From Candidatus Cloacimonadota bacterium (GTDB lineage: Bacteria; Cloacimonadota; Cloacimonadia; Cloacimonadales; JAIOQZ01): a stretch of 64,000 nt of DNA. Position numbers and translations under genes: made by a program. The stretch covers positions 3,415-67,414 of the forward strand of contig JAIOQZ010000038.1 of assembly GCA_021108395.1 (NCBI GenBank), given 5' to 3'. This document shows positions 1 to 64,000 of the stretch, in pieces; positions within the stretch are counted from its first letter, which is position 1, and each line of letters begins with the position of its first letter. The notes beneath the pieces were generated by a model. The model did not search any database. It saw only the letters and a program-made list of their open reading frames with translations, and was not told the DNA's origin.

Positions 1-791
1 TCGAGAAACCCATCAAGGGCATCAAGACACGCGAGCCGGCCTTCGGGCTGCCGGCGTTGTGGATTACCGAAGACAAGCGCGACATTGCCGAAATGCACGG
101 CTACACCATCATCGAGCCGGCAGCGATGATTGCCACCCACCTCAGCGAGGTCATCAAGCAAAACGCCGGTATCATTATCACGCGGCAGGACGTGCAGAAC
201 CTGCTGGACAACATCAAGAAAGACAACGAAGCCGTTGTGTCCGAGCTGGTACCCGGTCTGCTGTCGCTGGGCAACGTCGAGCAGGTGCTGAAGAACCTGC
301 TGCGCGAGGGCGTGGCGGTGCGCGACATGATCACCATCCTCGAAACGCTGGCCGACTACGCGCCCTTCACCCGTGACGTGGAAACGCTCACCGAATATGT
401 ACGCTATGCACTGGCGCGCACCATCGCCAAGAAGTTCACCGCTTCCGATGGCACTGTCTATGGCGTCACCCTGTCACCGCAGTTCGAGCAGCTCATCAGC
501 GACGTCGTGAACCAGGGCAAACAGAAGAAGCTGAACGTCTCGGTGCCGCCCGATGTCGTCAACAACCTGTACATCGACCTCGAGAAAGCCGTGAGCCAGA
601 TGAACGAGCTGGGCCTGCAACCAGTGGTGATGGTTTCTCCCGCCATACGCGGCTACATGAAAAAACTCATCGAGCCGGCCATCCCCAGCCTGCCAATCAT
701 TTCGTTCAACGAGATTCCGTCACACATTCCCATACAGTCGAAAGTCACGTTACAGCTCAAGATGCCCAGGGCTGCATCTGAAAGCGGATGA
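1..791 (+). CDS. flhA: Flagellar export gate protein FlhA, C-terminal cytoplasmic part (5' end outside window; codon phase starts at nt 3)
   Basis: The frame is open from the window edge. Translation EKPIKGIKTREPAFGLPALWITEDKRDIAEMHGYTIIEPAAMIATHL... is typical of the FlhA linker and C-domain. The flhF-flhG-fliA genes follow. Confidence 0.9.
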   Translation, partial: EKPIKGIKTREPAFGLPALWITEDKRDIAEMHGYTIIEPAAMIATHLSEVIKQNAGIIITRQDVQNLLDNIKKDNEAVVSELVPGLLSLGNVEQVLKNLLREGVAVRDMITILETLADYAPFTRDVETLTEYVRYALARTIAKKFTASDGTVYGVTLSPQFEQLISDVVNQGKQKKLNVSVPPDVVNNLYIDLEKAVSQMNELGLQPVVMVSPAIRGYMKKLIEPAIPSLPIISFNEIPSHIPIQSKVTLQLKMPRAASESG

Positions 792-1018
792 CAAACCTGA
801 TGAAATATCTCACGACAAGCGATCTTCGTTACTTTGTGAATTATAAGGCACAGGTCAGAGCATCTCTTGCCAAACTTCGGGAATTCAGCGTATTACAATA
901 CGCATTCACCCTCAGTTTAACAAGAGCTATCTCTGATTTGCTTTTCACAAAGCAAACACAAAATGCAGCTTGTTTCCTTCGTCAACAATCTGAGATGCCC
1001 AGGGCGGCGTCTGAGAGC
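761..1018 (+). repeat. Two 25-bp direct repeats (761-785, 994-1018; 22/25 identical) flanking a 208-bp AT-rich spacer at the flhA stop codon
   Basis: GATGCCCAGGGCTGCATCTGAAAGC versus GATGCCCAGGGCGGCGTCTGAGAGC. Each encodes MPRAASES next to a stop codon. The spacer carries hairpins at 888-903 and 937-956. Confidence 0.7.
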
Positions 1019-1217
1019 TGATCTGGTTTACCCCATAGCCCAAAGGCGATCGTTCGACCACCCGGTTGGATGGTCGCCTTTATTCGTTCAGGCCGCCCCT
1101 CGAATGGTAAAGTTTGCCGTGACGGGAAAAAAATACTGGACAGCCACAGCCATGACCGTTTCATCGAAAAAAATCGCGGGGGAGCGATAAACTCGCTTTC
1201 GCGACGAGGTTAGCTGT

Positions 1218-2366
1218 ATGAAGATCAAGAAATTCAGAGCGGCCACGATGCAACACGCCCTCGAACAAATCAAAAACGAGTTCGGAGACGACGCCATCAT
1301 TCTGAACACCAAGCAGGTCAAGGATGAAGACGCCCCCAAAGGCGAGCGCAAACAGGTCGAGGTGACGGCAGCCATCGATAAGCGGGAAACTGGGGAGTCG
1401 CTTGTCAAGCCGAGCTTTGGCAGCGCTTATGGCGAGGCCACGAGGCGCACCGAGGCGACAAGTATGGCCAATGTGCAGTTTACACACTTGCAGAAAGAGG
1501 TGGATTACATCAGCGAGCGTCTCGAACTGCTGCTGAACCACGTCAAGTATGAAAACCTGCCGCATATTCCCAAGCTCTTACAACAACGCGCTCGTACGCT
1601 CATCGGCACAGGGGTGCCTGCCAGCCTGGCCAACCAGATGATCGAGGAGATTCTGCTGGGTCTCAAGGGCGAGGATTTTTTGCAGGCCGAGCTCGTGGAC
1701 GACAAGCTGGTCGCCAAGATCAAGAATCGCTTCCAGATAACTGGTCCGGTGCGGTTCAATCATGGCCAGCCGACGGTGGTCGCCCTGGTGGGTCCCACCG
1801 GTGGCGGCAAGACCACCTCCGTGGCCAAGCTGGCCGCCATGTACGCCTATCAGTATGGCAAGAAGGTGGCGCTCGTTTCTACCGACAGCTATCGCATTGC
1901 CGCCATGGAGCAGCTCAAGGCCTTCGCCGACATCGCCAAGCTGCCATTTGCCGCAGCCTACGATCCATCCGAACTGGCCAAGCTCATGAAGGGCTATGCA
2001 AAGCACGACCTCATCCTGGTGGATACCGTTGGCATCAACCCACGCGACATGAAAAAGATGGTGAGCCTGAAGGAAACATTGCGCGTTTCACGGGCCGACG
2101 AGATTCACCTCGTGGTCAGCCTCACCACACGGGGTATCGACATCCGCGAGACATTGAAAAACTTCTCGATACTGGGCTACACCAGCCTTCTTTACACAAA
2201 GCTGGACGAAGCGGCGGCGTTTGGCGACATGCTCGACATCGCCGTTGGTTTCAATAAAGCAATAAGTTACATCGCGTTCGGGCAGGCCATTCCCGAAGAT
2301 ATCGCCCTGGCAGACCGTACTGAACTGGCGACGACGATTCTGAGAGGACGCTATGGAATTTCTTAA
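1218..2366 (+). CDS. flhF: Flagellar biosynthesis SRP-type GTPase FlhF
   Basis: G1 motif VALVGPTGGGKTTSVAKLAA, plus DTVGINPRD and an SRP54-like G domain. It lies between flhA and flhG. Confidence 0.9.
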   Translation: MKIKKFRAATMQHALEQIKNEFGDDAIILNTKQVKDEDAPKGERKQVEVTAAIDKRETGESLVKPSFGSAYGEATRRTEATSMANVQFTHLQKEVDYISERLELLLNHVKYENLPHIPKLLQQRARTLIGTGVPASLANQMIEEILLGLKGEDFLQAELVDDKLVAKIKNRFQITGPVRFNHGQPTVVALVGPTGGGKTTSVAKLAAMYAYQYGKKVALVSTDSYRIAAMEQLKAFADIAKLPFAAAYDPSELAKLMKGYAKHDLILVDTVGINPRDMKKMVSLKETLRVSRADEIHLVVSLTTRGIDIRETLKNFSILGYTSLLYTKLDEAAAFGDMLDIAVGFNKAISYIAFGQAIPEDIALADRTELATTILRGRYGIS

Positions 2367-3171
2367 CCAATCGAAGCAATTGCAGGACTTTACGCCAGGC
2401 AAGCCAGGCCGGAAGCTGGCAAAGCTCATCTCGATTACCAGCGGTAAGGGTGGCGTAGGAAAAAGTAATTTTATTCTAAACCTTGCCATCGCAATGTCGA
2501 TAAGGAACAAGAAGGTTCTTTTAATCGACGCTGACATGAATTTGTCCAACCTGGATATTCTCATCGGGGTGTATCCGCAATATACCCTGAAGAACCTGTT
2601 GGACGACATCGTGGATGTTGAGGATCTCCTGGTGGAGGGTCCCAAGGGCATTCGCATTCTGCCGGCCAATTCCGGCGACTATAAAGTCCAGCAGAACACG
2701 GCGAAGCTTCAGAAGGCGCTCATCCAGGCATACCGAGAGCTGCGGCCCGACTTCGATTATATCCTGATCGATACCGGCGCCGGCATCAGTGAGTACACAA
2801 CCGAGTTTGTGTACACCTCGGACAAGATCATCATCATCACGACGCCCGAGCCTACGGCGATAACCGATGCGTATGCGATGATCAAGATGTTGCACTTTCA
2901 CATGAAAGCGCCCGACATCTCGGTCGTTATAAATATGGTGCAGACTGTCGAAGAAGGCAAAACGATCTATGATAAAATCAGCCAGATCGTGCAGCACTTT
3001 CTGAACCGGCAGGTTCATTACATGGGCTGCATCCTGCATGACAGGAACCTGAAGGACGCCGTGCAGGAGCAGGTGCCGCTGATTATCAAGCACCCGCGCT
3101 CTGTGGCTTCGGCGGCCATCCACAACATGGCGATGACTTACTTGAAACAGGACATGAAAGACAACCAATGA
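2353..3171 (+). CDS. flhG: MinD/ParA-family ATPase FlhG (YlxH/FleN)
   Basis: Deviant Walker A SGKGGVGKSNF and Walker B ILIDTGAG. It overlaps the flhF stop by 14 nt and shows the canonical flhF-flhG synteny. Confidence 0.85.
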   Translation: MEFLNQSKQLQDFTPGKPGRKLAKLISITSGKGGVGKSNFILNLAIAMSIRNKKVLLIDADMNLSNLDILIGVYPQYTLKNLLDDIVDVEDLLVEGPKGIRILPANSGDYKVQQNTAKLQKALIQAYRELRPDFDYILIDTGAGISEYTTEFVYTSDKIIIITTPEPTAITDAYAMIKMLHFHMKAPDISVVINMVQTVEEGKTIYDKISQIVQHFLNRQVHYMGCILHDRNLKDAVQEQVPLIIKHPRSVASAAIHNMAMTYLKQDMKDNQ

Positions 3172-3185
3172 GGCAAGGATGACGG

Positions 3186-3455
3186 ATGACTGGCAAGCTC
3201 AGGCTTAAAGCCTTTATCCGCAGCACAGCGCTGCTGTTCTTCTTCGTGAACTTCTTCACGAGCTACCTGCTGTTTGGCAGCGATCTCGTCGAGGCGTTCA
3301 TTCGCGGCCTCATTGTCATGGTCATCACCACCATCGTGCTGCATGCGGTTTTCGCTGTCTGGGCGTTCGCCTTCCGTCCGGGCGAATGGCGGCTCATCAT
3401 CACCGGCCCACCGCCAAAGCCGGAAGAAGCGCAACCTCTCGAAGCCGAAGCTTGA
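3186..3455 (+). CDS. Small hypothetical membrane protein (two predicted TM helices)
   Basis: Hydrophobic stretches ALLFFFVNFFTSYLLF and LIVMVITTIVLHAVFAVWAFAF. It is tightly packed between flhG and fliA. I recognise no family. Confidence 0.5.
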   Translation: MTGKLRLKAFIRSTALLFFFVNFFTSYLLFGSDLVEAFIRGLIVMVITTIVLHAVFAVWAFAFRPGEWRLIITGPPPKPEEAQPLEAEA

Positions 3456-3520
3456 AGAATCTCTTGACACAACTACGCCCCTCCATTGACTGTTAGGCGA
3501 ATAACCTACAGGAGCCCGGC

Positions 3521-4288
3521 ATGGAAGCGGACGAAAAGAAACTGTGGGAACTCTACCACAAAACAAAGCGGCGTGAACTGCTCGAAAAGATCGTCGAGAA
3601 GTACCTGTATCTGGTGCACTATCTCGCCGGCAAGCTGAACATTTTCAGCTCGAGCAGCATGGAAAAAGACGACCTCTACAGCGCTGGCGTCATGGGCCTG
3701 CTCGATGCAATCGAAAAGTTTGATCCCGAGAAAGGCGTCGAGTTCCAGACGTTTGCCACCATCCGTGTGCGCGGCTCCATCATCGATGAAATCCGTCGCA
3801 CCGACTGGGTTCCCCGCTCCGTTCGCCAGAAATCCAAGCATATAGACGCAGCCATCCACTCGCTGTTCAATCGGCTGGGGCGCATGCCCAGCGACAGCCA
3901 GGTGGCCGAAGAACTCGATATCAGTCTCGACGAGTATTACCATATCACCGACAACCTCGGCCCCATGTTCCTTGCCTCGCTCGATTCGGCCATCAAGGGG
4001 GATGGCGGCCAAGACCTGTTCGTCAGTGATATTGTCGAGGATACAGGTGAGGGGGTTGAGGCGGAGATGCAGCGCCACAACCTGCGTCGGGGCATCATCA
4101 AGGCCATCGGCCAGTTGCCAGAACGCGAGAAGTTGGTTATCAGCCTCTATTACTACGAAGAGCTGACCCTGAAGGAAATAGGCATGGTGCTCGACGTCAC
4201 CGAGAGCCGCGTGTCTCAGATGCACTCTTCGGCGCTGATGAAGCTGCGCAATCTGCTGGAGCATTCTCGCCCCGAACCCATACTTTGA
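3521..4288 (+). CDS. fliA: Flagellar sigma factor FliA (sigma-28)
   Basis: Sigma-70 region 2 (GLLDAIEKFDPEKGVEFQTFATIRVRGSIIDEIR) and region 4 (LTLKEIGMVLDVTESRVSQMH). It sits in the position after flhG. Confidence 0.9.
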   Translation: MEADEKKLWELYHKTKRRELLEKIVEKYLYLVHYLAGKLNIFSSSSMEKDDLYSAGVMGLLDAIEKFDPEKGVEFQTFATIRVRGSIIDEIRRTDWVPRSVRQKSKHIDAAIHSLFNRLGRMPSDSQVAEELDISLDEYYHITDNLGPMFLASLDSAIKGDGGQDLFVSDIVEDTGEGVEAEMQRHNLRRGIIKAIGQLPEREKLVISLYYYEELTLKEIGMVLDVTESRVSQMHSSALMKLRNLLEHSRPEPIL

Positions 4289-4294
4289 GATTAG

Positions 4295-5170
4295 ATGAAA
4301 ACTTCCGACCTGCAACGAATCACCCGGCAGATTATCCAGTTGCCGGCCGTGCCCGTTATCGTGGTGCAACTTCTCGACCTCGTTGACGATCCGAAAACAT
4401 CCTCCGGCACGCTTGCCCAGCTGCTCTCCAGCGACCAGGCGCTCACCGCCAAGACACTCCGCCTGGCAAACTCCAGCTACTATGCTTTCGCTCAGCCCAT
4501 CAAGACGGTGCAGCTCGCCATATCGCTGCTTGGCTATCAGACGGTGGTGGGCCTGGCTCTCAGTCTCGCTTTCACCCGCAGTTTCGCCTGCGAACGCCAC
4601 GAGGACGAGTTCGATGTCATGGCGTTCTGGGAACATTCGCTAAGCGTTGCGGTCGCGGCACGCGGACTGGCCCGCGAGTTGAACGTCGAAGCTGCTCCCG
4701 CGCTGTTCACGATGGGCATTCTGCATGACATCGGCAAACTGATTATCCATGAATCTATGTATGAGCATTATCTGGCAATCGATATACGGGTTCGATTGCG
4801 CGGTGAACCATCGTATCGGGCAGAGCGAACAGTGATGGGCGCCAACCACGCTGAAATCGGCAGTTGGCTGTGCGAGAGCTGGCGCCTGCCTGCCGAGATA
4901 GGCTGCGCCGTCCGTTATCATCATGAGCCGTCGTCCGGTGAGGGTGAAGCGATCTGTATTATACATCTGGCCGATTTCATCTGCAATCGCCTGGGCTACA
5001 CATGGCCCGAGGCAAAACACGCTGAAAGTGAATTCGACCTCGTGTGCAAGCAGCGGCTTGGTTTGCAACTTGGTGACAATGGGGATGTTGACTGGCAGCA
5101 CTATGACGACTTGGTAGCGACGGAGATTGAAAAAGCTGCGGAGTTCATCAACATCGTAAAGGCTATCTGA
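4295..5170 (+). CDS. HDOD domain protein (putative signalling module)
   Basis: HDOD-like features: N-terminal LPAVPVIVVQLLDLVDDP, then GILHDIGKLII and GANHAEIGSWL. Confidence 0.8.
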   Translation: MKTSDLQRITRQIIQLPAVPVIVVQLLDLVDDPKTSSGTLAQLLSSDQALTAKTLRLANSSYYAFAQPIKTVQLAISLLGYQTVVGLALSLAFTRSFACERHEDEFDVMAFWEHSLSVAVAARGLARELNVEAAPALFTMGILHDIGKLIIHESMYEHYLAIDIRVRLRGEPSYRAERTVMGANHAEIGSWLCESWRLPAEIGCAVRYHHEPSSGEGEAICIIHLADFICNRLGYTWPEAKHAESEFDLVCKQRLGLQLGDNGDVDWQHYDDLVATEIEKAAEFINIVKAI

Positions 5171-5250
5171 GTCAGATGTATTCAGCAAAAAAAGCTTGCC
5201 GGATTTAGTCAGAGTTGATAAAATCATCGAAATAGATAACAGGGGTTAGC

Positions 5251-6735
5251 ATGAAACGCATAGCATTTTTTCTCATCCTGACGGGGCTTCTCGTTAGCTT
5301 GATGGCGCAGAGCCAACTCGAAGAACTCTACTACCGTGATTACGGCGAAATCGTGCGTCTGGTGCTTGTGTTCCAAAGCGAGCCAGACTGCCAGATTGAG
5401 CAGAACGGCGAGACCAGCCGGCTCGTGATTCGTTTGCGCAACACGACACGTTCGCGGGAAGTGCGCAACACCTATTCCCTCACATCGAGCCGCGTACTCG
5501 AATCGATCGATGTGACGGAAGACGGTGGCGCCCTTGTGCTCACTATTCACACCGACAAGCCATACACGCTCAAGCGCCCGACCCAGGGAATCGACCCAAA
5601 GAGAATCGTGCTCGATATATTTGGCGTGGCCCAGCCAACTACTCTCGCCGAGCACACCAGCTTTGCCCACTATTACAGCACGGTTGGTTACAGGAACAGC
5701 GCCCTGAAGGAATTCGAGTGGCTCGAAGCCAATGGCGACGGCGACACCGACTACCATTTCGACTGGGGCATGATGCTGTTGCGCCAGGGCAAAAAGCAGC
5801 AGGCGGCAACTCACTTTCGTGCAGTGCAGCCGAGCGCGAACCACTATCGCAAAGCGCAGGAAGAGATGGCCAAGCTGGGTGGTGTTCCCAGACCTGCCCC
5901 CGTTGCGCAACCAGAGCCGCAAGCGACGACGCAACCCGTAGCGAGTGAAACGCCAGAGCAGCCCGACGAAGCTCGAGGCGATGACGCGCAGAAATTCCTG
6001 CAAGCACAGGCTGCCGCCGCCAAAGCCATGGTCAGCGGTGAGCAAGCCGACTTTGAACAGGCTGCGACAATGCTACTGGAAGCTGGCGAAGACTCTGTGT
6101 TCAAACGTGAGGCGTATGTGACGCTGTACAGTCTCTATACATCGTGGGGGAAGCCAGAAAAAGCCAAACTTTACGCTGACGAGGCCGAGCTTCCCAAGAC
6201 TTCTGCAATGACCTGGACTCCGGGTGAGAACGGTGGAATCATGCGTCTTTGCATCCAGTTCTGGTTGGCCATATTGCTGGCGGCTCTCGTTGGGCTGATA
6301 GTGTTCTTTCTCATGCTCATTTACTATGGGTACAAGAAAGATAAAGATGAACCCGAATTCACGATGGCGGACATCAGGGAGCACAGCGATAATCTTGTCG
6401 AAACATACAACGAGTCGGTCGAAGAAGAAGATGAACTGGAAAAAGAAGAACCAGAGCCAGAGTCTGCCCCTGAAGCGGAAGAACCTGAGATTGAAGAGCC
6501 AGAAATAGAAGAACCTGAAATCGAATTGCCGGTAGAGGCGCCGGAACCGGAACGGGAAGAACTGCAAGAGCCGGAAGAACTTCCTGTCGATGATACTCCT
6601 GGTATCGGTGATCCGGAATACCAGAAGAAGATGATACTCAAGCTGAGCGCTGACGGCTGGGACACCGAGGCCATTGCCAAGGAGATGCAGATTTCCCAGC
6701 GCGAGGTTGAGTTCATCCTCAAGACTCAGTCGTAG
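5251..6735 (+). CDS. Hypothetical multi-domain protein: signal peptide, AMIN-like domain, TPR-like region, one TM helix, acidic EEPEI repeat, C-terminal HTH-like segment
   Basis: N-terminus MKRIAFFLILTGLLVSLMAQS; the RLVIRL...RIVLDIFG pattern; TM helix FWLAILLAALVGLIVFFLMLIYY; EEPEIEEPEIEEPEIE; tail LSADGWDTEAIAKEMQISQREVEFIL. Confidence 0.7.
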   Translation: MKRIAFFLILTGLLVSLMAQSQLEELYYRDYGEIVRLVLVFQSEPDCQIEQNGETSRLVIRLRNTTRSREVRNTYSLTSSRVLESIDVTEDGGALVLTIHTDKPYTLKRPTQGIDPKRIVLDIFGVAQPTTLAEHTSFAHYYSTVGYRNSALKEFEWLEANGDGDTDYHFDWGMMLLRQGKKQQAATHFRAVQPSANHYRKAQEEMAKLGGVPRPAPVAQPEPQATTQPVASETPEQPDEARGDDAQKFLQAQAAAAKAMVSGEQADFEQAATMLLEAGEDSVFKREAYVTLYSLYTSWGKPEKAKLYADEAELPKTSAMTWTPGENGGIMRLCIQFWLAILLAALVGLIVFFLMLIYYGYKKDKDEPEFTMADIREHSDNLVETYNESVEEEDELEKEEPEPESAPEAEEPEIEEPEIEEPEIELPVEAPEPEREELQEPEELPVDDTPGIGDPEYQKKMILKLSADGWDTEAIAKEMQISQREVEFILKTQS

Positions 6736-6740
6736 GGAAG

Positions 6741-7751
6741 ATGCCGTCCCTGGCTTCGCAATTGCAACAGGTCGTCGAGAGCGATGTGGCGGAGTTGCGT
6801 CGGCGATTGAAGTTGGGCGAAATCGTACCGGCGAAGGTGAGCCGCGTATTGAGTGAAGGGCACTATGCCATCACTGTTCGCGGCGAGACCGTACATGCGC
6901 AGTCGCACCTTGCGCTTAACGAAGGTGAGCTTTTCGTCGTTGTCGAGAGCTTGCGCCCCAAGATTCGGCTGCGGCTCGTGCCGGTACAATCCAGCCGCTC
7001 TGCCGAGGCGATGATTCGCCTGGCGCTCGAACACGGCCTTCCCCTCGACCCTCAAACGCAGCAGGTGCTGCTGGCGCTTATCGAGCACGGCTCGATGCCC
7101 CCCGATATAGAGGCCTTTGTTGGCGGCTGCCATGAGCTGTCGGGGCTGCTGCCGCATGGCTCGCAGGTGAGTTGGGAGCTGCTGCTGGCACTAGCCACTT
7201 TGCCCGGTGGGGAAGGGCCACCTGCCCTGGATGTGCTGCTCGAACTGTTCTCGATGCGTGACACGCTGCTGCCGGAGCCATTCACTCTCCCCGTACCAGA
7301 TGAGGACGCCATGCGCTATGCCTGGCTGCTGCTGCGTCTCGACGGGGTGGATGACGCCTTTCGTCTCGCTGTCGCCCCCTCACCCCTACGCGGGCGACTC
7401 GAACGCTGGCGCTCGCTGCTGGGCGCTCTCAACGCCGTCATGGAAGGTGTGCAGCTTCAGGCCTGGCTGCTGCCGGAAAACGGCCGCCTGCGACTGGCGC
7501 TCGCCGAACTTCACAGCAGCGGCGGGGTTGACTACTGCCGCCTGTGGGTGCGCACCGACGTTTTCAACGACATCCGCGTGCAGCTTCAGTGGACCACCGA
7601 CACCTCGCGGGCAACACTTGGCTTTGACAACTCGGTGGCCGCCCGCGACTTCGGCCAACTGCGCGACAGCCTGAGACAGGAAGTCGCCGCCACCCTGCCG
7701 GGCTGCGGACTGCACATCGAGGTGGACCACCCCTTGGGAGGGCGACCGTGA
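6741..7751 (+). CDS. Hypothetical protein of the flagellar cluster
   Basis: A long ORF with GC-rich codon usage matching its neighbours, starting 5 nt after the upstream stop. I recognise no family. Confidence 0.6.
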   Translation: MPSLASQLQQVVESDVAELRRRLKLGEIVPAKVSRVLSEGHYAITVRGETVHAQSHLALNEGELFVVVESLRPKIRLRLVPVQSSRSAEAMIRLALEHGLPLDPQTQQVLLALIEHGSMPPDIEAFVGGCHELSGLLPHGSQVSWELLLALATLPGGEGPPALDVLLELFSMRDTLLPEPFTLPVPDEDAMRYAWLLLRLDGVDDAFRLAVAPSPLRGRLERWRSLLGALNAVMEGVQLQAWLLPENGRLRLALAELHSSGGVDYCRLWVRTDVFNDIRVQLQWTTDTSRATLGFDNSVAARDFGQLRDSLRQEVAATLPGCGLHIEVDHPLGGRP

Positions 7752-7918
7752 AGAAAGCAACCCGCGAACAGCTTACCCGCATCGCCGCGCAGGAACGAGT
7801 TGACAGCCAAACGCTCGAACGCATGTTGAAGCATCGGCCAGGCCCGCCGCCGGGTGTGTTTCTCGCTACGGCGCGACTGCTGGCCATTATTCACCAGAGG
7901 GAAGACACATACCGATGA
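7748..7918 (+). CDS. Possible translationally coupled micro-ORF (56 aa, GTG start)
   Basis: It has a GTGA overlap with the upstream stop and an ATGA overlap with the downstream start. Translation VKKATREQLTRIAAQERVDSQTLERMLKHRPGPPPGVFLATARLLAIIHQREDTYR. It is absent from the ORF track, and the call rests on context only. Confidence 0.3.
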   Translation: MKKATREQLTRIAAQERVDSQTLERMLKHRPGPPPGVFLATARLLAIIHQREDTYR

Positions 7919-8724
7919 CTGAGATCGATTTCATCACCAGGGCTACGCGGCTGATGGGGGAATTCTCCTACGCCGAGCGCGAGCGCCATTACGAGCGCCT
8001 GTTCGACCTTCTACAGGAGGTGGCGCCTTTCCAGGACGCCGCCATCTTCCTGCTGGACGAGCGGAAGCGGAAGATCGAGCTGGAGTCCAGCCGCGGCCGG
8101 CCCGTTGACCTCGTGCACGTCGTCGAGTTCGAGATGGGCATGGGGTTCTCGGCGTGGGTGGCCAGCGAGCGCCGCATCGTGCTGCTGGACAACCTAAAAG
8201 GCCGCCAGGCGGGTGACATGGGCAGTTTTCTGTCGGTGCCGCTGTTGGTGGGCGACGATCTGGTGGGCGTGGTCAACTTCGGCCATGCGGAGCAGGGCGC
8301 GTTCACCCAGCCGCAGGCCGAGCGCGTGCAGGTGGTCGCCTCGCTGCTGGCGGGCATACTGGCCAAGAACCTGCTCATAGCGCGTTTGCAGCGCCAGAAC
8401 GAGAAAATCCGGCGCATGAACCGCAAGCTCAAGGAAGCGCAGCAGAAGCTGGTGGAGGCCGAGAAGGGCGCCGCGGTGTCCGCGACGGTGGTGAGCCTGA
8501 ACCACGAGATAAACAACCCGCTACAGATTATCTCCGGCAACCTGCAACTGGCGCGGCAGAGCAGCGATAACGAGGAAGTGAAGGCCAAGCTGGCGGTGGC
8601 GGAGGAGCAGCTCGAGCGCGTAGCGAAGGTGCTCAGAAAGCTCCGCGAGGTGCAGCAACCGCTGTTTGCAGAGTACATCCCGGGGGATGAGGAGAAGATG
8701 ATAGAGCTGGGGGAGGGGGAGTAG
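7915..8724 (+). CDS. GAF domain protein with a HisKA-like (DHp) helix but no ATPase domain
   Basis: GAF-like N-terminal half, a coiled coil, then an H-box-like LNHEINNPLQIISGNLQLA. The protein ends about 70 aa later with no N/G boxes. Confidence 0.75.
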   Translation: MTEIDFITRATRLMGEFSYAERERHYERLFDLLQEVAPFQDAAIFLLDERKRKIELESSRGRPVDLVHVVEFEMGMGFSAWVASERRIVLLDNLKGRQAGDMGSFLSVPLLVGDDLVGVVNFGHAEQGAFTQPQAERVQVVASLLAGILAKNLLIARLQRQNEKIRRMNRKLKEAQQKLVEAEKGAAVSATVVSLNHEINNPLQIISGNLQLARQSSDNEEVKAKLAVAEEQLERVAKVLRKLREVQQPLFAEYIPGDEEKMIELGEGE

Positions 8725-8750
8725 AGTTCTCTTTGTATAAAATACAATGG

Positions 8751-10769
8751 TTAACTTTTCTTTTTCCTTAGAAGTTTATTTAGGTCAGTAAATATCCTTT
8801 CAAAATTGTCTAGAGTATTATCAGATATGGTTTTTTCTAAGTCTTCTATATTTTCTTGAAAATAACGTGCAGGCCTATAATGATTAAATGTGATGCCTTT
8901 TGGGGGGGTCTGCTTTAAGTAATCCTCGATGCGTTTCAACACACGAGGATGTTTGCTTTTCAAATCTATTTGCTTGATAGTCGTGCCGAATTCACCATTT
9001 ACTAAGGAAAGATAGAAATCGATATCGAACATGTCTTCAATATCTGCTGAAGGTCGATTCAGATAGTCACCAAACGTAAGCACGCGACTTTTTGTTAGAA
9101 GTTTTTTCTTATACAGATTCTCGATTGACTGCCTATCTTCAGGTTTGACATCAACAAGTACTGCGATTTTTAAGTCTTTCTGTGAGCCCAAAAGAGAGAC
9201 AAAAGTCTGCACTTTGTCCGCACCACCAACAGGAGTAATTGTCCATTTGGCACTTAATCCAGTTCGATTCGATCTCTCAAGACTACTTGTGATGCATCGA
9301 AGATAGATCAAATCAGATGGACCTTCAACGATTAGACAATTAGGTCCTATGAACAAAGATTGCGTTATACTGTATCCCATTGCAGCCTGCAAAGGGAAAA
9401 TGGTGTCATCATCTGTTTCGAGTACATCTTTAGTAACTTTTGTTGTTCCATCCTTATCCTCATACACAGCTCGTACATTCTCGAAGTTGTTAACATCAAC
9501 AAGAAATGGGGAGTGTGTAGAATACATGGTTTGATTAGATGCGGATAGTTTTTTGAAAAATTCAATAAGTTTAGCTTGTGCAGTACCATGTAAATGTAAT
9601 CCTGGCTCATCAAGCAATAAGATACTGTCTTTGTGTGCTCCTTCTGCTTCAACTAAGAAGACAAGATAAAAGGAAAAGAAATACTGCATACCATAACTTC
9701 TTTGGTCCAGTTCGATCTCACTAGGATCTAAATCATCTGATACCCAAATTCTTAAATAATCACCATCAGCTTGATAGCGAAACTTATGTTTCCTTTGATC
9801 CCACCAATCAGAAAACTTACGAGTCATTGAATTTGATGCTGAGGAGAAATGAATAGCTCGTTCATCAATATATCTTCTGGTTTTTTCTTCATCAATCCTT
9901 TGACCGTGATTATGAATTCCAAGATTCGCAAGAGTTTTAATATCTAAGCCTACATGTTGAAACATGCACATGGTAATTCTTTTATTCGGTGATGGTTGAT
10001 TCAAAAAGGATGGCAGGTGAATGGCACTATCTAAGACGTTATACTTATCGAAATATATGAATTGAGGAAGCATTTCTTCAATATGACTTAACGCTATTTT
10101 GTAGTCTTCAATTTCCTTTTTTCTCTCAGTGTATGGTGTAAGAATCTCCATTATTGATTGTAACACATCCTTCTGCCATTCTTCATTAGCCCTTTGAAGA
10201 AGCTTTTGTTGTATTTGGTCTACTATTTCTAAAATGTTGTCATTGTTGACTGTTTGCTTTATACTGTTTAGGCTATCAGACAAATTCTGTTTTATATCTC
10301 CGAGTTCTTCACCTTTTCCATCAGGTGCTGTTAGATTGTTAACACTATCAACTATTTCATCGATAAATTCTAAAATTTCTTTCTTCTTAATATATCTAAC
10401 ATCTGGTTGAGGATAAAAAGCAGTGCTATATTTTGTAGAATAATAACGTGTGATTTCAACGTGATCAACTTTTGACAAGAGAGATGAGAGTGCTGTGAGT
10501 TTATCAACCTCAGACTCATTTAGGCTAAAACGACAACTCGATACTGGCCAAGCCCATTTCTCATATTCATCTGTATATCTTTTTCTTGGAAACTCCTTAA
10601 GGCCATCGTATTTCTCTTTGTCTGATGGATTGAACTTTGATAAACCTCTGAACACAGCCGATTTTCCTGCCTCATTTTTGCCCACAAAAGCAGTTAAATC
10701 TCCAACATCAATCCAGCCTGTATCATGTACTTTTTTGTAATTTTGCACTCGGAAAGCAGTCAGTCTCAT
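8751..10769 (-). CDS. Fused ABC-type (AAA_15/21-like) ATPase and C-terminal Toprim-like nuclease; OLD-family / single-chain PARIS-like candidate defence protein
   Basis: Walker A GKNEAGKS, signature-like QRSYGMQYF, Walker B ILLLDEPGLHLH, H-loop STHSPF. The Toprim-like part has LIVEGPSDLIYL, PVGGADK and VLVDVKPED. Start chosen at ATG 10769, which follows GGAGGAA. Codon usage is AT-rich. Confidence 0.8.
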   Translation of the reverse strand: MRLTAFRVQNYKKVHDTGWIDVGDLTAFVGKNEAGKSAVFRGLSKFNPSDKEKYDGLKEFPRKRYTDEYEKWAWPVSSCRFSLNESEVDKLTALSSLLSKVDHVEITRYYSTKYSTAFYPQPDVRYIKKKEILEFIDEIVDSVNNLTAPDGKGEELGDIKQNLSDSLNSIKQTVNNDNILEIVDQIQQKLLQRANEEWQKDVLQSIMEILTPYTERKKEIEDYKIALSHIEEMLPQFIYFDKYNVLDSAIHLPSFLNQPSPNKRITMCMFQHVGLDIKTLANLGIHNHGQRIDEEKTRRYIDERAIHFSSASNSMTRKFSDWWDQRKHKFRYQADGDYLRIWVSDDLDPSEIELDQRSYGMQYFFSFYLVFLVEAEGAHKDSILLLDEPGLHLHGTAQAKLIEFFKKLSASNQTMYSTHSPFLVDVNNFENVRAVYEDKDGTTKVTKDVLETDDDTIFPLQAAMGYSITQSLFIGPNCLIVEGPSDLIYLRCITSSLERSNRTGLSAKWTITPVGGADKVQTFVSLLGSQKDLKIAVLVDVKPEDRQSIENLYKKKLLTKSRVLTFGDYLNRPSADIEDMFDIDFYLSLVNGEFGTTIKQIDLKSKHPRVLKRIEDYLKQTPPKGITFNHYRPARYFQENIEDLEKTISDNTLDNFERIFTDLNKLLRKKKS

Positions 10770-10837
10770 TTGTTCCTCCATAACTATCAATTAAAGGCTT
10801 TTCAATATTTGTATTCAGAACAGTTATTATGTCAATC

Positions 10838-10864
10838 AAAAAAATCACTGTGAAAGAAAGTGAT
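10838..10864 (-). terminator. Rho-independent terminator downstream of nrdG
   Basis: On the minus strand, ATCACT-N9-AGTGAT is followed by a T7 run, 12 nt after the nrdG stop. Confidence 0.6.
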
Positions 10865-10875
10865 AGAAAAGCTCC

Positions 10876-11562
10876 TCACCTCACCCCAACACTCACCCCT
10901 TCTTTCTTCATCATCTCCACCGCTTCCTCCACCCCCGTGCGCGGGTGCAGGCGGAGCTGTTCGAGGTCTTCGAGCGTGTTGTCGGGGCGGCAGCGCTGGA
11001 GCGTAAAGCGGCGGCAACCGGCAATCTCCTCCTGTATGGCCAGCACGTCGGCGGGCTCGAGCAGCAGGTCGAACCACGTCGTGCGCAGCTCGTGGTCAAT
11101 GCCGGTGTCGCGCAGCAGCTTCACGCTGCGGCGGATGGCTTCGGTGTCCACGCGCATTCGCACCATTGCCCGGTACTTCGCCAGCGGCGCCTTGTAGTCC
11201 ATGGCTATGTAGTCCACCAGTCGCTCGTGGATGAGCAGCGCCAGCATGTCGGGATTGGTGCCGTTGGTGTCCAGCTTCACGCGGTAGCCCATCGCCTTGA
11301 GCCGGCGGCAGAAGCTGGGGAGGTCGTCGTGCAGGGTGGGCTCACCCCCGCTGATGCAGACGCCTTCGAGCAGTCCCCGCCGCGAAGCGAGGAAGTCGAG
11401 CACCTCGTCCTCCGGTATGGGCGGCTCGAAGCGGTGGGCATCGACGAGTTCGGGGTTGTGGCAGTATGGACAGCGGAAGTTGCAGCCCTGGGTGAAGACC
11501 GTCGCCGCCAGGTGGTTGTCGTAGTCGGCCATGGAGAAGCGTTCGAGTCCTCCGATGCGCAT
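10876..11562 (-). CDS. nrdG: Anaerobic ribonucleotide reductase activating protein (radical SAM)
   Basis: CNFRCPYCHNPELV cluster motif and GGEPTL. Start set at MRIGGLERFS (ATG 11562), preceded by GAGGGGGGAG. The longer track ORF would overlap nrdD. Confidence 0.9.
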   Translation of the reverse strand: MRIGGLERFSMADYDNHLAATVFTQGCNFRCPYCHNPELVDAHRFEPPIPEDEVLDFLASRRGLLEGVCISGGEPTLHDDLPSFCRRLKAMGYRVKLDTNGTNPDMLALLIHERLVDYIAMDYKAPLAKYRAMVRMRVDTEAIRRSVKLLRDTGIDHELRTTWFDLLLEPADVLAIQEEIAGCRRFTLQRCRPDNTLEDLEQLRLHPRTGVEEAVEMMKKEGVSVGVR

Positions 11563-11576
11563 GGTCTCCCCCCTCG

Positions 11577-13676
11577 CTATTTCACTTCGGCAATCTTGAA
11601 CGTCTTGCGCAGGTCGAACTCTGCCTGCTTGCCCTCGTTCCACTGCGAAACCGGCCGCAGATAGCCCACCACGCGTGAATACACCTCGCAGGTGATGCCG
11701 CATTCGGGGCAGGTGCGATGCTCGCCGCCGAGATAGCCGTGCGTGGGGCAAACTGAGAACGTGGGCGTGAACGTGAAGTAGGGCAGGTGATAGTTGTCGC
11801 AGATGGTTTTCACCAGTTTCTTGACAGTGCCATAGTGGTGCAGGCGTTCGCCGCCGAATATGTGCAGCACGGTGCCGCCGGTGTACTTCGTCTGAATCTC
11901 GTCCTGCTTGTCGAGCGCCTCGAAAACGTCGCCGGTGTAGTTGACGGGCAACTGGGTGGAGTTGGTGTAGAACGGCTTGGCGCCCTTACGGAAGGCGGAG
12001 TCGTTGGCCACGATGATGTCCGAGAAACGCTCGGTGTCGAGCTTGGCGAGGCGATAGCTTGTGCCCTCGGCCGGGGTTGCTTCGAGGTTGTAGTTGTTGC
12101 CGGTCTCCTCCTGGAACTCGACGAGCTTGCTCCGCATGAACACCATGACGCGGTTGGTGAAAAAACGGCCGATGTCAGAGCCGATATCGACGCCGTAGAG
12201 GTTGAGGCAGGCCTCGTTCATGCCCAGCAGGCCGATGGTGGAGAAGTGGTTCTTCCAATACTGGTCGAAGCGTTCTCGAACATTCTGCAAATAGAACTTG
12301 GTGTAGGGGTACAGTCCCTTATCAGTGAATTGTTCGAGAATCTTGCGCTTGATTTCGAGGCTGCGTTTGGCGAGGTCCATGTGCCAGCCGAGACGCTCGA
12401 TGAACTCGTCCTCGTTGCCCGACAGATAGGCCAGGCGCGGCATGTTCATCGTCACCACACCGATGGAGCCGGTGAGCGGGTTAGCGCCGAAGAGGCCGCC
12501 GCCACGGGCCTCGAGCTTGCGGGTGTCGAGCCGCAACCGGCAGCACATCGAACGGGCGTCCTCGGGACTAAGCTCGCTGTTGACGAAGTTCGAGAAGTAG
12601 GGGATGCCGTACTTGGCCGTGGCCTCCCACAGGTGATCGAGCACGGGGTTGTCCCAGTCGAAGTCTTTAGTGATGTTATAGGTGGGAATGGGGAAGGTGA
12701 AAACGCGGCCTTTGGCGTCGCCTTCGCTCATTACCTCGAGGAACGCCTCGTTGATCATGTTCATTTCGGTCTGGAACTCTTTGTAGGTCTTTTCCTGCGG
12801 CTCTCCGCCGATGATGGTCGGCTGGTCGGCGTACATGCGCGGCACTTCGAGGTCCATGGTGATGTTTGTGAACGGCGTCTGGAAGCCAACACGGGTGGGC
12901 ACGTTGATGTTGAACACGAACTCCTGTAGCGCCTGCTTCACCTCGGCATAGTTCATGCCGTCGTAGTGAACGAACGGCGCCAGTAGCGTATCGAAGCTGG
13001 AGAACGCCTGCGCCCCGGCCGCCTCGCCCTGCAATGTGTAGAAGAAGTTCACTATCTGGCCAAGAATAGAACGGAAATGCCTGGCGGGTTTACTCTCGAT
13101 TTTGCCGCGAGCGCCCTTGAAACCGGTGCGCAGCAGGTCCATCAAATCCCAGCCGACGCAATAGACGGATATTTGGCCGAGGTCGTGGATGTGGAACTCG
13201 CCGTTCGAGTGGGCGTCGCGTATCTCGATGGGATACACCTTGTTCAGCCAATAGACCTTGCTCACCTCAGAGGCGATGTAGTTGTTCAGCCCCTGTAGCG
13301 AATAGGCCATGTTGCTGTTCTCGTTCACCTGCCAGTCAAGCCGTTCGAGGTATTGGTCGATGAGGTTGACATTGGCGCGGGAGACAAGCTCGCGCATCTT
13401 GGCGCGCTGGTCTCGATAGAGGATATAGGATTTGGCGGTGCGCTTGTAGGGCGAGGCCAGCAGCACGTCTTCGACCAGGTCCTGCACCGCCTCGACGGTG
13501 GGTATCTGGTCGTGGATGGTTTGCAGGGCGAGGTTGAGAACCCGCACTGTGAGCCGCTTGGCCATGTCATAGCCGAACTCGTCGGTAACCTGGCCGGCCT
13601 TGAGGATGGCCGCGGTAATTTTCTGGTCATCAAAATCAACAACTGTGTTATTCCGTTTCCGGATCTCTTTGAACAT
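11577..13676 (-). CDS. nrdD: Anaerobic ribonucleoside-triphosphate reductase, class III
   Basis: N-terminal ATP-cone (RKRNNTVVDFDDQKITAAI), a conserved NrdD core, a C-terminal CPxHG...CPECG zinc site and the glycyl-radical motif SRVVGY. Confidence 0.95.
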   Translation of the reverse strand: MFKEIRKRNNTVVDFDDQKITAAILKAGQVTDEFGYDMAKRLTVRVLNLALQTIHDQIPTVEAVQDLVEDVLLASPYKRTAKSYILYRDQRAKMRELVSRANVNLIDQYLERLDWQVNENSNMAYSLQGLNNYIASEVSKVYWLNKVYPIEIRDAHSNGEFHIHDLGQISVYCVGWDLMDLLRTGFKGARGKIESKPARHFRSILGQIVNFFYTLQGEAAGAQAFSSFDTLLAPFVHYDGMNYAEVKQALQEFVFNINVPTRVGFQTPFTNITMDLEVPRMYADQPTIIGGEPQEKTYKEFQTEMNMINEAFLEVMSEGDAKGRVFTFPIPTYNITKDFDWDNPVLDHLWEATAKYGIPYFSNFVNSELSPEDARSMCCRLRLDTRKLEARGGGLFGANPLTGSIGVVTMNMPRLAYLSGNEDEFIERLGWHMDLAKRSLEIKRKILEQFTDKGLYPYTKFYLQNVRERFDQYWKNHFSTIGLLGMNEACLNLYGVDIGSDIGRFFTNRVMVFMRSKLVEFQEETGNNYNLEATPAEGTSYRLAKLDTERFSDIIVANDSAFRKGAKPFYTNSTQLPVNYTGDVFEALDKQDEIQTKYTGGTVLHIFGGERLHHYGTVKKLVKTICDNYHLPYFTFTPTFSVCPTHGYLGGEHRTCPECGITCEVYSRVVGYLRPVSQWNEGKQAEFDLRKTFKIAEVK

Positions 13677-13738
13677 AGCAAACCCCTAAAGCAGTATTAT
13701 ATGTATAACTATTTTAATCGTAGGTGATTAACCACTGC

Positions 13739-13768
13739 ATTGTTCAAATACGGAACTGATTGAACAAT
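13739..13768 (-). promoter_or_regulatory. Perfect 9-bp inverted repeat in the nrdD leader (candidate operator or RNA hairpin)
   Basis: ATTGTTCAA-N12-TTGAACAAT, 63-92 nt upstream of the nrdD start. A TTGACA hexamer (minus strand) lies near 13806-13811. Confidence 0.3.
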
Positions 13769-14082
13769 TAAGTTATCCTTTATCTGAGAGTTAATTAAGA
13801 ATCTGTCAAGCCGGAAATTTTCTTCGCTGTTCAGGGTGACAGGTGAATCCGCTTGAAAAGCCTCTTCACCTGTCTGTAAAAAATTGCGTCAGCCTCAACG
13901 GTATTTTATGTCTGGATATGACCATCATTAGGCACGAAAAATGCCCCTCGCGGATGTAGTGGCTATCTGTGTGTGGACAGGCAAGATAGCAATTTGGATG
14001 AGCGCAGCGGCTGCGAAAAGGTCTCCGCCGCCTTCGGGCAGCCACGCTGAAGCCGCTGATAGTGCGCCGCTGGCGTTACACG

Positions 14083-14110
14083 CAAAAAGAGCCGGAATCG
14101 CTTCCGGCTC
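14083..14110 (-). terminator. Rho-independent terminator of the 948-aa CTD protein gene
   Basis: GAGCCGGAA-GCGA-TTCCGGCTC is followed by TTTTT on the minus strand, 19 nt after the stop. Confidence 0.65.
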
Positions 14111-14128
14111 TTGTGTTTGCGTTATGGG

Positions 14129-16975
14129 TTATTTCAACATGATGGCCTTGTGCATGGCCTCGTAAGTGTCAGTTTTCATGCGGATGAAGTACAGGCCGGT
14201 CGCGCAGGACAAGCCGCTTTCGTCGCGGCCGTCCCAGGTGACTTCGTGGTGACCGACAGGCAAAACCTCCCGCCGCAGCAGGCGCACGCGCTGTCCGCGA
14301 ACGTTGAACACCTCGATGCTCACGGGCGAACTCCTCGCTATGGAGAAGACCACCGTAGTCGATGGATTGAACGGGTTCGGATAAACGCCCCGCAGACAGG
14401 TGACAACCGGCGCATCCGGCTCGTCGCCGGCGCTCACGATTTCAACATCCACCGTGACGATTTCCGATTCGCCGGTGGAGAACACGCAGGAGACACCGAG
14501 CGTGTGCATACCGGGATCGAGGTTCTCCCACAGGTATTCGGTTTCGGTGGTGGTGGCGTGCGGATCGCCGTCGTGGTAGAGATTGAACTCGACGAACTCG
14601 CGGTCGAACCATGGCATTGTCCATGTCATCATCACGTCGTCGTCTGTGATGTCTGCGGTCACGTCCATCGGCTCGTAGAGGGCCTCGATCAGTTCGACGT
14701 CGAGCGCAAGGGTTTCAAGGGTGACGATGTCGTTCTGCTCATACTCGTCATACATGTCGAGGGTGACCAGCAGGTCGTACATGCCGCAGGCCACCTCCGC
14801 AAAGGCGACAACGCCGTCCTCCGGCACAGTGGCCGTGTAGATGTGGTCGGGATCGCCGTCCTGGCAGGTGAATGTGAGTTCGGCGTCTGTGGGGGCGTTG
14901 CCGGTGTTGCAGGTAACGTTGAACGTCACTTCGGCCACACCGCCTTCCGCCACTGTCAGCGTGACAGGCACGCTCAACTCCGGCGTTGCGGGATCGTTGC
15001 TGCAAATGCTCACAACAGCGCTATAGATGCCGACATCCATATCGGTGGTGACGTAGCACACGCCGATGTCCAGCGTCTCGCCGACTGCAATCGTGCCTTC
15101 GTATGTATCGAGGAGAACCCATTCGGGAGCGCACTGGAACAGCAGCGCCAGATTGTTCTGCACGTAAGCGGCGTCGTAAACAACCTGCAGGCCGTCGGCG
15201 CCGTTGGCGTTCTCGATGCCGATGGTATTGGTGTCGATGTCGCCTTCGAGTTCCTGATAGTAGAAGCGGATGACGCCATTGGCGTATATCTGCATCTGGA
15301 AGGTGTACTCTCCAGTCCACATGCCGGCATAGTGATCGACATCGGTGAACTGAACGACGAAGCGATTGTTGGCGGTATCGCTGTAGTAGTGAATGGAGCC
15401 ACCATTCTGGGGGCTGAGGTCGTCCCAGAACGGGGCGATGACGTTGTTGGGTTCCGTCGATGTGGGAATGGGGTCGTTTCTCCAGTTGGTGGCAGTGGCA
15501 GTGAACGAGACGTAACCATTCGAGCAGATGCGCAACTGAGAGAAATTGTTGCCGTAGAAAGGGAAGCTGAAGCCGATGTCGATGAGGCCTGTCATCTGGT
15601 CTTCGCCCAGAGTAACTTCGGTGCCCGAAGCCTGGATGTCGTCCCACACAAAGACGGGGCCGCCGGGTTCGTTGCTGTCTTTCCAGGTGTAGCCGAAGGT
15701 GTCGGGGCCGCCTGAATCGCGGCCTGGCGCGCCTTCGAGCGCGGGTTGCGACTCGGTGACATCGGCCACCTGCTCGGTGGCTATGGCCTGTCGTACGACA
15801 TTACCTATGGTGATGGTGAAGTCAAGCTCGCTCGATCCTTCGTTTTGCAGGGTAAGCGTTTGGCTGTTGTCGATTATGTCGGGTGGCAACAGTATGTCGA
15901 GCGACGCAGGCGTCACATCGATTTGCGGAGCTCCCATACAGTTCGCGCTGACATCGATGACGAAGTCGCCGTCGGGGTCGTTGCTGAGGATGGTAATCTG
16001 TTCGTTCAGGGTCACGGTCGAGGCGGGATCGCAGGTGATGTCCACGACCACGTTTTCGCCGCAGTCGAGGCTGAAGGGGCCGGTGTCGCTCAATGTGAAG
16101 CCCGCGCCGCTGACGCTGGCGCCGCTGATTTCGAGAGTTTGCAGCCCGAAGTTGAAGATAGAGAACGACTGCGTTTCGGGGTAGCCGATGTAAACGACGT
16201 TGAAGTCGATTGACTCGATGGATGCGCTGATGGCTGGAACATCGCCCTCCGACAGGAAGGCGAAGTAGCGCGCCATCAGGTCGGCCTTGGTGTTGTTGTC
16301 TTCACCGTCGCGGCAGGCGCCGAAGATGACCGACGAGCAGATGGTACGATAACCGCTCGTGCCGACGTTGTAAACGCCGCACACGGAGCCTGTCTGTGTC
16401 TCCTGGTATTCCGTGCTTTCGTCCGCAGACAGCACATCGACCAGATAGTCCGCCTCGTCAGCGTTTTCATATTCAAAGGTAATGTCGTTTGCGATACTGT
16501 TTGTCATGCCGGTCACGTCTGTTACCGTTCCGGCGTTATCACTCACATAGTTGCATCCGAGGTGGCCGAAGAAGTTGGTCGTCGAATGATCTGATCCAAC
16601 ATCCACTCCTTCGATATAGATGGCCTTGCCATCTGCCAGAAAGTTGACCAGATTGGTCTGTTGTACGGTGCCGACCGCACCGGGAGGGGTATCTCCGCAT
16701 CCTATACACCATACTCCGAGCGTGATGAAAATGACATCATACGCGGAGAGGTTGGTCGGCAGCGAGCTTACCGTGGTGTACGGTATCCCATTGGCGTTCA
16801 ACGCCTGCTGCAGGCCATGTTGGCATCCCACTGTTCCCCCAGTCTCAGGGTCAACGATGTTCGAATTGTTATCGTTGTCCCAGAGCAGTACCTGTTGCGC
16901 ACCGAGCGTTACAGGCGCCAGCCCGAGGAAAATAAAGAGACAAGTGGCAATGCCGATACGTCGCAATACACGCAT
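14129..16975 (-). CDS. Large secreted multi-domain protein with a FlgD-Ig/T9SS-type C-terminal sorting domain
   Basis: Signal peptide MRVLRRIGIATCLFIFLGLAPVTLGAQQ; Ig-like/ASH-like repeats; C-terminus VYPNPFNPSTTVVFS...VFNVRGQRV...GLYFIRM...IMLK. Confidence 0.85.
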   Translation of the reverse strand: MRVLRRIGIATCLFIFLGLAPVTLGAQQVLLWDNDNNSNIVDPETGGTVGCQHGLQQALNANGIPYTTVSSLPTNLSAYDVIFITLGVWCIGCGDTPPGAVGTVQQTNLVNFLADGKAIYIEGVDVGSDHSTTNFFGHLGCNYVSDNAGTVTDVTGMTNSIANDITFEYENADEADYLVDVLSADESTEYQETQTGSVCGVYNVGTSGYRTICSSVIFGACRDGEDNNTKADLMARYFAFLSEGDVPAISASIESIDFNVVYIGYPETQSFSIFNFGLQTLEISGASVSGAGFTLSDTGPFSLDCGENVVVDITCDPASTVTLNEQITILSNDPDGDFVIDVSANCMGAPQIDVTPASLDILLPPDIIDNSQTLTLQNEGSSELDFTITIGNVVRQAIATEQVADVTESQPALEGAPGRDSGGPDTFGYTWKDSNEPGGPVFVWDDIQASGTEVTLGEDQMTGLIDIGFSFPFYGNNFSQLRICSNGYVSFTATATNWRNDPIPTSTEPNNVIAPFWDDLSPQNGGSIHYYSDTANNRFVVQFTDVDHYAGMWTGEYTFQMQIYANGVIRFYYQELEGDIDTNTIGIENANGADGLQVVYDAAYVQNNLALLFQCAPEWVLLDTYEGTIAVGETLDIGVCYVTTDMDVGIYSAVVSICSNDPATPELSVPVTLTVAEGGVAEVTFNVTCNTGNAPTDAELTFTCQDGDPDHIYTATVPEDGVVAFAEVACGMYDLLVTLDMYDEYEQNDIVTLETLALDVELIEALYEPMDVTADITDDDVMMTWTMPWFDREFVEFNLYHDGDPHATTTETEYLWENLDPGMHTLGVSCVFSTGESEIVTVDVEIVSAGDEPDAPVVTCLRGVYPNPFNPSTTVVFSIARSSPVSIEVFNVRGQRVRLLRREVLPVGHHEVTWDGRDESGLSCATGLYFIRMKTDTYEAMHKAIMLK

Positions 16976-17184
16976 CGTTTACCTCCAGTATTTTCGCTTC
17001 AATGAACTATTGCGAAGAGCGCTTACATTCTGTGTGGTGTCAAGAATTATCACGGCATCGAATATGACTTCACCGCTTTTATGATTCGTGTCGTCACCAG
17101 CGATGTCAGCGCCTTCTTCGGCATAGACACCACTTTAGTGCAATTTGCATTCCAACAATGACGGCAACCGCGATTGCCCCGCTG

Positions 17185-20100
17185 TCACCGATCCAGGATT
17201 TCTCGCACCTTGGCTGTGAGGCCCTGAACATTGAAGGGCTTCTGTATGAAGGCTATTCCAGGGTCCAGCACACCGCGGTGCGCAATGACATTGTCGGTGT
17301 AGCCTGACATGAAAAGCACCTTCATGTCCGGGTTGTCTTTGGCAACCCGTGCATATAGCTCTCTTCCGTTCATTTCCGGCATGACAACGTCGGTTAACAG
17401 AAGATGCACGGTTCCTTCGTGCGAATTCAGAACGTGCAAGGCTTGCTCACCGTTTCCCGCCTCCAGCACAGTGTATCCTTTGCGCGTCAATATGGCTTTG
17501 GCAAGATTGCGCACATGCTCGTTGTCCTCGGCCAGCAAGATGGTTTCGGAACCTCCAGAATCTGTAAGCGACTTATCCGTAGAAGAGGATTTAGTGATTC
17601 TTTTCCCGCTAATGGGCAAGTATATCTTGAAGGTTGCTCCCTTGCCAGGTTCGCTGTAGAGCCAGATATTGCCGTTGTGCTGCTTGATGATACCATAAAC
17701 GGTGGACAGCCCCAAACCTGTGCCCTCTTCTTTGCTCTTGGTCGTGAAGAACGGCTCAAAAACGTGGCGCCTGGTTTCCTCATCCATGCCACAACCATTG
17801 TCACTGATGACCATTATGATATAATGGCCGGGTGCAACGCCGGGCTTTTTCTGGGTGTAATTTTCGTCCAGTTCGACACAACCGGTTTCAATAATCAGCT
17901 CGCCACCATCGGGCATGGCATCCTGAGCGTTGACCACCAGATTCATAATGACCTGCTCCAACTGTCCGGCATCACCCATGATGAATGGTATAGAATAATC
18001 GGGAATCAGTTTGATGGCGATATCTTCTCGAATCGTGCGGCGAAGCAGTTTCTCGAACCTTATCAGCAAGGCATTCAGGTTAATGTGTTTAAATTCGAGG
18101 GTCTGTTTGCGACTGAAAGCCAGGAGCTGGCTGACCAGATCCCTTGCACGGATACTGGCGCTCACGATTTCTTCCAGCGACTCCCTGCGCACATCGTCAG
18201 CGCCGGCGTCCTCGAGCAGAATCTCGCTGTAACCCAGAATCGGGGTGAGCAGGTTGTTCAGGTCATGGGCTACACCGCCGGCCAAACGGCCAATGGACTC
18301 TAATTTCTGAGCTTGGCGATATTGTTCCTCGAGCCGCGCCTTTTCTTCTTCCGCCTGCTTGCGCTTTGTCAGGTCGATGCCCATGCCGACGAGGCAGGGT
18401 TCACCGTCTTCCACAAACCGTGCGCCGGTGAAATTGTAAGGTGTGGCGCTACCGTCCTTTGCTATCATTAAGGTCTCAAAGACAGACTTGCCTTTCTCAA
18501 ATATATCCCGAACAAAAGCTCTCACTTTATCGTGTTCTTCTGGAAGGAAGAAATTCATTGGATTCATGTCTTTGATTTCATCTGAGGAATACCCGGAAAC
18601 TCTTTCGAAGGTGTGATTCCAGCGTAGATACTTACCTTGCTTGCTTATCACATAAAAGGCGCCGGGAAGGCTGTCCAGCGCCGCCTCGGTAAACGCCTTC
18701 TCTCTGAGGAGCGCCTCTTCCGTACGTTTGCGCATGGTCAGGTCTAAGCCCATGCCGACAAGGCAGGGCACACCATCCTCCTCGAATCTGGCGCCGGTTA
18801 AATGATAGGGAGTCGTGCTTCCATCCTTCGCTTTGCAGTTGGCTTCAAATGAAGCCCAACCGGTTTCAAACACTTCTTGTATAGCCTCGCGGAGAATGGC
18901 GTGTTGGTCCGCCGGAAAGAAATCAGCTGGATGCATTCGCTTGATTTCATCCGCGGAATACCCTGAGACGGTCTCGAAATTGCGGTTCCAGCGCAGGAAA
19001 TTGCCGTGCTCGTCATAAACATAAAAGATGCCGGACAGGCTGTCCAACGCCGCCTCGATGAACGCCTTCTCTTTGAGAAGTTCCTCCTCGGCTCGCTTGC
19101 GGTCGGTAATGTCGATCAATATCCCATTGGTCCACTCGGCTTTTTCAGGGTCGTCTTCAAGTGGAATGCCGGTGCTGCGAGCCTGAAACCATCGCCAGCC
19201 CTTTTCGGGATGCTCGAATCGTATTTCCTCGTCATAAACAAACGGCGGTTTGGAACTCATCTTGTTTGCTTTAATCAACCTGGGGAGATCATCGGGGTGT
19301 ACGTTAGCATACCAGAAAGACACATTATAGGCATCTTCCATTGGAATGCCCAGCAAATCGGTAATGGAGGGACTTACGAGCGTGACGATGGACGTCATGG
19401 GGTCTGGCCCTGCTTTCAGTCGGTATATCATGTATCCCACCGGGTTCTCCAGCAGCGAAGTGAGATGCATGTCTCGTTCTTTCAGCGCTTCTTCCGCCTG
19501 TATGTGCTCGGTGATGTCGCGCTGCATGCCCCAGATGCGCACAAGATTACCCTCTTCCACCACGGCGCTGTAGCTCTCGGACATGTAAAGAGTTTGGCCA
19601 TTCTTGTCCACATTAGGAAGTTCCAAGTCCTTTATTTGGTGTTTCGGCGCTCTGACAACCAACAGGGCGCCCTTGCCATGAGCGGGCGCAAAGTCTGTAA
19701 CCGGCCTGCCAATCATGTCCTCGACCCGAAGCCCGTACATCTTCGCCAGGGCTTCATTCACTTCGCCCACAATAGCATGTTTATCTATGGACACCACGAG
19801 TTCCTCGTCCGGCACATCGATGGGAACAGGAACGGTGAAGTCGATGCGATAGATGCCCTCACTCGCGTTTTTCACGAAATTCTGATAGCGTTCATGGCTC
19901 TCACGCAAAGAATCCTCCGCCCACTTACGGTCGGTGACATCATGCGTCACGCCAACGACGAAGCTCGGTTTTCCATCCGGCCCAGTCATAATTTTCGCAT
20001 TACTCCGCGTGAAGATGGTGGAACCGTCTTTGCAGTTTAGTTCAGCCTCGAAAGTGGTCGGTGTCCAGCCTTCTTCATTTCCAGCGTCAATCAATTTCAG

Positions 20101-21294
20101 CTTGCGGTTGAGCGTGTTAAGCGCCATGGCCAACGACTCGGGCACCATGAAATCAGCCGGTGTCCGCGTCATGGCTTCATTCACCGTAAAACCGCATAAC
20201 TGGAGAACCGAGGGGCTGACGAAAGTGAAACGCAAGCTCAAGTCTATAGTCCAGATGACATCGGAAACGTTCTCAGTCAGCAGGCGAAAGTGGCTTTCGC
20301 TTTCTTCGAGATCACGCAGAAACAACAGACTGCTCAGGCCATCGGTGAGGCGACGGCTCATACCTCTGAAGAGCTGAATATCCTCGGAAGACCACTCACG
20401 GGCATGCGAGCACTGGTGCATTCCAAACAACCAGGGTTTGCCTGTCCGGGGAATGATTGCGGTGACCAATTGCGCCTGCACACCAAACTGCTCGGTCAAT
20501 TCAGGATAAATCTGATGTTCAAAGACTGGGCCATAAGGAACAGGACCTTCTGAGGCGAGCGCAACTCGGCATACTTCATCCACGCCAGGCTTCATCGGAA
20601 GCTCCACATCGAGGATGAACGCTCCGGGATATTCCGGGCGGCTTTGCTCTACTGGAATGCGAAATGTCGGGGAATCCGGGTCACATGGGTATAAGAGCCA
20701 GGCTCTGTCGCAGCCGAAGATGTTCAGGACTTCTTTCATGACGTCCTGCAACAGTTGGTCGAGATTGTCGGCGCTCTGAATGATGTGGTTAATCCGATTC
20801 ATATGCTTAAACACGTTCAGTTGGACCTGTAGCGCTTCCTGCATCCGGTATTCTTCAGATACATCCCGGAAAACAAGCGCCACGCCGGTAAGGCCTCCCT
20901 GGTCGCTATGGATGGGGGCGCAGCTATCGGAAATTGGCCTTTGGGCGCCGTCAGTGGATACAAGCAACGTATATTGATCGAGGTTAGAAGCAGTTTCATC
21001 GCGCAAAACTCGTGCAACCGGGCTTTCGACCGTGGCGCGGGTGTTGATGTCAACCAGGCGGAACACCTCGTCTATGTGCTGGCCACATGCTTTGTCTTCG
21101 TTCCAGCCGGTGAGTTGCTCTGCAATCGGGTTCATTTGCTGCACGTTTCCACTTGTATCGATGACAATCATGCCGTCGCCAATACCATAGAGCGCGGCGC
21201 GATACCGTTGTTCGCCCGCTTCGAGTTCAGCTACTCTTTTTCTGAGAAATTCAACCTCACGAACCAGTGAGTCGTTGTTTTTCGCTTTGCACAT
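17185..21294 (-). CDS. Multi-PAS/GAF hybrid sensor histidine kinase with C-terminal receiver
   Basis: Several PAS modules, including a tandem duplicated pair; H-box GGVAHDLNNLLTPILGY; ATPase boxes NAQDAMP, DNGCGM, GTGLGLS; receiver ILLAEDNEHVRN...LLLTDVVMPEMNG. Confidence 0.9.
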   Translation of the reverse strand: MCKAKNNDSLVREVEFLRKRVAELEAGEQRYRAALYGIGDGMIVIDTSGNVQQMNPIAEQLTGWNEDKACGQHIDEVFRLVDINTRATVESPVARVLRDETASNLDQYTLLVSTDGAQRPISDSCAPIHSDQGGLTGVALVFRDVSEEYRMQEALQVQLNVFKHMNRINHIIQSADNLDQLLQDVMKEVLNIFGCDRAWLLYPCDPDSPTFRIPVEQSRPEYPGAFILDVELPMKPGVDEVCRVALASEGPVPYGPVFEHQIYPELTEQFGVQAQLVTAIIPRTGKPWLFGMHQCSHAREWSSEDIQLFRGMSRRLTDGLSSLLFLRDLEESESHFRLLTENVSDVIWTIDLSLRFTFVSPSVLQLCGFTVNEAMTRTPADFMVPESLAMALNTLNRKLKLIDAGNEEGWTPTTFEAELNCKDGSTIFTRSNAKIMTGPDGKPSFVVGVTHDVTDRKWAEDSLRESHERYQNFVKNASEGIYRIDFTVPVPIDVPDEELVVSIDKHAIVGEVNEALAKMYGLRVEDMIGRPVTDFAPAHGKGALLVVRAPKHQIKDLELPNVDKNGQTLYMSESYSAVVEEGNLVRIWGMQRDITEHIQAEEALKERDMHLTSLLENPVGYMIYRLKAGPDPMTSIVTLVSPSITDLLGIPMEDAYNVSFWYANVHPDDLPRLIKANKMSSKPPFVYDEEIRFEHPEKGWRWFQARSTGIPLEDDPEKAEWTNGILIDITDRKRAEEELLKEKAFIEAALDSLSGIFYVYDEHGNFLRWNRNFETVSGYSADEIKRMHPADFFPADQHAILREAIQEVFETGWASFEANCKAKDGSTTPYHLTGARFEEDGVPCLVGMGLDLTMRKRTEEALLREKAFTEAALDSLPGAFYVISKQGKYLRWNHTFERVSGYSSDEIKDMNPMNFFLPEEHDKVRAFVRDIFEKGKSVFETLMIAKDGSATPYNFTGARFVEDGEPCLVGMGIDLTKRKQAEEEKARLEEQYRQAQKLESIGRLAGGVAHDLNNLLTPILGYSEILLEDAGADDVRRESLEEIVSASIRARDLVSQLLAFSRKQTLEFKHINLNALLIRFEKLLRRTIREDIAIKLIPDYSIPFIMGDAGQLEQVIMNLVVNAQDAMPDGGELIIETGCVELDENYTQKKPGVAPGHYIIMVISDNGCGMDEETRRHVFEPFFTTKSKEEGTGLGLSTVYGIIKQHNGNIWLYSEPGKGATFKIYLPISGKRITKSSSTDKSLTDSGGSETILLAEDNEHVRNLAKAILTRKGYTVLEAGNGEQALHVLNSHEGTVHLLLTDVVMPEMNGRELYARVAKDNPDMKVLFMSGYTDNVIAHRGVLDPGIAFIQKPFNVQGLTAKVREILDR

Positions 21295-21682
21295 TGCCGA
21301 TTCCTTGTCATTCTAAATGATAATCTTGCTCGAATAGAGGGGAGGAATACTTCCCTAATCATTATCTCTAAAACATATTTTCTCTATAAAGTCAAGGATT
21401 ATATATTCAAAGATAACCAGTACATGGCATTGCCGGATTTTGTGGCAGTTGCATTTCGAGTGTTCTGCGAAAATATCGATAAGACAGGAGTGAACCGGAC
21501 ACATGGCCTACAAGTATGTATTGCTATGAGTTACATGCTGAGTGGCATTTGCTGTCTGGTAGCCGTGAAACAAACATAGTTCGTCAGAATGGAATGCTTG
21601 ATTACACTATCTTGACACAACATTGTTGGCGGGTGGTCTCGATGGAATATCTTAGAGAATCCCCTGGAAAGAAGATTTGGAG

Positions 21683-24600
21683 ATGAAATCTATGGGTAAA
21701 GCGAAGCGAGTCCAGAGCTGGACAGCCGGCATATTATTGGTTTACCTGCTTTCCGGCGGGCTGTTCACCTGGTTCATGCTCAAGCTAACAGACCGGAACA
21801 TGAGAAACGAATTGTTGTTAAGCGCCAATCTGGTGGCAACATCCATGAACATCGAGCGCATCAAGTCTCTTTCCGGCGCCGAGGCTGACCTCGGCACGGT
21901 GGACTATCTACGGCTGAAACAGCAACTTGCTCAAGCCAGGGATGTAAACAGGAACTGTCGCTTCATCTATCTCATGGGACAAATGCCTGACGGGGCCGTG
22001 TTCTTCTTCGTGGACAGTGAACCGGTCGGCTCCGAGGATGAATCGCTTGCGGGGCAGATATACGAGGAGATTTCGGTCGAGTATTTGCAGGCGTTCGAGA
22101 CCGGAACCCAACTAGTCGATGGACCCGTGACCAACCGCTGGGGCACGTGGATTACCGCGCTAATCCCGATTACCGACCCGCAGACTGGTGAGCTTATCGC
22201 CATGCTGGGCATGGACATCGACGCGGGAAGCTGGAAGTGGGATGTCATCGCCGGTTCGGCCCTGCCTGTTGGACTGATGCTTGCTGTGATGATAATGCTT
22301 GGCTCGGGATTATTTGCGGCCAGAGGTGATGCGAAAATCTCGAACCAACCAGTCCTGCGCCGCCTGCTGATTCCCTTGGCCACAGTGTTGCTGTTGCTGG
22401 TCGGTGGATTCGGTTTTGTGCTGTTGAGGGTTCAGCAGGTACAGCTTGATCGGGCCAGCCAGAACGAATCCGAAAATGCCGTAACCGGGCTGTCCCAAGC
22501 GCTGGCCATGCATTCCAGTTCGCTTGAAAGCCATGAAGATGTGTTCCTTCACAATGCGAACCTGTGCAATGCACTGAAAGGGCAAGACCGGCAGGCCCTG
22601 CTGGCCGAGTGTGAAGACATCTTCGAACATCTGCGGGAAGAGCATAACGTTATGTATTTCTACTTTCACAGCCCGGATAGAATCAACCTGCTGCGAGCGC
22701 ATATGCCTGAAAAGCACGGCGACCTTATCGACCGATTCACCGTCCTCGAAGCCGAGCGCACCGGCGAGGTGGCTTCGGGCATAGAGATGGGATCGTTGAA
22801 CATATTCACATTGTGGGTGGTGCAGCCAGTCTATGACGGCGATACGCTCATCGGCTACATTGAGATGGGCAAGGAAATCGAGCACCTCCTGGCCGGTATT
22901 CACATGCAATCGGAAATCGAGCTGGCTGTGTTCATGCACAAGGATGCCCTCGAACGCTCTCAATGGGAAGCGGGCATGAAGATGCTGGGTCGGGAAGCCG
23001 ACTGGGACCGGTTTGACGACAAAGCGCTGATCTACTCATCCCTGCCTCGGTTCCCTTCAGACTTTGCGAGCTTTCTCAGTGAGGAGGAGCATCGGCATGG
23101 CGAGGTGTCCGCCAGGCGAAAATGGGACGGCAAATCCTGGCATATGCTGGTTGCCCCGATGATGGATGCATCCGGGGACGAGGTGGGAGATCTGGTCGTG
23201 CTGCATGACATCTCCGAGTCGGTGACAACGATGAACCGCTTGATAGCGGTCGTCATCGGCGTGACGGTTGTTCTGCTGGCCGGGCTGTTTGGTTTTCTGT
23301 ACATTGCGCTGCTGCGAGTTGACAGAGGCATCATTGAGCGGGAGGCGGGCCTCGCCAGGTCAGAGGCATTCCAGCGTACGCTTCTGAAGGCTCTGCCCGA
23401 TTTTGTCTTTGTTCTTGATGAAAAGGGCACAATTCTGAGAGTGAACAAGATGATACAAGGCCTTCGTGAAGAAGACGTCATCGGCAGGAACGTTTTTATA
23501 TTCGCACAATCGGAGCATCGCGAAGCTTGCATAGACACCTTACGGCAAGCTCTGAAAACGGGACAGATGCAGACTATGGATGCTGAAGCGATTCTCCCGG
23601 ACGGACAGCATCACTTCCTCAACCGCCTGATTCCGGTGACCATTGTCGGTGAAGAAATAACTTTCGTGCTCATCAGCACCGACATCACGCAGCGCAAGCT
23701 GGACGAAAAAGCCATACGAGCAAGTGAAGCGAAATACAAGGAATTGTTCAATCTATTGCCATACGGCGGAGAAGTTCTGGACACTGAGGCTACTATTGTG
23801 GATTGCAGCCCCAGCACTGCTGAGATGCTTGGATACCCGTCTGATGAAATAATTGGCAGGCGCATCACCGATTTTGTTGCTTCCGCTTATCATGATGAAT
23901 TGAAGCATAAGTTTCCTGAGTTGTTGAAAGGCAAATCACTACAGGTCGAGATTGAAATGGTGCGCAAGGATGGCACAACGCTGGATGTTCTGCGAGCCGC
24001 CACACCTATGAAGAATGATGCCGGCGAAATTACTGGAATACTGGCTGTCAATTTCGACATCTCCGAGCGCAAGCTGGCGGAAAAAGCCATGCAGGATTCC
24101 AAGGAGCGCATAGAAACGATTACGCGCTCCATCCAGAGCGGTGTGATCGTCATCGATGCCCAAACCTATGAAATCGTCGAAGCCAACCCTGCGGCACAGG
24201 CAATGCTGAATCTGGAACGGCAGGATATTGTCGGAAAAACCTGTAGCGGTTTCATCTGTATGCCAGAGATTGACGGTTGCCCTTTAATGGACAGCGAAAA
24301 GCAATACAATAGCCGTGAGACAGTAATTATTGGAAAGGACGGGGAAGAAACAGCGGTGCTCAAGACAATTGTGCCCATCGTTCTGGATGGGAAGGATTGC
24401 CTGCTCGAAACATTCGTGGACATCTCCGAGCGCAAGTTGGCGGAAAGAATCACGCAGGATTCCCAGAAGCGCATCGAAACGATTATGCAGTCCATCCAGA
24501 GCGGAATCTTTGTAATCGAAGCTGGCACCAATATAATTCTCGAAGCCAACCCGATGGCTCAAAAGATGATCGGCGCCGAGCGGGACGAAATAATCGGCCG

Positions 24601-26842
24601 CGTCTGTCATCAATACGTCTGTCCGCATCAACAGGGCAATTGTCCCATCACCGATGCCGGAGAGCAGGTTGATAACCGTGAAACGGTTCTTATCGGGAAG
24701 GATGGGGAAGAAACAGCAGTGCTTAAAACAGTTGTACCCATCGTGCTGGATGGGAAGAATTGCCTGCTCGAGACATTCGTGGACATCTCCGAGCGCAAGA
24801 GAGCCGAAGAAGAGATGCGAATGATGAACGTTCAACTTGAAAAGCAAACGGCCCTGGCCACCAACATGGCCGCCCAAGCGGAAATGGCAAATGCCGCAAA
24901 GAGTGAGTTCCTGGCCAACATGAGCCACGAAATCCGTACGCCCATGAACGGTGTTATTGGCATGACAGGTCTGCTGCTGGACACAGAGCTGACCCCCGAG
25001 CAAAGCCGCTACGCCGAAACCGTGCGCGTCAGCGGCGAGGTCTTGCTGGAGCTGATAAACGACATCCTCGACTTCTCCAAGATAGAAGCGGGACGCATGG
25101 ACTTGGAGATTATCGACTTCGACCTGCGTACGATGATGGACGATTATGCCGAGATTATGGCGCTGAAAGCGCAGCAAAAGGGCCTCGAGTTCATCTGCGG
25201 TGTCACCCCTGAAACACCGGTATTCTTACAGGGCGATCCTGGCCGCTTGCGCCAGATTCTGGTCAATCTCGCAGGCAACGCCGTCAAGTTCACCCACACG
25301 GGCGAGGTTTCCGTTCGAGCCAGCCTGGATTCGGAGACGGACAACGAGGTGATGTTGCGGTTCTCGATCCGCGACACAGGCATTGGTATTCCCCAAGACA
25401 AGCAGGACAAGCTGTTTCACCAGTTTACCCAGGTGGATGCCTCGACCACACGCAAATATGGCGGCACCGGCCTTGGGCTGGCCATCTCGAAACAGCTTTC
25501 TGCCGCGATGGATGGAGAGATTGGCATGATTTCCGAAGAAGGCGAAGGCTCTGAATTCTGGTTTACTGCCCGTTTCTACAAACAGCCTGAGCGAAAACAT
25601 GAAGCTTCACCACCTATCGATATTACTGGAGTTCGTGTCCTTGTGGTGGACGACAACGCAACCAATCGTGAATTGCTGATGTCTCAATTTGCGTCTTGGG
25701 GGGCGCGACCCGATGATGCTCCTGACGGTGAAACCGGCCTGCGCCTACTGCGCGAGGCTGTCGAAACTGGCGAGCCATACCGCGTGGCCGTTCTGGATAT
25801 GCAAATGCCCGGTATGGACGGAGCGGAACTGGGCAAGGCTATCAAGACAGACACCGCGCTGTCCGAAACGAAACTGCTGCTGATGACCTCCATGGGACGG
25901 CGTGGAGACGCTCGCCGCTTCGAAGAAATCGGTTATGACGCCTACCTGACAAAACCAGTGCGGCAGACAGACCTGTTCGGTTGTCTGTCCGCAGTGCTTC
26001 AAGGAGACACTCACGAAAACGGACGGCATATCGTTACCCGACACACCATCCGAGAATTGCAGCGTAGCGGGGTGCGCATCCTGCTGGCCGAAGACAACAT
26101 CACCAACCAGCAGGTAGCGTTGGGAATGCTGAAAAAGCTGGGGCTGTCGGCCGACCCGGTGGCAAATGGCGCCGAAGCTGTCAAGGCGCTGGAAACGATT
26201 CCCTACAACCTTGTGCTGATGGACATCCAAATGCCGGAAATGGACGGCTTCGAAGCCATCTCATACATTCGAGACACACACTCGAAAGTACTCGATCACG
26301 ACATTCCTGTAATCGCCATGACCGCCAACGCCTTGCAGGGAGATCGCGACAAATGCATCGAAGCCGGCATGAACGACTATCTTACCAAGCCGGTCAACTC
26401 GAAGGTTCTTGCCGAATTACTCGAAAAATGGCTTCCAAAAACGCTCGAGGAGAGCCTGTCTGAGAAAATTGTTGAGCAGGCTGTGGAAACCAAGCAGGAC
26501 ACCCCCGCGCCTCCCGTCTTCGACAGGGAGATCCTGCTGGAGCGCCTGATGGACGACGAAGACCTCGTGAAAGAAATTACCGAGCTGTTCCTGGGTGACA
26601 TTCCTGTACAGATTCAAGCACTGAAAGATGCCCTCGATGCCGAAGACGCCAGCGTCGCCGAGCGTGTGGCTCACACCATCAAGGGCGCTTCCGCTAATGT
26701 GTCAGGTGAGGCTTTGAGCAAGCTGGCCCACAAGATGGAGAAAGCGGGCAAAGCGGGGAACCTGGATGATGTTCGCGGCCTCATGGCCGAGCTCGAATCT
26801 CAGTTCGCTTTGCTGCATACAGCGATGACAAAGGATCTATGA
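21683..26842 (+). CDS. Very large hybrid sensor kinase: periplasmic sensor regions, HAMP-less TM, multiple PAS, HisKA-HATPase, two receivers, HPt
   Basis: H-box [18 protein letters not shown]; [22 protein letters not shown]; receivers [11 protein letters not shown] and [11 protein letters not shown]...DIQMPEMDG; HPt [11 protein letters not shown]. The start is ambiguous (TTG 21677, ATG 21683 or ATG 21692). Confidence 0.9.
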
Positions 26843-26868
26843 ATCATGAAATTGAAAGGTGAGGTATC

Positions 26869-27921
26869 ATGAAAATTCTAATTGTCGAAGATGATTCTAC
26901 CAGCAGTTTTATACTGGGGAAACTGGTGATGGATTATGGCGCCCCGCATTTTGCCTTCAACGGCAAAGAGGCAGTCGATGCTGTTCATGTCGCTCTGGCG
27001 ATGAAAGAGCCATACGACTTGATATTTCTGGACATCATGATGCCGGTAATGAACGGACAGACCGCGCTGAAGAAAATCCGAGCGGCAGAGGAGGCCAGCG
27101 GGATAGCCTCCCCTGATTGTGCGAAGATAGTGATGACCACAGCGCTTTCCGATACCGGCAACATCAAGAACGCATTCTTGAATCAATGCGACACATACCT
27201 TGTAAAGCCCATCGTGAAGGCCAAATTGCACGAAGAGCTTCAGAAACTGGAGATAAGCAAATCAGGGGAAAAGGGAAACAAACGCATGCGTATCCTGATT
27301 TCCGAAGACGATATCACCACACGCAATATGCTTGCAGCCGGACTGAAAAAATGGGACTATGAAGTGGTGGAGACAAAAAACGGCGCGGAAGCGTGGGATG
27401 TGATGCAGCAGCCTGACGCGCCCCAGTTGGCCATTATCGACTGGCTGATGCCGGTTATGGACGGCCTGGAGTTTGTGCGTCGAGTTCAGGCCAGGCAAGC
27501 ACAGCAACTGAAAGATGGCGCCCAGCAGGGAACAGTTTACAAGCCCTATATCATCATGCTGACTATTAAAGGCGAAAAGAAAGACATCATCGCAGGGTTG
27601 GGAGCCGGAGCCGATGATTACTTGACAAAGCCGTTCGATCCGGGAGAGCTTTGGGCCAGGGTCGAGGTTGGTCGCCGCATGGTTGTGATGCAAGAGCGTT
27701 TGGCTTCGCAGGTTCAGAAGCTTTACAAGGCTTTCGATCACATAAAAACCCTTCAGGGCATTCTGCCCATCTGTTCATTTTGCAAGAAGATACGCAACGA
27801 CGATGGCTACTGGAGCCAGGTAGAGGAATATGTCAGCAGCCATTCAGAAGCTGCGTTCAGCCACAGTGTTTGCCCTGATTGCATGGATAAGCACTATCCA
27901 GATATCGAAATAGATCCGTGA
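26869..27921 (+). CDS. Response regulator with two receiver domains and a C-terminal Cys4 motif
   Basis: REC1 MKILIVEDD...FLDIMMPVMNG; REC2 MRILISEDD...IDWLMPVMDG...KPF; tail ILPICSFCKKIRNDDGYWSQVEEYVSSHSEAAFSHSVCPDCMDKHYP. Confidence 0.85.
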   Translation: MKILIVEDDSTSSFILGKLVMDYGAPHFAFNGKEAVDAVHVALAMKEPYDLIFLDIMMPVMNGQTALKKIRAAEEASGIASPDCAKIVMTTALSDTGNIKNAFLNQCDTYLVKPIVKAKLHEELQKLEISKSGEKGNKRMRILISEDDITTRNMLAAGLKKWDYEVVETKNGAEAWDVMQQPDAPQLAIIDWLMPVMDGLEFVRRVQARQAQQLKDGAQQGTVYKPYIIMLTIKGEKKDIIAGLGAGADDYLTKPFDPGELWARVEVGRRMVVMQERLASQVQKLYKAFDHIKTLQGILPICSFCKKIRNDDGYWSQVEEYVSSHSEAAFSHSVCPDCMDKHYPDIEIDP

Positions 27922-28006
27922 TCGGCGAGTGTCATCTTGACGATGCCCAGGGAAATTCCCCGAGCATGCAGTTCGGAGATAGTGATTATATCTAAGGAAA
28001 ATAACA

Positions 28007-28588
28007 TTGCAAAAGTACATTCACGGTTTACGCAAAGATATTGTTTTCGAGGCCAACCTGAAGGGTAGCAAGTTCGTTTTCAACAGCACCTGGGGCCTTT
28101 TCAGTCCGAAGGAAATCGACAAAGGCTCGCTTATGCTCATCGACCATGTATGCATCGAGCCAACTGACCACACACTCGAGGTGGGTTGCGGTTATGGCCC
28201 CATCGGGCTCGCCATTGCGAGGATGTCCCCGCAGGGTGTCGTTCATATGTTGGACAAGGATTTCGTGGCTGTTGATTATGCCAGGAAAAACGCGCAGGCA
28301 AATGGAATCAGTAATTGCGACATCTATTTGAGCAACGCTTTCAGCAATGTCCCCGATATGGAATTTGACAATATCGTCTCCAACCTGCCGGCAAAAGTGG
28401 GCAAAGAGATGCTGTATCTGATTCTGAACGACGCGAAAAGCCATTTGAAAACGGGCGGCAAGTTCTATGTAGTGGTCATTGCCGGCCTGAAAGAATACAT
28501 CAAACGCAATTTCAATGAAGTATTCGGGAATTACACAAAGCTCAAGCAGGGCAACAAGTACATGGTGGCTGTCGCCACGAAAGAGTGA
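28007..28588 (+). CDS. Class I SAM-dependent methyltransferase (small-domain, RsmC/RsmD-like)
   Basis: Motif I LEVGCGYGPIGLAIA and motif IV-like IVSNLPAKVG. It has a TTG start, and the substrate is unknown. Confidence 0.75.
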   Translation: MQKYIHGLRKDIVFEANLKGSKFVFNSTWGLFSPKEIDKGSLMLIDHVCIEPTDHTLEVGCGYGPIGLAIARMSPQGVVHMLDKDFVAVDYARKNAQANGISNCDIYLSNAFSNVPDMEFDNIVSNLPAKVGKEMLYLILNDAKSHLKTGGKFYVVVIAGLKEYIKRNFNEVFGNYTKLKQGNKYMVAVATKE

Positions 28589-28695
28589 CGCTGCGGGAGA
28601 ATGGGGGGAGGGAGGGGAGTAAGGGAGATGATAAAAATCTCTGAAGCTTAGAATTCAGCCATAAGACATTTACTATTCCGTTTTGAAAAATGTTC

Positions 28696-28740
28696 TTGAC
28701 AGGAGAAATTGCAATTGCAAGTTCGATTTAGTTTTGGAGG
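28696..28740 (+). promoter_or_regulatory. Candidate promoter/operator of the AT-rich two-gene island
   Basis: TTGACA at 28696-28701; the perfect 12-bp palindrome TTGCAATTGCAA at 28709-28720; a TAGTTTTG element; then GGAGG 9 nt before ATG 28750. Confidence 0.3.
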
Positions 28741-28749
28741 ATTACCCTA

Positions 28750-30903
28750 ATGAGTATAAGAAACAAGAAAGCGAATCAAGCAACGTTGCGTTCCTACCAG
28801 ACAAAAATCAAATCACCAATTTGGGAAGCCTATAGTAATGCATTCGAGGGAATGTTCAAGGATCTACAAAACAATAATCGACTTGATCTTTCTCCATTAT
28901 CACATGAGCGGTCAAATAATGGTTTCGAGAGAAATTTTTCTTGGGATTGGTATGTGCCTCATACAGAAGCCACAATCAGTTTGAGGAAAGGGCATTCGTC
29001 CCATCATGAGGATGATTTAAAGCGTTGGACTAATTCAGAGGAGAGCTTTTTCGATATTCTTTTCGAAAAAAATACTAGATTAGTTGATGTGATTGGATAC
29101 ACTGGATTAGGAAAATCAACATTTCTGCACTATTTCTTTCTTAAATATCTTCCTGACAAAGTTGATAGTGAATCTGGTGTCGAGGAAAATTCAATCGTAG
29201 ATTTAAATAAACTGGCAGTAGTAAATATTCCGTTAATCTTTACGTCAGTCGAGGCAATTATGGGGGAATGGAATAGTGAAGTGAATAATTTCCTCTGGAC
29301 CCGTTTCAGTGAATTGTCTACAAAAGTGTTCTGGAAGAGTCTATTGCGATCAAATTTATACTTGCATCATGATTTTGAATTTGAAGTAGTAAATGATGAA
29401 TTAAAGGTAAGGCCACCAACAGATCCCAATTTAGTAGATTACTACCAAGATAGTGAAGAATTGGTTAATAGCATTGATAATAGAAGGAATACTAAAAACA
29501 GTTTTAAAAAGTGGTACAGAGATCTTTCGACTTGGAGAAGTACAGAGTATGATATCGGTTATGACATGAATCTACAGATAATTAGAATGCTCTCGAAATA
29601 TTTCGGTTATACATTTCTACTGATTATTGATAATATCGATCAAGTACATAAAATGCAACAAGATCGAATATTGGAAATAATCCAATTAAAAATGAGATTA
29701 TACCAAGACTACAAAAACGTCAAATTAATTATTGCGGTTAGAGACAGTTTCTATGAGCCTGTACTCTCTAATACATATGTTGCGTCTTACGGGAGAAATC
29801 GAAAACCGTTTCACTTACCAGCTATGAATTTGAGAATTGTTCTTGAAATACGGAAAGAAAGATTATTTGACCCATTAAAAGGAAATTGCTCGCGGATGTC
29901 AATAGTGAATAATACGGAAGTTGAGGTAAGCAATGTAGATAATTTTTTGGAAGCACTCTTCATGTTTTTTGATGATGCGGCTGACAACTATCACGAATTG
30001 TATCAACTAGCAAATTACAATATTCGCAGAATGCTTAAAATAGTGCAATATTACATTGAATCTCCTCATATGAGTTTGCCTCTAATACATGACATTTCAA
30101 GACTATCAATGACTTGCCCTCCTAATCGCACTGAAACAAAACAAATAGTACATAAACTTTTGTCATTCGAACGATTAGTAGATGTACTGATTCGTCATTC
30201 AAATTATTTAGTTGACATTAAATCAGATTCTCTAATGCCAAATTTATTTAACTCAGGTAGTGCTGAACATTTTTCATCTACTCTAACACGACTTTTCACT
30301 ATTTGGATTGTAAATAGGGAATCTTCTGTCTCGGTCGATGAAGTTATTGCGAATTTGGAATCCTTCGGTCACGGAAAGGCAGCTATAGAAAGAGAAATCA
30401 ACAAATTATTGGAAATGCAGTTGATTTTTTCAAATATGGGAAACGATATCGCAAATAATCCGAAGCGCAGAAATCAGATGTTAGAAACCAGAGATCTTCC
30501 CTGTGGGAGATATATTATAAATCATGTAATTGGTAGTCTTTACTATATCCAAAGATATGCATATATTACTCCTATGCGATCGGATTTATTGGAAGATGTC
30601 TATCTACCAGAATCTTCATCTGAAAAAATTGATTTCAAGAAGAGAATGATGGGAGCAAGTGCATTATATAAACAACTAGAATCAGATTTCATAAATCAGT
30701 ATGAGTTTGTTGCTGGGTATCAGAAAGAAAACCCACAATGTAGGGTATTGAATAAATTTAATTACTACGGATTTTTCCAGATAATTAAACAAATTCATAG
30801 TCAAATTGAGTTTACTTGTGCTGATTTGCAACTGCTATTCAAAGAAGATAAACTCGACTCAGCACAGCTTTTTCCAAATCATAGAATATCTAATTTCCCA
30901 TAG
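28750..30903 (+). CDS. AAA+/STAND-like P-loop NTPase with a predicted winged-helix region; function unknown (candidate conflict-system NTPase)
   Basis: Walker A VIGYTGLGKSTFL; Walker B FLLIIDNIDQ; sensor-1-like KLIIAVRDS; lid-like ANYNIRRMLKIV; wHTH-like VSVDEVIANLESFGHGKAAIEREINKLLEMQLI. Composition is about 27-30% G+C in sampled lines. Confidence 0.8.
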   Translation: MSIRNKKANQATLRSYQTKIKSPIWEAYSNAFEGMFKDLQNNNRLDLSPLSHERSNNGFERNFSWDWYVPHTEATISLRKGHSSHHEDDLKRWTNSEESFFDILFEKNTRLVDVIGYTGLGKSTFLHYFFLKYLPDKVDSESGVEENSIVDLNKLAVVNIPLIFTSVEAIMGEWNSEVNNFLWTRFSELSTKVFWKSLLRSNLYLHHDFEFEVVNDELKVRPPTDPNLVDYYQDSEELVNSIDNRRNTKNSFKKWYRDLSTWRSTEYDIGYDMNLQIIRMLSKYFGYTFLLIIDNIDQVHKMQQDRILEIIQLKMRLYQDYKNVKLIIAVRDSFYEPVLSNTYVASYGRNRKPFHLPAMNLRIVLEIRKERLFDPLKGNCSRMSIVNNTEVEVSNVDNFLEALFMFFDDAADNYHELYQLANYNIRRMLKIVQYYIESPHMSLPLIHDISRLSMTCPPNRTETKQIVHKLLSFERLVDVLIRHSNYLVDIKSDSLMPNLFNSGSAEHFSSTLTRLFTIWIVNRESSVSVDEVIANLESFGHGKAAIEREINKLLEMQLIFSNMGNDIANNPKRRNQMLETRDLPCGRYIINHVIGSLYYIQRYAYITPMRSDLLEDVYLPESSSEKIDFKKRMMGASALYKQLESDFINQYEFVAGYQKENPQCRVLNKFNYYGFFQIIKQIHSQIEFTCADLQLLFKEDKLDSAQLFPNHRISNFP

Positions 30904-30911
30904 GAAGTTAT

Positions 30912-31196
30912 ATGATGAAGATAGATCAATTTATTCAGAAAACACTGTTGTCAATTCAGGTTGGGGTAGATGGCGCGAATGATTCTTCGAATGATGTTAA
31001 GTTTTTTTTGAAACAGTGGAATAGTGCCGGTACAGATTCTGGTATCCACTTTGATATTGCAATAAGTGTGGATAAAGAATCAAGTGCAGAAGGTACTGTT
31101 GGTGTTATACATGTAATATCTGCGAAACTAAAAGGACGTTTGGCAAAAAGAAACAAACAGATTTCGCGGATTCAGTTCGTGGTTCATGTAAAATAA
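30912..31196 (+). CDS. Small 94-aa protein, beta-rich, reminiscent of trypco2-type small partner proteins
   Basis: It starts 8 nt after the NTPase stop and has the same AT-rich composition. The pattern is an N-terminal helix, then IHFDIAISVDKESSAEGTVGVIHVISAKLKGRLAKRNKQISRIQFVVHV. The family assignment is from memory only. Confidence 0.6.
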   Translation: MMKIDQFIQKTLLSIQVGVDGANDSSNDVKFFLKQWNSAGTDSGIHFDIAISVDKESSAEGTVGVIHVISAKLKGRLAKRNKQISRIQFVVHVK

Positions 31197-31290
31197 ACAT
31201 CTGACACGAAATCGGAAAGATTCATTACAAAATTGGTCATTCAATTCATCCCCCATCTTTTCCTTGCCACAAACGCGCACGTTCTGCAAA

Positions 31291-31989
31291 ATGGATGCTA
31301 CTATGGAAACAATTATACGAACAAGCGAACTGCACAAGGTTTATCAGATGGGCAAGGTGAGTGTGCGCGCCCTGGCAGGCGTGGACATCGAAATAGGCGC
31401 CGGCGAGTTCGTGGCCATCATGGGGCCGTCGGGCTCCGGGAAGTCCACGCTGATGCACATTCTGGGCTGCCTCGACAGCGCCACCGAAGGCAATTACTGG
31501 CTCGAAGACGAACGCGTGAGCGGCCTCAGCAAACGCCGCCTGGCCACCATTCGCAATCAGCGGGTCGGGTTTGTCTTCCAAACGTTCAACCTGCTGCCCC
31601 ACCTGAACATTCAGAAGAACGTCGAGCTGCCGCTCATGTACTCCGGCATGGGGCCGCGCAAACGGCGCAACCGCGCCCGTGAGGTGCTGGCCAGCGTGGG
31701 GCTGTCCGACCGCCTGCGCCACCGCCCGTCCGAGCTGTCCGGCGGCCAGCGACAGCGCGTGGCCATCGCCAGAGCCATCGTCAACTCGCCGTCCATCGTC
31801 CTGGCCGACGAACCCACCGGCAACCTCGACACCGGCTCCGGCAGCGACATCCTGAGCCTGTTCAGCGAGCTGAACGATCGTGGACACACCATCATCATCG
31901 TCACCCACGACCCCGCCGTGGCGCACCGCGCCAACCGCATCATCAAGATCGTTGACGGCCTCATCGTTGACGGGGAGGACGCGGCGTAG
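31291..31989 (+). CDS. ABC transporter ATP-binding protein (MacB/LolD-type)
   Basis: Walker A GPSGSGKST, signature LSGGQRQRVAIARA, Walker B IVLADEPTGNLD. Start is ATG 31291 or 31303. Confidence 0.9.
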   Translation: MDATMETIIRTSELHKVYQMGKVSVRALAGVDIEIGAGEFVAIMGPSGSGKSTLMHILGCLDSATEGNYWLEDERVSGLSKRRLATIRNQRVGFVFQTFNLLPHLNIQKNVELPLMYSGMGPRKRRNRAREVLASVGLSDRLRHRPSELSGGQRQRVAIARAIVNSPSIVLADEPTGNLDTGSGSDILSLFSELNDRGHTIIIVTHDPAVAHRANRIIKIVDGLIVDGEDAA

Positions 31990-31990
31990 C

Positions 31991-33226
<1,236 letters not shown>

Positions 33227-33240
33227 GAACGCCAGATAAC

Positions 33241-34206
33241 ATGCCTGCTCGCCTGCTCCGCTCGGTGATTGGATTTCTCAAAACCTACATCCGCGTGTTC
33301 CGCCAGCAATCGATTATGCTCGAGTCTGCCGCGCTCACGTTCGTCACCATCATGGGGTTCATCCCGTTCGTTGTCTTTACCCTGGTGTTGATTCCCGAGA
33401 TGGTGAACGCCCAGGCGAACGAACTGATACGCAAGGCGCTCATCACCATCTTCGTGCCGGAATCCGCCGAGCAGATTCAGCACTACATTACCCAGTTGCT
33501 CGACCGCAAGATACCGCTCAACCTGTTTAACCTGGCGCTCATTTTCATCACGTCCTATTCGCTGTTCCGCATCATCAACCTGTCCTTCGACCGCATTTTG
33601 AACGTTCACGAGCTTAAGGTGAGGAACTTCATCGGGCAGATGGTCAAGTTTTTCGGCACCATCATTTTTGGCTTTCTGCTCATTCTGGTGGTGTTTTCGG
33701 CATCCTCGCTGCCGCTGGTGTCCACTTTGTTCAATGTGCCCTTCCTGCAATCGTTTACAGTTTACATCGTGCCGTTCATGCTACTGTTCCTGTTTATCCT
33801 GCTGGGCTATTTCTTCATACCCAATGTCCGCATCAAGGCAAGAACGATGCTCATCAGCGCAAGCGCCGCCTCGGGCGCCTGGATCGTGGTGAAACTGCTA
33901 TATAATTTGTATATTCGCAACCTCACAAACATGGAAGTGCTGTACGGCGTACTCTCGTCCATACCGGTATTCCTGTTCTGGATCTACATCAACTGGATCA
34001 TCGTGCTGGGTGGCGTGGTGCTGGTGGCCATTCTCGAAGATCGCCACGCCATTGAGACTGTCAGCAGCAACGGCCATCGCATTCGCATCACCTTCGAGAG
34101 AGAGGTGCAGGACGAAACGATGTCTGTGTCTCATGCCGCGCTTTCGGTAAAGGAATTGCGCCATCTGCTGCGCGAACTGATTGGGAATGATGACGATGAG
34201 GAGTAA
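33241..34206 (+). CDS. YihY/BrkB-family inner membrane protein
   Basis: Six hydrophobic segments, and the family-typical LYGVLSSIPVFLFWIYINWIIVLGG. Confidence 0.8.
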   Translation: MPARLLRSVIGFLKTYIRVFRQQSIMLESAALTFVTIMGFIPFVVFTLVLIPEMVNAQANELIRKALITIFVPESAEQIQHYITQLLDRKIPLNLFNLALIFITSYSLFRIINLSFDRILNVHELKVRNFIGQMVKFFGTIIFGFLLILVVFSASSLPLVSTLFNVPFLQSFTVYIVPFMLLFLFILLGYFFIPNVRIKARTMLISASAASGAWIVVKLLYNLYIRNLTNMEVLYGVLSSIPVFLFWIYINWIIVLGGVVLVAILEDRHAIETVSSNGHRIRITFEREVQDETMSVSHAALSVKELRHLLRELIGNDDDEE

Positions 34207-34257
34207 AGCGACAGGCCGATTTTTCCACCTGTAACATTTTCAAGGAGCAAACCCGAC

Positions 34258-35793
34258 ATGCGTGCATTGATAAGCGTTTCCGACAAGACCGGCGCAGTCG
34301 ATTTCGCCAGGTCGCTTCACGAGCTTGGCTGGGAGATCGTCTCGACCGGCGGTACCGCCAGAGCCATCGGCCAGGCCGGTATCTCCGTCACCTCCGTCGA
34401 GGACGTCACCGGTTTTCCTGAGATTATGAACGGCCGCGTGAAAACGCTGCATCCGCTGGTGCATGGCGGCATCCTGGCCGACTGGGACAACCCCGCTCAC
34501 CGCGAGGCCGCCGAACGCCACGGCATCGAGCCGTTCGCCATAGTCGCCGTCAATCTCTACCCGTTTGAGCAGACCATTGCCCGCCCCGATGCAACGCGCA
34601 CCGAGAAAATCGAGAACATCGACATCGGTGGGCCGACGATGATTCGCTCCGCCGCCAAGAACTTCGCTCATGTGGCGATAGTCGTCAATCCGGCGGACTA
34701 CGCGCCCGTTGTCGAAGCCCTGCGCGAGCATGGTGAAGTTCCGCTCGGCCTCCGCCGTGATCTCGCCGCCAGAGCCTTCGCCCACACAGCCCACTACGAC
34801 AGCGTTATCGCCGGTGAGATGCAGGCTTGGCTGGGGCGCAAGCTGCCGGAAACGCTGAATGTGAGCGCACCGCTTGCCCTTATGCCGCGTTATGGCGAAA
34901 ACCCGCACCAGGTGGCCGCGCTGTACGAATCGCCTGGACACAAGGTGATAGAGGCGCTGCATGGCAAGCAGCTTTCCTACAACAACCTGCTGGATGTGGA
35001 CGCCGCGCTGCGCCTCATCGACGTCTTTGGCGACGAAGCGCCCACGCTGGCCATTATCAAGCACACCAACCCCTGCGGCATCGGTACGGCGGATACACTG
35101 CTCGAAGCCTACGACAAAGCGTTCGCCACCGACCCGCTGTCGCCGTTCGGGGGCGTGGTGGTGGTCAATCGCATCCTCGACCTGGCCACTGCCGAGCGCA
35201 TCAACGAGGTGTTCACCGAAATCGTTATCGCGCCGGAATTTGCCGACGACGCCCTGGCAAAGCTGCGCAAAAAGAAGAACCGGCGCCTGGTGCGGTTCGA
35301 CCGTGAAGCGCTGTCTGTTTTACGTGCTCGCTTGCGCTTGGTGAGTTGCATGGGCGGCTGGTTGGCGCAGGGCAACGATGTCCGGTGCGACGACGACAAT
35401 GCCTGGCGCGTGGTGACAAAGCGGCAGCCCACCGAGGGAGAATGGGCTGCGCTTCGCTTTGGCTGGAAGAGCGTGGCCGTGCTCAAGTCCAACGCCGTAT
35501 GCTTTGTCGCCGCCGACCGCACTATCGGTCTTGGCATCGGGCAGACGAGCCGCATCGACAGCACCGAGATTGCCGTGGCCAAGGCCCACAAGTTCGGCCT
35601 GTCCATCGAGGGCAGCGTGTGCGCGTCGGATGGATTTTTCCCCTTCCGCGACAGCGTGGACGCAGTGGCCGACTTGGGCGTGACGGCGGTCATTCAGCCG
35701 GGCGGCTCGAAAGGTGACGAGGAGGTCATCGCTGCCTGCGACGAACACGGCATCGCCATGATATTTACCGGCATGCGTCATTTCCGGCATTGA
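34258..35793 (+). CDS. purH: Bifunctional AICAR transformylase / IMP cyclohydrolase
   Basis: MRALISVSDKTG, STGGTA, VHGGILA, IIKHTNPCG and the C-terminus GMRHFRH. Confidence 0.95.
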   Translation: MRALISVSDKTGAVDFARSLHELGWEIVSTGGTARAIGQAGISVTSVEDVTGFPEIMNGRVKTLHPLVHGGILADWDNPAHREAAERHGIEPFAIVAVNLYPFEQTIARPDATRTEKIENIDIGGPTMIRSAAKNFAHVAIVVNPADYAPVVEALREHGEVPLGLRRDLAARAFAHTAHYDSVIAGEMQAWLGRKLPETLNVSAPLALMPRYGENPHQVAALYESPGHKVIEALHGKQLSYNNLLDVDAALRLIDVFGDEAPTLAIIKHTNPCGIGTADTLLEAYDKAFATDPLSPFGGVVVVNRILDLATAERINEVFTEIVIAPEFADDALAKLRKKKNRRLVRFDREALSVLRARLRLVSCMGGWLAQGNDVRCDDDNAWRVVTKRQPTEGEWAALRFGWKSVAVLKSNAVCFVAADRTIGLGIGQTSRIDSTEIAVAKAHKFGLSIEGSVCASDGFFPFRDSVDAVADLGVTAVIQPGGSKGDEEVIAACDEHGIAMIFTGMRHFRH

Positions 35794-35869
35794 GCCGGTC
35801 GAATTCGCCCAGTTACAACAAAAAGGTTTACAAGAAATCTGGTTGTCGATAAGTGGGGTTTCTCTATGC

Positions 35870-35962
35870 GGAGACGTGTCCGAGCTGGCTTAAGGAGCAC
35901 GATTGGAAATCGTGTGCATGGGGAAACTCGTGTCCAGGGTTCGAATCCCTGCGTCTCCGCCA
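35870..35962 (+). tRNA. tRNA-Ser (anticodon GGA), CCA encoded
   Basis: GGAGACG acceptor pairs with CGTCTCC. The anticodon arm is CACGA-TTGGAAA-TCGTG. It has a long variable arm and the T-loop GGTTCGAATCC. Length is 93 nt. Confidence 0.9.
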
Positions 35963-36039
35963 TTAACTTTCCATGAATCCTTTGACATTTCGGCATTTCA
36001 GATTAATTTATGTCTATCCCCGTAGTTGGAGAGAGAACG

Positions 36040-36738
36040 ATGAAAGACAAAAAGTCTGTTGAATTCCATTACACATTCACGTTTGGGAATGGCATGGAGC
36101 GAGAATTTCACCTCGAACTCGATCCAGACAGCCTGGCGTTGATAGAGAAGCAGCACAACGGCCTGCCCCCCTGGACGCGACTGTCCTACTGCCAATGCCC
36201 TCAGTGCACGCTCACCGAGGAGATGACTCCCTGGTGTCCCGTAGCCGCCAACGTGGTCGAGCTAATCGAATTTTTTCGTGAGATGGTCAGCTATGAAAAG
36301 GTGCATGTGCGTATCGACACTCCCGAACGCACCTACATGCGTGACACAGACATCCAGAAAGGCGTCAGCTCGCTCATGGGCATCTACACCGTCACCTCGG
36401 GTTGCCCTGTTTTCACTCGTTTGCGGCCAATGGTACGCTTTCACCTGCCGTTCGCCACACTCGAGGAGACGATGTATCGCGTCGTGTCGATGTACCTGAT
36501 GAGGCAATACTTTCGCATGCGCCGTGGTGGAACGCCTGACTGGGAGATGAAAGACCTTACAGACACCTACCGCGATATACACGAGGTCAATAACGCCTTT
36601 CTCGAACGCATTGCCGACTTCAGGCTCAAGGACAGCCACGTCAACGCACTCGTCATACTCGATATTTTCGCCTCATACATGACCTTCAGCCTCGAAACGG
36701 ACAATCTGACGAAGATCGAATACCTGTTCCGCGATTGA
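36040..36738 (+). CDS. Hypothetical Cys-motif protein
   Basis: Start chosen at MKDKKSVEF after GGAGAGAGA. It contains YCQCPQC, WCP and SGCP motifs. I recognise no family. Confidence 0.65.
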   Translation: MKDKKSVEFHYTFTFGNGMEREFHLELDPDSLALIEKQHNGLPPWTRLSYCQCPQCTLTEEMTPWCPVAANVVELIEFFREMVSYEKVHVRIDTPERTYMRDTDIQKGVSSLMGIYTVTSGCPVFTRLRPMVRFHLPFATLEETMYRVVSMYLMRQYFRMRRGGTPDWEMKDLTDTYRDIHEVNNAFLERIADFRLKDSHVNALVILDIFASYMTFSLETDNLTKIEYLFRD

Positions 36739-36757
36739 CCCTATTTTCTCAAAAACG

Positions 36758-36786
36758 ACAAGAGCCGGCAAAACGCCGGCTCTTGT
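36758..36786. terminator. Bidirectional rho-independent terminator between convergent genes
   Basis: A perfect 12-bp stem, ACAAGAGCCGGC-AAAAC-GCCGGCTCTTGT, flanked by an A-run upstream and a T-rich run downstream. Confidence 0.7.
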
Positions 36787-36801
36787 TGTGTATGGTTGTC
36801 G

Positions 36802-38421
36802 CTACTGCTGTTTGGTGCTGTCGATCATCGAGCGCATGGTGGCGCTATGCTGATTGATTTCGCTTTGCACACCCGGCTTGTCGGTGCGGGATTTGGCGTT
36901 GTTGAGCGCATCGAGAGCCTGGCGGAACTGCTGGTTGGCCTGCTCGCGCAAACCCTCCTTGCGGCGAATCATATCATCGCGGGCGCTACCGATGAGATCA
37001 CCCGAGCGCACACCTTCTTCGTAGGCTGTTTCCACTTCGATAAGTTCGTTGTAGGTGTCGTAGCCGCGCTTCTGGTAGATTTGGAAAAGCAGCATATGCG
37101 GCTCGAACTTGTCGGGGTGAAGCTCGGTGGCCTGAATCGCAGTGCGCTGGGCGGCGTTGTAATCGCCCAGCGAGATGTGTATATCGGCCTTCAGTAGTGG
37201 CACGATGGCGTTGTCCGGCTCGATCTCGAGTAGCTTGTCGAGCGTTTGCACGGCCTGCTGATTGAGCCGCTGCTTCTCGGCGCCGTCTGTGTTTTGGGCG
37301 GCTGTGCGATATGCCTGGGCAAGGTTGAGATATGCCTTGGTGTTGCCGGGCTCGCTGGCGATAACGCTCTCATATTGCTCAATAGCCTCGAGGATGCGCC
37401 CGGTTTTCTGATAGGCGATGGCCAGCTTGCGATAGATTTCCTCGTCATCGGGATAGATGTCGTTGACGAAACGCAGGTGCGGCAAGGCGGCGTCATAGTC
37501 TTCTTCCTCGAACAGAATGAGCGCCAGGCGATAGTGCGGCTTGTCATAATCTTCGTCCAGTTCGAGCGCCAGTTCGAGCGCCGTCACTGCCTCATCGGTG
37601 TATCCGATGTCGGCGTAAAGATTGCCCACGCGCAACCACATGCAGGGGTCGGCAGTCCGCTCGGCAAGGTCTTCGAGCAGAGCGATGGCCTCGTCAAACT
37701 TGTCCTGCTCCTTATACACCACGCCCAGCAGGTTGATGACGCCATCATGTTCGGGGTCCAGTTCGAGCGCCTGCTTCAAGTAATCCTCAGACTGCCCGAA
37801 TTCCTGCTCTTCGTAGTGAATTTTTCCTATGTTGAGCACTGCGTCGAAATGATTGGGATCCAGCTCGAGTACCCGCAGGAAGCCTTTGATCGCCTCAGAC
37901 GCATTGCCCGAGCTGTATTGCTGCATAGCGATATGATAGAACTTGTCAACCTCGCCACCGGTGAACTCCTCGATCTTGGCGAACAGCTCATTTGCGAGCG
38001 CTTCGCGGCGAGCATCGGTGCGGGTCGTGACCTTGAAGCATAGCAACTTGATATCGTTCGAGCGCATAATGAAAACGCGCATCTGAACGCTGAACTCTGT
38101 GTTGGTATTCGAGGTGATTTCACCCCAGAGGACGATGTCGGCGCCCAGGCCCTGGCCGATTGCCTTCACCTGATCGGTTCCCAGTGCCATCAGGTTGTCG
38201 AAGCCGTTCTGTTTCAGGTATTTTTCAGTGTCCTTGATGCTGATGAGTTCGAATGTCGCGCTCTCATCGAGCACAGCGTCGAAGTCGCGCTTCATCATCG
38301 ACTTGGACACATTGGCGCTGGGCCGGTCACAGGTGAAGCCAAGAATGGCCACCTTCATGGGCGCGGCGAGCAGCGCCAGGCTGAAGCTCAATAATAAGCT
38401 TATGACGAGTAATTTTTTCAT
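36802..38421 (-). CDS. Secreted TPR-repeat protein
   Basis: Start at MKKLLVISLLLSFSLALLAAP (ATG 38421 after GGAGG). Multiple TPR-like units follow (ALELDPNHFDAVLNIGKIHY, ALELDPEHDGVINLLGVVY and others). Confidence 0.8.
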   Translation of the reverse strand: MKKLLVISLLLSFSLALLAAPMKVAILGFTCDRPSANVSKSMMKRDFDAVLDESATFELISIKDTEKYLKQNGFDNLMALGTDQVKAIGQGLGADIVLWGEITSNTNTEFSVQMRVFIMRSNDIKLLCFKVTTRTDARREALANELFAKIEEFTGGEVDKFYHIAMQQYSSGNASEAIKGFLRVLELDPNHFDAVLNIGKIHYEEQEFGQSEDYLKQALELDPEHDGVINLLGVVYKEQDKFDEAIALLEDLAERTADPCMWLRVGNLYADIGYTDEAVTALELALELDEDYDKPHYRLALILFEEEDYDAALPHLRFVNDIYPDDEEIYRKLAIAYQKTGRILEAIEQYESVIASEPGNTKAYLNLAQAYRTAAQNTDGAEKQRLNQQAVQTLDKLLEIEPDNAIVPLLKADIHISLGDYNAAQRTAIQATELHPDKFEPHMLLFQIYQKRGYDTYNELIEVETAYEEGVRSGDLIGSARDDMIRRKEGLREQANQQFRQALDALNNAKSRTDKPGVQSEINQHSATMRSMIDSTKQQ

Positions 38422-38802
38422 AATTGCCTCCGTTCCTTGCTGGCCGGTCGCGGGGCGCCGACCGCACAATCACATTTGTAATCATCTTCTGGCAAACTAA
38501 GATAATTCGGCAAGGTTTTTCCTGTCCAGGGCCGCAAAATCACTTCTGTGCGGTACGCCATGTCTTGTAGTCACAACGTGCGCGGCTCGCATTTATTACT
38601 TGCCAGATGTAAAATCTCACCCCCCCTGGCAAGAGTTACTATCGCTCCCTATTCTGGGACAAGGGTTGAACACACTAAGAGTTAAGTCGATAGTAACGAT
38701 AGTAGCTTTTTGGCAAGGACGGTTACTATCGGTTCTTTTGGTGTCCCGTCCTGAAATAGTTGACCAGTTTTTTCTTTGTTCGTTTCCATTTTGATGTGAT
38801 CC

Positions 38803-39645
38803 CTATGCAGCTTTCAGGATTTCATCTGGTGTGTGATAGTTTTGAGTGATGATGATACGATCCTCATTGTATATCCTGATCGCGTCTTTCACATAACGCG
38901 ATGCATCATCAAAGTCTCTGAAATTCCTCTTCAGCCCCAACTCGTGCTTCAGTATGCCGTTAATCCTCTCTGCTTTTGCGTTGTCGTAGCATTTACCAGC
39001 ACCTGTCATGCTGGTTAGATAGCTATACTTACGCAGAGCTCTCTGGAACCGGTTACTGGTATATTGGCAGCCATGATCAGAATGATGAATGCCAGATGGA
39101 ACATGTTTGCTTGTACGCACTTGACGAAGTTTCTTCATCGCTTGCTTCAATGCAAGTGCGGGACCTTGGGCTCCCAAGTCCTTTTGCAGTGAGTACCCCA
39201 GGATTGAATCTGAATAATGATCCGAGGTGAGAGACAAAAACACAAACCCCTTTTGCGTACGAAGATAAGTAATATCACTCGCGATTATTTCACCTACACG
39301 CTGGGCAGTGCCCATCAGCTTCACCAAATTTGGGTATTTACTGCGTCGTCCTATGCTTGTGTAGCATCGGCGACGATATACCTGAGAGAGCATGTTATGA
39401 GCTCGTAAAGTACTGAAGAGTTTATCCCTGCCTACGTTAATACCGCTCTCGACCAACATGTATTGCAGTTTGCGGACGCCGATGAAAGGCTGGGCTGCCC
39501 GTATCCGCTTTACTGCGAGGATAATATCATCAACCAACACCTGCTGTTTCTTGATGATACTCCTATGCTGATAATACCCTTGTTTAGAACGGCCAAACAA
39601 TCCGCAAACAGTATTCATGTTAGCGGTTACTTCTTTCTCTTGCAT
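38803..39645 (-). CDS. IS3-family transposase OrfB-type (HTH_21 plus rve DDE core); no orfA present
   Basis: VCGLFGRSKQGYYQH; DDE residues in IIASDITYL, IHHSDHGCQYTS and YDNAKAERINGILKHE. An A10G run lies upstream at 39682-39691. The in-frame extension to 39957 looks non-coding. Confidence 0.8.
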   Translation of the reverse strand: MQEKEVTANMNTVCGLFGRSKQGYYQHRSIIKKQQVLVDDIILAVKRIRAAQPFIGVRKLQYMLVESGINVGRDKLFSTLRAHNMLSQVYRRRCYTSIGRRSKYPNLVKLMGTAQRVGEIIASDITYLRTQKGFVFLSLTSDHYSDSILGYSLQKDLGAQGPALALKQAMKKLRQVRTSKHVPSGIHHSDHGCQYTSNRFQRALRKYSYLTSMTGAGKCYDNAKAERINGILKHELGLKRNFRDFDDASRYVKDAIRIYNEDRIIITQNYHTPDEILKAA

Positions 39646-39780
39646 AACGGCCCGACACTCGGTGATGATTGTGAACCAGTCTTTTTTTTTTACTCCAAGA
39701 CCATACCTCCGCTCTATTTTGCTTGACACCTCCCAGCGCTCATGCACATGCTTGTATAATAAAACTATGGAAGTGGAATT

Positions 39781-42489
39781 ATGAAAAGCTGTCTGCTCGC
39801 CGTCCTTTTCCTGTTGCTGGTGAACTCGCTCATGGGGCAAACCAGAATCGATTACATAGTTGACCCAACTGATGATGATGCATATCACTCGTTGGCTGAG
39901 GTAATGATAGTCATTCGGGAGACACTTGGTGCATATATACACCAAGTATGGATTCATCCGAACATCGATCCGGGCACAGGCACAGTTATCCCATATTATG
40001 AGCCTTGTTTATATGCCGAGTCGAGGAACATAGAATTCCGTGCAGCTGACGGGCACTCAGCTCAAGATGTCATAATAGAACTGGAGAACACCGCGGCTGT
40101 ATATCTGATTCATATGGAGCACGGTAGCTTCGAGGCACTTGATGTCACCTTCCAAATTGCAGCAGTCTCCATTGCGTGCACACGGATTATCAGTGTCCAT
40201 GCATTTCAAACTTTATGTCTATCTGATTGTATCCTGACATCATACAGCCCAAACGTAAAGTATGGCGTGTACTATGGGGGGGGAGGGTTCGAATATCGAG
40301 TAATGCAGATTATAGACTGCCACTTCAACCATGCCGCTATGGATACAGGAAGTGGTTCTGCGATTTTTGCGGATAGTGCCACTGAGGCTTATGTTGGTGG
40401 AAGTGTCATTGAAAACAACAACAAAGGTATATGCTTCTGTAAATGTGGAGATCAGAAAGTTGTTTGGTCTGAAATCCTGAACAACAACCTTGCGGTTGAT
40501 TCATACGGGGTGTCTTTTGTGTCTAATATTGGAGATGAAGTATCCTCTGAGGTTAGTAATTGCGTGATCATCAACAATAAAACTGGTGTCTGGACGGAGC
40601 TGATTGGGACATTGATTAGACATAATATCATGTCACAAATCCCCTACAATATTCGGATTAGTGACATGATGCCAAGCTGGGATTTTGATGCTTCCGCGTT
40701 TTGCAGATATAATCTGCTTATCACAGATGCTACAGGCGACCCAACAACTGCCGCTTGCGTTGAGAATAACGGTTTACTAACATTGACCAGTAACACAATT
40801 ATATGTGAACCGGGCAATTCCACTGACCTGGATGTCATTGCTGTTGACCAAAATAACGTAGGTGGGTGGCTCTTCAATTTAATTGACAACATTGTACTCG
40901 GCTTCCCCCCAGGTTGTTGGGATACCCTCCAGGACTTCAGTTGGGTTCAAGTGGAGTATTGCTGTTGTGATGTAGGGGTTCCATATCCTCACCAGGCATA
41001 TTATTTGAACATCTACACAGACCCCTTGTTCACTGACCCGGGCAATACGGAGCTCCCCCAATGGGGCTACGACCTTACCTGGGATTTTGATGCATACAGC
41101 TCGTGCATCGATAGGGGCGATCCTGAACTTGAAGACCCCGATGAAACCCGATCCGACATCGGCGCTTTCTACTACCCGCAGGAAACCGTAACATACCCCT
41201 TTGACGAACTGGTAAATGCCAGCAATATAGTATGGCTCAGCTTCCCTGTCATGGATACCCGCTACGATGAAGAGGAAGATGCATTTCTCAACGAGGTTGT
41301 TCCCATGCTGCACCCATACACTCTTTTTGATCCGCCTGCAACAGAACCCGAGCTTATCAACATCGACTGGATGATTGGCGGACATGACGGTACTGCAGTA
41401 TGGAATGACCAGCAAAACGTTTGGACGAATGGCGAGCACCGGCTGACGTCGCCATATGGCTACAAACTCAGGTTCAGGGATAATGAGGTGACTGACCTCG
41501 AAATCACAGGTCGCCCGGGGCTGCCGGACAAGGACGTCGTCCCGCTCTATAGTGAAGAAGACGAAGAAAGAACCTATCTGAACTGGATAGGCTACTTCGT
41601 TCCCAAAGGCCTGTATGTTCTGGACGCGTTCTCCACCAATATCGAATATATGTACTCAATTAAAACTCAGCGCTGGAGTATCGTGAGGAGGACTCAGGAC
41701 CCGGAAAGCGAGTGGATAATACCTCCCTCGTCTGACCCATACACAATACACTACATGGATTGCATTGAAGTGAAGGTGTTCGCTGATTCACCCAGTGGAA
41801 TGCTCTGGAACGTGCCCGAAGGAGCTGCACCTGAATACTATCCGCCGGAAACCGAGTATTTCAGCTATGTAGAGGAAATGGACTACACCCCTGTGTACAT
41901 CGTCACGGAGCCGGGAAGCCCACCCAGCGAAATAGCCACATTCGTCGATAGCGTCTGCATCGGCGCCGCCGTAGTGGAAGACACCCTCACGCTTGTTCGC
42001 GCCTACCTGCCCGATCTGAACAGGGACAACAACTGGGAACTCGCCATTGCCGTTCACTATGGCGACAGAGGGGCCGGCGCTGAACCTGTGAGCGATTATC
42101 ACGTCTTCGATCCAGCGACCGGTTCATACATAAAACGCACCATTGACTTGCGCGAAGGCGCCGACTACTACATGATCTCGCTGAAGGGCCCTGACCCGGA
42201 CGCGCCGGCCCGGCCCACCGGCATCGAAGGAGTATGGCCCAATCCTTTCAATCCCACCACCACCGTTCGCTTCAATCTCGCCGGCGAGTGCGATGCGCAA
42301 CTGAAGGTGTATAACGTGCGCGGGCAACTTGTGAAGACGTTGCTTGCAGAGCAATTGCCTGCGGGCCTACATGAAATCATGTGGCACGGCGTTGACGAGA
42401 ACGAGCGTCCCGTGGCCAGCGGCGTGTATTTCGTGCGGTTGGCAGCCGGCGGCAGGGAAGAAACGCGCAAAATGCTGCTGCTGAAGTAG
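39781..42489 (+). CDS. Secreted right-handed beta-helix-like protein with FlgD-Ig/T9SS-type CTD (passenger gene 1)
   Basis: Signal peptide MKSCLLAVLFLLLVNSLMGQ; C-terminus VWPNPFNPTTTVRFNL...VYNVRGQLV...GVYFVRL...MLLLK. Confidence 0.85.
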   Translation: MKSCLLAVLFLLLVNSLMGQTRIDYIVDPTDDDAYHSLAEVMIVIRETLGAYIHQVWIHPNIDPGTGTVIPYYEPCLYAESRNIEFRAADGHSAQDVIIELENTAAVYLIHMEHGSFEALDVTFQIAAVSIACTRIISVHAFQTLCLSDCILTSYSPNVKYGVYYGGGGFEYRVMQIIDCHFNHAAMDTGSGSAIFADSATEAYVGGSVIENNNKGICFCKCGDQKVVWSEILNNNLAVDSYGVSFVSNIGDEVSSEVSNCVIINNKTGVWTELIGTLIRHNIMSQIPYNIRISDMMPSWDFDASAFCRYNLLITDATGDPTTAACVENNGLLTLTSNTIICEPGNSTDLDVIAVDQNNVGGWLFNLIDNIVLGFPPGCWDTLQDFSWVQVEYCCCDVGVPYPHQAYYLNIYTDPLFTDPGNTELPQWGYDLTWDFDAYSSCIDRGDPELEDPDETRSDIGAFYYPQETVTYPFDELVNASNIVWLSFPVMDTRYDEEEDAFLNEVVPMLHPYTLFDPPATEPELINIDWMIGGHDGTAVWNDQQNVWTNGEHRLTSPYGYKLRFRDNEVTDLEITGRPGLPDKDVVPLYSEEDEERTYLNWIGYFVPKGLYVLDAFSTNIEYMYSIKTQRWSIVRRTQDPESEWIIPPSSDPYTIHYMDCIEVKVFADSPSGMLWNVPEGAAPEYYPPETEYFSYVEEMDYTPVYIVTEPGSPPSEIATFVDSVCIGAAVVEDTLTLVRAYLPDLNRDNNWELAIAVHYGDRGAGAEPVSDYHVFDPATGSYIKRTIDLREGADYYMISLKGPDPDAPARPTGIEGVWPNPFNPTTTVRFNLAGECDAQLKVYNVRGQLVKTLLAEQLPAGLHEIMWHGVDENERPVASGVYFVRLAAGGREETRKMLLLK

Positions 42490-42723
42490 TTTCGTTTTTT
42501 CGCGTAGCGAAAAAACGAAACCATCGAACGAAAGGGTATGTAGCGTAGCGAATACCCGAAAGAGGAATAGAGAATTTCGCGCAGCGAAAAAACGAAACCA
42601 TCGAACGAAAGGGTATGTAGCGGAGCGAATACCCGAAAGTGGAATAGAGAATTTCGCGCAGCGAAAAAACGAAACCATCGAACGAAAGGGTATGTAGCGG
42701 AGCGAATACCCGAAAGTGGAATA
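42490..42723 (+). repeat. 77-bp tandem repeat, about 3 copies, each unit predicted to fold as a long imperfect hairpin
   Basis: Unit starts at 42507, 42584 and 42661 (period exactly 77). The unit is GCGAAAAAACGAAACCATCGAACGAAAGGGTATGTAGCGGAGCGAATACCCGAAAGTGGAATAGAGAATTTCGCGCA, with internal GGGTAT/ATACCC and GCGAAA/TTTCGC pairings. Confidence 0.85.
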
Positions 42724-42752
42724 CTGGTATTTCTTGACTTGAGTGTATAGCG

Positions 42753-42949
42753 GGGGTGGAATGAAACACCCCATCCCCGAAGAGGTAGAACCGCGCTTTG
42801 CGAACGGTTCACCTGAGGCCCTTCCCCTGCATAGGGGAAGGGAGTATCTGAAAGCGACGCAGTCGCTTAACCCTCCCCTATGCAGGGGAGGGAGGGAGGT
42901 CCCGCACCATGATAGATGGTGCGGGGCTGGGTGGGGTGTTCTTACACCC
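42753..42949 (+). promoter_or_regulatory. Hairpin-dense leader upstream of passenger gene 2 (six consecutive stem-loops)
   Basis: Stem-loops at 42753-42772, 42819-42842 (10-bp stem), 42852-42868, 42871-42892 (9-bp stem, a paralog of the second), 42901-42925 (10-bp stem) and 42934-42949. GGAGGA then precedes ATG 42969. Confidence 0.4.
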
Positions 42950-42968
42950 GCTGAATTTTGGAGGAACA

Positions 42969-45827
42969 ATGCGTGGACTCATGCTCTTTACGTTGCTATG
43001 CTTGGCGACCGTACTAAGCGGCGCCACGCTCACCGTGCGCCAGGACGGTCTCGGGGACTTCACGGCCATCCAGGAAGCCTTCGACGCCGCCTCCGACGGC
43101 GACACCGTGCTGGTGTGGCCCGGGCGCTACTACGAAAACCTGAACCCGGATGCAACCAACCACCTCACTCTCGCCAGTCTCGAAATGACGACAGGCAACA
43201 GCGCCTACATCGATTCCACTGTCATTGACGGAAACCGGACAAGCTCCTGTATCTGGGTACAGGAAGCAGATCTGACGTTCACTCTGCGAGGTTTCACACT
43301 TACGAACGGTACCGGCGTTATCTGTGGCGGAAACAGGCATCACACCGTTGGCGGTGCGATGTGTGTCAATCCGTACATCGACATACAGGTCATCAACTGT
43401 AGAATCTTTGAAAACAGGGCGTATGTCGGTGGTGGGTTTTGGTTAGGTAGTTGTTGCAATCTCTATCTCGAGGGAACAACAATCAGAGATAATATATCGC
43501 GGGTAAAGGGGGGAGGTCTAAGTGTAGAAAATTCTTCAACCGTCACCTTTTCGGACACGAACCGCTGCAGCATATACAACAATATCGGTGCCTCGGGAAT
43601 GGATATCTGTTCCAAGCCTGCACCGCCCATGCATGTAATCGTGGATACCTTCACCGTGGTCAATCCGTCTCCGTTTTTCGCCAACAGTTCCAGGAATACA
43701 TATGCGATCACGTTCGACATTCTGAACGGATGGATGGAGGAGATCGATCACGACCTGTATGTATCGCCCTGGGGCGACGACGACAACAGCGGCCTGAGCG
43801 AGGCCGACCCGCTGCGCACCATCGCCGTCGCCGTGCAGCGTATCGCCTCGGACAGTCTCAATCCCAAAACTGTGCATATCGCCCCGGGAACCTACTCCCC
43901 CCCCAACGGTCAGATACTCGCTGTCCCGGGAAAAGCGTGGGTTACGCTACAGGGCGCTGGCGAGGACGAAACAATTCTTGATATTGGCGGGTATGGGCTT
44001 GGCGTTATCGTCGGCCCGTACATGAATCACGCGGCCGTGCGGGACCTGACTATCAGGAATGGAGGATCAGGTTTGTCAGCCCGTAGGCTTACGGATTTTC
44101 TGCTTGAGAATGTCACAATCAGTGACTGCGAAGCCAAGACCAGCGCATCAATGACATATGAGAAATGCCAGAACAACATTATCCGAAACCTCACAATCTC
44201 AAATAACTGCGCAGTCAATTCACATGCCGGACCGTATCTGATCTGCCAGGAGAATCTGGTGATGAGCAATGTCCTCATCAAGTCAATATCCAGCGGCGAG
44301 GATGCCTGGTGGACAACAGTCCTCGACCTTGACCTAATCGGTGACTGTCTGCTCGAAAATGTGCGGATAATCAACAATGACGGCCACTCGGATCATTCGT
44401 ATGATATCTTCACGATTGGTCCGGATGAGGACGGGACAATGCAGCTGCGGATGAACAACTGCCTTTTCGCCGGCAACACGCGGGATACAGGCCCGGCGCA
44501 AGGGCAAATCCACGCGGGCTCAGACGGTTCGGCGGTGATAACGAACTGCACTTTCGCCAATAACTACGGCGGCGGGGCCTTCGTCAAGTTCGTCGGCGAT
44601 ATAGTCCTCAGTAACAACACCTTTTGGAATCCGAATATCGCTTACGAAATCGTAATCATGAATGTGCCAACTATACCATCTGAAGTAACCTTTCAGTATA
44701 ACAACATACGTGGCGGACAGAGCGGCGTTCTGAACGAATCAGCGGCAAATACCGTGCACTGGCTCGATGGTAACGTGAATATCGATCCCGGCTTCTGTAT
44801 GGCACCCGGCATGGAATACGTTCTCTTCCCTGGTTCCCCGTTAATCGACATTGGCACGCCAGACACGACAGGGCTTTGTCTGCCCCCATTCGATCTCGGC
44901 GGCAACGAACGCGTGTGGGACGGCGACGATAATGGTGTCGAACGCATCGATATAGGCTGTTACGAGTACCAGACGATGCCACCGCCCAGCCAGCTTGAAG
45001 CTGTGGTTGAAGCCACTGATGTTCACCTCTCCTGGCTGCCTCCGGAAACGAGGGATCGAAGCCACACCGGCTACCGCATATACCGCGACAGCATAGCCGT
45101 CATTGAACTGCCCGACCCATCGGCCACAGGCTGTACAGACGTGAATGTTCCCCCCGGCGAGCGTCGCTTCTTTGTAACGGCAACCTATGGCGTTCTCGAT
45201 TCACCGCCTACAAACGAGGTTGTTGTCACTATAGACCCGGATGTATATGCACCTCCAACAGATCTGGAAGGAGCAGTTGATGGATGTGATGTACTACTCA
45301 ACTGGATGGCGCCAGGCGGGACAGCTCGAGTCCGCGAGGAGCGTGATCTGACAGGATACATGATTTATCGAGACAATATATCGATCAATATGATAAATGA
45401 TCCCGGCATTGTCGAGTTCATCGACGAAGATGCCCCTGCTGATACGCTTGCTTACTGGGTAACGGCTCTTTACGGAGCGGTTGAATCCGTGGCTTCTAAC
45501 ACTGTCACCGTAGTTGTTCCTCCTCAAGGTAATAACGAGAGTATATCTCCCTTGAATCTGGAACTATTCTGTTACCCGAATCCTATGAATCCCAGGGCGA
45601 CAATTCACTTTTCATTACCGCAGCCAAATTATGTGGATATAGACGTTTTCAATATCCGAGGGGAGCTTGTTCGACAACTTATCCACGAGATTCATCCTTC
45701 TGGCTATCACAGTATCATCTGGGATGGTACTAATGACTGTGGTGAGGCAATCAGCACGGGAGTGTACTTGGTTCGGTTACAGGCAGGTGAGCAAAACAAA
45801 ACCTCAAAGCTGTTGATGCTGAAATAA
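42969..45827 (+). CDS. Secreted right-handed beta-helix protein with FN3-like modules and FlgD-Ig/T9SS-type CTD (passenger gene 2)
   Basis: Start at MRGLMLFTLLCLATVLSGA. DGLGDFTAIQEAFDAASDGDTVLVWPGRYYE is typical of pectin-lyase-fold proteins. C-terminus CYPNPMNPRATIHFSL...VFNIRGELV...GVYLVRL...LLMLK. Confidence 0.85.
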   Translation: MRGLMLFTLLCLATVLSGATLTVRQDGLGDFTAIQEAFDAASDGDTVLVWPGRYYENLNPDATNHLTLASLEMTTGNSAYIDSTVIDGNRTSSCIWVQEADLTFTLRGFTLTNGTGVICGGNRHHTVGGAMCVNPYIDIQVINCRIFENRAYVGGGFWLGSCCNLYLEGTTIRDNISRVKGGGLSVENSSTVTFSDTNRCSIYNNIGASGMDICSKPAPPMHVIVDTFTVVNPSPFFANSSRNTYAITFDILNGWMEEIDHDLYVSPWGDDDNSGLSEADPLRTIAVAVQRIASDSLNPKTVHIAPGTYSPPNGQILAVPGKAWVTLQGAGEDETILDIGGYGLGVIVGPYMNHAAVRDLTIRNGGSGLSARRLTDFLLENVTISDCEAKTSASMTYEKCQNNIIRNLTISNNCAVNSHAGPYLICQENLVMSNVLIKSISSGEDAWWTTVLDLDLIGDCLLENVRIINNDGHSDHSYDIFTIGPDEDGTMQLRMNNCLFAGNTRDTGPAQGQIHAGSDGSAVITNCTFANNYGGGAFVKFVGDIVLSNNTFWNPNIAYEIVIMNVPTIPSEVTFQYNNIRGGQSGVLNESAANTVHWLDGNVNIDPGFCMAPGMEYVLFPGSPLIDIGTPDTTGLCLPPFDLGGNERVWDGDDNGVERIDIGCYEYQTMPPPSQLEAVVEATDVHLSWLPPETRDRSHTGYRIYRDSIAVIELPDPSATGCTDVNVPPGERRFFVTATYGVLDSPPTNEVVVTIDPDVYAPPTDLEGAVDGCDVLLNWMAPGGTARVREERDLTGYMIYRDNISINMINDPGIVEFIDEDAPADTLAYWVTALYGAVESVASNTVTVVVPPQGNNESISPLNLELFCYPNPMNPRATIHFSLPQPNYVDIDVFNIRGELVRQLIHEIHPSGYHSIIWDGTNDCGEAISTGVYLVRLQAGEQNKTSKLLMLK

Positions 45828-46185
45828 ATTCTATATCAAATGTCACATTCCGCAATAGAGTTGTATGATTCGTTTCTACAAAGCTCCGGACCACTTCTTG
45901 CTGATACTTCCACAAACTGATTCACTTGAGCGAACGGATAACGCCCCTATAACCTCATCGCCTGATCACGAGATCGCTGAAAATAGATAGCCGCTCAGCC
46001 ACATTCGCCCCGAATCGGCTTCATTTGCCAACTTAGTGATACTATTTGCCACGAAAAGTGATACTTTTTGCCATTAGGGGTGAGACTTCACACCAGATGA
46101 TTCACAGCGGATAGCTTGTTCTTTATGTGGGGCGGGTAAATTCTGCTTGACACTAACTGGGTGGGAAATTACACCGTTTCAGACT

Positions 46186-46262
46186 GCGCCCGTAGCTCAA
46201 TTGGATAGAGCATCTGACTACGGATCAGAAGGTTTGGGGTTCGAGTCCCTTCGGGCGTGCCA
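46186..46262 (+). tRNA. tRNA-Arg (anticodon ACG), CCA encoded
   Basis: D-arm GCTCAATTGGATAGAGC, anticodon arm TCTGA-CTACGGA-TCAGA and T-loop TTCGAGT. It has a G1-U72 wobble and a weak first T-stem pair, so confidence is slightly reduced. Confidence 0.8.
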
Positions 46263-46266
46263 TTTT

Positions 46267-46296
46267 AAGCCCATCTATATCAGAGGGGCTTTTTTG
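46267..46296 (+). terminator. Possible terminator after tRNA-Arg
   Basis: AAGCCC-N13-GGGCTT is followed by TTTTT. Confidence 0.45.
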
Positions 46297-46501
46297 CGTT
46301 ATCATAGGCTTATGCGGCATTTCAGGCTTTCTCGCTGAATCTACTTGTTTCAGGATGTTATTGTATATTTACGGGGAAAAATAAACGAGAACTTGCCAAG
46401 ATATTATCAATCGCTATTTTTTGCATGGATGTGTGTTGTGCTATAAGAACTTGAACAAATGAACCAAACAAGGGGAATTGAGTTAAGTATAGGTAGTATG
46501 T

Positions 46502-49294
46502 ATGAAACTTTCGATGCATGCGAGTAGAACAGAGAAAATCGTAGGTATCCGTGCAGAAGACATCCACAAATGGATTGATGGGCTTTTCGACTCGGAACGC
46601 CTGGACAGTTTTTTGCGTTTTGGCTCAAAAAACGGCTATAGCCCTTATGATCACCGCAAATTTCGTCATTGCCAGGAATCCCTGGTAGAAGCTTATGAAG
46701 AATTTGAAGCGAAATATACCCGTGAGCAAATCAAAGCTGTCTTCGAGTGTCATATTAAAGACGATTACGATGGCTATCTTCCACACCGCGAGGATTTCGA
46801 GAATGGAACCTTCAAAGAAAAATATCATGATATTGACGAACACATCGAGCATGATAAAATTCTCAGCAAGAAAGAGCTTTCGGAATATTTTGAGCACAAT
46901 GTCAAGCCGGCAAAGTATAGTAAAAGTCTGACCAAAGGATTTCTCACCCGCATTGTGGCTCCAACTATTCTGGCGATGGTGCTGTTTGTATCTACTATAT
47001 TCGCTGTGGTAATCCCCATTTTTCGAGACAATATGATGGAGCGAAAAAAGGAGATGATTCGGGAACTGACCACCTCTGCCATCAGTGTTATAGACTACTA
47101 CATCAAACTGGAGCAAGCCGGAACCATGACGCGGGCGGATGCCCAGAATCACGCCATTACCCAGATAAAAGAAATGCGTTATGGAGATGAGGGCAAAGAC
47201 TATTTCTGGATTACAGATAAGTATCCGAAGATGGTAATGCACCCTTATCGTCACGATCTTACCGGAGCAGATCTTTCCACCTACACAGACAGCGAAAACA
47301 AGAGCGGAAAACGTTTGTTTGTGGAGTTTGTGCGGATGGTGAACGAAAGTGGGGACGGCTATCTGGAATACTTGTGGCAATGGAAAGACGATGCCAGTCG
47401 CACAGCGCCTAAGCTGTCCTATGTCAAGGGAATAGATGATTGGGGATGGATCATTGGCACCGGTGTTTACATAAATGATGTCGAAGAGGAAATCAAAAAA
47501 TTATCGCACAAACTTCTTCTGGTCTTTGCGTTTATCTCTTTGGGACTGGTTATATTGCTGGTAAATGTAGTGTTACAAAGTCATCGGATTGAGATTAACA
47601 AGCAAAAGGCGGAAACCGGCCTCCGTGAGGCAAAAGACCGTTACCGAGCATTGGTAGAGGCCTCGAAGGAGGGCTATATGCTCGAAGTTGAAGGAGAGAT
47701 AGTATATTCAAATATTACTGTGCAGCGAATGCTGGGATATGACGAGGACGAGATTCGTGCAATCAAGATCCTCGATCTGCTGACGAAAAATTCGACTGTA
47801 AATGACGAGGCGATAGAGAACATCACTCATCTGTCGGAAGGAAAAACCAGATCTATGCTGTTTGAGGCACAAGTCTCGACCAAAAGCGGTAAAAAATTGG
47901 AGGTGATGATATCCACTTCCAGGATGTTCTTCTCGAAAAAAAATGGACACATTATCTCAATTCGCCCTATTATTCACAAGGAACTCAGTAGCGCCTTGAG
48001 CACATTCGGTGCAGATACGCAGTATTTTACCGACATCTTTTCGGCCAGGCAAGCCAGTGAAATAGCCAGGCCTCTGGAGCCCAGCCAGAATATCGATGCG
48101 GACAGTGTGCTCATTGCCGAGGATACACCGGTCTTCACAGCTTTTGCAGAGCTGACGAGAAGTGAAGTCGAAACGCTCTATACAAAGGATCGTAACGGTA
48201 ATATCACTGGTATGCTCGGGCTGATTGATATTGCCGGGATGTATGCCGGGTTGCCGGCGGAACTTCTGAGCGAGATCGATAAGAGCCAGAGTGTTGGCCA
48301 TGTGATTAACACTCTGAACCGTTTGCCGCTACTGATTCGCAATATGACCAATCAGGGCGCCAACGCCAAAGTATTGCGCACCACCATGGGCACAATGTAT
48401 GATGCCGCTATCATAAAATTTATCGAGTTTTCGATTCAAACGCTGGGAACGCCGCCGGCAAAATTTGCCTTTCTGTCGCTGGGAAGTAATGCCCGTCACG
48501 AAATGACCCTGTTTTCCGATCAGGATAACGCACTTGTTTTCGCCGATGTCAGCCAGGCAGAGATAGATAGTGTCAGAAGATATTTCCTCAATATGTCGGA
48601 CGGGGTTTGCGCCAAGCTTAATAAAGCGGGCTACCCTTTCTGTCCGGGTGGAATCATGGCGGTGAACCCCAAATGGTGTCTGTCGCTCTCTGAGTGGAAA
48701 GACAAATTCGCCGATTGGATTCTTAATTCATCTCCTGAGTCGATATTGGAAATCAATATTTTTGCAGATATACACTGTGTAGCTGGAGATAACAGTCTTT
48801 CGGATAGTTTGCAGCAACATATCATCGAGTTATCTGCACAGAACCCTCAGTTTTTCATCCACTTTTCTCGAAACTGCCTGCAATATAAAACTTCTCTGAG
48901 CCTGCTGGGAAAAATTCGCACCGAAACCCGTGATGGTGCAAAAACCATCAATATCAAGGGAAATCTGAAGCCTCTGGAAATTATTGCCCGAATATATGCA
49001 CTGAAAAACAGCATAAAAGTCCCAGGCACTCTCGATAGATTGCAAAGACTGATTGAATGTGATGAGGCTCATACACAAATATACAGGGATATGATTTTTG
49101 TGTTTAACTACCTGTGGCAACTACGGTTTTCGAACCAAATAACGGCCTATGCCGATTTGAAGAAAGTGAATGACGAACTTGATCCAAAATCGCTTTCAGA
49201 GATTGAACGCCTGAACCTGAAGAACGTTCTCTCCAAGATTCCTGAGTTTCAAGCCCAGCTCAGCGTTGATTTTCTGGATGGTACGATTCACTGA
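46502..49294 (+). CDS. Transmembrane sensor: N-terminal cytoplasmic domain, single Cache domain, PAS, CBS pair, DUF294-type nucleotidyltransferase
   Basis: Cache-like KDYFWITDKYPKMVMHPYRHDLTGADL...KLSYVKGIDDWGWIIGTGVYINDV, flanked by TM helices. The DUF294 motif is FAFLSLGSNARHEMTLFSDQDNALVF. Confidence 0.85.
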   Translation: MKLSMHASRTEKIVGIRAEDIHKWIDGLFDSERLDSFLRFGSKNGYSPYDHRKFRHCQESLVEAYEEFEAKYTREQIKAVFECHIKDDYDGYLPHREDFENGTFKEKYHDIDEHIEHDKILSKKELSEYFEHNVKPAKYSKSLTKGFLTRIVAPTILAMVLFVSTIFAVVIPIFRDNMMERKKEMIRELTTSAISVIDYYIKLEQAGTMTRADAQNHAITQIKEMRYGDEGKDYFWITDKYPKMVMHPYRHDLTGADLSTYTDSENKSGKRLFVEFVRMVNESGDGYLEYLWQWKDDASRTAPKLSYVKGIDDWGWIIGTGVYINDVEEEIKKLSHKLLLVFAFISLGLVILLVNVVLQSHRIEINKQKAETGLREAKDRYRALVEASKEGYMLEVEGEIVYSNITVQRMLGYDEDEIRAIKILDLLTKNSTVNDEAIENITHLSEGKTRSMLFEAQVSTKSGKKLEVMISTSRMFFSKKNGHIISIRPIIHKELSSALSTFGADTQYFTDIFSARQASEIARPLEPSQNIDADSVLIAEDTPVFTAFAELTRSEVETLYTKDRNGNITGMLGLIDIAGMYAGLPAELLSEIDKSQSVGHVINTLNRLPLLIRNMTNQGANAKVLRTTMGTMYDAAIIKFIEFSIQTLGTPPAKFAFLSLGSNARHEMTLFSDQDNALVFADVSQAEIDSVRRYFLNMSDGVCAKLNKAGYPFCPGGIMAVNPKWCLSLSEWKDKFADWILNSSPESILEINIFADIHCVAGDNSLSDSLQQHIIELSAQNPQFFIHFSRNCLQYKTSLSLLGKIRTETRDGAKTINIKGNLKPLEIIARIYALKNSIKVPGTLDRLQRLIECDEAHTQIYRDMIFVFNYLWQLRFSNQITAYADLKKVNDELDPKSLSEIERLNLKNVLSKIPEFQAQLSVDFLDGTIH

Positions 49295-50040
49295 TCCTTG
49301 TCAGGTGGAAACAGCTTCTGGATGAAATTCCGCCTCAGAGGTTCTCCGCCCAATAATACGTTCAGGTTGCTCTTTGCCGAATGGTTCTCTGGCCATAGCT
49401 CAAGCGCCATCTGATAACATTCTATGGCGCTTTCCGTATCCAGTTGATGCCGTTTCACAATTCCCAGATTGGTGTAGGCTACAGATTTCCGCCGGTTGAT
49501 TTCCTGCACTGCTGTCTCGATAATACCTGCACGTTTCCCTATGATTTTCTCACGCTTCTCCGTGAGAAAAGAAAAATCGGCTGAGATTGCAGCTATCAGC
49601 GCTGGCGCATCCATATCCTTGAATTTCAGTTCAAACTTCTCGTAATAGTCAAGGCTGCGGTTCAAATTGCGATCGGCTATTGCCAGATAGCCCGCTTTCT
49701 CGGCCTGGTCTGCTGTATTGTACAAAGCCATCGTGAGATACGCTGCTGCTCTGTCGGTGCAGATTACTCCTATCTCATAAGATTCCTGGTAATGATCTAT
49801 CTGCCCGTAGGCGGCTTCCATAGAATCCAACACTGCGATCACTTTGTAGAAATCGTTGTTATAGATGTGCTTGTTGTACCGCTCATACATTCGGGCAATA
49901 GGTATTGCTCTGGGGTCTTCAAGACGGTTGGCCTGCTCATAGTACAGATATGCAGCAATCACAGTGATTACAGAAATAGAAAACATGATCACAACCAGAC
50001 GTTTACCGTTCTTTGACAGATTGAAGATTCCACTCATCAT
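49288..50040 (-). CDS. Membrane-anchored TPR-like hypothetical protein
   Basis: N-terminal TM helix LVVIMFSISVITVIAAYLYY, and helical repeats ending in AIECYQMALELWPENHSAKSNL. Confidence 0.6.
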   Translation of the reverse strand: MMSGIFNLSKNGKRLVVIMFSISVITVIAAYLYYEQANRLEDPRAIPIARMYERYNKHIYNNDFYKVIAVLDSMEAAYGQIDHYQESYEIGVICTDRAAAYLTMALYNTADQAEKAGYLAIADRNLNRSLDYYEKFELKFKDMDAPALIAAISADFSFLTEKREKIIGKRAGIIETAVQEINRRKSVAYTNLGIVKRHQLDTESAIECYQMALELWPENHSAKSNLNVLLGGEPLRRNFIQKLFPPDKDQ

Positions 50041-50111
50041 ATTGCCTCTCCAAGTAAAAACTCAGACGGAAACGACCGCCTGAGTTTATAATTGCTGTTA
50101 CGCTTAACAGA

Positions 50112-51779
50112 TCAAGTATGAACCTGCTCGACCAGGAATTTCCTGATTTCGTAGGGTGTTTCCTTGGTGACTAACGACACTACGATATTGGCGAGAATCG
50201 CCAACGGAGCGCCTATCCAGGCAAAATACCAGGCGCCGAGCCAGTAGGTGACAAACTCTGCATAAGGCAGGGTGGCGCCATATTTTCCTGCGACAAAATA
50301 GGTGAGTGAGATAATCGTCACCAAACCGCCTGTGGCGAGCCCGGCCATTGCGCCGGCCTTGTTCGACCTGCTCCACCAGATGCCCAGCAGGAACAGCGGG
50401 AAGATGGTGCAACCTGCAAGAGAAAACGCCAATGCAACCAACTGCCCGATGAGCGCGAGTTTCAGCATCGCCAGGAACATCACGATAATCGCCATCAGGA
50501 TGGTTGCCCCACGGGCCATTCTCAATTGCGTTTTGGGGTCAGCTTTCGGATTGATTACTTTGAAGTACAAATCATGCGAGAAAGCCGATGAACCGGCAAC
50601 CAGCAGTCCGGAAACTGTTGAAAACGCTGCTGAAACGCCGCCTGCCGCGAGTAAACCAACAATTAGTGGATGAATATCTCCAAGTTGAGCCGTGTAAATC
50701 ACGATTGCGTCTTTGGACAAGATGCCAATCTCGGGACTGGAAGAAAGAATCTTTCCAAATGCCGAGAAAACAGGAGCGCTCCAGTAAAGGATGCAGATAA
50801 AGAACAGGCCCCAGACAACAGACCAACGCGCGTCTCTTGCGCGTGGAACGACGTAGAACCTTTGAATCACATGGGGGAGGCCTGCTGTTCCCAGCATCAG
50901 CGAGAAGGTTATCGCCATCCACTGGAAGAAAGTCTTTCCGGTGGAAGGATCCCAGGGCATTGCATATTCTGGACTGGCCATAATAGCGAAATCATGCCCG
51001 AACCGGTTTACCAGATCGGCAGTTTCCGGAGCCGGTATTCCTTTGATGACATCGGTAACCACAGCTCCATAGCCAAGCTGCGGAATCAGCCAGAAGTAAT
51101 CGAACTTGAAAGTGAGAAGAAACAGCGGAATCAGGAACGAAATAATGATTATCACGTACTGAATCTGCATGTTCTTGGTAACTCCAAGCATACCGGAGAT
51201 GAGGGTGTATGATAGCACGACCGAGCTTCCAATAATGACAGCCCAGATATACTCTATGCCCAATACCCACTTGAAGATGAGCCCGATTCCACCGAATTGC
51301 CCCACACAGTATGATATTGAAATGAGGATAGCCACTATCGCTGTGATTGCTCGCAGAGCAGTTGAATAGTATCTGTCGCCGATGAAGTCCGGTGCGGTGT
51401 ATTTGCCATATTTCCTGATTTGCCCGGCCATCAGAATCAACAGCAGAACATAGCCGCCCGTCCAACCGACAACGAATGCCAGTCCGTGATAGCCGGAACC
51501 ATACATAAGAGCGGCCATACCCAGAAACGAGGCGGCGCTCATCCAGTTAGAAGCAATGGCCATGCCCGAGCCAACCCGCGAAATTCCTCTGCCGGCTGCA
51601 TAGTAGTCATTGGTATCCTTTGCCTTGAAGAACACACCCACCATGATGAACAGGACGAGTATCGATATCAGAATAAGCGCCGGGCCAACCTTGAAGCCGC
51701 CTTCTAACGCCGTGCCACTGGTTGCGCTCAAGAAAACCGCCATCAGAAGAAATAATGCGATTAATGTATATTTTTTCAT
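50112..51779 (-). CDS. Sodium:solute symporter family transporter
   Basis: About 13 hydrophobic segments with SSF-like motifs (YYAAGRGISRVGSGMAIASNWMSAASFLG). ATG 51779 follows GGAG. It is paired with a DUF4212-like gene. Confidence 0.9.
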   Translation of the reverse strand: MKKYTLIALFLLMAVFLSATSGTALEGGFKVGPALILISILVLFIMVGVFFKAKDTNDYYAAGRGISRVGSGMAIASNWMSAASFLGMAALMYGSGYHGLAFVVGWTGGYVLLLILMAGQIRKYGKYTAPDFIGDRYYSTALRAITAIVAILISISYCVGQFGGIGLIFKWVLGIEYIWAVIIGSSVVLSYTLISGMLGVTKNMQIQYVIIIISFLIPLFLLTFKFDYFWLIPQLGYGAVVTDVIKGIPAPETADLVNRFGHDFAIMASPEYAMPWDPSTGKTFFQWMAITFSLMLGTAGLPHVIQRFYVVPRARDARWSVVWGLFFICILYWSAPVFSAFGKILSSSPEIGILSKDAIVIYTAQLGDIHPLIVGLLAAGGVSAAFSTVSGLLVAGSSAFSHDLYFKVINPKADPKTQLRMARGATILMAIIVMFLAMLKLALIGQLVALAFSLAGCTIFPLFLLGIWWSRSNKAGAMAGLATGGLVTIISLTYFVAGKYGATLPYAEFVTYWLGAWYFAWIGAPLAILANIVVSLVTKETPYEIRKFLVEQVHT

Positions 51780-51792
51780 TGATTGCTCCAAG

Positions 51793-52563
51793 TTACGATT
51801 TCACCGGTTTATCGAAGTTACCCATTTTAGTATGGACACGGTCAATGATGAAGCAATATACCCAGCACAAACATACAAAAAGTATGAGCAGGAATACTGC
51901 TGTATAGAAATAATGGAAGGGGAAGCCCAGGAAGTTCGTGTCTGTGAGCACAGATTGATTGTGGGTAAGATACAAGCTCATAATTGCAGGAAGGGCTTCT
52001 CTGTCTTCCGTGGTAAATTTCTCCATACCAGCTGAGCGCAATTCCAGTGGAATCAGCTGAGCCTCGAGACTATACTCTTGCAGATCAAACAGTGGAGCAA
52101 TTTGCTGAATGATGCCTGCCTTGGTAGTAACATAGAGGTTGTCAGATAAGGATGCCAGGCTTTCCCGTTGCTTCTCGAAATCGGCTATCCTGGCTTTGAA
52201 TGCCGCTCTTTCTTCCAGGGGCAGCATATCGTAAACAATCCAACTGAAAGCACTGTTTAACACAGCTTTATGTTCTGTTCTTGAAAATGTGCTCGATTTA
52301 CCCAATACCGCCAGAAGCGAGGTGGTGAACTCAATCTTCTCCGCTTCACTGGCCGTACCGTTATTGACATTGTCCCATACACTCTCGAAAGTGATGAGAG
52401 CTGTTTCTGGAGTTGGTTTCTGCATCACCCGCAACAAAGTCTGAAAACCGAAAATCGCAATCGCCCAAATAAGAACGAGGACAATAACCAGATTGCGGTT
52501 AATGCGGGAGAAGTCCGTTGTCGGCTTGAAAAAACTGATTCTGTAATCCTTTTCTTGTTCCAT
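51793..52563 (-). CDS. DUF4212-like symporter small subunit carrying a roughly 165-aa insertion between its two TM helices
   Basis: NRNLVIVLVLIWAIAIFGFQTLL ... (soluble insert) ... FLGFPFHYFYTAVFLLILFVCLCWVYCFIIDRV. The stop lies 13 nt upstream of the symporter ATG at 51779 and 1 nt from the alternative TTG at 51791. Confidence 0.7.
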   Translation of the reverse strand: MEQEKDYRISFFKPTTDFSRINRNLVIVLVLIWAIAIFGFQTLLRVMQKPTPETALITFESVWDNVNNGTASEAEKIEFTTSLLAVLGKSSTFSRTEHKAVLNSAFSWIVYDMLPLEERAAFKARIADFEKQRESLASLSDNLYVTTKAGIIQQIAPLFDLQEYSLEAQLIPLELRSAGMEKFTTEDREALPAIMSLYLTHNQSVLTDTNFLGFPFHYFYTAVFLLILFVCLCWVYCFIIDRVHTKMGNFDKPVKS

Positions 52564-52892
52564 AACTTCTCCAGTAGTTGGTTTATATTGGATATTGGAA
52601 AAATCATTAGTAAATGAGACATGAATTCACGTCAATCAATTTTTTGGTCAAGCCCGAATTCGTGTGCAATATCTAACCACGGTCAGTCATAGTGATAACC
52701 AGTTAAAAAGCGCCCTCTTCCTGATTCTCAATTAAGCTTGATTCAGTTCTGTCAATGCAACAGCGAGCATGTCCTCTGCTTCTTAAGGATATTCCGAGAG
52801 AAAAACCTTGCCAGCTTATGCTCATTTGATTTGATTTTAACCAGTAGAGAATGTCTGAAGCATAAACAGTGTTTTGAACGCCACAAAAGAAC

Positions 52893-54659
52893 ATGGAGAG
52901 AAAAATGAAAAAGCAAATCAGAATCTATGCGGCAATCTTCTGCGTTTTACTCACAGCACACTGTTTTTGCGACTCGCTCGATCCGAGCATTGGTGATCAA
53001 GTAGGGTATTCCAACCTGTTCGAGGCCAACGAAAGCGCTCCGCCAAACTCGTGTTCAACCAGGGATTTGATACCACCGACCTTTGAAATTACCCATGCGG
53101 AAAACGGAGACATAACCATCACTGTAACATCCGATGAAGACCTGTTTACCGGTTGGGTTGAAGAGAAGCTCATCTGGTCAGTAGGCAATTTCGATAACTG
53201 GAGTCTCAATACTCGCCTGGAAAGAGACCCGCAAAACAATCTGTATGCGGCAGTTCTGCTCAAAGAGTATTCAAATTCAAACAACAATTTCGATATGTTC
53301 ATATTGGAAAATAACGGCGAGATTGAAGAAGAACACACTAATTGGAACGGACCCGGCGGCAATCCGCTGATCATCAATAATCCCGACGAGAATATATATC
53401 TTGGACAACCGACGATCTCGATCGAAGGGGCAGTCGATAACGATAACTATACCTATACTTTCAGCACCCAGGCAAGCAGGTGGAGTACCATATATTTCGG
53501 CAAAATCGATCCTGACGGAAATGTTCTCATCTCCGGCGAGCCGATTATCACGGGCATCGATGCCTGGGCCTACGGAATACATCCAGCTATCGACAGCAAT
53601 AACAGGATATACATTGTCTGGTCGGATGATATGCACGATATAACATACGCATATTCCGACGATGGCGGCGATAACTGGACCGAACCCATTTCTCTTTGCT
53701 ACGATGCTGACAATCAGATGAATAAACCGGATATCTGCTGCGACAGCAATGACAATGTCCATGTTGTCTGGCAGCACTATATATCAGGGGTCAATTACCT
53801 TTCATACATGAAAATACGACCGGATGGAACGGTTGCAATTGACGAGAGTTTCTTAACACAGTCAAACAATCAGGTCTGGTGTCCCAAAATCGATGTCGAT
53901 GAACAGAACAACGTTCACATTACCTGGGCGAGAGGCGGTCAGACTCAAGGTGTGGCTCAATACACCAAAATCAACGGAAATCTCGATGCAGACGGCGCTT
54001 CATTGACTGATAACGAGTTGACTCTGATTCAGGATGAAACAATTGATCCTGGAAGTGTCAGGTATCCGAAATGTATCGTCGATGATTACGAAAACGTACA
54101 TTCGATTTATGAAGAGGGCGATTATGGCTTGAATACCCCCAAGTCTTTCCGTTACAGAAAGCGGAATTCTGCGCCATTACTGAGAGTGGTATGTCCCGAT
54201 GATTCCGTTCTTTTCGTGGAGATGACAGGCAGCGGAACCGCCTGGGAAGGAACATTCACGCCACCGATGGACGGTATCTATGATGTGAGAGTGTCTGCTT
54301 CCGATGTCGATGGGAATACGGGAATAGATAACTACCAGTTTGAATATCCGGAAGTTGGAATCGATGATTCCGATTTACCAGTTGCGGGTTTCCGATTGTC
54401 CAACTTCCCCAATCCGTTCAATCCGACAACGACGATTAGCTTTGATTTACCCGCAGGGAACGTGGGAGACGCAGAGATTGTTATCTATAATCTCAGAGGC
54501 CAGATAATCAGGGAATACCCGGTAGCGAACAACCAGTCTTCAATTGTTTGGGATGGAACGGATGAGAGCAATCAGCCGGTTGGCTCTGGAATCTATTTCT
54601 ATCAGATTACAGCAGGAAAGGATTTCTCACAAACCAGGAAAATGCTACTGATGAAGTAA
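52893..54659 (+). CDS. Secreted BNR/Asp-box propeller-like protein with FlgD-Ig/T9SS-type CTD (paralog 1)
   Basis: Signal peptide KKQIRIYAAIFCVLLTAHC; Asp-box YSDDGGDNWTEP; repeated NxHVVW/HITW blades; CTD FPNPFNPTTTISFDLPAGNVGDAEIVIYNLRGQ...MLLMK. Confidence 0.85.
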   Translation: MERKMKKQIRIYAAIFCVLLTAHCFCDSLDPSIGDQVGYSNLFEANESAPPNSCSTRDLIPPTFEITHAENGDITITVTSDEDLFTGWVEEKLIWSVGNFDNWSLNTRLERDPQNNLYAAVLLKEYSNSNNNFDMFILENNGEIEEEHTNWNGPGGNPLIINNPDENIYLGQPTISIEGAVDNDNYTYTFSTQASRWSTIYFGKIDPDGNVLISGEPIITGIDAWAYGIHPAIDSNNRIYIVWSDDMHDITYAYSDDGGDNWTEPISLCYDADNQMNKPDICCDSNDNVHVVWQHYISGVNYLSYMKIRPDGTVAIDESFLTQSNNQVWCPKIDVDEQNNVHITWARGGQTQGVAQYTKINGNLDADGASLTDNELTLIQDETIDPGSVRYPKCIVDDYENVHSIYEEGDYGLNTPKSFRYRKRNSAPLLRVVCPDDSVLFVEMTGSGTAWEGTFTPPMDGIYDVRVSASDVDGNTGIDNYQFEYPEVGIDDSDLPVAGFRLSNFPNPFNPTTTISFDLPAGNVGDAEIVIYNLRGQIIREYPVANNQSSIVWDGTDESNQPVGSGIYFYQITAGKDFSQTRKMLLMK

Positions 54660-54674
54660 CAAATCGGGGGAACC

Positions 54675-56096
54675 ATGAAAACATCAAGACGTCTGTTAGT
54701 CGCATTATGTTTTCTGTCTGCGAGTTTTCTTTTTGCTGATTGGACGAACTACCAGATCACCGACAACAATTATGCAGAGAGTATATCTTCAACAGCTTTG
54801 AATAATGATGATAACCCAGGGTTCGCCTGGTGCTCAAATGACGATGGTGACTATGACATTTACTACTTGGATGACATCACCGGAACTCCGGTAACGGTTA
54901 CCGATAACAGCACGGAAGACTTTTATCCATGTTTGCAATTCGACCAGGCCGGGTACGCGCATATCGTCTATAAAGGATATGATGGCGATGATTATGAAGA
55001 ATTTTATACAAACAACGTAGCCGGCGATTTCTGCGAACCGATACAGGTGAGTTTCACCTCGACAAATCTTATGGTCTTTGTTCCCGAGCGTTCAAGTTTT
55101 GCCATCGATTCCACGGGCATTATTCATGTCGCCTATAAATACGGATACTATGAATACGGTAACTGGGACATATATTATGTGAATAACGAAGGTGGAACAT
55201 TCGGAACGCCAATTCAGGTAACTGATGGGAGCAGGACGAGTTATAACAGAGCATCGATTGCTCTGGACAGTAACGACGATGTTCATCTTGTATGTGAAAA
55301 CGGAGCTGACATTGTCTATACGAACAACATCTCCGGTTCGTTCGCTCCATTGGAAACAATCAGCGAAGGAACGATTCGCTGGCACTCATCGATAGGAATA
55401 GATTCTTTCGACAACATTCATGTTTCGTATGGCGGGTATCATGGTGGCGTTTTTTACATTAACAATGTAGGCGGAAGTTTTGATTCAACTGTGGCGATAG
55501 CGACAAATAATGGCGCTGATGGGCCCACGGCGCTTGCATTGGATGATAACGACAATGTGCATATCTCCTATGTCGGTGGAGATTTCGGAAATCCAAATTC
55601 CTTTGAACTGTATTATGTGAACAATACTTTGGGTAATTTTGAAGACATCGAGCAATTAACCGTCAATGATGAACACACTACGGATGTGTCCATGTGCCTG
55701 GATTCCTGTGACAACTGCCATATAACCTATTTGGAAGGTCTTTACGGAAGCACTGATTACGAGGTTTGGTATATCACAAATCGCGAAATCATCGATATTT
55801 CTTCTGATGAGATTGAACCTGATATCATCAAGCTTTCAAATTACCCCAATCCGTTCAATCCGACAACAACGATCAGCTTTGATTTACCCGCAGGGAACGT
55901 GGGAGACGCAGAGATAACTATCTATAATGTAAAAGGGCAAATGATCAGGGAATACCCTGTATCGAATAGCCAGTCTTCAATTGTCTGGAACGGAACGGAT
56001 GAGAGCAATCAGCCGGTGAGTTCGGGCATCTATTTCTATCAATTGAAAATTGACGGCATGGTTGAAGCAGTAAAGAAGTGTATGTTAATAAAATAG
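54675..56096 (+). CDS. Secreted repeat (propeller-like) protein with FlgD-Ig/T9SS-type CTD (paralog 2)
   Basis: Signal peptide MKTSRRLLVALCFLSASFLFA. It has about six units of roughly 50 aa of the type IHVAY...IYYVNN.GG.F. CTD YPNPFNPTTTISFDLPAGNVGDAEITIYNVKGQ...CMLIK. Confidence 0.85.
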   Translation: MKTSRRLLVALCFLSASFLFADWTNYQITDNNYAESISSTALNNDDNPGFAWCSNDDGDYDIYYLDDITGTPVTVTDNSTEDFYPCLQFDQAGYAHIVYKGYDGDDYEEFYTNNVAGDFCEPIQVSFTSTNLMVFVPERSSFAIDSTGIIHVAYKYGYYEYGNWDIYYVNNEGGTFGTPIQVTDGSRTSYNRASIALDSNDDVHLVCENGADIVYTNNISGSFAPLETISEGTIRWHSSIGIDSFDNIHVSYGGYHGGVFYINNVGGSFDSTVAIATNNGADGPTALALDDNDNVHISYVGGDFGNPNSFELYYVNNTLGNFEDIEQLTVNDEHTTDVSMCLDSCDNCHITYLEGLYGSTDYEVWYITNREIIDISSDEIEPDIIKLSNYPNPFNPTTTISFDLPAGNVGDAEITIYNVKGQMIREYPVSNSQSSIVWNGTDESNQPVSSGIYFYQLKIDGMVEAVKKCMLIK

Positions 56097-56128
56097 GGAA
56101 TTCAATAAAAAAAAGAGAGGTGACGACG

Positions 56129-57409
56129 ATGAAAAAGAGAACCGTTGCGATATGCACGATTATGGCGCTGCTCAGTGTTTCGGCTGTATTTGCCCAGACC
56201 GAAACAATCCCCGAGGCGCGTGCCGGCCACAGCATGGTAGAAATTGGCGGGATAATATATTTGTTTGGGGGTGAAAGCGGCACAAGCAGGGAAATCTTGA
56301 GTGATTTATGGCAGTATACTGAAGGTAATTCTAATTGGGAAGAAAGAACCCCTGCCAATCCTCCTCCTGCCAGAAAAGGGCATGCAGCTACCACATGGCA
56401 TGACACAATGTATGCCTGTGGCGGTTATACCGATACCGGTGTCGTAATGGACGTTTGGAAATATGATGCTGCGACAAATGAATGGACGGAATTACCGCTG
56501 GGCGGAGCGAACGCACCGGCGCCAAGAGAATATCATTCCGCAACAGTAATTGGCGATGACATGTATATCTGTGGAGGCTTGGATGCGGATGGCATGGCAT
56601 TAGGAGATTTATGGCGCCACTCGTTCTCGACAGGTCTGTGGGAAGTGAGAGAGGACTACCTCGGAGCCTGTTCCGGACATGCTTCGTTTGAATATGAAGG
56701 GTTTTTGTATATCTTCGGTGGATATGATTCTCAATATTCCAGTTTTCGCAACGACATCTGGTTTTATGATCCCTTAGCTGACGATTGGGATTATGTGGAT
56801 GCCGGCGGAACTTTGCCGAGTGGACGGGCTTTCTTTGCCGCGGCACGAGATTCGATGGGAAATCTTCTCATTTTCGGCGGACGGAATGAAACCAGAACCA
56901 CCGCTATGTCAGACAATTACAGGTTTGATGCAACCACCTCAACATGGACTCAACTGGCTGACGGCCCCGCCATCTCTGACGCCGCCGCCGTCTATATTAA
57001 CGAGACAAGCGTCTATCTGTTCGGTGGACTGGGCGAATTCGGCGATGCCAACAACACCCTTTGGAAATACGATCCATCCAATGATACGTGGGAAGAAATT
57101 GTTGGCGTAGATGATACTGAAATAATTGAACCTTCGGGGTTTTCGCTTTTTGCGTATCCCAATCCGTTCAATCCGACAACAACGATCAGCTTTGATTTAC
57201 CCGCAGGGAACGTGGGAGACGCAGAGATAGCTATCTTCAATGTGAAAGGGCAGATAATCAGGGAATATCCAGTAGCGAAGAGCCAGTCTTCCATTGTCTG
57301 GGACGGAACGGATTATTCGGGTAGGGCTGTTTCATCAGGGATTTACTTCTACCAATTGAGCGTAAATGGCGCTTCGGTTTCCACAAACAAGTGTTTGCTG
57401 TTGAAATAA
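56129..57409 (+). CDS. Secreted Kelch-repeat protein with FlgD-Ig/T9SS-type CTD (paralog 3)
   Basis: Start at MKKRTVAICTIMALLSVSAVFAQ after AGAGAGG. Kelch units include ARAGHSMVEIGGIIYLFGG, ARKGHAATTWHDTMYACGG and PREYHSATVIGDDMYICGG. CTD YPNPFNPTTTISFDLPAGNVGDAEIAIFNVKGQ...CLLLK. Confidence 0.85.
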   Translation: MKKRTVAICTIMALLSVSAVFAQTETIPEARAGHSMVEIGGIIYLFGGESGTSREILSDLWQYTEGNSNWEERTPANPPPARKGHAATTWHDTMYACGGYTDTGVVMDVWKYDAATNEWTELPLGGANAPAPREYHSATVIGDDMYICGGLDADGMALGDLWRHSFSTGLWEVREDYLGACSGHASFEYEGFLYIFGGYDSQYSSFRNDIWFYDPLADDWDYVDAGGTLPSGRAFFAAARDSMGNLLIFGGRNETRTTAMSDNYRFDATTSTWTQLADGPAISDAAAVYINETSVYLFGGLGEFGDANNTLWKYDPSNDTWEEIVGVDDTEIIEPSGFSLFAYPNPFNPTTTISFDLPAGNVGDAEIAIFNVKGQIIREYPVAKSQSSIVWDGTDYSGRAVSSGIYFYQLSVNGASVSTNKCLLLK

Positions 57410-57694
57410 GACGCGAAAATTGAGTTGAGGGGCTTGGCTGATTGGGCGGCCTGTTTCTGCATTCATCGAGCGACATACCACAGATGTCGTTGCCAGAACA
57501 GATGAACAGATGCGCCTTATTTGCCTTGCCCCTGACGCCATTTCGTCTTTGAGAGTCGAGAACGTCGGTTGAAGTTTGTCAGAAGTCTGGCCACTCACAG
57601 CGGTTACAATTATTATGAAAATATTCCTTGTCAAAGCGCCCATGAGTTACACACTTGTAAAATTGATAATAACAATAATCACAAGGAGTCAATA

Positions 57695-60600
57695 ATGCAA
57701 ACTATCAGTAAGTATGTGGGGCTAACTATTCTTCTCGCGCTCTGCACAGGGCTGTCGGCTTTCAGCGGCCACATAACCAGCAATACCGTCTGGAGCGAAG
57801 ATATCATCATCACCGGCGACGTCTGGATTGACGCGGGTGTCACGCTCACCATCGATGCAGGCGTAACCGTCAGTTTCACGCGGGTTGACATGAACAGCGA
57901 CGGCATCGGCGACACCGATTTTTTCGTGGATGGCAGACTGCTGTCACAGGGCGCCGCCCTCGATCCTGTCGTTTTCACCTCGAACGAAGACACCCAGCAG
58001 CCCGGCGACTGGGCAGGCTTTGACTTTCGCAATACCGCCGCCGTGCACTCGAACCTTACCAACACCGAGATATACTACGGTTTCGTTAGCGTTGACATCA
58101 ACGCCAAATACATCGACTTCACCGGCTGCGTCGTCGCCTATTCCCAGAGCCTCGGCGTACGCATCCTCGACTCCCACGACGGCCTGGTGACGGTCAACGG
58201 GCTGGTTATTTTCGAGAACGGCAACGACGGCCTGACCATCAACTCGAACGGCCTGCTCAGTGCCACCGGCCTCGTAAGCAGTTCCAACGCGGGCATCGGC
58301 ATCGCCTGCAACAGCAGCGACGACATCATCATCGGAGACAGCCGTTCGGTGTCCAATGCCGAACAGGGCGTTTTCATCGATGGCGGATCGCCGCAGTTCA
58401 CCAATACCGACATCTCGCACAACGGCGAGGACGGCGTTTACGTCGAGGGCGCGGCCGCCCCGACCTTCAGCTACTGCACCATCAGCAACAACGGCGACTT
58501 CGGCTGCCAGTGGGGCGAAACTTCCACCGGCGAGATAACCTATTCTGAGATAATAAACAACGATCGCGCCGGCTTCTGGGTATTCGGCGGCTCACTGCCG
58601 GTGGTCAACTACTGTAACATCTATGGCAACGCCACTGATACCAGCAGCTACATCTTCACCGAGAACATCCCGTCGAACGAGCTATATGTGTCTTACAGTG
58701 GTACATCGAGCAATTATACCATCATGCGGCCGGTGAACATGATCAGCCAGATATATGTGAGCGGCTACGGTGACCACAACTCCAGCTATGACGACTACGC
58801 TTTCTATGTCTATACATCAAGCGGTTCCAACATCTACAGCAACATCCGTAACAACACGAGTTCCGACACCAACTTCGCGCTCTGGCATACGGTCAACAGC
58901 AGCAGCAGCAACCATGCGCTGTATGTTAATCTCAATACATACAGCGTGACTGGCGCCTGGGGCCGCGTCAGCAAGATTCGCTACGACCTGAGCGACCTGC
59001 AGTACCAGTTCGCCACGGTCAACCCCTCCGGCGTCATCGACGCGATGTACAACTGGTGGGGCCAGGTGAACGGCGTGGATGGCCTTGTGTATCAAGGCAC
59101 GCCCAGTACCGTGAGCTACGAGGGCTTGCAGGTGGCGCCCGTGGCCACGGCCGGCGCAACCCTTCCCAACGACGGGCCCATCTTTTCTGTCGAGACGCCG
59201 GCAGACATGGTCATCGACCCGGCAGACTTCACCATCGAATGGTACGACGTTGACGTGGAGGACGATGCCCTCATCGACCTCTACTACGACACTACGCAGG
59301 ACACCGCCGGTACGCTCATCGTCAGCGGTATCTCCGAGGACGAAGCCACCGACGCCTACCTGTGGACTCTTGTTGATGTACCTCACGACATCTACTACAT
59401 CTACGGCGTCATCGACGACGGCGTGAACGCTCCTGTCGTTTCCTATGCGCCAGGGAGGGTGCAGGTTGGCCCGCTCAGCGCCGGAGTGCCTCTGGACGCC
59501 CATGGCGAGGCGGACGAGTCGATTCAGATACCTATCGAGATAGTCAATAGCTGGGACTATTATGGCATCATCAGTTTCCAGTTCACGCTCACCTTCAACC
59601 ATACATTGCTCACCGCCACCGGCGTCACCACAGCCGGTACGCTCTCGGAGACGTGGACGGTGAACCACAACAACGGCTCGCCCGGCCAGATTCAGGTGAA
59701 CGGCTACACCACCACTGCCCTCGAAACAGACGGCGTACTGGTCTATATCGACTTTGATGTGGCTCCTGGCATTGCCGACTATGAGAACTGCGCCCTCTCC
59801 TTCAGCGAGTGGATATTCAACGACGGCGCGGCTACGGTGGTGCAGAACAATGGCCTCTTCACCGTGCTCAACCGCTATGTCATCAGTGGCACGGTCGATT
59901 ATTACTCCAACGCTGTGGCCGTGAATGGCGCCGATCTCCTGCTTGAAGGCGTCGAAAGCGATTCCGTTGACACCGGCGTGAGCGGCGACTACGCCTTCAC
60001 TGCCCATCTGGCAGGCAACTACGACCTTACTCCGGTATGCGATAACGCCATCCCCGACCTCACCGTCACTCCGTACGACGCCTCGCTGACAGCCCGTAAC
60101 GCGCTGGGTCTGATAACATTCGACGCTAACGAGGAAACCGCCGCCGACGTGAACGACGACGGTACGCCCACCGTGTACGATGCCGCCCTCATAGCGCAGT
60201 ATTCGGTCGGACTCATCACCGAGTTCGATGCCGGCGCCTGGGCTTTCGATCCTGAGAGCCATAGCTTCGAACTGGTCGGTGGCAACACCACCAAGGACTT
60301 CGCAGCCATCGTCATCGGCGACCCCTCGGGCAACTACCCCGGCGGGGCAGAGCGCCAGATTCCCGACATCTGGGCCGTGCCTGTCACTCAGCGCGACGCG
60401 GAATTCGTCGGCCTTGTCATCCACTATGACGACGCATTCTACTCGTTCCTGGCGGCGCTGGACTACAACACAGACGCTGTCGAGTTCCTCGAAGCGCGCC
60501 TGAGCGAAGACCTCGACGACTTCCAGCTTGCCGTGCACGACGACGAAGGCTCGCTTCGCGCCGGCGCATTCGGCGCCGAAGCCGCCCTGACAACGGACGG

Positions 60601-61000
60601 CGCGGTTACGCTTGTGTTCAGGGTGCTCGACGAGGAACTGCTCGGCACCGCCTTCGACGTGAGCTTCATCACCTTCGATGAGGAGTTCGGCGGTTACATC
60701 GAAACCACCGACGCCGACGGCGAAGACGTAACGCCGCTGCACACCGGCCTGGCGCAGAACTTCCCCAACCCGTTCAATCCGACGACAACAATCGTTTTCA
60801 GCCTGGCCGCCCCACAGCGCGTGAGCATTGAAGTATTTAACATTCGCGGGCAGCATGTGGCCACGCTTGTCGATGAGCGTCGAGAGGCCGGCGAGCATCG
60901 CCTCACCTGGAACGCCGACGGGCATGCATCGGGAATCTACTTCTGCCGCCTGAAAGCGGGTGACACGGTTGACGTCAAGAAGATGATCCTGATCAAGTAG
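57695..61000 (+). CDS. Large secreted beta-helix protein with cohesin-like and dockerin-like modules and FlgD-Ig/T9SS-type CTD
   Basis: Start at MQTISKYVGLTILLALCTGLSA after AAGGAG. It has parallel beta-helix repeats, the cohesin-like IQIPIEIVNSWDYYGIISFQFTLTFNHTLLTATGV, the dockerin-like AADVNDDGTPTVYDAALIAQYSVGLI, and the CTD FPNPFNPTTTIVFSL...VFNIRGQHV...GIYFCRL...MILIK. Confidence 0.85.
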   Translation: MQTISKYVGLTILLALCTGLSAFSGHITSNTVWSEDIIITGDVWIDAGVTLTIDAGVTVSFTRVDMNSDGIGDTDFFVDGRLLSQGAALDPVVFTSNEDTQQPGDWAGFDFRNTAAVHSNLTNTEIYYGFVSVDINAKYIDFTGCVVAYSQSLGVRILDSHDGLVTVNGLVIFENGNDGLTINSNGLLSATGLVSSSNAGIGIACNSSDDIIIGDSRSVSNAEQGVFIDGGSPQFTNTDISHNGEDGVYVEGAAAPTFSYCTISNNGDFGCQWGETSTGEITYSEIINNDRAGFWVFGGSLPVVNYCNIYGNATDTSSYIFTENIPSNELYVSYSGTSSNYTIMRPVNMISQIYVSGYGDHNSSYDDYAFYVYTSSGSNIYSNIRNNTSSDTNFALWHTVNSSSSNHALYVNLNTYSVTGAWGRVSKIRYDLSDLQYQFATVNPSGVIDAMYNWWGQVNGVDGLVYQGTPSTVSYEGLQVAPVATAGATLPNDGPIFSVETPADMVIDPADFTIEWYDVDVEDDALIDLYYDTTQDTAGTLIVSGISEDEATDAYLWTLVDVPHDIYYIYGVIDDGVNAPVVSYAPGRVQVGPLSAGVPLDAHGEADESIQIPIEIVNSWDYYGIISFQFTLTFNHTLLTATGVTTAGTLSETWTVNHNNGSPGQIQVNGYTTTALETDGVLVYIDFDVAPGIADYENCALSFSEWIFNDGAATVVQNNGLFTVLNRYVISGTVDYYSNAVAVNGADLLLEGVESDSVDTGVSGDYAFTAHLAGNYDLTPVCDNAIPDLTVTPYDASLTARNALGLITFDANEETAADVNDDGTPTVYDAALIAQYSVGLITEFDAGAWAFDPESHSFELVGGNTTKDFAAIVIGDPSGNYPGGAERQIPDIWAVPVTQRDAEFVGLVIHYDDAFYSFLAALDYNTDAVEFLEARLSEDLDDFQLAVHDDEGSLRAGAFGAEAALTTDGAVTLVFRVLDEELLGTAFDVSFITFDEEFGGYIETTDADGEDVTPLHTGLAQNFPNPFNPTTTIVFSLAAPQRVSIEVFNIRGQHVATLVDERREAGEHRLTWNADGHASGIYFCRLKAGDTVDVKKMILIK

Positions 61001-61009
61001 GTGAGCATC

Positions 61010-64000
61010 ATGCGTATGTTCAACAATATCCTGCGCTTGTGGCGCAGGCACAGACCAGGACGCCGACTGCCGTTGCTGGCGGCGTTGACGGCAATGACTG
61101 CGCTGGGCGCTATAGACGTGGCCCTGCCCGACACCACCGCCATGCCCGGTGCGGCGCTCAACGTGTCCGCATCCACCACCGATACCGGCGGACTGGAGAT
61201 ATACTCGGTCTATTGCGCGGTGGAAGTGGACACGACAGTGGCCACGATTACCGACATCAGCGTAATCGGCTGCATCACCGAAAGCTGGGGCGACCCGACC
61301 TACAACATCGTCAACCCCGGGCGCATCATCGTTTCGCTGTGGGGCAGCACGGTGCTGTCCGGCGCTGGAACGTTGTTCCATCTCGACCTGCAAACAGCGG
61401 GCGAAGAGGGCGACAGCTCCCCGCTGATGTTCGATTTCTTCTGGTTCAACGAGGGCGACCCCGCCGCCAACGTGACCGATGGGCTGTTCTATGTGGGGCC
61501 GCCCAACCCCTGGTTCGATGCAGTGGCCGACCAATATGCCGCCGAGTTCGACACGCTACAGTTCGTGGTGACAGCCCATGACCCGCTGTTGCATGACCTC
61601 GATCTGAGCGCCACGCAGCTCCCGCCGGGGGCCACCTTCATCGACAACGACGACGGCGCCGGCAACTTTAGCTGGATAACCGACCACACTTCGGATGGCG
61701 ACTACACGGCGAGCTTCGTGGCGCAGAACGCCGAGGGCTGGACCGACACGCTGTGGGTGAACATCCACATCGATAACACGCCGCAGGCGCCGGTGGTGGC
61801 CAATCCGATGGCCGACATCGTGATGGACATGAACACCAGCCACATCACACAGCCGATGACGCAGGTGTTCGATGACATCGACAGCCAGCCGACCTACACG
61901 ATAAGCGGCAACGACCACATCCAGGCGGTGCTGAACGCCGATACAACCTGGACGCTTACGCCATTACAAGACTGGTACGGCGTCGAGACGCTCTACTTCA
62001 CCGCCACCGACGAAGCGGACTTGTCCGCCACCGACATTGTGCAGGTGCAGGTGACGGGGCTGCTGGTCATCGACGAGGACTTCGACCACGCCGGCGCGGC
62101 TCCTGCCGGATGGACAGTTATCCATGACGGCAACACGCCGGAGCCTTGGGCCATCGTGCACGACAGCGGCGACGATTATTGCTATCGCGTCAACAACCCG
62201 CTGTTGTACACCCCCGTCGAGAAGCTGCGCTCGCCCGCCTACGACTTCAGCGGCTATGAGGACGTGCACGTCAGCTTCTGGCACGACTTCGACACCGTGA
62301 ACGATTTCTACATCACTTTCCAATATTCATATACCGGATTCGTCTGGAGCACCATCGCCAGTTACAACACATCGACCAGCGGGATCGTTTCCTACGACAT
62401 CTCCGCTATCGCCGATGGCCAATCGAGCTTGCGGTTCCAGTGGTCGTTCGTGGCTGCGGCAGTGGGCGAGGTGGCCTCGTGGAACATCGACGACCTGGCC
62501 TTTACCGGACTGGTGAGCGACAACGACCCGCCGCCGATCATCGGCGATCTCGCGGTGAGCGACTACGACGCCACCAGCGTCACCCTCGCCTGGACACCCG
62601 TCAGCGACCCGCATTTCGACGCCTATGAGGTCTATGTCAGCACCGACGAGACCGTCACCACCGGCGACATGCTGTGGAGTACGGCCAACGACCCCCTGCT
62701 ACAGGACGAGACGACCGCCGGCACTATCGTCACCGACCTCGTCTTCGACCAGCGTTACTGGTTCGCCGTGCGCGGCGTGGACACCTTTGGCAACGAGGCC
62801 GATCTCTCGAACGTGGTTGACGTTGTGCTGGCGTTTCCGCCGACATGGAGCCAGCCCTGGCCCGCAGACCCGCAATGGACAGCCTCCCGCACCATCGAAG
62901 TGGGCGGACTGGTGACCGATGACGCTATAGTTGACGCCGCCACGCTACAGATTCGCGTGGATGCCGACGGCAGCGGCGTCTATGAACCCGGCGAGACCTG
63001 GGCAGCCATCGGCGGCTATAGCGACAGCGGCAACATCGAGGTGCGCACTATGGCCACATGGAACGTGGATGATGACGGCCTGCGCTTCGAGCTGCGCGTC
63101 CAGGACACCATGCAAAGCGGCTGGGCCTACAGCGGCACGGACGGACAGGAAGGCATCGCCGATGACTGGTTCGTGCGCATCGATACCGCGCCGCCCAGCG
63201 TGGTGAGTGACCTTGCGGTCACCGCCTCGACTGGCGCGAGCGTGAGCCTCGCCTGGTCGCCGGTGACTGAGCCGCACTTCGGTCGCTACGAAATTTACTA
63301 CGCAACGCATGAGATGGTGACAATCGGTGACTGTCTGTGGACAGACACCGACGATCCGGCGCTGGCGCTCATCGCCACTGGCGCCACAATCGTCACCGGC
63401 CTCGACCCCGATTCGCTCTACTGGTTCGCCATGCGCGCTGTGGACGGGCCGGGCAACCCCGCCGCTCTGTCCAACGAAGCGCCAGGTGTGCCTCACAGCG
63501 ATGTGCCCACCAGTGCCAACCCCTGGCCTCAGAGCCAACCCACGCCCTCATGGAGCCCCAGCGACACCGTTATGGTTGGCTGCACCTTCACCGATTATTT
63601 CGGCATCGACAGCACAACAGTGCAGGTTCGCTGGGACGCCAACGGCAACGGAACCTATGACGCGGGCGAGAGTTGGCAGGATGTGTATGAATCGGCGAGG
63701 CGGTCACGGCTTCGCGATGACCGCTCGGAACTGGTTGTGCGCACAGAAGTGATTTATACCGTCGAGGGCGGGAACCTGGCCTTCGAGCTGCGCGCCTGGG
63801 ATATTCACGGCTATGGCCCGGCTTACAGTGGAACGGACAGCCAGGAGGGCATCGCCGATGACTGGGTGGTGCGCATCGATACTACGCCGCCCGATCCCAT
63901 CGGCGCGGCTGTGTCCGGCGTCATCACCGGCGACAGCGTCGAGCTGCTGTGGCTGGTCAGCGCCGACCTCAACTTCGCCGGGTACGAGGTCTATTACGAC
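61010..64000 (+). CDS. Large secreted protein (3' end outside window): N-terminal cohesin-like domain, jelly-roll-like domain, then a module of about 220-230 aa (FN3-like plus beta domain) repeated three times
   Basis: I translated the frame by hand, and it is open from ATG 61010 to the window end. It is not in the ORF track because there is no stop. N-terminus MRMFNNILRLWRRHRPGRRLPLLAALTAMTALGA. The repeated motif is GTD.QEGIADDW.VRIDT.PP. Confidence 0.8.
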   Translation, partial: MRMFNNILRLWRRHRPGRRLPLLAALTAMTALGAIDVALPDTTAMPGAALNVSASTTDTGGLEIYSVYCAVEVDTTVATITDISVIGCITESWGDPTYNIVNPGRIIVSLWGSTVLSGAGTLFHLDLQTAGEEGDSSPLMFDFFWFNEGDPAANVTDGLFYVGPPNPWFDAVADQYAAEFDTLQFVVTAHDPLLHDLDLSATQLPPGATFIDNDDGAGNFSWITDHTSDGDYTASFVAQNAEGWTDTLWVNIHIDNTPQAPVVANPMADIVMDMNTSHITQPMTQVFDDIDSQPTYTISGNDHIQAVLNADTTWTLTPLQDWYGVETLYFTATDEADLSATDIVQVQVTGLLVIDEDFDHAGAAPAGWTVIHDGNTPEPWAIVHDSGDDYCYRVNNPLLYTPVEKLRSPAYDFSGYEDVHVSFWHDFDTVNDFYITFQYSYTGFVWSTIASYNTSTSGIVSYDISAIADGQSSLRFQWSFVAAAVGEVASWNIDDLAFTGLVSDNDPPPIIGDLAVSDYDATSVTLAWTPVSDPHFDAYEVYVSTDETVTTGDMLWSTANDPLLQDETTAGTIVTDLVFDQRYWFAVRGVDTFGNEADLSNVVDVVLAFPPTWSQPWPADPQWTASRTIEVGGLVTDDAIVDAATLQIRVDADGSGVYEPGETWAAIGGYSDSGNIEVRTMATWNVDDDGLRFELRVQDTMQSGWAYSGTDGQEGIADDWFVRIDTAPPSVVSDLAVTASTGASVSLAWSPVTEPHFGRYEIYYATHEMVTIGDCLWTDTDDPALALIATGATIVTGLDPDSLYWFAMRAVDGPGNPAALSNEAPGVPHSDVPTSANPWPQSQPTPSWSPSDTVMVGCTFTDYFGIDSTTVQVRWDANGNGTYDAGESWQDVYESARRSRLRDDRSELVVRTEVIYTVEGGNLAFELRAWDIHGYGPAYSGTDSQEGIADDWVVRIDTTPPDPIGAAVSGVITGDSVELLWLVSADLNFAGYEVYYD

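Follow-up and report, generated by a model that had tools for sequence, protein, structure and literature searches.

An apparently hybrid, stand-alone OLD-family ATPase-nuclease as one-gene cargo flanked by core genes in a Cloacimonadota bacterium

What is a single, low-GC gene doing between the end of a flagellar gene block and nrdG, and what might its product do for the bacterium that carries it? The gene lies in what is here called the window, i.e., the whole 64,000-nucleotide (64-kb) stretch of DNA that was analysed. An earlier note had described it as the sole gene of an AT-rich island, encoding in one chain an ABC-ATPase and a Toprim-like nuclease, that is, either a Class 1 stand-alone OLD or a fused protein of PARIS type. 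The reading which we favour, with a probability of roughly 0.7, is that this is a horizontally acquired, one-gene cargo occupying a hotspot between a GAF/HisKA gene and nrdG, and that the gene encodes a hybrid stand-alone OLD-family enzyme for which a phage-defence mechanism can be proposed.

Gabija, PARIS, some retrons, and P2 Old are all built on ATPase-nucleases of the OLD family. [quoted passage not shown] Its phylum, Cloacimonadota, is known mainly from metagenome-assembled genomes, and we know of no experimental study of Cloacimonadota defence systems.

The island and its surroundings consist of the following, in window coordinates:

7915..8724, plus strand: left core flank, gene of a GAF + HisKA protein (Pfam GAF_2, HisKA), last in a flagellar/chemotaxis block
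8725..10875, no strand: low-GC cargo segment, the whole spacer of the convergent GAF/HisKA gene and nrdG, marked by a GC of 0.356 and by breaks in homology to a related locus, L173
8733-8747, no strand: perfect AT-rich hairpin, TTGTAT-AAA-ATACAA, read from the sequence, inside the gap separating the convergent stops; inverted-repeat pairs touch it
8751..10769, minus strand: OLD-family ABC-ATPase/Toprim nuclease gene, 672 aa plus stop (Pfam, PADLOC, PDB profile, fold, and hhalign matches)
10876..11562, minus strand: right core flank, nrdG (anaerobic ribonucleotide reductase activase; Radical_SAM match), likely starting with the Met at 11562
11577-13676: nrdD, upstream of nrdG

The genes upstream of the island are flagellar (FlhA, FlhF, an FlhG-type ParA/MinD, FliA, HDOD), with synteny upstream of the GAF gene kept among Cloacimonadota relatives. 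The low-GC segment is 2.15 kb long and has a GC of 0.31-0.40 along its length versus 0.60-0.68 on both flanks, while GC3 is 0.295 for the OLD-family gene versus 0.87 for the GAF gene, 0.87 for nrdG, and 0.82 for nrdD. The GAF gene stop (8722-8724) and the OLD-family gene stop (8751-8753) leave a gap of 26 bp. Open reading frames, GC and GC3, and neighbouring genes thus bear out what had been claimed of this locus, namely one gene, lower in G+C than its neighbours, placed between the flagellar cluster end and nrdG and 26 bp from a convergent stop. A minimal, one-gene, horizontally acquired island is therewith supported.

Is the junction itself a place where cargo comes and goes? The related locus L173, reached via exact-protein look-ups of closer GAF homologs, has the same GAF and nrdG genes (NrdG 75% and NrdD 89% identical) and, between them, other low-GC cargo, i.e., a SocA_Panacea gene and a second one encoding 154 aa. 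Between L173 and the window, homology breaks off precisely at the stop codon of the GAF gene and restarts precisely at that of nrdG. As a relative holds different cargo at this same junction, the site is a recurrent cargo, or insertion, hotspot in Cloacimonadota, and for the same reason the OLD-family gene does not belong to the syntenic core, whereas the earlier note had named core orthologs of native composition in all relatives as something that would count against an island. Among GTDB species representatives, in which the nearest GAF proteins are only 40-49% identical, upstream synteny is kept, with neither nrdGD nor an OLD gene downstream. With L173, the window locus delimits a small hotspot for cargo, a core gene lying on either side. 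An Rfam scan of 8000-11600 gave no match above noise and a tRNA scan of the island gave nothing, which rules out a retron ncRNA as well as tRNA-linked integration.

Read from a TTG, the open reading frame occupies 8751..10790 of the minus strand (679 aa), but the real start almost certainly is the ATG at 10767-10769, giving 672 aa. That ATG has GGAGG 5 nt upstream, agrees with NCBI MCD4829330.1 (an identical protein annotated ‘AAA family ATPase’), and encodes a Met that is invariant among homologs. The gene and its product break down as follows:

10826..10854, minus strand: promoter-like site, TTCACA-17-CATAAT with TG, within the cargo; a consensus match only, in a phylum whose promoter rules may differ
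10775-10779, minus strand: Shine-Dalgarno sequence GGAGG, downstream of the promoter-like site
9408..10769, minus strand: ABC ATPase head, residues 1-454 (Pfam AAA_15, AAA_21), resembling lineage A (~55% identity; lineages A and B, two groups of relatives, are considered below)
10659-10682, minus strand: Walker A, G30-S37
9810..10397, minus strand: long helical insertion in the ATPase, ~residues 125-320 (AF2 model: helices 129-232 and 294-320)
9684-9698, minus strand: signature-like SYGMQ, 358-362
9606-9611, minus strand: Walker B, D387-E388
9513-9515, minus strand: H-loop, H419
9345..9407, minus strand: interdomain linker, FPLQAAMGY...LFIGPN, ~residues 455-475, the apparent recombination joint (sliding-window identity, bootstrap)
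9024..9347, minus strand: Toprim domain, ~residues 475-582 (PF20469, alignments to Ts OLD and P2 Old, column counts)
9324-9326 (E482) and 9150-9152 (D540): Toprim acidic residues, along with D486, D576, E578, and D579
9144-9146: Lys542, in place of the second Asp of a DxD motif
8754..9023, minus strand: C-terminal helical domain, residues 583-672 (AF2 model, pLDDT 88; helices span 583-665)
8880-8882, minus strand: His630, in a conserved F-N-H-Y-R-P-A motif

The motifs on which the ATPase-plus-Toprim reading had originally been based, i.e., GKNEAGKS, LLLDEPGLHLH, STHSPF, VEGPSDLIYL, GGADK, and VDVKPED, are all present in the protein. Pfam recognises the head as AAA_15 (8.9e-25, residues 8-431) and AAA_21 (1.1e-15). 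In a 43-sequence alignment that was built on the window protein, K36, D387/E388, and H419 are invariant and the window protein has all of the ~100 invariant columns; the gene, that is, is intact. By analogy with Ts OLD, which has a dimerisation domain (PMC7049728), the helical insertion is likely a coiled-coil or dimerisation module, and it may also take part in sensing.

Recognition of the C-terminal domain comes solely from Pfam PF20469 (OLD-like_TOPRIM) and from comparison of folds. PF20469 scores this domain alone at 23.2 bits, which equals the gathering score, and matches all 23 of 23 relatives (best 1.5e-8). Searched by itself, the C-terminal domain has zero matches among PADLOC models, and its profile finds nothing significant among PDB sequences. 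The family profile matches, among PDB sequences, Ts OLD (6p74) at 1.6e-14 and GajA chains at 0.056, and hhalign places P2 Old across the Toprim domain with 97.3% probability, such that E398/D453/D455 align with E482/D540/K542. Fold comparison of the full-length AF2 model has Ts OLD on top, followed by GajA and the Retron-Eco8 OLD, with SMC and Rad50 heads also among the matches. The modelled C-terminal region folds as an OLD-type Toprim, best matching the Xcc 6njx and Bp 6nk8 OLD C-terminal regions (E 2e-4, TM ~0.5), so that the earlier note's worry that this region might not be Toprim did not materialise. No PADLOC 2.0 model spans the protein end to end, and it is the PADLOC Old model which is the best match reaching the nuclease part. 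AAA_15, AAA_21, PF20469, the fold matches, and hhalign together support the product as a one-chain OLD-family ABC-ATPase plus Toprim nuclease.

To which class, though, does it belong? Class 1 OLDs (P2 Old, Ts OLD 6P74 of Thermus scotoductus, Vc OLD of Vibrio cholerae, E. coli YbjD) are single genes lacking an obligate partner, as is the present gene, and Ts OLD is the protein's best PDB match in sequence and full-length fold. The suggested assignment to Class 1 agrees with the absence of a partner, and the active site keeps its Glu, its first Asp, and the D-x-E motif of metal B. It does not stand in other respects: the protein has 672 aa versus a 500-600 aa cut-off (PMC12392090), DxD lacks its second Asp, and a Class-2-like helical domain follows the Toprim, which in Ts OLD does not occur. 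The Class 1 signature moreover has been described as degenerate (PMC7049728), whereas an SxGxQ signature-like motif is invariant in the window family, and the Class 1 basic residue lies at +7 from the metal-B motif (Ts R487, P2 K550) whereas here a conserved residue, His in lineage B and Lys in lineage A, occurs at +52 instead. Class 2 OLDs, or GajA (Bp 6NK8, Xcc 6NJX, Bc GajA 8SM3), are approached by way of the Toprim plus helical C-terminal region, whose best fold matches are the Xcc/Bp OLD C-terminal regions, and by the +54 spacing of Bp OLD E508-K562, which resembles that from the metal-B Glu to residue 630 (+52). GajA HMMs however match the protein only partly, and a UvrD/PcrA-like GajB is found neither in the island nor recurrently in relatives. 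That there is no GajB-like helicase or separate AriB beside the gene, as had been noted, holds, the island being a single ORF. For Class 3 OLD, i.e., retron I-B, neither a reverse transcriptase nor an msr/msd ncRNA was found in this single-ORF island and across 8000-11600 by Rfam. A survey of OLD proteins recognises eleven uncharacterised clades (PMC12796447), and its supplementary files were searched for Rhodothermus and plasmid accessions that would place the family among clades U1-U11, with none found.

The nuclease site departs from what has been described for OLDs. In the two-metal site of these enzymes, metal A is served by a Glu plus Asp-x-Asp and metal B by an Asp/Glu plus [S/T/D]-x-Glu, together with a basic residue, and killing by P2 OLD needs the second Asp of DxD, as seen with D455A (PMC7049728). 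In the window protein, E482, D486, D540, D576, and E578 are present and are 97-100% conserved, with D579 also kept in lineage B. The second Asp is Lys542, at a position that is variable across lineage B, while residue 630 is His in 84 of 88 lineage-B sequences but Lys in lineage A. With the second Asp lost and His630 standing in for Lys, the metal-A site and catalytic basic residue would appear to be remodelled, and, lacking this Asp, the nuclease might be less active or active in another way. The Toprim variant of lineage B, without a residue that is essential in P2 OLD, is widespread, its clusters at 50% identity (E<=1e-30) numbering 196 or more. The findings on this locus introduce no new principle, and their worth stays incremental if the altered site turns out to lack a new activity. 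For comparison, HEC-04 is likewise a single-chain ABC ATPase-Toprim, one embedded in Hma systems, found by ‘guilt by embedding’, validated in defence, and dependent for that defence on Walker A and on its Toprim E/D/D residues (bioRxiv 10.1101/2024.01.29.577857), but it is shorter and keeps the canonical triad (E319, D375, D377). The HEC-04 model is absent among the 25 best PADLOC matches of the window protein and among the matches listed for the scanned relatives.

Head and tail of the protein resemble different relatives. Identity of the ATPase domain is 0.55 to lineage A versus 0.27 to lineage B, and of the C-terminal domain 0.27 to lineage A versus 0.45 to lineage B, the latter set having been picked by similarity to the query C-terminal domain, which inflates identity of the window protein to B relative to B-B identity. 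Sliding-window identity switches from A to B near residues 455-475, and bootstrapped identity comparisons, which constitute the test of chimerism here, are similarly split (200/200 vs 0/200). The protein thus is, as judged from its sequence, a hybrid, with an ATPase from lineage A, whose genes often lie within type I restriction-modification (RM) operons, joined to a lineage-B Toprim tail at the conserved interdomain linker. Such a swap identifies the linker between ATPase and Toprim as a modular joint, which can be exploited in engineering and in telling apart the sensing and the killing half. A broader proposal, which we hold only tentatively and consider rather unlikely, is that lineage B is a mechanistically distinct OLD branch (single Asp plus conserved His) and that OLD genes diversify by head/tail swaps at the FPLQ..GY hinge. 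If so, then the lineage-B site might work by another chemistry or on another substrate, and the window would hold a natural sensor-effector recombinant, its head from an often RM-embedded lineage and its effector from lineage B.

What might such a protein do? OLD enzymes act in phage defence, with Vc OLD, P2 Old, and YbjD as single-gene examples (PMC12392090; PMC12445682; PMC13261556), though the family also contains at least one class, Cran1, whose role lies outside of defence (PMC12796447). By analogy, the gene's function most likely is that of an anti-phage suicide enzyme. As in characterised OLD enzymes, the protein would oligomerise through the helical insertion, with the ATPase serving as sensor and switch. 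A phage-derived cue would then lead the Toprim site to cut nucleic acid, whether by DNA nicking, as with Vc OLD and Ts OLD, or by tRNA cleavage, as with P2 OLD and AriB, and that cleavage would stop either the infected cell or the phage.

The neighbours of relatives bear on what the head may sense. Across 62 related loci there is no recurrent partner gene family, and the recurrent neighbours are HsdS (10), HsdM (8), and other DNA methyltransferases (6), with no others. A universal RM partner is accordingly rejected, hsdM, hsdS, or another methyltransferase gene adjoining only about a quarter of loci. All three of the closest relatives nevertheless lie beside a DNA methyltransferase, one of them with a type II restriction enzyme, and lineage-A genes can sit between hsdM and hsdS with frames overlapping or near-abutting (L002, L004, L088, L090, L095, and others). 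Kiwa and Abi genes are found near lineage-A members as well. The position of lineage-A relatives inside hsdM-hsdS-hsdR operons is like that of PrrC and RloC, which too carry a nuclease C-terminal to an ABC-type ATPase, and this likeness suggests a guard-of-restriction logic. PrrC and RloC differ, however, in having a HEPN-like ACNase where the window family has Toprim, no sequence homology is seen past the ABC core, and the window copy is, within the 64 kb, outside of any RM locus.

If lineage-A heads require an RM partner, then, with hsdM, hsdS, and hsdR all absent from the 64-kb window (tblastn), the protein may be an orphan, i.e., a guard module that works only with a neighbouring RM complex, as PrrC does in EcoprrI, and that here is inert or decaying. 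The hsdM-hsdS placements and the methyltransferases next to the three closest relatives favour this explanation. The reading frame is intact, though, with all of its invariant residues and with its own Shine-Dalgarno and promoter-like sites, and RM genes are lacking within 3.5 kb of about one in two of the lineage-A loci covered and of the majority of those in lineage B. The absence of RM genes, furthermore, is an absence from the 64-kb window, and an RM system could lie elsewhere in the genome. Overall we regard an orphaned guard as unlikely, and the stand-alone defence enzyme as the better account.

RM-linked relatives would also suit a sensor of anti-restriction proteins such as Ocr, as expected of PARIS (AriA-AriB, Class 4 OLD), which cleaves tRNA. 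PARIS likewise pairs an ABC ATPase sensor with a Toprim effector, fused ariAB genes exist (PMC12392090; PMC12409363), the fused AriAB model is similar to the window protein in overall length, and the top PADLOC match of all is a generic, AAA_15-type ‘AriA’ model (86.8 bits), with AriAB (PDLC02981) at 57.5 bits. That ‘AriA’ model (373 positions, 1-373 matched) behaves, however, like Pfam AAA_15, matching every OLD-like relative, while the weak AriAB match is limited to positions 319-485 of 694. AriA structures match only over the ABC signature stretch, at E~1e-3 versus the 1.6e-14 of Ts OLD. The Toprim of the window protein, moreover, is not of the DUF4435 type, as DUF4435 (PF14491) goes unmatched at E<=1 in this protein and in 23 relatives, and there is no AriB chain among the fold matches of the C-terminal domain. 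The fused PARIS alternative, which the earlier note had left standing, consequently falls away as quite improbable.

Homologs occur on plasmids, conjugative ones included, and another lies beside HigBA plus a transposase. These contexts, along with a toxin-antitoxin-like pair that a relative has in the same hotspot, could fit instead a selfish addiction or plasmid-stabilisation nuclease that is not anti-phage. No antitoxin-like partner is present in the island, however, nor is one recurrent across loci, and those single-chain OLD proteins for which a role has been worked out interfere with phages, such that this explanation too seems very improbable. Least probable of all is a non-defence role, e.g., in DNA repair or cell-cycle control, since, even with an ABC head resembling Rad50, SMC, and RecF, and with archaeal Cran1 showing that housekeeping roles are possible for OLD-family proteins (PMC12796447), Cran1-type genes are vertically inherited and syntenic whereas the present gene, with its GC3 of 0.30, stands out from a genome near 0.85, is absent from relatives having other cargo at the same site, and has relatives in RM operons, defence islands, and plasmids.

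Phage carriage of the family is rare, as 50,697 phage records gave a single full-length match and IMG/VR gave four, and a prophage origin is unsupported. As to the island's edges, TTTGTAT does occur at both, at 8732 and 10808, and the caution with which it had been set aside as an att site was justified: the window has 8 copies versus 6.3 expected by chance, a frequency that provides no evidence for such a site, and a repeat search found no longer direct repeat flanking the island, so that the att-site reading is rejected. The left copy is part of the hairpin at 8733-8747, which may serve as a weak bidirectional terminator.

The single minus-strand gene of the low-GC segment 8725-10875 was listed as follows:

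8751..10790, minus strand: OLD-family gene, mechanical ORF (ORF listing)

Translation almost certainly begins with the ATG at 10767-10769, as a GGAGG lies 5 nt upstream, as the resulting 672-aa product is identical to NCBI MCD4829330.1 ('AAA family ATPase [Candidatus Cloacimonetes bacterium]'), and as Met1 is invariant in 43 homologs. The earlier note left its product as either a stand-alone OLD or a fused AriA-AriB, and proposed HMMs for AAA_15, AAA_21, Toprim, and DUF4435. The first three of these match. AAA_15 does so at 8.9e-25 over residues 8-431, along with AAA_21, and OLD-like_TOPRIM, though below threshold with the full-length protein, makes the gathering score in a scan of just the C-terminal domain and is matched in 23/23 relatives. 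DUF4435 is matched neither by the window protein nor by those 23 relatives (Pfam scan). A profile of 43 homologs has a single strong match among PDB sequences, Ts OLD (6p74, 1.6e-14), with weaker scores for AriA (1e-3, limited to the stretch of the ABC signature) and GajA (0.056). P2 Old aligns by hhalign at 97.3% probability (E 1.9e-11). Structure predictions point the same way, the full AF2 model (pLDDT 82) matching by Foldseek first Ts OLD and then GajA and Retron-Eco8 OLD. The model of residues 455-672 (pLDDT 88), i.e., the region which had been expected to fold as a Toprim domain, best matches the C-terminal regions of two Class 2 enzymes, Xcc OLD and Bp OLD (E 2e-4, TM about 0.5), followed by GajA and generic Toprim folds. 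The protein is an OLD-family ATPase-Toprim protein, that is, the first part of the earlier claim stands.

The PARIS part does not. Its apparent support is PADLOC's top 'AriA' model, a 373-position AAA_15 look-alike that matches every relative as well. The fused 'AriAB' model matches solely over positions 319-485 of 694, DUF4435 is absent, and no AriB chain is listed among the fold matches of residues 455-672. 'Old' is the best PADLOC match extending into the nuclease, and the C-terminal domain by itself matches no PADLOC model. No current defence HMM spans this protein end to end.

Two OLD lineages are distinguished here, with lineage A consisting of relatives found using the full-length query and lineage B of proteins that an exhaustive HMMER search retrieved when queried with the last 218 residues (1,303 cluster representatives, 196 at E<=1e-30; most are 620-690 aa and 36-60% identical over those 218 residues). 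Lineage A is 53-57% identical to the window protein over the ATPase and 28-30% over the C-terminal region, whereas lineage B is only 23-30% identical over the ATPase. In a sliding-window comparison, similarity switches from A to B at residues about 455-475, at a conserved FPLQ..GY linker.

Mean identity among the window-type subclade (W), lineage A, and lineage B
N-terminal domain: W-A 0.55; W-B 0.27; A-B 0.27
C-terminal domain: W-A 0.27; W-B 0.45; A-B 0.26

In column bootstraps, the window protein's N domain is nearer lineage A in 200/200 replicates and its C domain in 0/200. On these alignments the window protein is a chimera of a lineage-A ATPase and a lineage-B C-terminal domain. The latter falls within lineage-B diversity, though this nestedness is less secure than the incongruence since lineage-B sequences were picked by similarity to the query's own C-terminal domain. 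Besides the window protein, only its three nearest relatives show the A-head, B-tail combination, and among 55 classified metagenome or plasmid loci are 33 of lineage B, 13 of lineage A, 9 unassigned, and 0 hybrids.

With characterised enzymes, metal A is held by Ts E377, D431, and D433 (P2 E398, D453, and D455), metal B by Ts D381, S478, and E480 (P2 E402, D541, and E543), and a basic residue, Ts R487, P2 K550, or Bp K562, completes the site (PMC7049728). The three P2 metal A ligands are paired by hhalign with window E482, D540, and K542, respectively. E482, D486, D540, D576, E578, and D579 are 97-100% conserved in 88 lineage-B sequences. Where a second DxD Asp would stand, the window protein has a Lys and lineage B has varied residues (A, S, D, Q, H, and others); lineage A retains D-G-D. 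Seven residues past the metal-B Glu (+7), the window protein has neither Lys nor Arg. Position 630 lies at +52 from that Glu, versus +54 for Bp K562. In the 43-sequence family alignment, in which lineage A predominates, at least 90% of sequences have Lys there, and 84/88 lineage-B-type sequences have His; from spacing and conservation, position 630 would be equivalent to Bp K562. The ATPase retains Walker A K36, Walker B D387/E388, and H-loop H419. Its signature-like S-x-G-x-Q motif is invariant over the 43 sequences, in contrast to the Class 1 signature, described as degenerate (PMC7049728).

The window protein shares with Class 1 OLDs a stand-alone gene but differs from their narrower description in length, in having a helical domain, in DxD, and in Arg position, while its context is that of none of Classes 2-4. 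A recent OLD phylogeny already recognises eleven uncharacterised clades (PMC12796447), among which lineages A and B probably fall. What is new is the head-tail recombinant, a single-Asp/His Toprim site common to a large lineage, and the GAF|nrdG hotspot. These should be useful to OLD specialists, though in principle they are no surprise.

That hotspot is the spacer between the convergent GAF gene and nrdG. The earlier note described a minus-strand ORF of low composition, with stop 26 bp from the convergent stop, wedged between the end of a flagellar cluster and nrdG. All of this holds, as do its quoted peptide motifs, every one found in the translated ORF. GC is 0.356 over the segment versus 0.60-0.68 on either side, and third-position GC is 0.295 in the OLD gene versus 0.87 in the GAF gene, 0.87 in nrdG, and 0.82 in nrdD. 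The upstream flagellar block comprises FlhA, FlhF, an FlhG-type ParA/MinD, FliA, and an HDOD protein, with the GAF plus HisKA protein last; nrdG and nrdD are downstream. A perfect hairpin, TTGTAT-AAA-ATACAA (6-bp stem, 8733-8747), occupies most of the gap between the GAF and OLD stops. TTTGTAT is indeed present at both island edges and, as already suspected, is no evidence of an att site: its 8 window copies, versus 6.3 expected, are at chance level, and the left copy is half of that hairpin. Scans for tRNAs, Rfam elements, and long flanking repeats found none at the island. As to nrdG, its mechanical ORF (window 10876-11751), 291 aa long when read from a TTG, runs into the end of nrdD. The gene probably starts instead with the Met at 11562, 14 nt past the nrdD stop, for a product of 228 aa, in agreement with the 229-aa NrdG of L173, a comparison locus.

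GTDB representatives proved too distant for empty-site comparison (GAF orthologs only 40-49% identical, upstream synteny kept, no nrdGD downstream), and closer GAF homologs, 66-74% identical, were used instead. L173 (GCA_030154545.1) keeps the junction, with GAF, NrdG, and NrdD proteins 66%, 75%, and 89% identical to those of the window, around a different 1.3-kb low-GC cargo (GC 0.31-0.34). In L175, a third relative (GAF protein 67% identical), this position has a low-GC gene of yet another kind:

L173 (JASEYN010010818.1), 6988-8296: 176-aa SocA_Panacea-domain protein; 154-aa protein encoded on the other strand, the two genes overlapping in part
L175, 1749-2627, minus strand: 292-aa gene immediately 3' of the GAF gene, within a stretch of lower GC, no Pfam match on record

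The L173 pair looks like a toxin-antitoxin module, and the L175 gene would be a third cargo type. Pairwise, window-L173 similarity stops at the GAF stop codon and restarts at the nrdG stop codon. Given these differing cargoes and boundaries, the OLD gene is not a syntenic core gene, a test that the earlier note had posed, and small accessory modules have landed repeatedly in the spacer. Contigs of the three closest protein relatives have GC of 0.37-0.46, matching that of the OLD gene, which fits a lower-GC donor. A GC-rich hairpin (GGGGCTTTGCCCC) lies 3' of the GAF gene in L173 and is missing from the window. The L173 relative also has an insert within the flagellar block:

L172 1887-3388, L173 73-1574, L174 1261-2762: AbiEi/AbiEii pair just upstream of fliA

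The insert has GC 0.44-0.49 in a genome of about 0.63 (the L173 relative), and the window has none upstream of fliA.

The window query has over 5,600 protein matches. In genomes that include Rhodothermus marinus, relatives of about 47% identity are nested in type I RM operons, with hsdM on one side and hsdS on the other, and these operons also carry Kiwa, Abi_C, and M78/DUF4411 genes. One such operon, a nested defence island, and one plasmid neighbourhood are:

L002 (Rhodothermus marinus), 4439-14055, single strand, tightly packed: hsdM, lineage-A OLD-like gene, hsdS, KwaA, KwaB, M78 peptidase, DUF4411, Abi_C, hsdR
L169 (Enterobacter hormaechei IncF plasmid NZ_CP099320.1), 5505-5990: 161-aa hypothetical gene, 10 nt upstream of a lineage-B homolog

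Each of the three closest relatives (64-68% identical) adjoins a DNA methyltransferase, one along with a type II restriction enzyme. Among the neighbours at 62 loci, only HsdS (10 loci), HsdM (8), and other methyltransferases (6) recur, and no partner gene is obligate. Plasmids also carry homologs, among them IncF plasmids of Enterobacteriaceae and a Gemmobacter plasmid where the homolog adjoins a type I RM system; phages rarely do.

Shown for the window protein are homology, domain architecture, an intact gene, accessory and mobile distribution, and links to RM systems and defence islands. By analogy with characterised OLD enzymes, it may self-associate via its helical insertion, ATP binding or hydrolysis may serve as the switch, and a phage cue might then result in cutting of nucleic acid, whether DNA or tRNA, and abortion of the infection. 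Ts OLD is a dimer with two-metal cleavage (PMC7049728), Vc OLD a stand-alone DNA nickase in anti-phage defence (PMC12392090), P2 OLD an ATP-activated enzyme cutting tRNA anticodon stems (PMC12445682), and AriB a tRNase (PMC12409363), with YbjD a further characterised example (PMC13261556). The frequent nesting of lineage-A genes in type I RM operons suggests the hypothesis of the lineage-A head as a PrrC-like guard of restriction. As hsdM, hsdS, and hsdR are absent from the 64-kb window, the copy here would act alone or instead be orphaned.

The window holds a second such island:

28600-31000, ORF 28750..30903, plus strand: single-gene AT-rich island, GC 0.33-0.39, 717-aa protein

This protein has no Pfam, significant PADLOC, or PDB sequence match. 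It possesses a P-loop (GYTGLGKST) and a Walker-B-like LLIIDNID, its gene directly follows a small MTS-family methyltransferase gene, and this may be a further acquired defence gene, for an NTPase with no assigned family.

Follow-up and report, generated by a model that had tools for sequence, protein, structure and literature searches.

An AT-rich islet of two genes, lying in a 64,000-nucleotide stretch of DNA from a Candidatus Cloacimonadota bacterium (the window), carries a gene for a 717-aa NTPase followed by one for a 94-aa protein related to the Trypco2/Pepco family of pore-forming effectors. The chances are about even, in our judgement, that this islet represents a horizontally acquired conflict module of two genes and, most likely, an anti-phage system of the abortive-infection type, in which an NTPase switch would exert protease-independent control over a Pepco-like effector.

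The islet stands out in the composition profile, with ~33% G+C as opposed to ~55% in the flanks. Calculated over segments of 300 nt, the G+C fraction stays between 0.30 and 0.37 across positions ~28650-31200, whereas it is 0.47-0.58 on the upstream side and 0.53-0.70 within the downstream ABC transporter gene. The gene content consists of two co-directional ORFs, the stop codon of the first separated by exactly 8 nt from the start of the second. Upstream lies the gene of an MTS-type methyltransferase (Pfam E=1.4e-35); those of a MacB-type ABC ATPase and permease follow downstream. Thus, composition profile, ORF coordinates and neighbours bear out the original prediction of a compositionally distinct island holding two co-directional genes 8 nt apart, set between a methyltransferase gene and an ABC transporter operon. 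Its G+C count captured the contrast, the figure of 16-18 per 60 nt being slightly low (the mean is ~20 per 60). Three assemblies, namely an NCBI MAG, one from ENA and one from Logan, contain the locus together with its flanks, and the sequence is identical in all of them; an assembly chimera is therefore ruled out, with the proviso that the reads behind the three assemblies may overlap. Inside the islet there is no integrase or transposase gene, the nearest rve integrase lying ~7.6 kb downstream. The boundary repeat check yielded no convincing flanking repeats, no tRNA was found adjoining the islet, Rfam gave no match within it, and neither origin-like nor terminal repeats were found in it or at its ends. 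The composition contrast and the absence of mobility genes support the idea, already present in the original prediction, of an acquired cassette, and horizontal acquisition is the best reading of the islet. The NTPase gene lies within an AT-rich islet in three unrelated genomes. The islet described here is solitary, outside any defence island, and PADLOC recognised no known system at the locus.

Table 1. Features of the two-gene islet (positions in the window).
Feature	Position	Strand	Basis
AT-rich islet, ~2.67 kb, ~33% GC	28589..31260		Composition profile; between methyltransferase gene and ABC transporter operon
717-aa ORC/Cdc6-STAND-class AAA+ NTPase	28750..30903	+	ORF, family search, AF2, Foldseek, phrog_14719
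N-terminal region, aa 1-95	28750..29034	+	Alignments; AF2 pLDDT; fusion relatives
Walker A / P-loop GYTGLGKST, aa 116-124	29095..29121	+	Conservation of G116, G119, G121 and K122 at least 90% (29-32 sequences)
Walker B LLIIDNID, aa 290-297	29617..29640	+	D294, N295, D297 invariant; on strand E288-294 of model
R331, invariant Arg ending core strand E324-331	29740..29742	+	Invariant column; strand from AF2 model
Lid helix motif NIRRMLKIV, aa 424-432	30019..30045	+	R426 at least 90% conserved; helix H425-437 in model
Winged-helix-like domain, aa ~509-580	30274..30489	+	Helix-strand-helix-helix-strand, AF2 pLDDT 90-96; boundaries inferred
C-terminal helical bundle, aa ~584-717	30499..30903	+	AF2 secondary structure, pLDDT ~77-96
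Divergent Trypco2/Pepco-family protein of 94 aa without tail; candidate pore-forming effector	30912..31196	+	Pfam, family HMM, partners
N-terminal helix MKIDQFIQKTLLSIQVGV, aa 2-19	30915..30968	+	Alignment; equals family block MELKDFISQTL.QI..GV
Strand IHFDIAISV, aa 45-53	31044..31070	+	Strict polar/apolar alternation; family block I.FDVAVT; 180-degree moment z=+3.2
C-terminal strand RIQFVVHV, one Lys, then stop	31167..31196	+	Alignment

The 717-aa protein had been described as an AAA+/STAND-like NTPase with an ORC/Cdc6-like lid and a winged helix-turn-helix, an assignment now backed by structure prediction, Foldseek and family matches. The three motifs on which it drew (GYTGLGKST, LLIIDNID and NIRRMLKIV) are all present, their key residues being invariant or at least 90% conserved across 29 family members. 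An arginine at the sensor-1 position is a habit of STAND proteins, and the model would place the invariant R331 at this position. In the lid, R426 is a candidate sensor-2 arginine, and we take the motif that contains it to resemble GDAR.A..LL of ORC/Cdc6. The AF2 model (pLDDT 80.8, pTM 0.80) displays an AAA+ core, a lid and a winged helix. When compared to the PDB with Foldseek, it returned ORC/Cdc6 chains as its top 19 matches (E=3.5e-06 to 1e-03), the best being 7tjj_A (3.5e-06) and 1fnn_A (7e-05), followed by BrxC (9zll/9zdx, ~1e-03). ORC/Cdc6 aligned over 500-650 columns; plant NLRs NRC3 and NRC4 were weaker. These whole-protein matches lend further support to the winged helix, since ORC/Cdc6 proteins bear a C-terminal domain of this type. 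Identity to ORC1/Cdc6 and BrxC is just 9-16%, with low TM-scores (0.2-0.45), and the NBD-helical domain-winged-helix core seen in the model is common to STAND and ORC/Cdc6 proteins and so does not discriminate between them. Like ORC1/Cdc6 and the BREX protein BrxC, the window NTPase combines an AAA+ core with a conserved-Arg lid and a C-terminal winged helix; unlike them, it has the STAND-like arginine at the putative sensor-1 position and is extended by a further N-terminal region and a C-terminal bundle, and its locus offers no replication or BREX gene context.

All Pfam matches of the 717-aa protein are sub-threshold (AAA_22, 16.7 bits; nSTAND1, 14.1; nSTAND5, 11.8), and none of the curated STAND profiles (NACHT, NB-ARC, AAA_16, nSTAND) scores above threshold. 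In PADLOC-DB v2 the protein matches PDC-M05A alone (E=0.0065) and no system component. Neither a large C-terminal sensor (TPR, WD40, LRR or the like), nor an N-terminal effector domain, nor a peptidase domain was found in it. The N-terminal region contains the conserved motifs SPIWEAY..AF..MF and WDWYV and is modelled with high pLDDT over aa 1-40 and low pLDDT over aa 41-95; it has no domain match, and the family alignments reveal no conserved Ser, His, Asp or Cys and no catalytic-triad-like conservation in these ~95 residues. At the other end, the helical bundle, a candidate sensor or oligomerisation region, gave no family match in profile searches. Only ~130 aa follow the winged helix, much less than in typical STAND sensors.

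The protein had been called an orphan. A word-indexed search was indeed empty; an exhaustive search of 1.84 billion (1.84e9) proteins, in contrast, found 42 related clusters, so that the family is rare and patchy, not orphan. Among 32 members compared to Pfam, 27 matched AAA_16, 13 NACHT, 12 nSTAND5 and 8 nSTAND3, every member with a listed score falling below the cut-off. Residues 275-644 of the window NTPase match phrog_14719 (E=6e-17), and tblastn gave no match to the NTPase in INPHARED phage records. Two distant members match the PADLOC candidate PDC-S60 (E=8e-23), which the window NTPase does not; like phrog_14719, PDC-S60 is uncharacterised. Two members match an endonuclease effector model. 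[quoted passage not shown] Still others are partnered by small membrane-anchored proteins of other kinds. No enrichment of the family beside known defence genes was found, the neighbours at sampled loci being mostly housekeeping or unknown genes. As in the Avs families (Lee et al., bioRxiv 10.64898/2026.01.04.697583), a P-loop NTPase is joined to a helical and winged-helix core, the effector slot of the relatives is variable (Metallophos, HSDR_N nuclease), and distribution is patchy, with horizontal transfer. Unlike in Avs, the window NTPase has no fused effector, and its ~130 aa after the winged helix compare with at least 400 aa in typical Avs sensors. Current Pfam and PADLOC thresholds miss this rare family of ORC/Cdc6-STAND-like NTPases, whose effector slots are swappable.

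The prominence of ORC1/Cdc6 among the structural matches could also mean that the NTPase is a housekeeping ATPase of a mobile element (ORC/Cdc6-, TniB/TnsC- or IstB-like, serving replication, transposition or target selection), the islet being an AT-rich remnant of this element and the small ORF an unrelated accessory. A few family members do match TniB and ORC-CDC6-like models weakly, and the family profile touches the P-loops of TnsC and ORC4 in the PDB. However, the TniB and ORC matches are confined to the P-loop, the islet has no transposase, integrase, terminal repeat or origin-like feature, and genes of the transposase, integrase or origin type are absent beside the homologs at the sampled loci. 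Moreover, nuclease and phosphoesterase fusions and small membrane-protein partners fit replication or transposition poorly. We consider this origin of the islet highly improbable.

The 94-aa protein matches the Trypco2 family PF19631 directly with 13.3 bits (E=0.1), below the gathering score of 24.2 bits; were this single family pre-specified, the score would correspond to p ~4e-6. An HMM built from 24 independent genome-derived relatives recovers the 94-aa ORF with E=5.6e-11 (37.7 bits), the next-best of the 442 ORFs of the window scoring 1.7. In turn, PF19631 is matched by 13 of the 22 members of the small-protein family (best E=2.4e-05), and no competing Pfam family is matched by more than one of the 22. 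Direct Trypco2 E-values are 0.014 for the partner of NTPase homolog P0003 and 0.0084 for the family consensus. Because of the score against the 24-relative HMM and the 13 matching members, the protein can be placed, through this transitive homology chain, as a secure, albeit divergent, predicted member of the Trypco2 family. The trypco2-like character originally proposed for it is thereby borne out. No component of PADLOC-DB v2 matches it.

All three conserved core blocks of the family are retained in the 94-aa protein. The helical hydrophobic moment of MKIDQFIQKTLLSIQVGV is weak (z=+1.2; family range, +0.8 to +2.8), and the alternating strands reach z=+1.9 to +3.2. A single-sequence AF2 model is poor (pLDDT 59.9) and shows residues 59-79 as a helix, not a hairpin. 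The protein ends ...RIQFVVHVK, leaving a tail of 1 aa versus 3-37 aa in the 21 other members (mean 13.4; 28% charged, 13% Pro), all of which have a conserved Pro motif and a Pro/charged tail that are missing here. It is also the most divergent member, with the shortest loop and an H replacing a nearly invariant P, and its 37.7 bits against the family HMM compare with 80-113 bits for the others. Such traits might betray a decaying, non-functional module whose small gene is a truncated and diverged Trypco2-like remnant, deprived of Pro motif and tail and shortened in the loop. This is very unlikely: both ORFs are intact and closely spaced, the three core blocks persist with a strand alternation of z=+3.2, the NTPase retains every invariant catalytic residue, and the sequence is identical across the three assemblies.

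The original check on the pair called for its co-occurrence in other genomes, and the two closest NTPase homologs do have a Trypco2-like neighbour: the gene lies 34 nt upstream of the NTPase gene in P0003 (33% identity) and 12 nt upstream in P0004 (36% identity), the order being reversed relative to the window, where the partner is downstream. Since the pairing recurs with its order swapped, adjacency is kept while order changes, which argues for a functional linkage between the two genes. A Trypco2-like partner is present at just 3 of the ~9 NTPase loci sampled. No trypsin- or caspase-like protease was found beside P0003 or P0004, nor among 10 large neighbours of members of this Trypco2-like branch (0/10). 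A Pro/charged tail of 3-37 aa is retained by most branch members even though no protease is encoded beside them.

The modules in which Pepco proteins (Trypco1/Trypco2) accompany a protease and a STAND NTPase were defined by Kaur et al. (2020, PMC7159879). A peptidase neighbour or fusion, trypsin- or caspase-like, is the property that gave the Trypco2/Pepco family its name. These proteins are reported to be the most abundant protease-associated effectors in prokaryotic immunity, and the sole control described for them is removal of the tail by a sensor-fused protease. Experiments have demonstrated that Trypco2/Pepco is a pore-forming effector licensed by the fused protease: the canonical STAND NTPase carries a fused trypsin-like protease that removes a short C-terminal tail from Pepco, and characterised Pepco assembles into SDS-resistant 9-10-mer beta-barrels and permeabilises membranes (Evans et al., bioRxiv 10.1101/2025.11.14.688446). 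The N-terminal amphipathic helix of SsPepco is functionally required, and SsPepco truncated at its cleavage site is toxic alone (10.1101/2025.11.14.688446). The contention that the islet lacks a recognisable effector, and hence embodies a new effector logic, was therefore overstated; the novelty is narrower and consists in the absence of the licensing protease and of the cleavable tail.

As in SsPepco-SsAvs4 of Streptomyces subrutilus, a gene for a small protein (~100-120 aa) lies directly beside one for a STAND-class NTPase, and P0003 and P0004 even keep the canonical order, with the small gene immediately upstream. Matched to the published description of SsPepco, the 94-aa protein begins with an amphipathic helix and continues with alternating beta-strands, and its relatives have a Pro/charged tail. 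The cleavable tail of the canonical family comes after a conserved hydrophobic residue (Ile97 in SsPepco); the 94-aa protein has neither such a tail nor the conserved Pro motif. Unlike SsPepco-SsAvs4, the window module has no trypsin- or caspase-like protease, fused or adjacent, and, unlike SsAvs4, its NTPase has no TPR-type sensor and a fold nearer to ORC/Cdc6. With the protease missing and the small protein stopping at the point where a tail should start, control of the module would be protease-independent. The NTPase would act as an NTP-driven sensor and switch, and the 94-aa protein as the effector, predicted to form pores by analogy to characterised Pepco. The NTPase may keep the small protein inactive or be required for its assembly or release; the winged helix and C-terminal region would sense a trigger, and an NTP-dependent change would then free the pore.

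All Pepco systems characterised so far are protease-gated (10.1101/2025.11.14.688446; PMC7159879), and licensing could still be proteolytic if the protease acted in trans, as a host housekeeping enzyme or one supplied by the phage (a prohead protease, for example), with the NTPase playing a parallel or indirect role. The tailed branch members without adjacent protease make an external licensing factor plausible branch-wide. For the window module itself we regard this arrangement as quite unlikely: the single Lys after the core leaves essentially nothing to cleave, and the conservation of NTPase adjacency in three genomes argues for direct coupling.

The missing inhibitory tail can also be read differently, given the toxicity of truncated SsPepco (10.1101/2025.11.14.688446). 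The 94-aa protein could be a constitutive membrane toxin neutralised by the NTPase, in a toxin-antitoxin-like addiction module that stabilises the islet or triggers suicide upon stress, without dedicated phage sensing. The NTPase-then-small-toxin order with its 8 nt gap recalls antitoxin-toxin operons, and the islet is solitary, with no defence island around it. On the other hand, a 717-aa multi-domain NTPase with winged helix and C-terminal bundle greatly exceeds an antitoxin in complexity, the nuclease or phosphoesterase fusions of the NTPase in relatives follow a sensor-effector layout, and P0003 and P0004 have the two genes in the opposite order. Together, these features make an addiction module unlikely. 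If the module were inert or a plain toxin-antitoxin pair, it would be merely one more hypothetical islet.

Returning to the conflict module, a more specific and rather doubtful proposal is that the Pepco/Trypco2 toxin is born "pre-cleaved" and gated directly by the rare ORC/Cdc6-STAND-like NTPase, with NTP-driven sequestration and release, or templated assembly, taking the place of proteolysis. A wider Trypco2-like branch would likewise operate with no dedicated protease, and its tailed members might use the tail as bait for phage or host proteases. If so, the same pore could be controlled in a second way, through a tail-less member and a protease-free NTPase whose pairing is conserved in three distant genomes, and the islet would provide a compact 2.4 kb two-gene system for dissecting how an NTPase switch communicates with a pore-former without covalent processing. 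The protease-less branch, too, escapes Pfam and PADLOC thresholds; its members occur in conflict-related contexts, namely within type I R-M operons, next to a Type ISP enzyme and in the immunity regions of temperate phages, including prophages.

The islet (window 28589-31260) lies between a gene for an MTS-type methyltransferase (Pfam E=1.4e-35) on its upstream side and genes for a MacB-type ABC ATPase and permease downstream. It contains two genes, encoding a 717-aa NTPase and a 94-aa protein, with 8 nt between them. Measured in 300-nt windows, its GC content is 0.30-0.37 from ~28650 to 31200, against 0.47-0.58 upstream, and rises to 0.53-0.70 in the gene directly 3'. Three assemblies contain this locus together with its flanks: one NCBI MAG (Candidatus Cloacimonetes, tags K8R90_07945/07950), one from ENA and one from Logan. 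The ORFs, the GC profile and these three assemblies bear out the AT-rich gene pair, the gap and the flanks described in the original prediction. On a truncated Logan contig the gene caller took the antisense strand over the ABC gene; this call is a composition artefact and not a different neighbourhood. A long antisense ORF also spans the high-GC ABC transporter gene in the window.

No tRNA was found inside the islet, and a search for flanking repeats, att sites or TSDs at its boundaries yielded only short matches at chance level, none of them convincing. Attempts to find an island-free site through the flanking methyltransferase recovered only the same island-bearing contigs. The islet had no match in Rfam, and promoter and terminator scans gave no signal above shuffled controls. 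The left edge of the islet coincides exactly with a G-rich tract (GGGAGAATGGGGGGAGGGAGGGGAGTAAGGGAG) just past the methyltransferase stop codon; the tract might be prone to form G-quadruplexes or mark an insertion site. Some 7.6 kb further downstream, where GC dips modestly (0.44-0.46, window 39000-41000), lies an rve-family integrase gene; it is separated from the islet, and nothing was found to connect the two.

Taken alone, the 717-aa protein falls below every curated threshold in Pfam, NCBIfam and PADLOC and has no relatives among PDB sequences, where the 94-aa protein as a single sequence likewise finds nothing. A word-indexed search of a 5.8-billion-protein set returned self-matches only for each of the two proteins. 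Even when searched with a 29-sequence NTPase profile, the index still missed full-length homologs at 31-36% identity, so that the label of orphan, attached to the NTPase in the original prediction, is unsafe for AT-rich divergent proteins when it rests on indexed search alone. Exhaustive searching with HMMER across 1.84 billion representatives identified only 42 related clusters, four of them full-length (28-36% identity), and a related-locus search with the four closest NTPase sequences added nothing new from genome, viral and metagenome collections. Residues 275-644 match phrog_14719, an uncharacterized family of phage proteins (E=6e-17); despite this match, tblastn against phages and plasmids returned zero hits. 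A housekeeping ATPase of a mobile element was considered as a rival reading of the protein.

The three motifs quoted in the original prediction were all found, at residues 116-124, 290-297 and 424-432. Among 29-32 family members, the P-loop residues G116, G119, G121 and K122, the Walker B residues D294, N295 and D297, and also R331, R368, R426 and G540 are invariant or nearly so. Pfam matches in the family are to AAA_16 (27/32), AAA_22 (25), NACHT (13), nSTAND5 (12) and nSTAND3 (8), all members with a listed bit score being under the cut-off. The AlphaFold2 model built from the family alignment is confident (pLDDT 80.8, pTM 0.80). It predicts a partly ordered N-terminal region of ~95 aa, an AAA+ core with a helical insertion followed by a helical lid, a winged-helix-like unit (residues about 509-580) and a C-terminal helical bundle of ~130 aa. 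When this model was compared with the PDB using Foldseek, ORC1/Cdc6 chains came out on top (E=3.5e-06 to 1e-03), followed by BREX BrxC (~1e-03) and the plant NLRs NRC3/NRC4 (2-5e-03). The family profile matched NB-ARC, TnsC, ORC4 and Cdc6 among PDB sequences, at P-loop level only. On the strength of the model we call the protein an ORC/Cdc6-STAND-class AAA+ NTPase. The invariant Arg ending the fourth core strand would be a STAND habit, and the Arg of the lid motif NIRRMLKIV probably an ORC/Cdc6 one. The family is not typical of STAND proteins, because it lacks a large repeat sensor and the window protein carries no fused effector.

In distant relatives the same NTPase module sits C-terminal to other domains: Metallophos (P0014, P0016), HSDR_N plus S1 (P0048), a cold-shock domain (P0050), TPR plus PG-binding (P0021) or, in further distant relatives, unknown domains of about 280-300 aa. 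The PADLOC candidate PDC-S60 was matched by two family members (E=8e-23) and an endonuclease effector model by two. In the subgroup of the window protein, this slot is reduced to ~95 aa with conserved Trp- and Phe-rich motifs. The possibility that these 95 aa represent a cryptic protease was rejected on account of their insufficient length and the lack of any conserved Ser, His, Asp or Cys residue.

Searched directly against Pfam Trypco2 (PF19631), the 94-aa protein scored only 13.3 bits (E=0.1; cut-off 24.2), and its family affiliation was established by comparative evidence. The two closest NTPase homologs, P0003 and P0004, are each preceded by a small gene (112 aa, 34 nt upstream, and 116 aa, 12 nt upstream, respectively). 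BLASTP shows clear homology between the two products (E=5e-18), and both align with the window protein end to end, that of P0003 at E=5e-05. An HMM made from these two partners alone ranked the 94-aa ORF first among the 442 ORFs of the window (E=0.0018; runner-up 0.68). When the same partners served as queries, representative genomes yielded 24 more relatives; their HMM, which is independent of any NTPase context, matched the 94-aa ORF at E=5.6e-11 (next window ORF 1.7). Trypco2 was matched by 13 of 22 aligned family members (best E=2.4e-05), and no other Pfam family by more than one. These results make the 94-aa protein a divergent member of the Trypco2 family, as suggested in the original prediction, and we consider the identities assigned to the islet's proteins highly probable. 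The small-protein profile had only a spurious match in the PDB (Hia, E=0.69). The single-sequence AF2 model of the 94-aa protein was of low confidence, and its Foldseek matches to the MamM CTD (E ~5e-3) were discarded.

Three blocks characterize the small-protein family: an N-terminal helix (MELKDFISQTL.QI..GV), a strand (I.FDVAVT) and a C-terminal strand (SRIKF.VP(h)x(L/F)P). Polar and apolar residues alternate strictly along the strands (z=+1.5 to +3.8), and the last block is followed by a tail of 3-37 residues (mean 13.4; 28% charged, 13% Pro). The 94-aa protein ends in SRIQFVVHVK, a single residue beyond the core; the (h)x(L/F)P motif is absent, His replaces a Pro that at least 90% of relatives share, and the variable loop is the shortest in the family. 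A decaying remnant was considered as a rival reading.

The pairing of the NTPase with a Trypco2-like protein thus occurs in the window, P0003 and P0004, the gene order in the two homologs being inverted relative to the window. Three other NTPase relatives (P0006, P0009 and P0011) have an unrelated upstream partner, Family B, whose members are 127-165 aa long and combine a TM helix at the N-terminus with a beta-rich domain. Matches among the three Family B proteins have E-values of 1e-10 to 1e-12, and all three lack above-threshold Pfam hits; a distant kinship with Trypco2 was rejected for them (hhalign probability 0.2%). P0005 (31% identity) has neither type of partner: upstream lies the gene for a helical protein of 120 aa with a TM segment at its C-terminus, and downstream an overlapping gene of 138 aa. 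An NTPase accompanied by a small protein is the recurring theme of the family, the small protein being membrane-anchored in Family B and upstream of P0005, and of the pore-former type in the window, P0003 and P0004. A toxin-antitoxin-like addiction module was considered as a rival reading of the pair in the window. In the window and at the loci of P0005 and P0006 the NTPase gene forms an AT-rich islet within GC-richer DNA (GC 0.37-0.38 vs 0.57-0.63 around it for P0005). The original prediction had proposed checking for conserved pairing and for enrichment in defence islands; the former was found in P0003 and P0004, whereas the latter was not shown, the neighbours of the NTPase family being mostly housekeeping or unknown.

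Coordinates of features in the window and at related loci
Feature	Location	Strand	Remark
717-aa ORF (NTPase)	window 28750-30903	+
94-aa ORF (small protein)	window 30912-31196	+
G-rich tract	window 28596-28625
Antisense ORF over ABC transporter gene	window 31246-32259	-
rve-family integrase gene	window 38803-39957	-
679-aa ATPase gene, second AT-rich islet	window 8751-10790	-
Antisense call, truncated Logan contig	L002:6342-6926	-
Family B gene	L013:1900-2283		P0006
Family B gene	L016:3456-3953		P0011
Family B gene	L019:104-574		P0009
120-aa protein gene	L008:5008-5370		upstream of P0005
138-aa protein gene	L008:7479-7895		downstream of P0005
Trypco2-like, type I R-M operons	L038:315-647, L039:5001-5327, L043:5001-5339		12-24 nt gaps or overlaps
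Trypco2-like, next to Type ISP enzyme	L042:4932-5336, L040:770-1144
Trypco2-like, Porphyromonas phage006a_EM3	L045:4001-4405
Trypco2-like, Bacteroides phage BS-TP2	L047:4001-4390

Trypco1 and Trypco2 were named for their co-occurrence with trypsin-like peptidases in NTP-dependent conflict systems (Kaur et al., PMC7159879). They have since been renamed Pepco, and one member, SsPepco, has been characterized (Evans et al., bioRxiv 10.1101/2025.11.14.688446). The gene for this 117-aa protein directly precedes that of an Avs4 equipped with a protease. SsPepco assembles constitutively into 9-10-mer beta-barrels that resist SDS, and it requires its N-terminal amphipathic helix; toxicity arises when the protease cuts off a 2-kDa charged, Pro-rich tail after Ile97, and a construct ending exactly at Ile97 is lethal to cells by itself (10.1101/2025.11.14.688446). 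Unlike that Avs4, the window NTPase carries no protease, nor does the islet; compared with the published description of SsPepco and its cleavable tail, the 94-aa protein is effectively tail-less. No protease adjoins the P0003 or P0004 pairs. A protease acting in trans was considered as a rival reading. Protease-less Pepco pairings are mentioned neither in 10.1101/2025.11.14.688446 nor in a 2026 STAND survey (10.64898/2026.01.04.697583).

The islet is best read as a conflict module of two genes, gained by horizontal transfer. Its sensor and switch would be the NTPase, and the Trypco2/Pepco-like protein a membrane-permeabilizing effector supplied in trans, filling the slot where relatives bear fused nucleases or phosphoesterases. 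With neither protease nor tail present, licensing must proceed without proteolysis; in the simplest model the NTPase would itself sequester or release the effector in an NTP-dependent manner, or template its assembly. The analysis shows the composition, the gene pair, the fold class of the NTPase, the family of the small protein, their recurrent pairing in inverted order, and the lack of protease and tail. We infer the defence role, pore formation by the 94-aa protein, its direct coupling to the NTPase and the trigger, and we see this mechanism, taken as a whole, as evenly poised between right and wrong. The identifications made in the original prediction largely stand; its claim of a new effector logic was overstated, the effector type being already known and characterized by experiment. 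What appears to be new is the combination of a rare ORC/Cdc6-STAND-like NTPase family lying under current Pfam and PADLOC thresholds, a Pepco partner with neither protease nor tail, and a wider protease-less Trypco2-like branch in R-M operons and prophage immunity regions.

Members of this branch lie between HsdS (Methylase_S) and HsdR (HSDR_N, SWI2/SNF2, T1RH-like_C) in three type I R-M operons, with no protease near them. At L042 and L040 the gene before the Trypco2-like one encodes a conserved protein of 159 aa that has a hydrophobic segment at its C-terminus; further upstream at L042 lies the gene for a Type ISP restriction-modification enzyme of 1494 aa. Another member (L022) lies near an AAA_13 ATPase, one is plasmid-borne beside IS66 and an integrase, and several adjoin housekeeping genes (ThiC, RpoD, FtsH). 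Six Bacteroidota phage records, four of them Riemerella-type, also carry Trypco2-like genes. In two temperate phages the gene begins 6 nt downstream of a repressor or HTH regulator gene, a position recalling lambda rexAB next to cI; the Porphyromonas phage repressor bears an S24-type GDSMYP motif, and HicAB lies beside the BS-TP2 gene, which is annotated PhnM, evidently in error. None of 10 large neighbours of branch members scanned contained a trypsin- or caspase-like protease.

A second AT-rich islet in the window (GC 0.37-0.38 vs about 0.55) consists of a single gene. Its 679-aa product combines an AAA_15/AAA_21 ATPase (E=9e-25) with a TOPRIM domain resembling that of OLD, which narrowly misses the cut-off (E=5.5e-4), and looks like an OLD-family nuclease. 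The genome thus probably acquired a further defence islet here, made up of one gene.

Follow-up and report, generated by a model that had tools for sequence, protein, structure and literature searches.

Between a TPR-protein gene and tRNA-Arg(ACG), the 64-kb window (the whole stretch of DNA that was analysed) carries a block of about 7.5 kb with an IS3-type transposase gene and two large genes. Is this block a single mobile element, and does the transposase encoded within it belong to the ends that enclose it?

A discrete insertion in the tRNA-Arg/TPR spacer

The following features define the borders of the block and its flanks.

36802..38421, minus strand: TPR-protein gene of the host flank, whose orthologues were used to locate the uninterrupted site
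38603..38607, no strand: left copy of the target-site duplication (CCAGA), read directly; the flanks are contiguous in relatives
38608..38741, plus strand: left end of the proposed outer transposon, with tip TGTAAAATCTCACCCC, motif repeats and a homologous end in L006/L099
46014..46092, minus strand: right end of the proposed outer transposon, with tip TGTGAAGTCTCACCCC (read inward), three TGGCAA motifs and a 22-nt direct repeat
46093..46097, no strand: right copy of the target-site duplication (CCAGA), read directly
46186..46262, plus strand: tRNA-Arg(ACG), a host gene outside the element, which directly adjoins the TPR gene in relatives

The initial annotation had described TGT...ACA inverted ends, identical at 20 of 25 positions and flanked on both outer sides by CCAGA, and its coordinates could be confirmed. 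A repeat search returned a pair of 25-nt arms (20/25, 80% complementary) with 7435 nt in between: the left arm (38608-38632) reads TGTAAAATCTCACCCCCCCTGGCAA and the reverse complement of the right arm (46068-46092) reads TGTGAAGTCTCACCCCTAATGGCAA. The arms finish in TGT...ACA and enclose 7,485 bp; the outer tips read TGTRAARTCTCACCCC, and the ends have a conserved 16-nt tip. The two CCAGA copies are identical and in direct orientation, as in a 5-bp target-site duplication. From the right tip to tRNA-Arg(ACG) there are 93 bp, as had also been annotated.

Relatives provide the corresponding uninterrupted site. Orthologues of the TPR protein (P0129, 60% identical; P0128, 72% identical) are encoded with tRNA-Arg(ACG) immediately upstream, and this adjacency without insert is seen in L102, L103 and L104. 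The tRNA-Arg/TPR spacer measures 273 bp in L102; in the window it comes to 274 bp when 38608-46097 is left out. The empty site thus reconstructed aligns colinearly with the relatives, and the conserved block GCAAGTAATA abuts the junction. Since relatives possess an uninterrupted spacer of matching length, the 7.5-kb block is an insertion, and the element entered the promoter-containing spacer that separates tRNA-Arg(ACG) from the divergent TPR gene. Both junctions of the element recur in a second sample (SRR15668623). The empty site proposed for checking is therefore present at the level of orthologues, the relatives being too distant (60-72% protein identity) to supply a nucleotide-exact pre-insertion sequence.

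The outer inverted repeat on its own is unexceptional, because the same 12 kb contain other 24-25-nt inverted pairs of 72-80%. Could repeats and CCAGA be coincidental, the block being ancestral and lost in the relatives, or acquired via recombination or a tRNA-associated island? Besides chance repeats of like length and quality, the distance of the relatives and the lack of conserved synteny beyond the tRNA would fit such a history. However, an inverted repeat of at least 20/25 with an abutting 5-bp direct repeat, spanning at most 10 kb, is expected only ~0.008 times in 64 kb of random sequence, removal of exactly 38608-46097 restores the spacer length to within 1 bp, and a homologue of the left end in another genome (see below) stops at the same tip. 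We consider coincidence extremely improbable. A tRNA-associated integrative island was examined separately and rejected: there is no tyrosine or serine integrase and no direct repeat derived from the tRNA 3' end, and the insertion is found 5' of the tRNA.

The IS3-type transposase belongs to a nested remnant

38742..39750, minus strand: nested, 5'-truncated IS3-family remnant, identified by the NCBIfam IS3 profile and by a terminal repeat shared with a related IS

The initial annotation had assigned the repeat at 38608 to the IS3-type transposase and had regarded the whole unit as IS-derived; neither assignment held. Of an IS3, the transposase ORF (38803-39957, minus strand) represents the orfB part only, orfB proper covering 38803-39645 (280 aa). 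It genuinely belongs to the family: its score with the NCBIfam IS3 profile is 188.5 bits (cut-off 160), although only profile positions 91-368 are matched, rve, rve_3 and HTH_21 are detected, the DDE domain lies in an intact ORF, and the A10 frameshift run is present (T10 on the plus strand, 39682-39691). The element has a right terminal repeat of its own, TGTCCCGTCCTGAAATAG, at 38742-38765, 134 bp inside the left arm. A related IS3, whose OrfB is 63% identical and which is present in six identical 1335-bp copies in another genome, ends in TGTCCCGTCCTGAAATAGGTTGAC, which is likewise found in the window at 38742-38765. In alignments with full copies homology is lost near 39750, and the 5' third is gone. 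With orfA and its left terminal repeat lost, and no second copy of the IS3 terminal repeat in the 64-kb window, the window IS3 is a nested, 5'-truncated remnant.

That this transposase nevertheless uses the outer 25-bp repeats and mobilises the 7.5 kb as one unit is hardly credible. Its orfB does lie just inside the left arm with an intact DDE domain, and TGT...ACA tips with a 5-bp duplication fit some IS3 subgroups. However, the cognate right repeat matches those of its relatives and not the outer arms, with which it shares only the generic TGT; orfA, the DNA-binding part, is lost; and the outer ends contain subterminal repeats, a feature that IS3 elements lack. Being truncated, with its own repeat inside, the IS3 is a dead remnant which cannot move the 7.5-kb unit. 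Assignment of the unit itself to IS3 was also rejected, as it has no orfA/orfB -1 frameshift pair and its 7,485 bp, compared to 1.2-1.5 kb, make it ~5 times too long.

Both left ends known for the outer element (2/2) have an IS3 copy, at positions within 6 bp of each other and in the same orientation. Target specificity of the IS3 and its co-inheritance with the outer element since ancient times are equally possible. IS4321 and IS5075 target the ends of Tn21-family elements, and if the IS3 were targeted to the outer left ends, it would be comparable to them. Copies of this IS3 clade adjoin short-repeat-rich or palindromic DNA in several genomes, similar to IS1397-type IS3 members, which have palindromic or repeat targets and sit in REP sequences (PMC1525189).

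The outer ends carry asymmetric subterminal motifs

In the left end, TGGCAA-GA-GTTACTATCG is located at 38627-38644 and is followed, after a spacer of ~45 bp, by a palindromic block CGATAGTAAC...TGGCAA...GTTACTATCG at 38688-38731, in which one motif is inverted relative to the others. The last of these motifs ends 10 bp before the IS3 starts. GTTACTATCG occurs three times in the whole 64-kb window, each time within the 134-bp left end, in a spread-out arrangement. The right end contains three tightly packed motifs at 22-nt spacing, R1 (46057-46073), R2 (46035-46051) and R3 (46014-46030); TGGCAA-N3-GTATCACT is present twice along with a third TGGCAA, making three TGGCAA-N3-GTATCACT-like motifs altogether. 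In both ends TGGCAA begins at position 20 from the tip. For the pattern TGGCAA-N3-GTWWCWMT, 0.3 matches would be expected in the window and three are present, two of them in the right end. The motif repeats, candidate transposase-binding sites, are confined to the ends, spread at the left and packed at the right.

A homologue of the left end was found in a second genome in an unrelated genomic context (L006 4871-5008, corresponding to L099 10871-11009). Blocks 3-40 (92%) and 90-124 (94%) are kept but the spacer is divergent, and homology reaches exactly as far as the tip; judged by sequence conservation, this is the pattern expected of protein-binding sites in a mobile element. The tip of this homologue reads TAT instead of TGT and no partner end is present within about 9.5 kb: it is a relic and gives no proof of recent mobility. 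Regarding the proposed check for other copies of the 25-bp ends, this decayed left end is what was recovered, and no full copy. Neither a second complete copy nor a copy beside a cognate transposase was found in the collections scanned: the end pattern gave no match in the genome contig collection, six matches in JGI metagenomes, all of them due to chance, and none in IMG/VR. Blastn of the outer ends against phages likewise returned nothing.

Comparison with known transposon families

In phage Mu, attL consists of one terminal site, a spacer and two further sites, whereas attR has three contiguous sites. The window element shows the same layout (L1, the ~45-bp spacer and L2/L3 on the left; R1-R2-R3 on the right) and shares the 5-bp duplication and the TG...CA tips. 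Unlike Mu, it is without MuA, MuB, a repressor and phage structural or morphogenesis genes, measures 7.5 kb as opposed to ~37 kb, and has ends without a match in phage or viral collections. Tn5053/Tn402 and IS21 are rve-type elements with TGT tips, repeats of ~25 bp, repeated subterminal motifs and duplications of 4-8 bp, often 5 bp. However, the window element lacks tniA/B/Q/R as well as istA/istB, and its only rve protein, the IS3 OrfB, reaches 17 bits with the IS21 model (cut-off 160).

Tn7-like and CAST elements also generate a 5-bp duplication (PMC9881144). TGT...ACA tips, cargo genes and proximity to a tRNA are common to Tn7-like elements and the window element, and so, as far as the motif sequences indicate, would be asymmetric ends with several putative transposase-binding motifs of ~20 bp in subterminal position, widely spaced in one end but close together in the other. 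Genes for tnsA/B/C, with TnsB as the rve and TnsC as the AAA+ protein, and for the target selector TniQ/TnsD are absent from element and window, however, and the ends show no sequence similarity to any collection searched. Moreover, tRNA-targeting Tn7-like elements insert at a fixed short distance downstream of the tRNA (29 +/- 1 bp; PMC9881144), whereas the insertion in the window lies 93 bp upstream (5') of the tRNA in a divergent spacer. The inverted left-end motif is untypical of both Tn7 and Mu.

Two T9SS passengers and a structured spacer

39781..42489, plus strand: passenger gene 1 (p902), 902 aa, with signal peptide and T9SS C-terminal sorting domain (Pfam, NCBIfam)
42498..42728, plus strand: tandem repeat of 3 x 77 bp with two alternating hairpins, from the repeat search
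42909..45827, plus strand: passenger gene 2 (p972), 972-aa right-handed beta-helix protein (PF13229, 4e-17) with T9SS C-terminal sorting domain

Two surface-protein genes had been proposed as cargo, and two passengers secreted by T9SS are indeed encoded inside the insertion. Both large ORFs carry C-terminal sorting domains (Por_Secre_tail, FlgD_ig). The description of both products as large beta-helix proteins with secretion CTDs stands for the two CTDs and for the fold of the 972-aa protein, but not for the fold of the 902-aa protein, for which there is only a hint of NosD (E=0.04); among 5.8 billion clusters no homologues of its body were detected and only the C-terminal domain matched. Passenger gene 2 would encode 952 aa if translation starts at 42969, and is called as 952 aa on contig NODE_119. 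The annotated tandem array and structured leader were both recovered: a long hairpin (42810-42900) lies between the three 77-bp units and passenger gene 2, the spacer 42490-42910 has a strong predicted RNA fold (z = -8.6), and the tandem repeat/hairpin region matches no Rfam family.

The interior length of the element, and formally also the join of its halves, depend on correct resolution of this tandem repeat, where the short-read assembly is interrupted. Of the SPAdes contigs, NODE_169 ends and NODE_119 starts within the repeat, and their overlap is only 55 bp, as would be the case if two loci or two element copies had been joined through the 77-bp repeat and no single 7.5-kb molecule existed. 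We regard such an artefact as very improbable: the outer flanks of the two halves rebuild one orthologous spacer and share the 5-bp duplication, coverages are similar (16.9x and 17.7x), the repeat variants at both contig ends fit one array, and the region examined contains the repeat unit at no other place.

A probable transposon copy devoid of its own transposase

Apart from the IS3 orfB, neither the element nor the rest of the 64-kb window contains an rve, MuA, TnsB, TniB or TnsC-type gene. As the present copy thus has no enzyme recognising its ends, it is defective or non-autonomous. Our reading, to which we assign a probability of roughly 0.7, is that 38608-46092 represents one copy of a DDE (retroviral-integrase-type) transposon with Mu- or Tn7-like ends; since no second complete copy or cognate transposase was found, the Mu/Tn7-style assignment derives solely from end architecture. 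The IS3 would have entered after the outer element had formed. A deletion truncating the IS3 would also have fused the remnant directly to the promoter of passenger gene 1, and the same deletion may have taken away the transposition genes of the element.

Alternatively, the element may have arrived as a transposase-less mini-element moved in trans by an autonomous relative, the damage to the IS3 being unrelated to the loss of autonomy. Intact tips, duplication and presumed binding motifs would fit, as would the position of the IS3 just past the last motif. In the second sample the contigs break inside both outer ends, and this could mean that other copies of the ends exist in that community. 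However, no autonomous relative or second copy was present in the collections searched, the exact passenger proteins are found at a single locus only, and fusion of the truncated IS3 to the p902 promoter argues that an internal deletion did happen. This alternative thus appears unlikely, if clearly less so than coincidence, an assembly artefact or mobilisation by the IS3.

Taken together, the findings point to a DDE transposon from an undescribed lineage, either defective or non-autonomous. With both tips and all presumed binding motifs intact, the 7.5-kb unit and its two T9SS genes could still be moved by a matching transposase provided in trans. A more far-reaching idea, which we put forward as a doubtful one, is that such ends mark a Mu/Tn7-style cargo lineage in Cloacimonadota-like bacteria that shuttles T9SS surface proteins by means of a transposase acting in trans, and whose left end is targeted by the IS3 clade or carries it as a permanent hitch-hiker.

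The practical value of the finding is modest, since we are dealing with a defective copy for which no active relative was found, and with a well-known class of mechanism. For annotation it advises caution, as a transposase gene located within a pair of inverted repeats does not necessarily encode the enzyme that uses them. If our reading is correct, surface-exposed T9SS substrates can travel on transposons in uncultured Cloacimonadota-type bacteria, which would be one way for cell surfaces to vary in anaerobic-digester communities.

The outer ends resemble Mu and Tn7 ends in layout

The initial annotation described a 7.5-kb unit (38608-46092) bordered by inverted arms and a 5-bp duplication close to a tRNA gene, and all of this was read in the sequence as stated. 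The left arm, TGTAAAATCTCACCCCCCCTGGCAA, starts at 38608, while the reverse complement of the right arm (46068-46092) reads TGTGAAGTCTCACCCCTAATGGCAA; in a repeat search the pair measured 25 nt with 80% complementarity and TGT...ACA tips. CCAGA is present at both 38603-38607 and 46093-46097, and the tRNA-Arg(ACG) gene (46186-46262) lies 93 bp from the outer right tip. Inverted repeats this good are not unusual on their own: the same 12 kb has other 24-25-nt inverted pairs with 72-80%. The expectation for a repeat of at least 20/25 within 10 kb that has an identical 5-mer directly outside each arm is ~0.008 per 64-kb random sequence.

Read inward, both ends have the 16-nt tip TGTRAARTCTCACCCC in common, and TGGCAA begins at position 20 from the tip in each. 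In the left end, TGGCAA-GA-GTTACTATCG is followed by a ~45-bp spacer and then by CGATAGTAAC...TTTTTGGCAAGGACG-GTTACTATCG; the three occurrences of GTTACTATCG in the whole window all fall inside this 134-bp end. The right end contains TGGCAAAAAGTATCACT, TGGCAAATAGTATCACT and TGGCAAATGAAGCCGAT spaced 22 nt. The motif arrays are asymmetric, i.e. spread at the left outer end and packed at the right. Mu attL/attR and Tn7 L/R likewise pair one spread with one packed array and combine this with TGT/ACA tips and a duplication of 5 bp, and the layout of the outer ends resembles theirs. A 5-bp target duplication is documented for Tn7-like elements (PMC9881144). Judged by their sequence, the outer ends are most plausibly real transposon ends of a type other than IS3.

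The IS3 copy is a nested remnant

The following features were detected between the arms:

38803-39957, minus strand: rve-type ORF, the only one between the arms (ORF and domain search)
39781-42489: p902, gene for a 902-aa passenger protein with signal peptide and T9SS sorting domain
42498-42728: tandem array, 3 x 77 bp (repeat search)
42909-45827: p972, gene for a 972-aa passenger protein with beta-helix and T9SS sorting domain

The remaining ORFs of at least 80 aa in the element all overlap these genes on the other strand or in another frame. The rve-type ORF scored 188.5 with the NCBIfam IS3 model (cut-off 160), the match being restricted to profile positions 91-368, which correspond to the orfB part. 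Its closest relatives exhibit 57-68% identity. One of them, P0009 (63% identical), belongs to a 1335-bp element present in 6 identical copies in a 3.68-Mb contig, and comparison of these copies yielded the element ends TGTCCCGTCCTGAAATAGGTTGAC ... GTCAACTATTTTAGGACGGGACA. Within the window this terminal sequence, TGTCCCGTCCTGAAATAGTTGACC, has a single occurrence at 38742-38765, with no second copy at up to three mismatches; the more distant relative P0013 has the terminal sequence TGCCCCGTCCTGAAATAAGTTGAC. Because a P0009-type terminal sequence lies at this position, the right end of the IS3 can be assigned to 38742, 134 bp inside the outer left arm. Homology to full copies is good over the stretch that reaches from the stop codon to the end of the A10 slippery run (T10 on the plus strand, 39682-39691) and is gradually lost around 39750; in this alignment the window copy has neither orfA nor a left terminal repeat. 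Since these parts are missing and the right end is internal, the IS3 is a nested, 5'-truncated remnant. It lies on the interior side of the last left-end motif, at a distance of 10 bp, and its 5' third is gone. An IS3-family OrfB that lacks the DNA-binding OrfA part would not be expected to carry out transposition. The cognate repeat at 38742 and the loss of orfA and the left repeat speak strongly against the proposal that the outer unit derives from IS3 and is mobilised by its transposase.

A second left end and its IS3 companion

That the outer ends are those of a transposon is supported independently by the 3.68-Mb contig (ctg38545l, ERZ21862645), which carries a homologue of the left one at L006 4871-5008 (= L099 10871-11009; both are retrieved stretches of this contig). 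The block comprising tip and first motif is 92% and the palindromic block 94% identical to the window, with a diverged spacer in between; homology ends exactly at the tip and the flanks beyond are unrelated. Conserved motifs around a drifting spacer are the expected look of protein-binding sites in mobile elements, and binding is predicted here. The tip in L099 reads TAT, not TGT, and no partner end was detected within ~9.5 kb, gapped local alignment included; this left end is a relic. A weak tip-like TTTGAAGCTCTCCCCTAA across the IS3 in L099 was under the alignment threshold and treated as chance.

Both known outer left ends (window 38742; L006 4870/4871 = L099 10870/10871) carry IS3 copies of the same clade, with OrfB 63% identical, the same orientation and insertion points 6 bp apart (junctions ...CTTTTGG/IS vs ...CTTTTGGTATCAC/IS). 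This reflects either site-specific targeting of the transposon end or an ancient, co-inherited hitch-hiker. When IS3 relatives were used as beacons (P0013, 8 places), none adjoined an outer-type left end. Other copies of the clade adjoin short-repeat-rich or palindromic DNA (L097 ~9380-9536; L100 ~9440-9536; L101 ~9400-9536 and 10871-10920; L107 ~5450-5569; L108 1-107 and 1531-1730), including eight copies of TTTCCNCACTG ahead of a MuA-like gene, repeats of TGCCAAACCCGTG and of GTCAC(A/C), and GTAAAATG / CTGAAGT repeats accompanied by the palindrome ATGTGCCATGCGGCAT. In this they recall some IS3-family members, which target REP sequences (PMC1525189). A TetR-OEP-ABC block adjoins the IS3 in the 3.68-Mb contig. 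The 156 bp outside the L099 tip (L099 11010-11165) are 88% identical, in inverted orientation, to L100 9356-9511, which lies downstream of prophage-like genes and stops 25 bp short of a further IS3 copy; this block seems to be repeated, associated with mobile elements and attractive for insertions. Of note, the same metagenome assembly as the window (NODE_4, similar coverage) contains a second, diverged IS3-clade copy (L002 4001-5038, 68% identical), which is degenerate: its ORF is fused (345 aa) and a right terminal repeat could not be recognised.

The element inserted into the tRNA-Arg/TPR spacer

The exact flank proteins, TPR (36802-38421, minus strand) and DUF294, were found in contigs of only two samples, with the same junctions in both. 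A search for the empty site via DUF294 returned 77 loci in GTDB genomes (best 67% identity) in which synteny to TPR/DUF6901/purH was not kept; this route was uninformative because the relatives are too distant for synteny. Among TPR orthologues, L102 (60%) has tRNA-Arg(ACG) as the next gene upstream of TPR, separated from it by a spacer of 273 bp, and L103 and L104 (both 72%) begin inside the same tRNA-Arg(ACG). Without 38608-46097 the window spacer measures 274 bp, and the reconstructed site is colinear with all three. On the TPR side the junction is bordered directly by the conserved block GCAAGTAATA, and the conserved tRNA -35 region lies on the other side; an excision or empty-site allele would read ...TTATTACTTGCCAGA joined directly to TGATTCACAGCGG. 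The empty site sought in the initial annotation was thus found in spirit, in that L102-L104 represent it at the orthologue level, with TPR and tRNA-Arg adjacent in relatives too distant to give the exact pre-insertion nucleotides. We conclude that a transposon with the outer ends inserted into this spacer and made the 5-bp duplication.

The window joins SPAdes contigs NODE_169 and NODE_119, which meet inside the 77-bp array with an overlap of 55 bp. The join crosses a collapsed repeat, and array copy number and exact element length are uncertain. We argue that it is right because the flanks rebuild one orthologous spacer, they bear one target duplication, and coverages match (16.9x vs 17.7x). 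Short-read assemblies break in the 42490-42910 spacer. In a second sample, Logan SRR15668623, the contigs with the two host flanks stop inside the element ends (L010 1 = 46052; L089 1 = 38708) and the exact interior proteins have no record; low coverage, a population variant with another interior, or extra copies could account for these breaks.

Passenger genes

Of the two secreted beta-helix proteins initially proposed, p972 and both sorting domains were confirmed, while p902 is a beta-helix candidate only through a NosD hint (E=0.04). No homologue of the p902 body was found among 5.8 billion protein clusters, in which only the C-terminal domain matched, and the first ~800 residues (39781-42240) contain no Pfam domain. 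The gene starts ~30 bp past the limit of IS3 homology and has a TATAAT and a ribosome-binding site of its own; G+C is 0.42-0.46 in its 5' half and higher, 0.50-0.57, in its 3' half. The inter-gene spacer (42490-42910; RNA fold z-score -8.6) comprises the 77-bp repeats, which are 97% identical and form two alternating hairpins, and, directly ahead of the p972 gene, a long hairpin (42810-42900). An Rfam search of the element matched the tRNA only, with no family for the spacer. Database records place the exact passenger proteins at this locus alone.

Origin and fate of the element

Neither the element nor the rest of the 64-kb window was found to encode a transposase of the MuA, TnsB, TniA or IstA type, or an AAA+ partner. 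Further copies of the 25-bp ends, which the initial annotation had suggested looking for, did not turn up: TGCCANNNGGGGTGAGANTTNACA had 0 matches in GTDB species representatives (genome_contigs); TNTRAARTCTCACCCCNNNTGGCA had 6 in JGI metagenomes (metagenome_contigs), all chance since none had a TGT tip or subterminal motifs; two patterns had 0 in IMG/VR (viral_contigs); and blastn of the left end against GenBank phages gave one 33-nt chance match only. Because neither a transposase gene nor a further end copy was found, it is the end architecture alone that points to the family of the cognate enzyme. The 3.68-Mb genome harbors a Mu-like unit with a 605-aa rve + Mu-transpos_C protein (L097 7516-9333), a 253-aa AAA_22 protein (L097 6758-7519) and, close by, an HTH_3 + Peptidase_S24 repressor, and an IS3 copy interrupts this unit; therefore, Mu-type transposases exist in this bacterial group. 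A 679-aa AAA_15/AAA_21 ATPase in the window (8751-10790, minus strand), OLD/AbiEii-like and possibly a defence gene, is unrelated to the outer element.

What stands of the cargo transposon is a real insertion carrying cargo, with the IS3 as a broken passenger. A composite IS transposon was rejected as the sole IS copy is truncated, and a tRNA-integrating island as there is no integrase. One deletion would have taken out the IS3's 5' portion along with neighbouring interior DNA and stopped a short way before p902; it may also have carried off the element's own transposition genes. Such genes lie beside the end with separated sites in Mu-like elements, and the putative deletion is situated by this end. 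A less likely alternative is that the unit was already without transposase when it was moved in trans; in principle, the unit could be mobilised in trans, since its tips and motifs are all intact. Taken together, by analogy the outer element is best regarded as a defective or non-autonomous copy of a DDE transposon with Mu/Tn7-style ends, which is a well-known kind. It could conceivably represent an undescribed lineage of cargo transposons with a dedicated IS3 companion, a reading supported by no more than two loci.
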